Of a stretch of DNA of 55,228 nucleotides, positions 1 to 55,228 are shown in pieces (within the stretch, counting starts at the first letter, position 1; the number at the start of each line of letters is the position of its first letter). Source of the stretch: Octopus sinensis (taxonomy: Eukaryota). The translations under genes and the position numbers were made by a program. The notes under the pieces are model-generated. The model was not told the DNA's origin. It ran no database searches and saw only the letters and a program-made list of their open reading frames with translations. The stretch spans positions 1 to 55,228 of the forward strand of contig NW_021833760.1 of the NCBI RefSeq assembly GCF_006345805.1, read 5' to 3'.

Positions 1-76
1 TTCTTCTTCTTTCTTCTTCTTCTTCTTCTTCTTCTTCTTCTTCTTCTTCTTCTTCTTCTTCTTCTTCTTCTTCTTC
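1..76. repeat. (TTC)n microsatellite
   Basis: Near-perfect TTC run. Confidence 0.97.
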
Positions 77-162
77 AAAACAACTTGATTCGGTTTCATG
101 CGACTTACAGCTTCACAAGCTTCTAACAGAACCTGATTCATGCAGGCTCAGATTACCGAATG

Positions 163-234
<72 letters not shown>

Positions 235-237
<3 letters not shown>

Positions 238-792
238 GCCCTGATGCAGTGCCAGGCAGAGGCTCTCATGGCTTCTGATCTTATCTGATTGGAAGTGTTA
301 TCATGTACATTGTTTTGTCTTGGTATAAAAGATGGGCTACAGCAAATATTCGGCCCAGTACTACAGATTTGCTTGTCAGTTGCTTGACCTTAACCAAGTG
401 AGCATGTCCCTTGGTGGATGATGACATGTGCATCTCTGATCACGAGCAGAAGTAGTGGGGGAGCATCATAGCCATGTGTTGAGAGAAATTCTTTGGGGTT
501 TGGATAATTCACCCTTGGAAACATGGGCGTTTTGTTCATCATCCTTAAACAATCCTTATTCAGGAACCTTTTGAGCGGGATGGGCTACTCAACCCGAAGA
601 AAATTCTAACTAGGGCCCCACCTGCAAGGTCATGTGCTGTCTATCTTGATATGAGATCACCATGACGCGCACATATGGTTGTGATGCATGTGCCTGGTGT
701 ACCCTTATCAGACGGGTAGTCATGATGGGTATATTGGGCTTCGTATATTTTACCCCAGTGTCACTTTGATGGCATGAACTGCTCTCTCACTC
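235..792 (+). mobile_element. ~560-bp non-coding interspersed element between (AAT)n tracts, copy 1
   Basis: Flanked by (AAT)n at 161-234 and 793-850; a highly similar copy lies at 4381-4900. Confidence 0.75.
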
Positions 793-841
<49 letters not shown>

Positions 842-849
842 TTAATAAT

Positions 850-4900
<4,051 letters not shown>

Positions 4901-5067
4901 ATAATGATAATAATAATTAATCCTTACTGAGTGCTTTTTCTTTCGTTTGTCCATTTACTCGTATATATATATGTATGTTCGTTTGTGCCAGTGCGCGCGC
5001 GCGATTGTGTGTATGTTTGTATGTATGTATATATACATATACCTACCTACCTACATACGTACATATA

Positions 5068-5141
<74 letters not shown>

Positions 5142-5399
5142 TATATATATACACACATATATACATATATATATATATATATATACATAGATGCATATAC
5201 ATATACATATGCATGTGTATGTGTGTGTGTAATCCACATATGTGTGTATTTATATATATATATACGTATATGTATATGTGTGTATCTTTCTATCTATCTA
5301 TGCGCCTGTCTGTATGTCTGTCTGTCTATCTATCTGTCTATCTGTCTGTTTGCATATCTGACTACCGATCAATATAGATCCCACAATTCTACTGGTAGT

Positions 5400-5760
5400 G
5401 GCTAAGATGACTGAGGCCCTACACCTCAGAGAGAAGACGCGGGAGATATGCAGTGACATACTTATGGAAAATCTTCGACGGTCTGTCTCCCTTTTTGGAG
5501 CTGAACGCTATACTAACCACCGAACTGGACGGCACTGTATACTACCAAAGATCCTGTCTTCCACATCTAGAATTGGGCCCTAGAACTAAAATAGTTTGGG
5601 TTTCAAACGCTCATAACTTTTTAACATTCTGCCAAACATCATAAGATCTGTGAGGTGTAGATGTGGAGGTTTTCAAAGAATATTTAAACAAATATTTGGA
5701 CAAATAAACACCTCACCTAAGGTGGTACCCCAGGATGGCCTCTGGCTGAAACCATTAGAA
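5400..5760 (+). mobile_element. Degraded LINE 3' fragment (CR1/L2-like)
   Basis: Remnant resembling the LFN.LP..IR...VFK..L..YL C-terminal tail; heavily decayed. Confidence 0.35.
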
Positions 5761-5773
5761 GAAAGAAGATATA

Positions 5774-6176
5774 CTCTTTCTCTTTTACTCTTTTACTTGT
5801 TTTAGTCATTTGACTGTGGCCATGCTGGAGCACCGCCTTTTTTAGTCGAGCAAATCGACCCCAGGACTTATTCTTTGTAAGCCTAGTATTTATTCTTTCG
5901 TCTCTTTTGCCGAACCGTTAACTTACGGGGACATAAACACACCAGCATCGGTTGTCAAGTGATGTTGGGGGGACAAACACAGACAGACACGCACACATAT
6001 ATATACATATATACGACGGGCTTCTTTCAGTTTCCGTCTACCAAATCCACTCGCAAGGCTTTAGTCGGCCCGAGGCTATAGTAGAAGACACTTGCCCAAG
6101 GTGCCACGCAGTGGGACTGAACCCGGAACCATGTGGTTCGTAGGCAAGCTACTTACCACACAGCCACTCCTCCGCC
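5774..6176 (-). mobile_element. tRNA-head SINE family A, full length
   Basis: Minus strand GGCGGAGGAGTGGCTGTGTGGTAAG...GGTTCAGTCCC (A/B-box-like), central microsatellite, (GTAAAAGA) tail; many copies in window. Confidence 0.9.
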
Positions 6177-6299
6177 TATATATATATAGGATGGCTGAAA
6201 CAAGTAAAAGAGTAAAAGAGTATATATATTCCCCATGCTGGACTGCTGAAATCTATAATTATTTTTCATTCTCTCTTTGTTTACTCTTTCTTTTTAATT

Positions 6300-6460
6300 T
6301 TTTTGATTCTCTCTCTGTTTATTTTCTCTTATTGCTTTCTGTTGAAGAGCGTAGGCTGAAAACATAAAAGACTTTTTCATTTTCCTTAGCATCAGACTAT
6401 TACACCTGCTTGTTGCTCATACACTTGTCTTCATTTTTTATTTTTCTATAAATTTCAATT
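6300..6460 (+). mobile_element. PLE terminal-repeat fragment with hammerhead-like motif, abutting (TA)n
   Basis: Similar to 30080-30222 and to the reverse complement of 52240-52390. Confidence 0.6.
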
Positions 6461-6482
6461 ATATATATATATATATATACCT

Positions 6483-7018
6483 TGCTACCTAAATGTGGCG
6501 GACCCATTGGGGATGATGCTAATGTTGTTTATAGCCTCAGGAAGAATCTTCTCCAGCTTGCTAACGACATGCTGTCAGTGTCTGATTAGTATTTGCCACA
6601 TGTAGGTTGCAAATATACTTCACGATTCCGTTCTGCTACTGTTTACTTCTCGTTCAGAGACTCAATATTGCTTGTTTCTCCTTTTTCGAGGTCAGTGATA
6701 GTTTATCACTGGTAAAAGCATATAGTATTTTGCATTTGGAATGAGTTTTCACCACTAGTTGGCGATTATCACACACTTATGACGGGTTACTTCTCAGAAA
6801 CCCAGGTCTGTGTGTATCACGTAAGGCTAGAGATGGGAACGATGATTTCCCTTCGCAAATACTAATCAGACACAAACAGTGTGTTGTTAGCCATCTGGAG
6901 GACATGTCTTCCTGGGGCTATAAACAACAGCAGCAGCGTCCCCTATGGGTCCATCACATGTACGTGGCAAATATACTTCACGATGACGTGCTGCTATTGT
7001 TTACTTCTCGCTCAGAGA
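6483..7018. repeat. MITE-like element with ~115-bp inverted arms plus a ~60-bp direct repeat
   Basis: 6483-6597 is the reverse complement of 6855-6970; 6597-6660 is repeated at 6955-7018. Confidence 0.7.
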
Positions 7019-7027
7019 TTTATTTTA

Positions 7028-7058
<31 letters not shown>

Positions 7059-8044
7059 GTATATATAATGTGTGTGTGTGTTTATTGGCACAGGCTTAGA
7101 AGCGTTAAGAGGTTTGCTTTGCAACCATATAATTCTGGATTGGTTCTCATTGCATGAAAGTATCTTCCACTCTAATCGGAGGGCGAGCAATGCAAGCGTT
7201 TGAATAAATTTTGTAGCCGAAGCTTTTCATGAACCATCACATACAAATTTGAATGCATGGTGCATTCAGTCCGATGGTTCTCTATACCCATTTCACTCAA
7301 AAAGCATTGGTTGAGCCAAGACTATAGATAATTACATTTTTCTAAAATCTCAGACAGTTAACTCGAAACTGTGACGTAATGATTACTAACATACTACTGA
7401 ACAATTCGCCAAACTGCGCATTCAAACATATCTTAACTCATTCAATGGAATTCATTTAAGCTCACTTAAGACAGTCTTAGGACCGGTTCATTTCATTGTC
7501 TGCCGATATTCTACGATATTTTCTAGAAGAAAATTATTATTAGCTTTGTATGTAACTGCGTAGTGCATTGTTATCTTGCGCAAAAGACTTCATTTCACGT
7601 TGCTCTACTATGACTTCGACATCTGATGTGTAACACACAGTGTCCCTTTACATGTCATACAGGCAATATTGATTTGCTTGAGGGAGTGAGCTAATATGCA
7701 GGACAAACATTTCATCTCTGTAAAAAATCATTTAGGTAGGTTATTCAGTAAGAAATTGCGGAATTTCTATCAGTTATTTACTTCAGGAGAGTCCACTATG
7801 TACCAAATAATGTTGGAGTCCTGAAGTTAACGACTTCACTCTGGACGCTATGGCATTGGTCAGTGTACAAACAAAATGAGAAAGAATGGTAATGTTGAAC
7901 TACAAAAAGTTTGATGCGTAAAATAAAATTCTAAGGAGAAAATTAGATAGGTTATATGGAAATAACAGAATAGGATTTCGAAGCATAAATTAAGAGTCGA
8001 AGCATGAAAATATTGATTTCTAATATTTGTGTAAGGCCAAATAT

Positions 8045-8229
8045 TTGTTGCGAATCGATAGAGCTGATTAAATCGATCCCAGAGTGTGCTAATGGTTTTC
8101 ATTTTATCTGACTTGAAGAGATGAAAGGCCAAGTCAAACCCGACGGGATTTTAACTGAGAACGTAAAGGGAGGTAACTAAATATAGTAAGGGATTTAGTA
8201 TGGCATTCTACCACTTCTGCTGATCATCC
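8045..8229 (-). mobile_element. SINE family B, degenerate, inside the GPCR-like 7TM exon
   Basis: Similar to the reverse complement of 10827-10980. Confidence 0.6.
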
Positions 8230-8796
8230 TCATGAAGCATAACATTGGAACCACTCCAAGAGCTGCACCAAGTACTGCAACTCGTTAGAATTCTTCACTG
8301 GTTTGTGTCGTTCTAACCTTCTACATTTTCCTTGATTTACTACAAATCATTATTACAATAAATATCTCAAGAGTCTCACTAATATCATAAGTTCACCCAT
8401 TCATACATATCTATATATATGCATATATATATATATATATATATATATGTTTGTATGTGTGTGTGTGTGTTTGTGCGTGCGTATATATGTGTGTGTTTGT
8501 GTGTATGCACACACACGCACTTGCACCCCTCACAAATATATGAATATATACCTAAATGTGCATATACACATACATATTTATATGTTTACTTGTTTGTGTT
8601 TTTGTGAATGTTTACAGCGCTACTAAAGTCAACTACCTTTATACAGATTGCTTTCTAACACGTGTGCTTGAAAAGCTGAAAGCATAGAAAAGCATTTAAC
8701 ACTCAGCAAAAACTTCCTTCCGAAAGTTTGTACTATTCTGGTTTGTATTTAAAGATTTTATAAAAACAGTACTTTTTAAATTTAAGAAAATCTTTC

Positions 8797-8880
<84 letters not shown>

Positions 8881-9901
8881 CTAGCATTAAAGACCCGTCG
8901 TTGCCGGGTCATAGTGCTAGTGCATGTATATATGTGTATATATATGTGTACATATTACATGTACATCTATATATATACATCTACACATAAAATACAAAAT
9001 ACAAAGTTATATCTTGATATCGCTAGTGATAACAATACTCAAAATATATAACAGACTGGAATTGTTAGCCCGTCTCTTGTAATTTCGATCAATTATATCT
9101 TGTCCTCCCTCTTGTATAGAAGTGTGGCTACAATCCAGCCTACCTCTACTTCGGGGGGGGGGTGCATTTAAAAGTTTTTTCCGGGACGTCCCAGACATAA
9201 AGGTAAAAATAAAATATTTCCACTTTGTAAGTTCGAGTCGAGTACTCCCTTGCACGCTCCGTTGACTCGAACCTTGCATTTATTGTGGCGAATTTACCGC
9301 CTCTGATTAGATAACTTTCATAGTCGCACCAAGACACTTTCGGAGGTGCTTTCCTCCATATGTTCAAATCTTTTTTCTCTACATTGTATACTTTATAGAC
9401 AATAGTCTTTTCTTTAATTTAATTTTTTATTATCCATCTGGACTATTCCATTTCTGCACGCTAATTTTATTTTTAATTTATTCCCATTCATGTGAAACCA
9501 CTTATTCAAGTTCAAGTCATTGAAGCAATTTTATACCAATTGCTATTTTTCCTTTTTTTTATGTTACGATTATATCATACTTTAGTTTGATTTTAATTAT
9601 TACTTACTACATATGATTCAATTGTTATTATTTTTATTGTTAAAGTGAAAGTATCTGACATAAAATAGAGAAATGTTTTTGTTTCACTTTTAACACGTAA
9701 TACTGAAATATATGATATTGCTATGGGCTCGCTCTAGGCAAGAAGTTGACCATTTTTTTTACCATGAAACTACACGGACCCTAAGTAAGGCATGTGTAAA
9801 ATTTGAATGAAATTGGTTGTGTAGTTCTCAAGTTTTAGGGAAGCACACAGACAGACAGACAGACAGACAGACACACATTCTCAGTTTTATATATATAAAG
9901 A
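8881..9901 (-). mobile_element. Non-autonomous Helitron
   Basis: Minus strand begins A|TCTTTATATATATAAAA followed by (TGTC)n and ends with hairpin GACCCGGCAACGACGGGTC then GCTAG|T; A/T target without TSD. Confidence 0.8.
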
Positions 9902-10169
9902 TGTATATAACTAGCACGTTCACTAACATTAAGCTGGTAATCCGAGTCTATTTTTTATTTAATTATCTGTTGTTTTTAATTAGTATGTGTGTACGAATGT
10001 TATGCATGTATGTATGTTCCTTTTTAATTATTTGAAAGCTTTCTCTGAAGAAAAAGTTGGTTTTTAACAAATATACAATGAGCCATCATTGGAACAGAAA
10101 TAAAAATAAAGTCACATTTTGACCCTGAGAAATGTTATGCATACTTTATCTCTTCTACTTACAGATTGT

Positions 10170-10645
10170 ATGTGTAATGTGCTAATCAAATGGGTGATTT
10201 CTTTTCCTAGAAAACTCTAGCTTTTCCAGATTTACTCAGAAAACGAAATGCACCGATTATTGTTATAAATACATATTTATAATCTGGATATACAGTTGCC
10301 CGTAGTTTTTGTCTTTCTCTTTGATTTTCGAAGCGATAGTCATATCAGCTGCGCATATGTTTAAAGTGCATACTTTTTTTTTGCGTGTTCCAAAAAAAAC
10401 AAATATCAGACCTGTTATGTTTACACTTGAGGAAAGTTTCGGAGACAATATTTTACCAATATCCTTTGTGTTGATGTTTGCGTATGTATTCAATAATAGG
10501 AGGCTTTCTCTGCATTTATTCCAAGACAGTCTTTTTTCCAGACGGGATTGTATATTGTTTTTGCGACATCATGTCGTATAGCGATGTAGTACTTTGATGA
10601 AACTTTTGGGCAGCTGCAACTCATATGTGTGATGTCCTCCGCAGA
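10170..10645 (-). mobile_element. RLE-type non-LTR retrotransposon 3' fragment
   Basis: EDITH..CSCPK..RHD knuckle region, HNRPD-like motif, KIKEKDKNYG; frameshifted. Confidence 0.7.
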
Positions 10646-10646
10646 A

Positions 10647-10677
<31 letters not shown>

Positions 10678-10773
10678 TGTATGTATGTATGTATGTATGT
10701 ATGTATGTATGTATGTATGTATTTATGTATGTATGTATGTATGTATTTATGTATGTATGTGTTTGTGTGTATG

Positions 10774-10826
<53 letters not shown>

Positions 10827-11045
10827 GCAGAAACGTTAGCGCGCCGGGCGAAATGCTTAGCGGTATTTCGTCTGTCGTTACGTTTTGAGTTCAAATTCCG
10901 CTGAGGTCGACTTTGCCTTTCATCCTTTCGGGGTCGATAAATAAAGTACCAGTTACGCACTGGGGTCGATGTAATCGACTTAATCCCTTTGTCTGTCCTT
11001 GTTTGTCCCCTCTATATTTAGCCCCTTGTGGGCAGTAAAGAAATA
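10827..11045 (+). mobile_element. tRNA-head SINE family B
   Basis: GCAGAAACGTTAGC..GAGTTCAAATTCCGC (B box)..GGGGTCGAT; related copies at 45362 and 54283. Confidence 0.88.
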
Positions 11046-11143
11046 TATGTGTGTAGGTGTGTGTGCGTGTGCGTGTTTGTGTATGTGTATGTATGCATGT
11101 GTGTGTGTGTGTGTATATGTATGTATGTATGCATGTATGTATG

Positions 11144-11174
<31 letters not shown>

Positions 11175-11349
11175 GTATGTATATAATTACTCAGATTTCT
11201 TGCCAATGGGGAAAGAGCCGGTTTCTAACTTAGATCCAAGTCTTTTTCATTGAAATTTCAACGTCAACAGCGCATTTTTGTATGTAATTATGTGCAGATT
11301 TGTATGTTTTGTTTAGTGTATATATTCTAATGCATATAGTTAAATGCCT

Positions 11350-12215
11350 AGACATAGTAATATATGCTTAAATGATAAACTTCTGGAAAGTTTCACAGAT
11401 TTTTACAGTTCCAGTAATGGCTCGGATTTGTAGTCTTTGAATCAGCTTTCTCCTTTCCGGTTTTGAGAGCCTAATTTATCAAGATTGCTATTTAGGCAGT
11501 GTCCCAATAATTACAGGTATAAATCTGAACTTGTAATCTGGATAGAGTAGCTGTGGATTCCTCAATAATTCAGCGTATTTTCTTTCTCGCTGATTTTTAT
11601 CCGTAAGTTAGCATCTGCTGGGCAGCTGATTTACACAACTCTGCACAGTTTTTCGTCTATATCCCAAATCTCTATGTCAGGTCTATTATGCTAACATTTT
11701 ATTGAGGTTTTCACTAGAACATTCCTTTTTATTACGCATACTCCCTTTTATTATGCGTACTCCTTTTTTTACGCGTACTCTTTTTTATTACACGTACTCC
11801 TTTTTATTACGCGTAGCTATGGCATCTACCATACTGTTAGTTCCTATTTTTTTGGTCCCGGGTTTTTCCTTCCGTCGGGTATCCTTATACAGTCTTAGAA
11901 ACAACATCATGTCTCGTCGGTAGATAATTTTCGGACAACTGCGTATGATGTGGGTGATATCTTCGGTGTGAACATCAAAAAGTATGCATAGATTGTCACA
12001 TTTTCCTGCTTTTCTTGCGTCTCTGTCCCTTTCGTGCATCAGGTACTTGGTTGATATTTCCTGTTCCTGGATAGCATAGGCATACCCTTCAACTCCTAGG
12101 GAGTTAGTAATCCGGTTCTTGGTCCATGATAGGCTGTTTTGATGATCAAAGTTACTATTATCCCAGAGCTTTCTACTAATATTTCCAGACAGCGTCTTCA
12201 GCTGATATACGCTGA
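11350..12215 (-). mobile_element. RLE-type non-LTR retrotransposon 3' fragment with internal minisatellite
   Basis: EGYAYAIQEQEI, CDNLC..EDITHIIRSCPK, ISCPAD..KISEKE, FIPVIIG, GTVKICETF. Confidence 0.78.
11720..11815. repeat. ~19-bp minisatellite (CGTACTCCTTTTTATTACG) x5
   Basis: Five imperfect tandem copies visible. Confidence 0.85.
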
Positions 12216-12236
12216 TGATACGTTGTGGTAGATTCA

Positions 12237-12271
<35 letters not shown>

Positions 12272-13139
12272 CACACACATACACACACACACACACATAC
12301 ACACGCACATACACTATATATAAATGCGTACATATATATTATATACAACAAAAAAACTAACAGGAAAACAATGGCAAGAAAGCACCAAAAAATAATCAAC
12401 AGCTGCAGCAATATGAACAGTACTAATAACCTCATAAATACTGTATATATTAATCCGTGGTTCCCATCGTATCTTAATAAATGCTGTCCAAATCAGTTTA
12501 CAAATATTATAAAAGATGTTCGTGTTATAAAGTAGTTGGTCACCAAAATGTAATCGACAACGAGCATATCTGACTTGAATATACCTCAGAACAATACTGT
12601 ATTCATTCATCTTTTTTATTCACAGCTCTGCTGATGATGCTATCGAAGTCTTGATGGCGTGAGGTCGGTCTTAGTTTATTGGAAAAAAATCATTTGTTGG
12701 ACCTAATATGGATACATCTTTTACAGATACAGAGATCTCATATTCTGTGTGTGCCATCTTTATTGAAAGTAACATTTCCTCCATTGGATTGCAATCATTA
12801 TAATATCGGGTGACCGATACCTTGGTCAATAAGAAACCGCCTTCATGGTAATCTTATGAGCAATATATTCTGAAACGATCCTCTGTGTATGATAAAAAAA
12901 CCCCACAATTTATATAAATCTTGTAAAAATAAAATTTTAACCACGAAATAATACACCAAAGAAAAAATTCTAAGCATGAGGTGAATAAGCAAAACTGTTA
13001 TAATTTTTCACATTATAATTTGAATCAGTAATTTCATTCATTTTTATAGACTTTATTTATACCACTGTTAATTTCAGACTGGCATAATATTATGATGGCA
13101 CTATATAATGTTGTGACATTCATGCATTTCCCTCTTTAG

Positions 13140-13620
13140 GTGCTATGTCCAGAATGAGAGAGGCGACCATGTCCTGTCACAATTCTATGTTCTTTGAATT
13201 CTGTAACAGTTCCACTTCCTGATGTTTAATGTCTCTTTCTTCCAACCAGTTTGTCAAGTTTGACATCCACATCATCCTTCTCCTTCCTCTGCTTTTTTTC
13301 CTTTCAATCTTTCTGGTCATCGCTAAATTCTCCGGCCTTCTTTCATCATTACACGACCAATTAATTTCAGTTTCTTGGCCTTTTTTCACGAAACAGTACC
13401 CTATTTATCACAGCCCAGGTCATCACTTTTTCATTAGACACTCTGTTCATGCTATCCTCAATATTCTCCTTAAGAGCCACATTTCACAGCTCTCCAAGCA
13501 CCTTCTTATTTCTAATATTAAAGACCATGTTATACTTCCATACAAAAGGGTAGGCATAAGAGTTCAATATACGCATCTTGATATCGATGCTCAGAGTACG
13601 GTTTCTCAAGATGCTATATA
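13140..13620 (-). mobile_element. RTE-clade LINE 3' fragment
   Basis: ENLAMTRKIERKKSRGRRRMMWMSNL matches the RTE C-terminal G.R.RGR...W motif. Confidence 0.7.
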
Positions 13621-13659
13621 AATTTGAGAATGCAGATTTTGCGTGAGAAGTAATGAGAA

Positions 13660-14075
13660 ACACCTTAGTAGAAACATCCCAGGAAATCCTGCCAAAAGAA
13701 AAGAAAAAAATATGTAATTGGTAACTGAGGAGATACTTTCAATGACGAATAAAAGACAGATGATCAGGAACAGGAAATCCAACGAGTATTGGGATTTGAA
13801 TTGACTGAACGGATGTGTAAAGAAGCTAAAAAGACTTGCCCGAATGAATAGTGTGATGTAATTGAAAAGCAATTTCCTGTAGGATACAAAGTGAATCAGA
13901 AGATAAATGAGGTCTCTGAGCAAAGAATGGTACCATGCTGATTGAGGAGATTGACAGTTTGAATAGTTGGACAGAGTATTTCGAACAGGGTGTAGATGGA
14001 CAGAGTATATGAGTCGAAAGCAATATTGCCTAGTTTACTTGACTCTAATGAGGGTCCAAAGATCCTGCCATCTGT
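13660..14075 (+). mobile_element. RTE-like LINE fragment (EN-RT linker), opposite orientation
   Basis: VTEEILS..., CKEAK, NGTMLIEEIDSLNSWTEYFEQ, EGPKILPS. Confidence 0.55.
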
Positions 14076-14596
14076 CATAATGTATTTACCAGCATGCGAG
14101 ACATTTTTGGTTTTCACCAAGAGTTGAACTGCGGTTAATTATACATCAAGGTGTATCTCATAAGGCCGAAACGTGCTTGGAGTTATTTCTCCTGCTTGTG
14201 AAAATGATTAAAAAATTATTAGACATTGAGATATTCTTCTCTTCCGTTTTCTTTCATATTCTAATTAGATTGCTGATGCCCATTACATTCAATATGTTTC
14301 ATGTAGATGGTGTTTGTGAGTAATTACAATCAATATTTTTTCTTAACTAATTTGTAATTTGCTGTGCTTATTCAGGCAACTGCAAAGTAATCCGAAATGG
14401 CAAATTTCATAATACAATTTCGGCAAGTACCGCGAAGTTCATGCTTTGCTGAGAAAGTTCAATAACACCAAAATATGTTAGAATTTCTCTCCCGGATTGA
14501 ACAAAACCTTTAAAATAATATTGGTCACCCAGCTAAATATCATCACTGTATGATGTATTCTTATGTTCCACAGTAAATATTTTCAACTCTGTACTA

Positions 14597-15840
14597 TCAC
14601 GCTGAGTAAAAAGTAAGCAACGTTTTGAAACATGAAATTCATGACAATATATTTCAACAATGAGGAAATTTTATTCAAAGTAAGTACCATTACAATCAAC
14701 ACATTTTTGCCAACGAGTTACAAGTTTGTTTATTCCGGTAACATAAAAGTCTGAAGTTCTGGAGCTGATGAACTCTTTGAACGCACTTACAGCATCAGTT
14801 TGATTTTTGAACTCCTTCTCTTGCAGGAAACCACAAAGGTGCTTGAAAAAGTTGGTAGGAGAAAGGTCTGGAGAATAAGCTGGGTGGGGAAGAACTTCGT
14901 AGCCAAGTTCCCCCAACTTATGGAGCGTCATTAGTGATACGTACAGTCGAGCATTGTCAGGAAGACTTATTGGCCCTCTTTTACAGACCAGTCTGGGACG
15001 GAGGAATAGCAGTATTTCGTTCATTTTGGCAATTTCATGGCAATATGTTTCTGTATTAATGGTTTTTCCTGGTTTTAAGGTTATAGTGGATGAGTCCAGC
15101 AATACACCACCAAGCAGTCACCATAACCTTTTTGAAGAGCTCGAGTTTAGGGAAGGTTTTCAGTATTTCATTTTGGTTGAACGTTTTTTTATTACTGTAC
15201 AGAAGCCACTTTTCATCGTCAGTTATAATACGGTCGAGAAATGGATCAGTTTGGCTATGGAGAAAAAGCGACGAACAAATTTCATATCTGCGCATTTTCT
15301 GGTTTTCAATGAAATTGTGTGGTACTCATTAGTCAAGCCTTTTGATTTTCCGATCGCATGCAAATGGTTGCAGGTAGTTTTCTTGTTAACTCGAAGTTCT
15401 TTTGCCAGTTCTCGAGTGCTTTTACGTGGATCTTTCTCCATGAGTCTTTAATTGACCGACAGCAATGATAGATGGGCGTCCACTACGCTCACGATCTTCA
15501 AGGCTCAAGTCCCCATTGCAAAATCGTTTAAACTATTTTTGAGCTGACCACTCACTGGTCATTTCCTCACCAAATGTTTCGTTGGTATCGCGAGTAGTTT
15601 CAGCTGCTTTTTTGAAGTTGAATAGCAATATTGCTCGAATATCGCGCTTTGATAGTTCCATTTCAGATGATTGTAATAACGTTTAAAAAAAATTATGTTA
15701 ATTTATTGATGCATTTGGGCAAGTCTATGTCTGTATTGTCAGACAATTGCAAAAAAGTATTTTAAAAATTCAAAATTCTACAAAAATTCAGTATAAATTC
15801 TTCATGGTTCAAAACGTTGCTTACTTTTTACTCAACCTGA
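14597..15840 (-). mobile_element. Full-length mariner element, defective
   Basis: ~40-bp TIRs TCA(C/G)G(C/T)TGAGTAAAAAGTAAGCAACGTTTTGAA, TA on both sides, 1244 bp. Confidence 0.93.
14671..15661 (-). pseudogene. Mariner transposase, frameshifted
   Basis: MELSKRDIR start; DRIITDDEKW, PDNAR, HPAYSPDLSP, RWQKCVDCNGTYFE. Confidence 0.9.
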
Positions 15841-16264
15841 TAAATATTTTAACTTCTGTTTAACTCAGTTTTTTTTTAATCCTTTATTCATGTTTCTTTA
15901 AATATGAAGGAGAGATGAAAAAGAAAATGGTAATTAAAGATATATACTTATATTTCCTGAAAGAGAAAAAATATTCTCTACTTTGGTCTCAAAAATTGGT
16001 ATAGCAAGAGTAGGAACTTAATAGAAATTTTAGAAATAACTCCACTCCCCCTTCACTGACTATGAGATGAAAGATCGATGAACCGTACATGACGAATGTA
16101 AATTATTAAAATATTTAGCCTCCGTATCTGGTTTTAATCTCTCCCTCTCTCTACATATGGACATACAACTAAATACATAAACATAACCATATACGCTATT
16201 AGACAAGTCAGAGTCGGTGAAGGGTCATCAAAAGGAGCGGCTGCACATTGGGGAATCTCTAGAA

Positions 16265-16572
16265 TAACAGTATATTGGACAAACCCTAGTAGAAAACTGC
16301 ACTCTTTGGATCTTTATACGAACATACGTCTCCTTTATCCCTTTTCTCCTTACTTTTCTTTCATTTTTAGGCCCTCCCCCCTCCCATTACTATTTTCCTC
16401 TCGCACGCTTCATTTACTTTTCTTCTATACTTCTCCTTTGATGAAGTACTAGTGTCCGAAACGTTGAGGTCATTTCCTTTCTTTTCTAAGCGTTTAACTC
16501 ACACAATACTTGTTCATAACTGTCCATCCCGCGTTGTCTTTATTCTTGTCTTTGTTCATAAACTTTACAATA
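16265..16572 (+). mobile_element. PLE remnant with hammerhead-like motif
   Basis: QYIGQT remnant at ~16270; TTGATGAAGTACTAGTGTCCGAAACGTT at 16438-16465; T-rich tail ending in TA repeats. Confidence 0.55.
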
Positions 16573-16688
16573 TACGTACATACATACATGCACGCACGAA
16601 CGCATGCAGGCAGGCAGGCACGCACGCATGCACGCACGCACGCACGCACGCACGCATGCACGCACGCATGCACGCACACACACACACA

Positions 16689-16719
<31 letters not shown>

Positions 16720-17519
16720 CACACACACACACACATTTAAAGCTATATGAAAAGATTATACAATTTTAACAGTTGAAAAATCAAAGTTGGTGAAATTTAA
16801 GAAAATGTGATTCTGATATAAATATAATACACTCATCTATAGACAACGCGTATATTAAATATATATTATGTGTAACAATGTTAGAGATCTTGATACATTA
16901 AAATGGACAATATTTTTTTTAAAACTAAAAGTGCTAAATTCGAAGAACCTAAGAGATCGTGTTTCTTATTTAAAAATTTCTTCTGAAGAAAATGTATGTA
17001 TGAAATATGAGCTCAACACATACCATATTTAAGAATCTGGATGACAGTCGTGTCTGAAAATACTTGAATTTTATAAATTGAAGAATTTTGTAAATTGAAT
17101 AATTTTGTAGTCCACCTACTATCACCGATATATATCCTGCCAAGGATTCTAGAAAATTGAAACAAAATTACGAGATTAAGAATACATACATACATACGTT
17201 CGCACATACATATACATATATATGTATATAAAAATATACGTGCACGTATGCATAAAGATACATACATATATTTACATATATACAAACATATATATCTATA
17301 TACATATACATGCACACTCACACACACGTATGCATGTAAATACAAATCTTGGAAGAAGTAAAAAAAAATTATTTCGAAAAAGAAAGAAAAAAATTAAATA
17401 ATAAGCAATGACAATCACAAGAATGAACGAAAACAACATAAAAAATATGAAATAAATATAAATGGTAAACAGAAAAATCGGCTACGAGACAAAAACAAAA
17501 ACAACAAACATAACAACAA

Positions 17520-17671
17520 CAATGATGGGGATGATGACGATGATGATGATGATGATGATGATGTTGATGATCATGATGATGATGGTGACGATAACAATGA
17601 TAACGATAACAACAATTGCAAAGACGACAACAACAGTAATAATAATGATGATGATGATAATGATGATGATA

Positions 17672-17744
<73 letters not shown>

Positions 17745-17767
17745 CGACGACGATGATGATGATGATG
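17520..17767. repeat. (GAT)n-rich trinucleotide tract
   Basis: Imperfect GAT/AAT/GAC run. Confidence 0.95.
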
Positions 17768-18059
17768 CAACAAGAAGAAAACATTGCTATTTGGACTAAG
17801 AAAAAATCCGCTATTCTCCTATAACACAAACACCTTGCTAGAACACTCATCTCCAGACCACCACACCTTACGAAACCAAACAAGACCGATCTCCCATACC
17901 ATATCACGTCCAGAGACAGTGGCACCATCTTACTAATAACAACATCACTGAGACAGCAATGACGATGTCGACAACGTCTTGGAAGAATAAAATCAACAAC
18001 GAAAAGAACAATATCACATTGGTAAGAGTATGTGTCTGTGAGTGTATGTATATATGCGT

Positions 18060-22130
<4,071 letters not shown>

Positions 22131-24609
22131 CGACACAAATATACACCCCAACATTTATATCAGTACACAATATACAGACGCAATAAATCGTACCATCCCC
22201 AACGATTTGTAGATGGCACGAGGAAGTGAATTCTCGCCTTGACCATGTTATTTTCTGTGATTCTGCTCCCGTTACTACGACCCACTATTAAGAAATTATG
22301 CTAGTGTGCAAATGGTAGCCTGTTAGCGTCCTCTATAAAGAATTAGACTCTGGCACCGAAACATAACATGGTTCAACCCACTCTACATCATAAATGTATT
22401 CAGCGATACAGCTAAGAATATACCGTTGCTATTAAGTAAAAATTCAGTGTTATTTGTGTTAAGGTGAGTTATAGCTGCCTATACAATGTTTCCAGATTTC
22501 AAATCAAAATCTAATACAAACATGCAGCCATTTACCTCTACTAAAGAGGCAAGAGACACGGCCACTATGTTTCGTGAGTTTTTCAGTTCTACTGTCATTT
22601 AATTTTCGAATATATTCAGAATGAGACAGAGAGAGAAAGAGGAAGAATTAATTCTATTTCTTAACCGAAATTAATGTACATTGTGGATGTATCTAACTTA
22701 AAAGGTATTCTGCATAAGCTCCGTATATTTTCTTGCAGTGAGTACGTTACTCACCTTGTAAAGTATAGAATTATACACATGACCTCTTGCATTGCACGCA
22801 GCTCTCGGGCAGAAATAAAAAAGGCTGAATCAGTTTATAAGGAGGAAAAGAAAGAAATTAGAAGATATGAGAAAGCATACTCATGAAACGCTCCCTAGAT
22901 ATCACAATAATCTATAGGATCGGCTACGAAGAATTTGTAATGACAAGTTTCAAGGAATTGTTTGTGACCGTACTGGACAGCATTGAATGAGTACTGAGAT
23001 CATGGAAATGGTTGAGCTCTTCGATTTGATTTTGAAGCGGAATTTTGATTTCTCATCTCGTCTCCCATACTCGTCATCAATGGACACAATACCAAATACG
23101 TATCTCGCAGTGTCATTGATCGGAGTTTTTCGTCAGTTCTCATTATCACTTGTTGGTAGAAAATTGTTTAAATTTGTATCTCACATGAAGTCTAGTCCAC
23201 CCAGCGTGCATGATCAGTTTAATATGTTTTTACATTAACAACCAAAGATGAACGACTTGTTATATAAATTATTATACCAGTAAGTATCTCATGCAACCTC
23301 AAGTTTGTAATAACCAGACTTTATTGCTGTTATTGTTTAGCCTATGCTCGGCCTTGAACCAGTAAATCTATCATTAAAAGTGATGCAGCTGTAAATATAC
23401 CGCTTTTTTCCCCTCCTAACACTTTATCTAATGTGGACTTGTTTTAATACAATAGCATAATATATGAGGAATATTTTACTGCTATTTCTAGTGGGGCGAT
23501 TGACTCCTTCGGTGGCTCACAATCTATTATGATTGTAAGCGTCGAGTTTAAAACTTGTTTCCTTCGCAGGAGCAACAACGTCTTACAAACCAAATATGTT
23601 ACATAAAGTAACAAAACAAAATATATCATAAAAATACTAATGATTTATCATCGTTCAGTGTTTGCTTAAACCTAACGATATAGTCAACTGCACAGACAAA
23701 CAGTCACACAGATATATGTAAACACTGGAATATACGTTAACGATCTATAAATTCATGTTATGGGAGTACATATATATAGAGAGAGATCGGATGCATACAT
23801 ACACTTACATAAATATATATGAAAGTGCATATATATACGTATATACATATATGTACATATAAACATATATGTACATACACATATATATATAAACATATGT
23901 GTGTATGCTTCATCTTTAGGACTAGAAAATACTCGTGCCCTGATTATTTGTTGACTTTCTACAAATCTCAAGTGTAAGCCACTTATCTCAGAAATTTCTA
24001 TGCTACTCACGTAAATAGTAAATAGCGTAGACACGTCGAAAAGAAACTTATTCAGCTGATTGCTAAATATTCACACAAATCTACTGCAACCTCTGCTTCA
24101 AAGAACCATTTTTTTTTTGTATTTCTTACAGCTTCTATAACTATTTCTCTTACTTATACCACAAAACTTCGTATTGATATCATCTAAGTCAACGCAACAC
24201 GTGTGTCACTTCTCGCATTCTGTCTGTCTGTCTCTCCTCCTCTCTCTCTTTCTTTCTCACACCTAAGCACTGCACTAGACCCCTTTCGAATCACACTCAC
24301 CAACTAGAACTGGCGAAAGCTGGAATTCATTTCACTCACTATATTTTCCCAGACAGGAGTAAATAAGCATTAGTTGAGGAAAAGCGCCAAGAATTTCCCC
24401 ATTATTAAAGAATTTGGAAAGGGCATGGAAACTGCTCCATCATCTGATTAAATAATTTTTTAAGAAGGAGGTGGCATTATTAGAAAATAATGTAAATAAA
24501 GTGTTAAAATCTGAAAGTTAAGTTAACAAGCAATTATATAAAAAAGATAATGCAAATGAAGCTAAAATGATAGTTTTATAATTTGGGTTTTATTGAAGAA
24601 CTCAAAAGA

Positions 24610-25050
24610 GTTGTCTCCCCTTACTCACAACACAGGAACTGAAGAACCAGGACCACAATTACTACTACTTCCTGTCCTGCAAACATGCTGAATTAAACAA
24701 CACAACACAACACATGCTCTTAATCCCTTTGGATCTTAACACCTCAAGGTAATTTTTTCGTAAACAACCATAAAACGCAAGATACACAACGAACTCACAA
24801 TGTATCGGAGAACTTATTTTTTAATTTTTGTACATTTTTATCATTATTCTTTTACAAAAAACAATGCAATTTTCTTTTTTTCCCCTTTCTAATTTTTAAA
24901 AAAACTTCTTAAAACCTAAATATTCTTGACAAGTCATACAATGACGAAAACCGGTTGAATAAATATACATTTATATATTTTATCATTTTCTCATTTTATT
25001 AAAATTTTCTTTCATTTGAGCATTCTGCATTTTAAAAAAAATTTTCCTTA
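24610..25050 (+). mobile_element. Probable PLE 3' remnant with hammerhead-like motif
   Basis: TATTC-TTGACAA-GTCAT-ACA-ATGAC-GAAA-ACCGGTT-GAATA at 24921-24961; ends at (TA)n. Confidence 0.5.
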
Positions 25051-25090
<40 letters not shown>

Positions 25091-26020
25091 ACCACGTAGC
25101 AGAGGAAACAGTACAGTTTCGTCAAGTAATCGGCGGCCTCTTGAGTTTTTGAGCTTAGTGATCTATGCGGGATATGTTCTATCAACAACTGTACTTCAGT
25201 ACAGTATTTAAGTATTTTTATATAGCAATTGGACATTCTCAAACTAAGAGGAACTATTAGATGAAAAACAGTTTAAATTTTCTCAAGCAGTTTAAAGTAT
25301 TTAAAAAATAAGGACACTGACACTACGATAGTTTATAATGACGTCACCTAACAGCGAAGTGTAACTAATACAGAATGTCGATTTTGGTAACAGAAGAGTT
25401 GACAAAGCAGAATATCAATATTGATATGCAAATTCAGTGATGACATCGATATCAGTGAATAAAATAAGTGTAAGTTATTTTAAGGCAGGAAATATTGAAT
25501 ATGTAAAATACATTTGAAAATTACGAGTATTAAACATAAACCGTAACCACCTCTAAATCTAACGTACAAAGTGTCTAGCTCTTAAACAAATGAGAAAGAT
25601 CGTGAAGTAAAGGTAGGTATTAAAAAAAGAAAGAAAAAGGATTTCGACTGATTTGTTAATCAGAACAAAACTGAAAACACTCTTTAAATATACAATTTTA
25701 GCTTTCAGGTCCACGACATTGCGTGAATGGGAATAAATGGGGGGAAAATAAAGCACAAAAAACCCCCACAAAAACAAAGAAAAAACACCAACAAAAATCA
25801 ATAACAAAAGAGAAAGAAAATTGTTTAAATCTGAAAGACGATACTTGTTACAAAGTGCTATGTTCGTTGAATAGCATTCGTGTTGAGTGTCAGACAAGTC
25901 AAGTGTTACTTAAAGTTTTATTCTACATCCTTCCAAACATGCACACATACATACACGTGTGTGTGTATCTCTCTCTCACACATACAATCACACACACATA
26001 AATGTGTATGTATAAATATA

Positions 26021-26103
<83 letters not shown>

Positions 26104-26117
26104 TATATATAAATATA

Positions 26118-26149
<32 letters not shown>

Positions 26150-26887
26150 AACGCATGCACACACACGCATGTATACATGTATGTATGCATGCATGTATCT
26201 ATATATATATATCAGGCATTATATACTTCACGATATTGTATATTTTACACGTTGTACACCTCCATTGACTATTACACATACATCAAATACGTCAAATTTT
26301 GTGATATATACGTGAGTGTGTGAGTATGTGTGTATATACACATACGAATATGAAGTGTTACCATTTGTTGAACATGTTAAAGGATTGAGATGACAGTATA
26401 CTTTCAGGTACTCTGTATATCCGTCTGTCTGCCTGTCCGTCTAGTTATCAATCAATCTATATTTATCTGTGTGTTTATATTATTTTGTTATTGGTATATA
26501 GATTCTCACAAGAGTTTGTGTTTTACTTATACACATTCATATACACACACACACATACACATGCTTACGTACGGACATGCAGATGCACATACGCACACAC
26601 GCTACATATATGAGTATGTCTGTGTTTGTTGTGCTGTGTGCGCATGCGTATGCATACCTATTCGAAGAATACTGAATAATAGAGATTTATTTTTTTGAAG
26701 CTAAGGCTGCAGCCCATTGTTGCTCTCAGATAGAGTATTCCAAGTAACTGCAGATGAAACTTATTCGATGACAGTTTCAGAAGTTTTCATACTTAAAACA
26801 TGCATATATTCATCCATATATTTATATTCACAAGACGAATTAATAAACGCACACGCACACACACATACACACACTCGCACACGTACA

Positions 26888-26983
<96 letters not shown>

Positions 26984-27176
26984 AATCAGAGCTTCACTTA
27001 ACAGTTCATCAGGCAATTGTGATCATATCATAGTCCTCTTATGAACGATTACGTGAAACTCTGAGAAACATTTCATTCTAACTTTGGTTGTTGAATACTA
27101 TTTTCCCACCTTGCTTTGCACCTAGGTACTTACTAGTGTGTGTGTGTGAATGTGAGTTTGTGTACGTATGTATATG

Positions 27177-27242
<66 letters not shown>

Positions 27243-27316
27243 TATGTATGTGTGTGTGTGAACATATATATACATATACATACACGCATACATATATACA
27301 CACACACATGCATATA

Positions 27317-28075
27317 CGTAGTCTGATCAATAAGTATCCGGACTGTTGTCATAACGAAGCTAAAGCACGCAGAGTAAAGCCGCTTGGTAAATATTGACCT
27401 TGATCTCTGTTGTGCTTGCACATTTAGTTTTAACGTTCTAGCCCACTTTCACTGTTTACAGCAGTGCTGTAGTGAGGGATCATCGCATTGACTATGACAG
27501 AGAAGGTTGAGCAGAGAGATCTGCATCACATTTTGTCAAAAACGTAGCGATACCTGCTCAGAGGCCTCGACACAATCAAGAAAATCTTGTGCAGCTGAAT
27601 TCCGAGTGACTCTTTGGTCAGTTAAAAGCAGTTTTGGCACAAAGTTGGCAGATACGCGTCTGACATCGAAATCTTCAGTGATAATGAACTGAACTAGTCT
27701 GCACATCCTCTGAATCGACGATTTCCCCTCACAGCTGCACGCACATGCGATGTTTTTTCAGTTCTGCTGGTCATTCGTCATTATCGATATTTTTTCGACC
27801 ATTTTGGAAATGTCTGAACCTCTTGTACACTTGTGTGTGGCTCATACACTCCTCTCCATACACTTGCGTAGGCCTCTAAGCAGGTATCGCCATGACAACT
27901 TTCTCTGTCATGGTTAATGCGACGATCACACGCGACACATCTTCCTTCCAAGCAGTGCTGTAAACAGCGTAAGTGAGCTAGAACGTTAAAACTTAGTGCG
28001 CATGCACAGCAAGGTTCAAGGTCAATCTTTGCCAAATGATTTCGCTCCGCTTGCTTTAGCTTCGTTACTATGGCA
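27317..28075. mobile_element. Foldback made of two inverted mariner 5' ends
   Basis: TA then TIR-like CGTAGTCTGATCAATAAGTATCCGGACTG; MTEKVEQR..ICI.FCQK start on plus; homologous leader and N-terminus (to FVPKLL) on minus at 27575-28075. Confidence 0.8.
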
Positions 28076-28502
28076 CTATGGCAACATATTGATGTGAATA
28101 TTGATGTGAACGTCATGTTTATTATTTCCGAAGACATATAATTTAGAATTTAATTACACTTGATGCCTCTTCATTCTTATCTACAGAAGGAATAATTTAA
28201 GATTTTACAAATATACATTAGCTATGCAAACATATATACAAAAATATGTACATATTTGTAATGTGTTTGCTTGTCAGGACGTGTTTGCGTTAGTATGTGT
28301 GAGCATTGTAAATTCCGTAGTGTGTGCTTTTTGAAAAGTGTACCGTAAATCTTCAAATATTTGAATATACTGAATCTAAGCAAGGATGTTTTTTGTCTAA
28401 TGCATACACAATACAAAGATACATGTATATTGGTTTCAAATATTGGCACAAGGCCAGCAATTTTGGCGGAGAGAGAGATATGAATATTGGAAACAGTCTT
28501 TA

Positions 28503-28778
28503 TTCTCTTATTCTTTTATTTGTTTCGGTCATTTGACTGCAGCTATGCTGGAGCACCACCTTTAGTAGAGCAAATCGACCTAAGGACTTATTCTTTGTAA
28601 GCTTAGTACTTATTCTATCGGTCTCTTTTGCCAGACCGCTAAGTTACGGGGACGAAAACACACCAGCATCGGTTGTCAAGCGATGCTGGGGGGACTAACA
28701 ATGTCACACAAACATACATACATACATACATACATACTACATACATACATACATGCATGCATACATATATATATACAT

Positions 28779-28812
<34 letters not shown>

Positions 28813-29005
28813 ATATATATATATATTATATATATATATATATAAGGGGCTTTTTTCAGTTTCCGTCTACCAAATCCACTCAGAAGGCTCTAGTTGGCCC
28901 GAGACCATAGTAGAGAACACTTGGACAAAGTACCACGCAGTGGGACTGAACCGGGAACCATGTGGCTGGTAAGCAAGCTACTTACCACACAGCCACTCCT
29001 ACGCC
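28503..29005 (-). mobile_element. SINE family A with expanded central microsatellite
   Basis: Colinear with 5774-6176. Confidence 0.9.
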
Positions 29006-29603
29006 TATTATATACCATAATACGTTTCTATCAACATTTTGTGCAACAACGAAAGAAGTATCTCAAAGTTAGAAATAAATAGTTGGTAGTTATGGCAATG
29101 GTGTTAGTGGAAGCGTCGGAAGAGATGTGGGTGTTGTGAAAGGTAAATAGAGAAAGATAAAGATAGAAAGATTGAGAGAAAAAGAGAGACTAGAAATAGT
29201 GGGCCAATGGAGATATAGAGGCAATAGTAAAACAGTCTTTTTTCTCACTTCTCTCTATTTCACTCTTTCAAAGAAAAACAGGCCTTGCATATATACCTGA
29301 CAGAACTGGACTATAAGCACAAGAGAAATGATAAAATCAAATTGTACCAGATTATCTTCCAAAATGCAGTGCATCAAGTACTGATTAACAACCACAAAAT
29401 ATCAGACAGAAGTCTGCTACACTCAGAATCTACATTGTAAGAAATTAAATCAAAAGTAACCAGAAAGATTGGAATGGTGCGGTAACTGTTTAGATTTTGT
29501 ATCACAGTTTAAATCCAAAACAGATGACTGCTTAGGGATATCTATATATAAAAGACAATCTCGTAGCATGCATGCATGTTAATACCTATACATATATACA
29601 TAC

Positions 29604-29693
<90 letters not shown>

Positions 29694-30079
29694 CCACCCA
29701 CACATTTACATATATGTATATATATATATGCATACATATATATATACATATATATATATGTGCATATATATGCATATATACATGCATATATATATATGTA
29801 CGCACGCACGCACACACACACACTCTCTCACACACAATCATTCATTTTCTAATATTAAATTAAAACACTCAAAATCGCTTGGGAATATTTATGGAATCTT
29901 AAATCCCAAAGTATCTTATCTTTTACTTGTTTCAGTCATTAGAATGCGGCCATGCTGGGGCACCGACTTAAATTTTTCGCCGAATAAATCATTCCTAGTA
30001 GTTGATTTTTTAAAGCGCTGGGAGGACAAATACAGACACAAAGACACACATAGATACGTATACGTTTGATCGCTAGCCA

Positions 30080-30222
30080 CTACACATTCTTTATTTTCTA
30101 TCATTATTTGTTTCTGTGTTCCTTTCTTTGGAAAAGCGTAGGCTCGAAATGTTAAACTAATACATCTGTTTGTTGTCTACACCACCCGTCTTCGTCATTT
30201 TTTTTTGTTGAGAATTCACCCT
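30080..30222 (+). mobile_element. PLE terminal-repeat fragment
   Basis: GCGTAGGCTCGAAA..CTAATACATCTGTTTGTT..ACACCACC.GTCTTCGT shared with 52240-52390 (reverse complement). Confidence 0.7.
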
Positions 30223-30230
30223 ATATATAT

Positions 30231-30274
<44 letters not shown>

Positions 30275-31542
30275 CAGGGGTTGGAAAAATACTGGAAACA
30301 CCTTAAGATTTCAAACTAATTTATTTTGATATGGGTAGGACCGCCTTTGGTAGTAGTTACAGCTTGAATTCTACGGGGTATGGACTGGTACAAAGTTTGA
30401 ATTGTTTCCAAAGGAGTTTTTGTCCATTCTTCAGCTAAAACAGCCTCCAGTTCTTATAGAGATGATGATGGGGGATATCGACTCCTCACTTGTTTTTCTA
30501 AAATGCACCATAAATGTTCAATAATATTGGGATCTAAAGACTGTGGTGACCAGATAAGATGTCCATCTTCACTAGAATGTTTCTCGTGCCATTCAGTTAC
30601 GACTTAAGCTGTGTGAATTGGTGCATTATCATCCTGAAAGATTGCGTTTTCTTCCAGAAACAGTTCTGCAACCATAGGATGAACTCAATAAGATAAAATG
30701 CTTAAATAGTCTTGGCTATTAATTCTGCTATGAGGAAAAACCATAGGGCCGGCGAATTTCCAAGATATAGCCCCTCCCCCACAGATGATCACAGATCCCC
30801 CTCCATGTTTGATTGTTTGGAGAAGGCAGTCTGGATCAAATGCTTCTTTTCGCTGTCTACACACGTATCTTCAGCCGGGGTTGGAAATATGGTAAAGGAT
30901 GACTCGTCCGAGAAAATAACATTCTTCCACTGCTCTAGAGACCAATTCTGTAGGTTTTCACTCCACTCTAAACGCTATGTAACGTTTGTTTTTGAAAGTA
31001 GTGGTTTTCTGATAGCAGCCCTCCCGTGAAATCCGGCTTTGTGCAGCTTACGTCGAACAGTTTTTGTGGAAACTGGGTTCTCGAGGTGGTCATTAAGCTC
31101 TGCAGTAATTTTGGGAGATGAACATTTCTGATCCCTTCTAACAATTCGCGTAAGAATCCGACGGTCCCTATCTGAAAGTTTTGGTTTTCTTCCAGAGTTT
31201 TGTTTCGATGAGGAGGTTTTTCCCTCTTTTTCAAAGGCTGTCATTACTTTCGAGACAGTACTTCTTGATACACCAAACATTTCGGCTGTTTTCGTTGCGC
31301 TAGCGCATGCTATACGAGCACCAACAATTTGACCTCTTTGAAAGTCCGATAGATCTGTCATTTTAATGAATTTTAATGACCTTTTTCTTATGTTATCTGA
31401 AAAGAAACACCAATTTTAGCAAAACGTATTAAGCAACACTAAAAAGAATAATAAAAAAATAAATAAGCTTTTGATGGTTTGATAGATATTTCAAAATTAT
31501 GATACTATGATGCTAGGTGTTTCCATTATTTTCTCCAATCCT

Positions 31543-31544
<2 letters not shown>
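30275..31544 (-). mobile_element. Full-length Tc1-like element, defective
   Basis: TIRs CAGGGGTTGGAAAAATACTGGAAACACCT / CAAGGATTGGAGAAAATAATGGAAACACCT inside (TA)n; 1270 bp. Confidence 0.92.
30325..31361 (-). pseudogene. Tc1-family DD34E transposase, disrupted
   Basis: MTDLSDFQRGQIVGAR, GRKPKLSDRDRR, FSDES, FQDDNAPIH, DPNIIEHLW; stop at 30975. Confidence 0.88.
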
Positions 31545-31583
<39 letters not shown>

Positions 31584-34519
31584 ATATGTATGTGTGTATA
31601 TATATATACATATATATAAATACATCAGGATTCTCTCAGTTTCCGTCTACCTATTCCACTCACAAGGATTTGGTTGGCTCAAGACTATAATAGAAGACAG
31701 TTGCTCAAGGTGTCATGCAGTGGGACTGAAACCAGAACATTGTGGTTAGGAAGCAAGCTTCTAACCACACAGTCACATAGACATTAATTTTCTAATTATA
31801 AATTAAAATGCTTTATCACATTCGGAATATATATGGAATAGAAATAATCCAAAGGTATCATCATATAAATATTAATTTTCCAATCAAAATAAAAAAGCCA
31901 ACATCTCTTGGGTAAAATATATGGAATCTTAAATTCAAAGCTATCATCACGCATAAAGATTCATTATCGAATCGTAAATGTAAATGCGACGGCAGTTTCG
32001 GAATATATATGGAACCTTAAATCAAAAATTATTATGACAAAGCACTTATTCCAAATGAATTAAAACGCTCAGCATTATTTTGGAAACTGAATTCCACATG
32101 TATCATCATATAAAGGTTCACTTTATACTCATAGATTAAAACACTTAACATTGCTTCGGAATATACATGGTATATTAATTCCATAGGTATCATGACAAAG
32201 ATATTCATTTCCTTATACTAAATGAAAATACACAACATCACATTCTGAATATATGTGGGCACTTAGATTCAATATATTATCACAAAATAATTTATTCTTT
32301 AATTATAAGTCAATGTGTCGGTTGGAATATTTTTGGAATCATAAATACAAAATATCATCATATAACCATACAATTTTTAGATCCTTAAAAATCTCAACAT
32401 TGCTTTCGAAATATAAATGTAAATTAAATCCAAAAATATCAGCATATAAAGATTCATTTTCTAAATTAAAATATCTTACATTTCTTTCATAATATTATGA
32501 TGTCTTAAATAAAAATGTAACACCGCATACTTATTAATTTTATAATGATAAATTAAAACACTCATCATCTCTTTCAGAATGTAAAAACATCGAACAAGTA
32601 TTTCGGAATATATATGGAGTTTGAAATTCAAAGGTATCATTGCAGGATATTCACTTTCTAATCGTAAATACAAGACATTGCATTCGGGAATATATACGCA
32701 ATATTAAATGCAAAGTTATTATCAAATAAATATTCAACTTCTGATCATAAATGAAAACGCTGAACATCTTCCTTTTTAGGATAGATATAGACATGCATGT
32801 TCAATGAATCATCAGAAAAAAACGCATTCACATTCTAAGCATGAAATAAATCACTCAACATCACTTTTGCAATACATATGGAGTCTGAAATACAAATGCA
32901 TCACCACATAGCTATTCATTTTGTAATCATAAATTAAATCACTGTACATCACTATGGGACATATATGGATTCTTAATTAGAACAGCATGACATTCAACAT
33001 TAATTTTCGTCTCATAAATTATATCATAGGAAATCTTTTCTCAGAATATGTATAAAAGTTTAAATCCAAAACACGTAAACACGTAAATCCAAAATGCGTA
33101 TACATTCATTTTCTAATCACAAAGAAAATATGCAACATCTATTTTAATATGTATATGTTGTCTCAAAGCAAAATGTATCATGACTTCATTTTCTGATCGT
33201 AAATGAAAACAGTCAATATTTCTTTCGGTATATACATGGTATCTTAAATCAAAATGTATCCTCATGGCACCGTACATTTATTAATCAAAATTTACAACAC
33301 TCAGCATCGACTACGGAATATATATCGCAAAATATTTCATTTCCTAAGCAGAAATTAAATACTCAATATCGCCTCTTTCGGGATATATTTCGCATATGAA
33401 ATACAACATACCTTCTCTAAATATTCATTTTCCAGTCATGTTTTAAATCATTCAACATTTCTTTTGAAATGTATATGAACTCTTAAATCCAAACTATCAA
33501 AACATAAACGCTCATTTTGTAATCATAAACTGAAATATGCAAGTCTTTCAGAATCTATATAGGGAATAAAATACAAACGTATCACCTCATCATTATTAAG
33601 TGACAAATCATAAATTTGAACTTACAAGATCACTTTTATAATGCATTTGTAATTTCATAAATAACAATGGAAATATTTTCTAATAAAAGATTTAAATCGC
33701 AACGTCGCTTTTGAAATATCTGTGATTTATCCACCCTAAAGCATCAATAGTTTAATCAGAAATCCAAACATTCATCATCTCTATCAGAATATATATGGAA
33801 TCAAAAATACTAAATATCTTCGTATAAACATTCATTTTCTAAATCTTAACAGCACTTTGGAAATATACATGGAACCTTAAATACAAAATAAGATAAACTT
33901 TCATTTTGTCAGCATAAATATAAACATTTAATCTCCCTATTTATGAAATCTTAAATAGAAAAGTATCAAGATATTGACATGCATTTCTTAATCACAAATG
34001 AAAAGAACCAACATCTGTTCTAGAATGTATATGAAACCTGAAAGCAAAATGTATCAACATATAGTTATTCAGTTTCTAAACTTAAAATAAATCACTCAAC
34101 ATAATTTCTGTTTATATTTGAAATCTTAAATAAAAAGTAATCATCACATTGGCTTTTATTTCCAAATCTGAAATTAAATAACAGAAGACCTGTTATATGG
34201 AATTTAAAATCCAAATTCAGTAATCTTCGGATCATAAATTAAAACATTCTACATCTCTTTAGGAATATATACGGAATTTTAAGTGGAAATGTATCACCAT
34301 AACAACGTATCGTTTTCGGAAAATATATGCGTCTGAAGTATAAAGGTATCACCACAGAACATTAATTTTCTTATCTAATATTAAAACATTGAACGTCCAT
34401 ATATATGAAATCTTAAATCCGAGGATAGCATCACACTATCATCCATTTCCTAATTGCATAAGAATTTATACAACATCGATTTCAGAATATGTATGGTACA
34501 AATAGATTAAGTATCAGCC

Positions 34520-34627
34520 TTAAAAGGAAATAAGTTCTGTGGTCGATTCGTTCGACTAAAAGTATTCAAGCTGTTGCTCCAGCGTGACTGCAATGTAATG
34601 ACTGAAAAGAGTTAAAGATAAAAGATA
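34520..34627 (+). mobile_element. SINE A-like 3' tail inserted in the array
   Basis: AATAAG..GGTCGATTCGTTCGACTAAA..GCTCCAGC..ATGACTGAAA..(AAAGAT). Confidence 0.7.
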
Positions 34628-35769
34628 AAGACCTCTATCGGTATAAATATGGTGTATGAAATTTTACGGTATTATCACAAAACGTTGCTTTTTACTTATA
34701 AATTAAAGCGTTCAGCATCTCTTTCGAAATGCATATGGAATATTAGATTCAAAAGTAAGAACGATTAAATATAAATTTTCTAAACATAAATTTTTACTGT
34801 AGTATCTCTTTTCACATCATAAATGAAAACACTACATAATTTTCGAAGTATATTTAAATCTAAGATAAAAAATATCAACATATTAACATTCATATTATAA
34901 CCATAATTAAAACTCTCCAGCATTTCTTTTAGAATATATATATATAGGGTCTGAAATCAGAATGTACAACAACATAGTTATTCCTTTTGTAATCGTTTTA
35001 TGCATTTACTTTCAAATCCTAAATCTGACTATGCAGCATCTTTTTCGAAATATATGGTATGATCACAAAATCATTCACTTTCTAATCATAAATTAAAATA
35101 CTCAACTCTACTTTGGACCACATATGAAGTATGAAACGCGAATGCATAACCACATACTTTCTGATAATTATATACAACTCTTAATATACCTTGCCGATTA
35201 TATTTGGTATTGTAAATAATATGTATCCTCAAATAGGCATTTATTATCTAATAATAAATTATAATAATCAACAATTGTCTGGTAATATATATGGAATATT
35301 AAACCCAAATGCATGATCATAAACATTTTATTTACTGATCAAGAGTTTAAACACCATTATCGTTTTGGAATATATATGGAATCTTAAGAACAAAGGTTTC
35401 ATAAAAAAATCATTTTCAAGCTATTTATAAATGAAAACTCAGCATCTTGGTCAGAATATATATATATGGAATCATAAATACCAAATATTCTCACATGAAC
35501 AATCATTTTCTCTCCATAAATTCCAACACCTCTTTCTAAAGATATGTGAAGTGTTTAATAAAAAATATCAATACATAAACAATAATTTTCTGATAAAATA
35601 TACAATTTCTACATCTCTTTCGGAATATTATATGGCATCCGAATTCAGCATGAATCATACCATAGTTTTTCCTTATCAAATCATTAATGACAATATGCAG
35701 CATATATTTTGAAATATATTTAGAATCACATATGAGGAGGAATTATCAGATGAACATTTATTTTCAAAT

Positions 35770-36262
35770 TGAGGAGCCTTTCTCTGGTCGTTTGATTTCT
35801 TCCTTTGCCTTCTGGTGGCGTCAAAATATTGGTTCCAATGGTGATGGAATATCACCAGTTGGTACGCTCTCGGATTTGTGTTTCAAACGATTTAGGCTCA
35901 AATCCAGTTGCGTTCGGTGTTATTTTGGTTGGTCCTAGTATCTTTGAAGTAAGCTCGCTGAATAAAGCTTGACGCGGGAACATCGCCTCTTCCATTTTTG
36001 CTACATGTCCTGACCATCTAAAGACAATGTTTCATGATCAGCGATTCATTGCCTTGACTGTTAGCTCTTTCCAGGACATTGTTGTTGGTTACATGGTGTT
36101 CCCATTTGATGTCCAAGATTGATCGAAGCTTTTGCTGATGAAAGCGTTCTAATTTCAGAGTCCAAAATTTGCTGCCATAGAGTAAGGTTGAAATGACAAC
36201 AGCATTATAAACCATACTTTTTGTTGCTATTTTCAGACGTTAGTTGTTGAAGACTCGTTTGA
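35770..36262 (-). mobile_element. RTE-clade LINE fragment
   Basis: VYNAVVISTLLYGS.FWT, LERFHQQKLRSILDIKW, RWSGHV. Confidence 0.82.
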
Positions 36263-36554
36263 GTTAAAACTCACTACAACTCATTCGGAATAAGTATCGA
36301 AATTTAAATCCAAACGTGTCATCGCAAAAAATTCATTTCTTAATCATAAATTAAAACACTGAACATCTTCGTCGGAATATATATGGATTTTGAAATATCA
36401 TCATATAAACATTCATTTTCTATAATAAAATAAGAAACTCAACATCTGTTTCGAAATATGTGTAATCCAAAATCCAAAATCCAAAGGCACTACAAAATCC
36501 TTTCATCTTTCTCATCACAAATTAAAATACTTAACATCCCAGCTTTTTATCAAA

Positions 36555-37080
36555 CAAATGAACCTCAGAAAATGGTGAGAAACACATAATTGAAATTGCA
36601 CACGGGCCATTTCGAAAGCTAATCAAACGCGACTTCAACAGCAAAAATCTATACTTAGCAACAACAATTATGCTCTATAATGCTGTCATTTCAACCTTTC
36701 TATATGGCAGCGAATCCTGGACGCTATTTCGACGCGACATCCAAAAATTAGAACGCTTTCACCAGCTGGACTGAGCTAACAGTCAAGGCAATGAATCGCT
36801 GACCATGAAACTCTGTCTTTGATGATCAGGACATGTAGTAAAAATGGAAGAGGCAATGTTCCCACGTAAAGACTTATGAAGCGAGCTTACTTCAGGGAAA
36901 AGACCAGAGGTGGTCCTCTTTGAAAGTACTAGGACCAACTCAAAATAACACCTGTAGCTGCTGAATTTCAACCTAAATAGTTTGAAACACAAACCCGTGA
37001 GCGTACCAACTGGTGGTATTTCATCACCATCGGAACCAAATAATTTGAAGCCACCAGAAGAGAAAGGAAGAAATTAAATC
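36555..37080 (+). mobile_element. RTE-clade LINE fragment, inverted relative to 35770-36262
   Basis: Same family: LYGSESWTL, LERFHQ; 36927-37078 matches the reverse complement of 35792-35940. Confidence 0.82.
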
Positions 37081-37113
37081 CTTGGATATTAAATTCTTGT
37101 GTGTGTATATACA

Positions 37114-37149
<36 letters not shown>

Positions 37150-37155
37150 TATATA

Positions 37156-37557
37156 GGCATAGGAGTAGCTGTGTGGTAAGTAGCTTGCTTACCAACCATA
37201 TGGTTCCGGGTTCAGTCCCACTGCGTGGCACCTTGAGCAAATGTCTTCTACTATAGCCTCGGGCCGACCAAAGCCTTGTGAGTGGATCTGGCAGACGGAA
37301 ACTAAAAGAAGCCCGTCCTATATATGTATATATACATATATATGTATGTGTTTGTGTGTCTGTGTTTGTCCCCCCAACATCGCTTGACAACCGATGCTGG
37401 TGTGTTTCCGTCCCCGTCACCTAGCGGTTCGGCAAGAGAGACCGATAGAATAAGTACTAGGCTTACAAAGAATAAGTTCTGGGGTCGATTTACTCGACTA
37501 AAGGCGGTGCTCAAGCATGGCCACAGTCAAATGACTGAAACAAATAAAAGAGTAAAA

Positions 37558-37559
<2 letters not shown>
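37156..37559 (+). mobile_element. SINE family A, full length
   Basis: Matches the reverse complement of 5774-6176. Confidence 0.92.
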
Positions 37560-37624
<65 letters not shown>

Positions 37625-37984
37625 GAAATTAAATTCTTGTGTGTGTGTATCGGTGTGTGTGTTTATGTATATACATATACATATTGGGCTAAATTTGACA
37701 GCTTGCGAAAAGAAAATTCAATATCCCATCCCAAAATAAAGGTATTTTAAAACAAAAAAAAATCAACTAGATTATGGCTAGGAGATAACTATTTACTCCC
37801 TCAGCTTCCACCAGGGCCTCAAGACCGCTCCAGAAATTGAGGCTGGTGAAATCGAAGTAATTCTCCAACAACCACTTCTGACTTCTTCTGTAAGTATGAC
37901 AATAATTCGAATCCTGCGACCACACACATATAGCATTCCTGCAGCAATCCTCTTCAATCAGGGTTGGAGAGGATTGCTGGAGGA

Positions 37985-38310
37985 ATAATAATTGAAGAAT
38001 GATTGTAAATTTGAAAAACTGAAGAAGTATGGTGTTGACACAAAAGGACTGAATGTTGTGATTGAAGAGCTGAAGCAGAACATACTTACCAAGAAAGCAA
38101 AACTAACGAGGTTTGAGCGACGGAATAATCAACAGCGGGAAAACCGACCGTTTAGAATCGACCAAAAAAGAACTTATCAAAGAAATTAATGATGATTTAG
38201 CATGCAAAAGATTAATTCCTGATGCAAATGAAAGTTAACAGTTTTGGGGTGGAATATGGTGTAAACAAGAACTGCCCAATGCTGGCTCTGCAGTCTGAAG
38301 CGAACAATGT
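37985..38310 (+). mobile_element. R4/Dong-like fragment (pre-RT region), copy 1
   Basis: KYGVDTKGLNVVIEELKQNILTKKAKLTRFERR is homologous to KYNITEKDLPEIKEKLKQDILAKAQRIRRYEKR of ORF 944-2953. Confidence 0.72.
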
Positions 38311-38314
38311 TCAG

Positions 38315-38590
38315 CAGCTTCTCATAGCTGTTTGAATCGTGCTTAAGTCCCTGTTCAAAGATGTTGGGTGGCATAAAGTCACCCTTACTGGTGTCTCCAT
38401 CGCAGCTGTTCTTGTCATGTCTATACAGACTTTACAGTGTTCACAGAGTATTGAGCAGCAGTCATGATGTTGATATTTTGATACCCGGCTCGAATCATCA
38501 TGATACATGTAACTCTTTTCTAATATTCAGATGGCCCCCAGTCCACTCCATGACAGCTAACTTTTTTCAACTACAACTTTAATATTAATC
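38315..38590 (-). mobile_element. Internally deleted Tc1/mariner-superfamily remnant
   Basis: IMMIRAGYQNINIMTAAQ N-terminal-like segment joined to MPPNIFEQGL; decayed. Confidence 0.4.
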
Positions 38591-40064
38591 TCTCCAACGC
38601 CACTGATTGTTCTCTAATACATCAAAGCAGTTCTGGAAAATAACTAGACATAAAACAGCGTCAAATTTAATCCAAACAACCTGTATACATACATACATAC
38701 ATGCATACATACATACATACATACAAGCATACATACATACATACATACATATATACATACTTACATACATACATACATATGTAAATACATATATAATGTG
38801 TGTGTGTGCGTGTATGTCTGTGTGTATGGGTGTGTGTGCATTTTGTATATGCGCTTAAAAATAGGTAGATATAATATTTGATCACCAGTCCATAAGTTTC
38901 GATATAAAATTCTGCGTCAGCATTTGGTTGTGTTTAATGACTGGATATTTCATTCGAAGTCTTTGAGTTCAGTTAGTAAATTATATATTTAAAACTTCGT
39001 TCACCGAGGAGACAACAACCTGGTTATAGCAACACTTCCCTCTTTATATTTGTTTTATATTTTAACGGATTTTCTATGCTATCTCTTCTTTCGCTTAAAC
39101 ATAGTCGTATTTTTAGAATACTTTAAAATTTTATTTCTTTTTAGAGAAAATTGCAAGATGATGATGTAAAGTGTGAATAAATTAATTAAATCCATAATGT
39201 TGCCATAGTCTGATTTTGTTCATTAATACAAGCTAAACTAAAATAGAGATTTTTCACAAAGATAAAACAAATAACATGTTTCTACGCACCAGCTTCCGTC
39301 CCTCTCCCCCTCTCTGTCAATCTTTCTTCGTCCTAATGAAAAATGTTTGATAAACACAACAATGTTTAACAAAAATAAAGTTCAGTCATTAAACAACTAA
39401 TTTACTGGACAAAAACGGAAATTACGTGAAACAAAGAAACTGTGTAATATCAATCTCAGAATATACAAGCAACTATTTCAATTAGGAACAGTTTAAGCTC
39501 CACCAAAATAGCATAAAATGTGGCCTAGGGGATTAGAAGCTGGAATCTTCTGTTATAGAAACGAAACGATTTCTATCCTTCGTTCATCTGCCAATTGTCT
39601 GTAATTGAGAGGATCTAGTCAAAGCAAGAAAATAAAATAAAGAACAAACAGTTGGACAAAAGATATACATATAAAAAAAATCAAAAGAATTGCACGTTAC
39701 TGTTCGTCGGCGTTATATTGCAAGAATAGAGATTTTTTATTCCATTAACCACAAAATAATGAAAGAATGAAGGAAGAAATAGAATAGTGCATTGGTTTAA
39801 CAAAAGGAAAGTATGACTCTATCAAGAAAAAAGTAAAAAGAAGTAAAAAATATGCTTGCTTTACAGTAAAATCCCAAATCAGATTTCTTACTAAGGATAT
39901 GGATTATCTAAGACTAGAACAATTTTAAAGAAAATTATATTTTCATCTCGAGATATACAGCTGAGAAAAAGTATCTGGAATAATTTGTACATGTGCAACA
40001 AAAAATTGTTAACTACTAACTTTTCAAAAGAAAGGAATAACAGCAAGAAAAACAATAATAATAA

Positions 40065-40610
40065 TAATATTTGAAAAATGATCGTAAATTTGAAAAATTG
40101 AAGAAAAATGGTGTTGATACAAAAGGACTGAATGTTGTGATTGAAGAGCTGAAGTAGCGCATACTTGCCAAGAAAGCAAAACTAACGAGGTTTGAGCAAC
40201 GGATTAATCAATAGCAGCAAAACCGATTGTTTAGAATCGACAAAAATGAATCTACCAAGAAATTAATGATGATTTAGCACGCGAAAGATTAATTTCTGAT
40301 GCAAAACAAAGTTGACAGTTTTGGGGTAAGCACGAACAACACAATACTGGGGCTGGATGACTCTGCAGTCTGAAGCGAACAGCTTATCCCCAACAAGAAG
40401 ATATCCTTTTTACCGAGGACAGTAATATGAACAAAAAGATGAGCAGAAATGTTAGCAAAAAGAAAGCGAAAGGACCTGTTGGTGTACAGGGATTTTGGAC
40501 AAAAACGTTTAGCAGGTGTCATAACTTGATTGCAGATCAATTTAATGTATTATTTGACGGAGCAGAAGGAATTCCAGAATGGTTAACAAAAAACGATCGG
40601 TGTCGTCTTT
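40065..40610 (+). mobile_element. R4/Dong-like fragment, copy 2, extending into the RT N-terminus
   Basis: Direct repeat of 37985-38310, then KAKGPVGVQGFWTK..IPEWLTK. Confidence 0.75.
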
Positions 40611-41866
40611 GAAGGATGTATCGAAGAAAATTTTGCCGACAAATTTCTTACCTTCCAATAATGTATTTTTTAATGAGCGTGCTTTATTCATTCGGTGTTG
40701 GGTTGAAGTGTTTCCGGTGCATTGATAGAAGGACAATATAGTATTTCGGATTTATGTCTGCGGGGAATTGATGTATGTGGGGCATTGTTCTCTGCGGGAC
40801 TTTGATGTCTTCAGGATATACAAACTGCAACTAAATTTCCTGTAAAGAGAAAGCGCAATTTTTCCACGAAAAACAACCAGAGACAACAGATATAATTCGA
40901 AAATTTTAAGTAACAGGCTCCCCCAAGGATTCGAAACCCCAACTCCAAATAATTATAACACCACACTCATTCTGAAACCAATGAAATTTTTCCTCTGGTT
41001 ATAACCGGACACTCTGGAAAAAAAAAACAGAGACTTCTTAAGGGAACTAACCAACCGGAACGCTAGATGACCATCAGGCAAAAACTAGGAAGTCAACAAA
41101 GCAGAACGCCGAGCTTTACGAAAATGAAAATATTTTTTCCAAAACAAAATATTTTTGATCAAAATAAAGTGACGTCACGAAGCCTACAACCAATCAGAAC
41201 GTGTTCTTTTGCCGTGGTCGTTACCAGGAAGTCAACCAACCAAAGCACTAAACTTTGCTAAAACAAAAATACTTTGACCAAAACATCCACGAGAAATGAA
41301 TAAGACGTCATTAAAATTGTAACCAATCAAAAATTAGATTGTTTGCCGTAAAAACGTATATATACTAAAAGGTTGAACCCGAAGTACTTCCAGTTCCATC
41401 AAACTGTGAAAGGTAAAGAGACCAGTGCACTGAAGCTGAAGTTGAAAACAAGAACTACACCAACCACTACAGAAATAGTAAAAGAACTTTTCTTTTTTCT
41501 TTCTCTCCATCTTTTTCTCTTTCTCTTTCATTTATTTTATAAAAACTCAATATGATTGAACTTTCAATATGGTACATTTGTCATGGTCTTCGCCGAACAT
41601 TTACATTGATAGTGCTATTTATCCCTGTGAAAGTCATCGAAATTTCTGTGAATATTTGAACGCTTAATGGTTTAAACATGTTAGTCCAATTTTTACCTTG
41701 TGATTTCAAACTCTCCCACCCCACTTTCATTCTTTATATATTTGTGCCGTTGATAAGCAAAACATTGGCGAAGCTAGTTTGGTATGTGAATTGAAAACGA
41801 CTACACGTTTTACCGATTCAGGTGCATTTTCAAACCCCCAAACAAATTCTCATATATCTATACAAA

Positions 41867-42027
41867 GGCGCAGGCATGGCTGTATGATAACAAGCTTGCT
41901 TCCCAACCACACGGTGCTAGGTTCAGTCTTAATGTGTGACATCTTTGGTACGTGTCTTCTATGTCCTCGGGCCGACCAAAACCTTGTGAGTGGATTTGGT
42001 AAACGGAAACTGTAAGAAGCCCGTCGA
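41867..42027 (+). mobile_element. SINE family A 5' half
   Basis: GGCGCAGGCATGGCTGT..GGTTCAGTC..GAAGCCCGTCG. Confidence 0.82.
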
Positions 42028-42073
42028 ACACACACACACATATCTACGTGTGTGTCTTCGTGTCTGTGTATAT

Positions 42074-42114
<41 letters not shown>

Positions 42115-42115
<1 letters not shown>

Positions 42116-43640
42116 TAGCAGAGACACCCGGCGTTGCTCGGGATTAAAATGGCATAGTTTGTATTTAATATATTACAGTTATGTTGAAACAGGTAATATA
42201 GTAAAAGTGCAGCATTGACAAAAAAGCATTTGTGGAGTAAATTATGGGCTAATTCGACTAAGTAACTTACTATGCGTCTGTTTGGAGTATTTCAGGCCCT
42301 AACCTGTGGGGGTTATGTGATGTTTGAACGCACCGAGAAGATGTCAGTAGATATATTCTCTTTTGCAGCAGTCGGCGCTGTGTCTAACACGACTTATCAT
42401 CTGAAATGTCGACACCTCCTTCGGGTTTGGTGTCCTACATCACTCATAAAGTAAATTTGGAGGAACTGTGCTTGTTCATTTATGGGTAACAGGGAACCAA
42501 TGAGGTGATAGACTTGCCCTTGAACTTTGACGTCGTCGTAAATTCATGTTTATCTATCTTCTTAGATGCACCAAATGATGTCATTTGCAGAATTGAATTG
42601 TCTGATATTGTTCAGAAAATCCTTTGACTGGATGGATATGCCTTCTAGAAGATCCATAAGAGGTTGAGAAGGTGCTGATAGTGGTGGCAATGTTACCTGA
42701 CCGCCTGAGCAGCACATACCATTTGTTTCATTTGAAAATTTTAAAGCTCTTCAGAAAAGAAAATTTGTGTTTAGCGCACCAATTTGGACAGAGTTATTAT
42801 TTTTATAAGAATAAGATGGATCATATCTGAAAACAGCTTCAGAAGTTGTGAAGAACGAATTTGTAAGTAGTCTGTTTGTGAGAGCTATTCTATTGGACCT
42901 CTAATCATTAAAACATTGATTTAATGATCCAGCATTAAGTATTGCCACATGCGTTTCCTGATGTTGAGAAAATCTCATCTAGCTTCTATCTTCAGACTCT
43001 CGCCTTCGGTTTTCTACAATCCTCCTTGCTTTGTACTTGTATCTGGAGTGATTACGTCTTTTCTTTGGTGGCATATTTTTCTCAATATTGTAAACAAAAA
43101 ATTATGAACATAGAAAGAAATTCCATATTAATCCCTATTTTTGTAAGTAGTTGTATCCGTAAAAGTTTATTTCAAGAGAGCAGAAATTGAAGGATAAACC
43201 GAAAAGAATAGAGAAAGAAAGTGAAAGACCTATGCACGTCTATATGAAAGGGACGTGTGTGTGTGTATCTGTGTGTGTGCGTGCGTGAGAATGTGCGTGC
43301 ATTCGCATGTGTACGTGAGAGACATAGAGGGTGAGAAATATAGATAGAGTGAATGAAGGTGTGTGTCGTCCACTCACATACTCTACTGATAATAATTTGT
43401 AATTATCCCAATTCTTTACTGCAAAGACAACTACTAAATAATTTACGTCTACATGACATTGATTATATCCCACCAATAAGATGAACCCTAGAATATAACT
43501 GATACCTAAAATAACATAACTCAGTCTGGGAAAGAGTGTAATAAACGAATATTCGAAGTTGTTTTCACAGGTTTCCCCTTAGGTTAGTTTAAAATATTTA
43601 ACCTCTGCGAATGGATGTCTACAAATGAATATATATGTAT
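42115..43640 (-). mobile_element. Internally deleted Helitron with RepHel N-terminal remnant (5' boundary uncertain)
   Basis: 3' end CCCGAGCAACGCCGGG..CTAG|T; 42440-43074 encodes ETNGMCCSGGQVTLPPL, FLNNIRQFNSA, MTSFG, KVQGQVYHLIGSL, FLQIYF. Confidence 0.82.
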
Positions 43641-43725
43641 ATTATCATACACATACACATACATATATCTCAATATAAATAACCGAGTGTAAACATATGT
43701 ATATATACAAACACACGCATATATA

Positions 43726-43825
<100 letters not shown>

Positions 43826-43853
43826 TATATATATAATATATATATATATATAA

Positions 43854-43889
<36 letters not shown>

Positions 43890-43932
43890 TGTATGTATGT
43901 ATGTATATGTATTTGTATATTTATATGTATTT

Positions 43933-44001
<69 letters not shown>

Positions 44002-44277
44002 TATGTATGTATATATATGCGTGTGTGTGAGTTTGTGTATATGGGTATGTATGTGTGTAATCCTTCTTCCTTCTGCTGCTCTTCCAAATTTCCTCTACTT
44101 TTCATCATCCAACATAAAACGTCTAAAACAAAATGTACATAAGATATTTACAAAACATATACATATACATACATACATATATATATGCATATATACATAC
44201 TTATATGTATATATATGTATATATATATGCATATATACATATATATGCATATATACATACATATATGTATATATATG

Positions 44278-44369
<92 letters not shown>

Positions 44370-44372
44370 GTA

Positions 44373-44403
<31 letters not shown>

Positions 44404-44769
44404 TTGTATATTGTCTACTTTTCCTGTTATTTTTTCTCTCCTTCCAGCATCATGTCTTCCACTCCATTCCCTCCACAATCACTTCCCCGCTCGTTGTTTA
44501 CATCATTCCTCCACGACATTGCTTTCTTTTCTTCCTTCTTTCGATTCTTTAGTTTCTTTTTGTTACTTTTTTATACCGCTCTATTCCAGAAAACTCTCCA
44601 ATGAAATATATACAGTCCTGGAAAATAAGGAGACCGAAATCTTTCGTCTAAATTTTTCCGTTGTATTGTTGTTCTCTCGTAGAAGACATTGCTATAATGG
44701 AATCTCGCCTTAGCACGCACACTCAGTCTGTTGATCGTCTCTTAGAGAACCGCTTACAATTGAATTATC

Positions 44770-44926
44770 TCATTCTTTCGTTCGTTCTTTTTTTTTCTTT
44801 GCTTTCTTTCATTCTTTAATTTTGTATCTCTCCCCCCTCTCTGTCATTCGTCTTTATACTTGTCTTGGTTTATTTTTGCAAATCTTTTACACTGTTTTTC
44901 TAGTTTTACGATTTCTTTCTTTCTTT

Positions 44927-44958
<32 letters not shown>

Positions 44959-45102
44959 TATTTTCCGTTTTTTTTAATTGCGTTTCTTTTCCTATATTAG
45001 TATTTCTTTTGTTTCAAAGAAATTTCTTTAATTTTTCATTCATTCATTCATTCATTGGTTTATTCATCCATTTTAAAATTTTCTTTATTTCTTCTTTTCT
45101 TG

Positions 45103-45141
<39 letters not shown>

Positions 45142-45894
45142 ACTCTTGTCTCTATATATTCTTGCCTACCGCTTTTCATTAATTTCTTCTTCGCTCTTTC
45201 TTGTCTGTGTTTCTCTTCCTTCCCTTCCTTCTTTCTTTTTCCTTCCTTCCTTTTTCTTTCTTTCTTCTTACCGTCATCAATATTTGTCATCTTTTGTGTG
45301 TTTCCTTCATTTTTCTTTCAATTTGCCTTTTTGTGTTTTTTCTCTTTATTGCCATTTCTTAGGGCGACGTGCTGGCAGAACGTTTAGCGGCATTTCGTCC
45401 GTTGTTACTTTCTGAGTTCAAATACCGCCGAGGTCGATTTTATACTTTCAGGGTCGATAAAATAAATACCAGTCGAGTACTGGTGATCGATTTGATCGAC
45501 TTAATCCCTACTCCAAAGTTGCTGTCCTTGAACCGTAATTTGAAACCAATATTACAATTTCTATTTTTTCCTAATAAATTTCTTCCTTCTCAACATTTTT
45601 CATTCATTCTTTCATTTCTTTCTTTATTTCTTCTCTAGATGTTCTCTTTAGCTCTTGCTATCTCTATATATCTTTTACATTCCAATTTTCACTCTTCCTT
45701 TGTATTCTTTCCTAACTCTCTCCTCAATTTTCCTTCCCTTCTTTTCTTTTCCCTAAGTTCGGTTTTCTTCTGTCCTTTCGCCTTTACATCGTCATCAGTT
45801 GTTGACCTTTCTTTCCTTCTTTCTTTCTTTCTTTCGTTTTTTCGTTTTTGTTCCTTTGTTTTTGCGTGTTCATTTCTTTCCTTCTTTCTTTCGT

Positions 45895-45937
<43 letters not shown>

Positions 45938-46310
45938 ACTTTCTTTCTGTTTCTTTCTTTGTTTTTTTTTCTGTTTGTATATTAGTTCATTACATTTAAA
46001 CAAAACTATTAATTTTTAGTTTTTCCTTCATTCAGTCATTCTTTTTATGTTTTCATTCAGTCTTTCTTTCATTTTCTCTCTCCTCTTGATGCTCTCTTTC
46101 TCTCTTGCTGCCACTTGTTTCACATTCTCCTTTCTCTTTTTCCTTTGTTTTCTTCAAGTTTTCTTTCCCAGCATCCTCCCATCTGTTTTTCTTCTTTCTT
46201 CCCTTTCCTCTCTCCTTCCTTCCTTCGTTTCCTTCGTTCCTTTCACCTTCTCAATTCCAGTCAGTTGTCCTTTCCTTCCTTCTTTCCTTCCTTCCTTCCT
46301 TTCTTCTTTC
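44770..46310. repeat. Polypyrimidine low-complexity tract: (CTTT)n, (CT)n, (CCTT)n
   Basis: Strong C/T strand bias. Confidence 0.85.
45362..45552 (+). mobile_element. SINE family B variant
   Basis: GGCGACGTGCTGGCAGAA..GAGTTCAAATACCGCCGAGGTCGA. Confidence 0.8.
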
Positions 46311-46801
46311 ATAACAATAATTGTATATGATACTAGCTGCCCTAATACAATCATATTACCCATAATGCTACATAACTCTACTTGACGTAATTACGTAATA
46401 CAACGATATACATCCTAATTCAATAATAACTACTACACCATTCAACTTGGTTTCCAGAATTGGGAAGTCGGATCTTTGCAAGTCAACACAATCTCCTTCG
46501 TCTTTACTTTGACAAAAATAATTTCTTTCCACTAACAAAGGACACTTTTTGTGAAGAGAAATATGCCAGGCAATTTAGACTCAATCAAACTATATTTTTC
46601 TTCTATATCTTTTATCGATTAACTAGAAATGAAAGAAACCGTCTAAGCAAGCTTTGCGATTTATATACGCAAGGGACCAACTTAGAGAGTGATATCTTTT
46701 TCTAAGTTAATGTTGATGTTTATAAATAAAAGGAAACATACAGAAGAAGCGATTCGTAAATTTTGCTTTAGTTATCTGTTACGTATTTTCTTTAAAATCA
46801 T

Positions 46802-46909
46802 AAAAAAGTTTTTCAATCACAAAATCTTTAAAACCTTCTTGAAAATTTAAAAAATAAAAAAGTTTTTCAATCACAAAATCTTTAAAACCTTCTTGAAAAT
46901 TTAAAAAAT
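46802..46909. repeat. Perfect 54-bp tandem duplication
   Basis: AAAAAAGTTTTTCAATCACAAAATCTTTAAAACCTTCTTGAAAATTTAAAAAAT x2. Confidence 0.92.
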
Positions 46910-47303
46910 AAATATTTCAAGCATTTTAATTAACAAATCTTGTAACTTTTATCGTTAAGTCTTTAAAAATTTAACTTTAAATTTTAACTCTCGTAAACCT
47001 TCCAAATTTGAAGTTTAAGATCTTTAAAACCTCTTATCAAAAATCTTTAAACCTTCCGTTTATAAAAATTTTAAATCTTGAAATTTTGAAATCTTTTAAA
47101 TATTTAAAATACTTTTAAAGATTTGAAATCTTAAGATAGCGGAAATAAAAAAAAATTTTCCTGTTAAAAGCAGCCAAAAGGAAGTTGAAGATGTGATACA
47201 CTATAACCTTCTATAAGCTTCATTCAGCGCAATAATACATACATACATACATCATACATACATACATACATACATATATATATACATACAAACGCTTACA
47301 TAT

Positions 47304-47358
<55 letters not shown>

Positions 47359-47389
47359 ATATATATGTATATATATATATATGTTGTAG

Positions 47390-47477
<88 letters not shown>

Positions 47478-47821
47478 AGACGGACTTAGAGAGACATACC
47501 TGTGTATGTATACGTGTATATATTGCAACACATATAGTTCTGCATAGCATGTATAATTGCACATATGTGTTGATATATATATATATAAAGTCATTCATAC
47601 AAACATTTAAAATATATTACATGAATTTATACATGGTATAATATACAGATATATGCATATATGTATGTATTATTTATATCTATATATACCTTTATATATA
47701 CATACACATATATAAACGCAATATATATGCATATATATGCATACATACATAGACATATATGTGTATATGTATATATATACATATGCATGTATATATATAT
47801 GTCTATATATATATATATATG

Positions 47822-47853
<32 letters not shown>

Positions 47854-48455
47854 CGTAAACTGCTTTAGCATTAATGGTTTGTGTCTAAGTTCTACTTCAT
47901 ATAAATATATAAGTGTATGTTTTTTTCTCCCTTTCTTATTTCTAGGTATTTATATGTAAGAGGCTTTTGTTATGTGTGTATGTGAATGTGTGCGAAGGTG
48001 TGTGTAAGACGTCTGTGCATAAGTGTATGTCTGGGATGTGTGTGTATGTCTGTGATGTGTGTAAATGTCTGTGACGTGTGTGTATGTCTGTGTGCTAGCT
48101 ATGCGGAGAAGTGTTGGCAATCCAAAGGGAGATATTTTTCTATTCAAAAATCTTCTCTGCTTGTGCCGCTGCTTCCGTTAAGCACTTTGCCACAGACACA
48201 CCTATACACGGATTACACACACACACGTACATACACATACACACGCATACACAAACCACAGCGCGCGCATATCCATATATATGTACACATGTATACATTT
48301 ACATATAAATGTCTATACATATATACATATATATATACACACGTACATACATATACATACATATATATATAAATATATATATATTTGTCTGTATGTATGT
48401 ATATCTATGTGTCTCTCTCACTCTCTGTCTCTCACTATATATATGCATACGTGTT

Positions 48456-48489
<34 letters not shown>

Positions 48490-48946
48490 AATATATATAT
48501 ATATATATGTAGCCATGTATGTATATATGTATGCATGTATGTAAGTACGTTTGCATGTATGTATGTTCGCATGTATGTACGCTTGGTATGAATATACGAC
48601 TCGCAGAGAATGGCCGACGATCTCAGAGCAGTGTTCAGAGAAGTGTTCAGAAATACCGATTTAAAAAATAAAACATAAAAATGACTACAAAAAGAAAAAA
48701 AAAGAAGAAATCAAAAACAAGTAAGTGATAGCGGAAAAGTTGCAATATGTTTTACGGAATGGAAAGTCAGAGACCACAGTAATAGAAGCTCTTCAAAACT
48801 ACGACATCATATAAAAAATAAAGAAAGGAAAAAAAATGAGATTGAAGATATACGTCTGTGTGTGTGTGTGTCTGTACATCTATACTTACGCATGTACGTA
48901 AGTATGTATAATTGGGTGCATGTATACATAGTACGCACACACACAC

Positions 48947-48999
<53 letters not shown>

Positions 49000-49069
49000 G
49001 TGTGTGTGTGTGTGTGTGTGTGTACATTATACATATCTAGAGAAAGTGCAGGAAGAAGAGAAAGAAAGG

Positions 49070-49100
<31 letters not shown>

Positions 49101-49544
49101 AGAAAAAGTGGATAGATAAATACATAGATAGCTATAGATATATCTAAATATATACATACATCAATTATACATCAATGATATAAATACATATATACAATCC
49201 TATATATATATATATGAATATATATATATATATGCATATATATATATGTCCATATATACATATGTATATGTGTATATGCCTGTGTATATATGTGTGTGTG
49301 TGTGTGTATATGTAATATATATATATCTATATATTGACGGAGAGAGTGATAGAGAGAAAGTGAGAGAGAGAAAACGGGAGAGAGATGTAAACTTTGAACG
49401 CTTTTCCAATATGGTGGTCGTAACAAGAAGATTAGAACATATTAGGTTTCAGTATGTGACTTCATTGACTCACTCACAAATTCTCACTCACGCAGCACAT
49501 AGTAAGACTGCAGCAGCAACCGCAGCAGCAGCAGTAGCACATCC

Positions 49545-49575
<31 letters not shown>

Positions 49576-49910
49576 ACAGCACTACCACCACCAACACCAA
49601 CACCATCACCATTACAGCAGCAGTAACATCAACATCAAAAACCCTTCCTCTCCTAGTACCACCACTAACACCACCAATACCTACAACAACAACAACACAA
49701 CAATCCCCAACGGCACCGCCTCCTACACCCCTCCTCCATCCTCATCGTCGCCACACATCCCCATCGCCACCACCAGCAAGAATAACAGTGACAATGTCAA
49801 TATAAGTTAACTTATATTTTTACGTTATTTTTTTATTGTAATGCTTTGGTTTAGTTTTTCTTTTTTCGCTTTGGTTCTTGTGTATTTTCTGTTATTGATC
49901 TTGACACAGA

Positions 49911-49956
<46 letters not shown>

Positions 49957-50552
49957 GCCGCCGCCGCCGCCGCCGCCACCACCACCACCACCACCACCAC
50001 CACCACAACCAATACCACCACCAACACCACTGTTCGCATTACAAGGCTTATCTCCGTAGGCTTAAATGTTTATGTATTTGTGTATGCACGTGTGTATGTA
50101 TACGTGTATGTGTATATGTATGTCTATATGTGTGTATGTATGACTGCATGTATGTATATGTACATGTGCGTATGCTTGTGTGTATCTATGTATATATGTA
50201 TGTATACACGTATGTATGCTTTTATGTATGTGCATGTACACATGTACTTACATATATATTCGTTCTTGGTTTTATTTTCCGAATTTCTCACCAATGGCTA
50301 AAGAACCGGTTTCGAGCCAAGAATCAAGAAAAAACATTGGAATTTAGACATCAAGCAGGACGATCTTGTATGTATGTATGTATGTATGTATGTATGTATG
50401 TATGTATGTATGTATGTATGTATGTATGTATGTGTATACATACATGCATATATATAATATATTTATATATATTCATGCACACACGATGTATATCTGCACA
50501 TATGCACTTAGGTGCAGATATGGCTAACATTGCATATGTGGATATTGCATGT

Positions 50553-50860
50553 TAAAATTTATGAATGTTTTTCATAGTTTGACAGTGTTCTTTCTTGTTT
50601 GTGAATCCCAGCTTCTCAAGATTGGTATTGACGCTTTTAGTCATATAACCAAGTTCTCCAATAGCTTTTGGCAGAAATCTAGAATTTTAGTCCTGATGGT
50701 GTAACTGGAGATTTCTTATCAGTTCGGCATAGATGTTTTCTTTTTTACTAACCTTTAACATTATGTTGACGTCAGCTGAGCAACCGATTTCAGGTACCGT
50801 GTATAGTTTCTTTTCCATGTCCCATATCATTATATCTAGTATGTTATGTTTGAATTCTTC
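50553..50860 (-). mobile_element. RLE-type LINE 3' fragment, related to 11350-11700
   Basis: DIMIWDMEKK..EIGCSADVNI..KKENIYAEL..IGELGY..LEKLGF. Confidence 0.72.
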
Positions 50861-51984
50861 AAAGCCTGCATCGGCTGCCGCATTTGGTAGCTTATCTGTA
50901 TCCCTATGCCTGCCCCTGTATTACAAAAGCATACCCTACAAAATGAGCTTATATCCTGGTTGTATGATCAGGAAGGACTACACTTTTAGTCAGCGTTGCC
51001 ATCACTTTGAAGTCTTCCAAGAATACAGCCATCCATGACCTCTTGTCTGACGACCTATTGCTGCAGAGTTGTGCAACTTAGCTAGGGGTATATCTTAAGT
51101 CATCAGCTAGGGAATACTTTCTGAGAAGCTCCTTTCCAACTCTCACGATATCGGTTTCACATGTGCAGACTTGATACGCGGTAGGACTTCGATGTTTCAT
51201 GGTTAGTAGATGTTGTCAAAGAGATATGATGTGGGTATTTAAATGCTGTTTGTAGCGGTATTAAATCTCTACCACCTTTCTTTCGTGTTTTGAGTAAGGT
51301 GGTCAATATAATAACTACATGTTCCTTTTCGCACCATGTAAGAAAAGGAACACGTATATTATATACAACATATCAGTTACATTTTCTGTGTTCTTTTCCC
51401 TCACCCCGACAGGCACACACATACACATGTAAGTATGTATGTATGTATGCACGTATGTATGTATGTATGTATGTATGTATGTATGTATGTATGTATGTAT
51501 GTATGTATGTATGCATGTATGCATGCGCGCGCGCGTGTGTGTGTGTGTATTCTTGGATGGACGCCAGTGAAATGGACAACCTAGAAATGAACAACCTAGT
51601 ACTCGAATTTCGGACTTTCCAGAAAACGTTTTTCATCGTAAATCTGGTTAGGCTTCGTCAGCTAGGTGCGCCTAAGACAAAATTAAAAATATCCGCTACA
51701 TCAATCCCTGTAGACTCGGCTGATACACCAAGCCATAAACAGAACCAAGTTTTCTATAAAAATTATATTATTACAATATAATAGTATTGTTTTCCAGCGA
51801 AAAAGCAAGCGTCGTACTGTTATCGACTGCTACTTCCAGCAAACATTGGTATCTCGCTGTGCCACTATTTCCAATATATATATATATATATAATTATATA
51901 TATATATATGTGTGTGTGTGTGTTAAAGGCGGTACTCCAGCATAACCGCAGCCAATGACTGAAACGTGTAAAAGAGTAAAAGAA

Positions 51985-52026
<42 letters not shown>

Positions 52027-52030
<4 letters not shown>

Positions 52031-52236
52031 AGAGATGCAGCACGTATTTTCGTCAGTGAACAGGTCGCGGTCTTAAAGCGACGAAAATATTTTGACAAAT
52101 TAAACTTAAATGTTGAAGTGAATCGAACGGCTTTTGTGTGTTTCTTAAATGGCTTACAAATACCTTCCACGCTGCAATTGTTTTCAGCACACGATCTCCG
52201 ATCAAATCACTTGCTACGCAAGTACATCTCCGTAAT
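52027..52236. mobile_element. Short MITE-like element in (TA)n
   Basis: Imperfect terminal complementarity GAGATG / CATCTC and TA flanks. Confidence 0.35.
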
Positions 52237-52239
52237 ATA

Positions 52240-53925
52240 TAGGGAGAGTTTACGAAAAATTCAAAACACGAAGACAGGTGGTGTACAAAACAAACAGATG
52301 TATTAGTATAACGCTCAGGAATAGAAAAAAGTATTTTACGTTTCGAGCCTACGCTATTCTACAGAAAGGGACACAGAAAAAACAAGGAGAGAAAAAATGT
52401 GTGTTGTGGCTAACGATCTATCATGGCGACTAGTGCCGGACAGAAAGGTCAAACACGAGATGGAAAGTAGGGGAGATAACAAGGTAAAGATGACCCCCAA
52501 CACAAAGGTGCGTGTGTGTATAATAGAGTATGTTGCGTGTGAAAGAGGGCTGGTGGTCTGGACGTGTGCGTATATGTATGTGTAGGTGGGAAAATGTGGG
52601 GATGGATGTTGTGATGTGATGTGTAATGTTGTATGGTGTATGGTGTGGTGTGGTGTTGTGTGATGTTGTTGGGAGGTGGGGGAGACGAGGGTGCGGAAAG
52701 CACGGGTGGGGTGTGGGTTCGGCTGGGGGTTGGGGTTTGTGGGTATAGGTGGGGTATGTGGGGAGGGGTGTGGGATAGGATGGGGGATGGGAAGGTGAAG
52801 TAGGGATGTGTAGGGGTGGATGGGTTTATGGGGGAGAGAGGAGGAGAGAAGAGAGAAAGAAAGTAAGAGAGAAGAGAGAAAGAGAGAGTGAAAGAGTAGG
52901 CGAGAAGAGAGAAAGAGAATAAGAGAGGAGAGAGAAAGAGAGTAAGAGAGAAGAGAGTAGGAGAGAAGAGAAGAAGAGAATAAGAGGGAAGAGGGAAGGA
53001 GGGGAGAGAAAGAGAGTAGGAGAGAGGAGGAGAGGAGAGAGGGGAAGAGGAGAGAAGGAGAGTGGGGGCAGAGAGAAAGAGAGAAGAGAGCAAGAGAGTA
53101 AGGGAGAAGAGGGAAAGAGAGTAGGGGTGAAAAGATGTAGGAGTGAAGAGAAGTAGGAGTCGGGGAGGAGATTAGATGAAGAGGGGAGGAGAGTTGAGCC
53201 CAAATGGCGTAAAAGAGAGAGATTAATCCCTGTTCACGGCGCAAACGGGAGTCCGGATGGCCTCTGTGCAAGGAAAATCCGAACACAGACAGGTGTTGCA
53301 AAGAGTGACCAGTGGAGCGGAAATAGCGTGAGACTGCGGTGTCATTGCCAAGGCGGATGTCTCGGAGGTGTTCCGCGAATCGGTCAGCCAAGCGGCGTCT
53401 CGTTTGTTCGATGTACAGGGAATGGCAGAGAGAGCAGGAGATGCAATAGATTATATTGCTAGAGGTGCAGGGGAAGGAGTCGATGATGCGATAGGGTCGA
53501 TGATAGGTGCCGGTGAGGCGGGTGGTGTTGGAGAGGTATGGGCAAGTGCGGCAGTGTGGGCGGGAGCAGGGGAACGAGCCAGGTTGGGAGGTAGGGTTGG
53601 GGAAGAAGCTGTGGACCAAGAGGTCTCGTAGGTTGTGGGCTCGTTTGAAGGAGGGGAGGGGTCGGTTAGGGAAGATGTGTGAAGTGGACCGGAGATGCCG
53701 AAAAGCTTGGAGAATGGAGCGTTGGAGAGGTAGGGTGGTGGGGTGGTAGGTGAGGGGAAAAGGTAGGCGGGAGACTGCAGGGCGAGTTCGGGGGGGAGGG
53801 AGAGAGCAGATGCACGGTCCACGGAACGTGCTCTGGCAAGGGCGGTGTGGATAGTGGTGAGGGGATATCCACGTAGGATGAAGTGGCGAGCCATGAGTTG
53901 AGACTGAGTCTCAAAGTCATGGTTA
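52240..53925 (-). mobile_element. Penelope-like retroelement 3' part (Neptune-type GIY-YIG)
   Basis: FILRGYP thumb, then CSRPHCRTC, CTSSNIIYCISCSLCHSLYIEQTRRRLADRFAEH, R..REQ; terminal repeat with hammerhead-like motif at 52333-52370; frameshifted. Confidence 0.88.
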
Positions 53926-53928
53926 TAT

Positions 53929-53968
<40 letters not shown>

Positions 53969-53969
53969 T

Positions 53970-54265
53970 CTTTCAGACATTGGAGTGTGGCCATGCTGGA
54001 GCACGGCCTTTAGTCAAACAAATCGACCCCAGCAGTTATTGTTTGAAAGCCTAGAACTTATTCCGAACCGCTAAGTTACAGGGACGTAAACACACTAACA
54101 TCGGTTGTCAAGCGATGCTGGGAGAACAAACACAGACACAAATACATAGAGATATATATATGACGGGCTTCTTTCAGTTTCCCTCAACCAAATCCACTCA
54201 CAAGGCTTTAGTCGGCCCATGGCTAAGTTGCCACGCAGTGAGACTGAACCCGGAAGCAAGCTTCT
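53970..54265 (-). mobile_element. SINE family A, partially deleted
   Basis: Colinear with parts of 5774-6176. Confidence 0.8.
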
Positions 54266-54282
54266 TATTTTTATTTTATTTT

Positions 54283-54494
54283 TTTTATTGCCCACAAGGG
54301 GCTAACACAAGAGGGACAAACAAGGAGACAAAAAACAGAGATCGATCCCAGTGCGTAACTGGTACTTAATTTATCGACCCCGAAAGGATAAAAGGCAAAG
54401 TCGACCTCGCCGGAATTTGAACTCGGAACATAGACAGACGAAATGCTGATAAGCATTTCGCCCGTTGTGCTTACATTTCTGCCAGCTCGCCGCC
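54283..54494 (-). mobile_element. SINE family B
   Basis: Reverse complement of 10827-11045 with intact GGCGGCGAGCTGGCAGAA head. Confidence 0.88.
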
Positions 54495-54564
54495 TTCTTA
54501 CCACACAACTACTCTTGCGACTATATATCTATATCTATATCTATATCTATATATACAATCTTTA

Positions 54565-54800
54565 GATCAGTCCATATATGTTCAGGGCACATTTGATTTG
54601 GCCAAAGGCATTTTTAATGCGGTTTGCTATGCAGAAACATTCTCGTTTTAAGCGAGAGTTGTTAAAAACACAAAAGTCAATCCAGAACACACACGAGAAG
54701 GAATGATTGAAGCATTTCAGGCTTAGTCGATCTCTGTTGTACCATGTATAAGGTACCTGGGGAAGTAACTCTAAAGTGACTGGAAGGTTTCGATTCCTTA
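54565..54800 (-). mobile_element. Possible PIF/Harbinger transposase remnant
   Basis: FNNSRL..IKNAFGQIK resembles the FN.RLS..R..IENAFG.LK motif; weak. Confidence 0.3.
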
Positions 54801-54920
54801 GAAGAATAAGCAAATAACGCACGACAAACCAATAAATATTTCCAGATTACACATTTCGGTGACTAGGCCGAAACCAACTGTATGTTTGGTGTAAAACAGT
54901 GGTGTACATCCATCCATCTT

Positions 54921-54980
<60 letters not shown>

Positions 54981-55071
54981 AATATCTATTATATATATAT
55001 GTAAATAGAGATCGTATTTTTTGGAAAAACATGAATCCGAAGAAGAAGAAGCAGAGCAGTCTATATTTATT

Positions 55072-55139
55072 ACTGGTGAAGGCCGGTACAGCTGGAAGCC
55101 GATTATAGCCGGCTTCCGACTGTACCGGTTTTCAACAGT
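55072..55139. repeat. 68-bp imperfect palindrome
   Basis: ACTGGTGAAGGCCGGTACAGCTGGAAGCCG is complementary to CGGCTTCCGACTGTACCGGTTTTCAACAGT. Confidence 0.85.
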
Positions 55140-55228
55140 TATTATATATATATAACTTAGATAACTTAGATATGTTTCGACCAAAGATTGGTGCAGGCCA
55201 TGTCTAACTTAATAGCACCACCTGATAG

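Follow-up and report, generated by a model that had tools for sequence, protein, structure and literature searches.

Telomerase adds repeats by copying a short window of RNA again and again. In the sections of Craig et al. (2021) drawn on here, the reverse transcriptases (RTs) of Penelope-like elements (PLEs) share their most recent ancestor with telomerase RT, elements of the Hydra clade insert into (TA)n and carry a DKT motif in their RT, the supplement places the motif YIW.L in this clade, and MRC1 is described as a head-to-tail, non-autonomous PLE derivative (PMC8557442). Retrozymes are a further head-to-tail PLE-derived sequence, and in the available parts of both sources these derivatives stem from 3' ends or pLTRs, with hammerheads in the retrozymes, and not from the middle of a coding region (10.64898/2026.07.22.740005; PMC8557442). 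Tandem repeats drawn from retroelement coding regions are also known, since the accessible text of PMC9659126 lists chicken HinfI from ORF2 of CR1, PROsat and Pvc20 from ORF2 of L1, and rye E3900 and Cereba from gag, with a fragment of a retroelement ORF making up all or part of the monomer. Lastly, DRT2 produces tandem, concatemeric cDNA, according to the portion of PMC12039810 used here.

I describe an array from Octopus sinensis (contig NW_021833760.1) that consists of head-to-tail monomers homologous to part of a transposon, the features that define a transposon-derived tandem repeat; "the window" below is the whole stretch of DNA analysed, 55,228 nt long. As far as the available sections of PMC8557442 allow comparison, the frame of its unit matches the Hydra-clade endonuclease from HK.SF to YIW.LK without gaps and (TA)n, a tract very common in the window, lies adjacent, but the match covers only about 28 codons in some 52 copies that are out of frame with one another, an E stands where 109 of 112 endonucleases have K, RT, linker, pLTR and hammerhead are lacking, and there is no single ORF joining an RT to a C-terminal endonuclease. 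The array shares its origin in a retroelement ORF fragment with the repeats of PMC9659126, yet it differs from them in its PLE endonuclease source ("Penelope" occurs 0 times in the accessible text), in its small size, in occupying apparently one locus and in not being homogenised. It is head-to-tail PLE-derived sequence like the retrozymes and MRC1, whereas its unit comes from inside the coding sequence, and 26-41 kb yielded no hammerhead. DRT2 offers a possible analogy, one short RNA window copied repeatedly, although at this locus RT-made repeats are not in evidence, the tandem copies hold no open frame and no dedicated template RNA is known.

Layout of the array and its surroundings

A sequence-only reading had proposed an array of about 50 units, and this is confirmed by wraparound alignment (56 segments), which gives 52 plus-strand units head to tail, each with at least 40 aligned columns, at a period of 88 nt; the periodicity lies far above that of shuffled sequence, with 80 pairs of 6-mers spaced 80-89 nt apart in 31781-35760 against 15.9 +/- 5.2 (maximum 29) in 50 base shuffles. 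Over the whole window, iterated searching with nhmmer returned 50 matches (46 at E<0.05), all on the plus strand and all within 29843-36538. The array does occupy the span first given for it, 29838-36540, but about 2.4 kb of these 6.7 kb is other sequence, and the array proper amounts to 4,260 nt in four blocks split by insertions:

29587-29797, (TA)n/(CA)n microsatellite immediately before array block 1 (TRF)
about 29830-29915, plus strand, array block 1, ~1 unit (nhmmer, wraparound alignment)
29916-31768, nested insertions between blocks 1 and 2, SINE-like pieces and a Tc1/mariner-like element (self-BLAST, Pfam)
31769-34507, plus strand, array block 2, ~33 units (wraparound alignment)
34502-34624, piece of a high-copy SINE-like repeat within the array (self-BLAST; also in organism E)
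34626-35770, plus strand, array block 3, ~14 units (wraparound alignment)
35791-36262, minus strand, non-LTR retrotransposon 3' fragment within the array (no Pfam match)
36256-36545, plus strand, array block 4, ~3.5 units (wraparound alignment)
36623-37078, plus strand, second 3' fragment of the same non-LTR family, at the array's right end

The Tc1/mariner-like element has inverted ends at 30227-30303 and 31515-31591 (self-BLAST) and Pfam matches to HTH_Tnp_Tc3_2 (E=7.9e-14) and DDE_3 (E=3.2e-5). Unit phase is maintained across this first interruption (column 7 to about column 5-8) and likewise across the third, the non-LTR fragment at 35791-36262, as expected for insertions into one older array. 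That fragment, which I take to be RTE-like, and its partner at 36623-37078 are 72% identical and stand in opposite orientation on either side of the last 3.5 units, and the abundant SINE-like repeat of the window presumably resembles the octopus SINE. At 34795-34797, sequencing runs X4 and X14 have 45-54 nt more than the window, which there holds either a deletion allele or an assembly slip.

The label "satellite", also proposed initially, is too strong for an array of 4.3 kb with no close paralogue in view: four of the 24 listed sequencing runs were examined and gave no sign of paralogues at 80% identity or above, a limit below which older, less similar copies fall. In these runs the array bins show flat low depth, which is not the same as copy number, with one long contig each, and the SINE and LINE bins differ; the array is retained in all four. 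The TRF rows covering the region list no such array.

The window overall is AT-rich, animal-type DNA with many microsatellites and dispersed repeats. Elsewhere in it are a 727-codon open frame on the plus strand at 770-2953 with a reverse transcriptase domain (RVT_1, E=4.9e-30), a mariner-like transposase fragment on the minus strand at 14671-15117 with a weak match to Transposase_1 (E=0.0017), and, on the minus strand at 53157-53760, a frame with cysteine and histidine motifs that by eye resembles a Neptune/Naiad-type PLE endonuclease and has no Pfam match.

A probable source in a Hydra-clade endonuclease

Units share 77% of positions with their consensus and 63% with one another. The peptides quoted in the sequence-only reading at ~36333 and ~33767 are present, and its consensus peptide agrees with the consensus frame except at two nearly tied columns, one giving S or Y after LK (C 18, A 18) and the other G or C (G 13, T 18). 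Its statement that the array is not a repeat protein also stands, given frequent stops, indels and a period that is not a multiple of 3. A repeat protein or zinc-finger exon was considered and is excluded by the frame-breaking 88-nt period, the frequent stops and the lack of any codon-position effect in the units (p=0.56).

The proposal that the unit came from a PLE GIY-YIG endonuclease has been borne out and narrowed to the Hydra clade: a profile score, a published alignment and metagenome relatives together support the view that it derives from the endonuclease coding segment of such an element. The segment has the Hydra-type GIY-YIG spacing without the CCHH histidines, and its gap-free spacing equals that of four Hydra endonucleases in Fig. 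S2 of PMC8557442, which are independent sequences compared by eye. On the same published evidence, as far as the available part goes, a Naiad or Neptune origin is excluded, those clades having CCHH histidines and a different sequence at this place.

A degenerate pattern made from the unit's frame found 58 metagenome loci, of which 39 have a YIG-type motif, 36 a CxCx5-6C linker, 38 a CxLC motif and 53 at least one of the three, the remaining 5 looking, on inspection, truncated or frameshifted; two patterns run against viral contigs had 0 matches. Among the long ORFs of these relatives, 8 of 13 carry the RT motif YRDD and 4 of 13 carry ADKT, which fits the DKT motif of the Hydra RT. The CxCx5C linker, the CxxC/CxH motifs and the RT with DKT, present in the relatives, lie outside the 88-nt unit and are hence absent from the array. 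Since Pfam recognised no RT or GIY-YIG family in any of the four Hydra-type ORFs submitted to it, the assignment rests on motifs and the published alignment. One Hydra-type ORF (L031:54-2681, minus strand) continues past the endonuclease for about 210 extra residues, which by eye resemble a cysteine-protease domain and have no Pfam match.

The sixteen positions that the pattern leaves unfixed also favour the unit (p=0.011 by permutation, 5.5e-4 against random codons; 19 non-redundant blocks from 49 stop-free blocks). A wider search yielded 2,679 relatives, and among the 120 of them that were listed and built into a profile the best natural protein is identical to the consensus at 17 of 28 residues, with no gaps. 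Against this profile the consensus reaches, in a single frame of the six, 27.7 bits (P=9.5e-11), a value to be read with the fact that the endonuclease sets descend from the unit-derived pattern and that the query behind the 2,679 matches held unit rows, which leaves the profile partly dependent on the unit. Of 3,000 dinucleotide shuffles none exceeded 9.8 bits, P corrected for six frames and 25,000 families is still about 1e-5, and the top 14 tiles of the whole window against the profile all lie in the array. Protein searches with translated-unit alignments (17 and 9 of the 52 units) returned either no matches or 5 unrelated repetitive proteins, and the ESM Atlas gave no usable match. No parent protein from the host lineage was recognised among the 120 listed of the 2,679 matches, and beside the array no parent sequence was detected, with no RT or other part of an endonuclease adjoining it. 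Among 83 Rfam matches in 26-41 kb, all below the gathering score, there were 0 hammerheads, a search that a decayed one could escape.

At the unit boundaries, a microhomology by which one junction could be read both as K-R-Y (unit start) and as K-G-I (unit end) had been suggested, and it is plausible. Both readings have natural counterparts, as the residues before the H are R-Y or R-F in 105 of 112 endonucleases and some of these proteins show an LK.K.I ending; against this, the microhomology requires the loss of 1 nt, G is a minority base at the junction column (T 18, G 13, A 7, C 5) and no intact parent was found in these searches. On two details the first description is too strong, since exact copies number 3 for the junction word AAAGGTATC and 2 for the 16-nt core.

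A second trace of the clade lies 7 kb upstream of the array, where a decayed relic (22130-22811) follows a (TA)n tract and consists of two pieces that meet near 22565:

22345-22496, plus strand, decayed Hydra-type PLE sequence from immediately before the endonuclease, with WFNP and VKVSYSC motifs (tblastn E 7.8e-4)
22564-22811, minus strand, decayed Hydra-type endonuclease segment, inverted relative to the first piece (tblastn E 7.5e-4)

The best E in the reversed window, used as a control, was 0.043. The linker, CxxC/CxH and RT motifs of the relic are only partly legible, and its inverted piece spans the region homologous to the array unit. Relic and unit both have the E of SEYI, found in 0 of the 112 other endonucleases. 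This E is a single base change, and in nucleotide sequence the relic resembles the unit no more than other Hydra endonucleases do (61.5 vs 56.6 +/- 8.2), so the relic suggests that a related Hydra family was present without revealing which sequence was the parent. Further endonuclease-like motifs, near 8.6, 11.3, 24.1 and 52.2 kb, are weak and were set aside, their scores falling within reversed-window noise.

Age, amplification and rival explanations

Divergence among the units is star-like, about 23% from the consensus, and a colinear copy of the array in a second organism (organism E) includes the SINE and LINE pieces, all of which agrees with the earlier description of an ancient, decayed array. 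Unit identity to the consensus varies as much as a binomial predicts (SD 0.047), none of the lags between 1 and 29 is conspicuous, which excludes a higher-order repeat, no linkage between columns survives correction in 190 or 120 tests, and shared-change statistics lie close to 14 star simulations, with a variance (2.12) slightly above all 100 permutations (maximum 2.03) and the 14 simulations (maximum 2.04). Together, the binomial spread, the absence of lag and linkage and the star-like sharing indicate an amplification that was fast relative to the age of the array, with no later homogenisation. Concerted evolution is absent: the monomers are not homogenised and neighbours share fewer changes than average. 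For adjacent units the deficit in shared derived changes against random pairs has p=0.012 at lag 1, among 6 lags, and the ratio is 0.78 compared with 0.82-1.09 in 14 simulations. Decay has been faster at C and G than at A and T.

The window and organism E differ at 5.5% of array positions (157/2841), and in the 31 listed differences, which cover 31823-32362 (40 of 450 rows), the consensus base is kept by the window in 15, by organism E in 12 and by neither in 4. Jukes-Cantor distances of 0.275 to the consensus and 0.057 between the organisms make the array about 9.6 times older than the split from organism E. If the octopus rate of 0.0036 per million years given in the available part of PMC13282606 applies, its age would be about 76 million years; the same source reports a PLE expansion at distance 0.2.

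The reading I prefer, with a probability of roughly 0.6, is that one short and ancient amplification at the DNA level multiplied a PLE coding fragment that then decayed without function. The seed would have been a direct repeat, short and imperfect, within the parent gene, formed by the codons for the conserved R-Y upstream and for an L-K-x-K-G-I-like stretch about 89 nt downstream, which would have allowed a first duplication. Slippage, unequal exchange or rolling circle might then have raised the copy number quickly relative to the age of the array, after which homogenisation would have stopped, the copies would have mutated independently, and pieces of SINE, Tc1/mariner and LINE would have inserted. 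The array itself would not move alone, since it encodes no enzyme and no hammerhead was detected in 26-41 kb.

DNA-level duplication, rolling circle and RT re-priming fit the data alike; rapid amplification of whatever kind should leave a star tree. A PLE RT could have built the array in one insertion by re-priming on the same 88-nt window of RNA through the junction repeat, with decay following, and the star-like divergence, the single orientation and the lack of similarity between neighbours all agree with this, as do the start of the array beside a (TA)n/(CA)n tract, the kind of site into which Hydra elements insert, the kinship of PLE and telomerase RTs, the tandem cDNA made by DRT2 and the position of the two most variable columns, which flank the inferred junction. 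I nevertheless regard it as unlikely, since (TA)n tracts are very common in the window, the surroundings of the array yielded neither an element 3' end nor a hammerhead, the two most variable columns are unlinked ([[4,3],[8,4]], p=1.0) and unclustered along the array, and polymorphism is no higher in the junction zone than in the middle of the unit (p=0.20). The absence of both linkage and clustering excludes mosaic junctions from variable jump points. The two near-tied columns suggest more than one amplification step, which counts against the single episode of the preferred reading. Doubtful to the same degree as RT re-priming is the view of the array as a fossil left by a PLE RT that synthesised repeats as telomerase does, in some 50 rounds of re-priming on one 88-nt window of its own endonuclease RNA through a short junction repeat, and frozen in the genome in a single insertion. 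Alternatively, what inserted here could have been tandem beforehand, as one copy either of a once-mobile, non-autonomous PLE derivative or of a satellite family with dispersed members; head-to-tail derivatives of this kind are on record and unlinked near-tied columns would fit a mixed source array, but the derivatives described in the accessible parts of the literature have other sources than mid-coding sequence, and the low, flat depth and single contigs of the array bins speak against it, within a view that takes in copies at least 80% identical and not old sister arrays. This explanation I consider quite unlikely.

Least probable, in my estimation, is that the host keeps the array, either as a source of small RNAs against Hydra-type PLEs or for protein binding or spacing centred on the (AT)4 core. 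Uniform neutral decay together with a lack of small RNAs had been named beforehand as an outcome that would speak against any function, and when the decay was checked by column, conservation proved far more uneven than a neutral model predicts, with a per-column chi2 of 279 against 82-120 in 14 of 14 neutral star simulations and still 182 on 67 df after dinucleotide context. The positions of (AT)4 are 88% conserved against 80% at other A/T positions (p=9e-5, a post hoc comparison), the array is retained in the 4 runs, and it has diverged less from organism E than the adjacent LINE fragment has (5.5% vs 8.5%, 26/306; p=0.04), a weak hint of constraint between sequences whose base composition differs. 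The heterogeneity, the (AT)4 excess and the lower divergence all speak against plain neutrality; early variants, tract slippage and base composition might be their causes, and slippage of TA tracts could preserve their purity without selection; ATAT insertions are seen in 2 units. The 16-nt core, said initially to recur most recognisably, is as a whole no better conserved than the remainder after base correction (p=0.31; best 16-nt window p=0.16), only its (AT)4 middle being more conserved, and that post hoc, with the G-containing flanks at 74%. Differences from organism E are as frequent in the core as in the rest (4/102 vs 27/450, p=0.63, the 31 listed differences), several insertions have been tolerated, and at 23% from the ancestor pairing with the parent element would probably be poor. 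A function of the array is unsupported, and an ancient amplification followed by decay is the reading carried forward here.

Meaning for Penelope-like elements and their host

The full-text literature searched, mainly papers free of subscription, showed no tandem array from a PLE endonuclease, and the repeat library of PMC13282606 may already contain the unit. Tandem repeats from transposon coding regions are known, and the PLE endonuclease is added here as a source. A consensus can reveal where an array came from even when decay hides the array from TRF, and the present one records an old Hydra-clade family in the host lineage. If RT re-priming were true after all, the array would count as genomic evidence for repeat addition by the retroelement relatives of telomerase.
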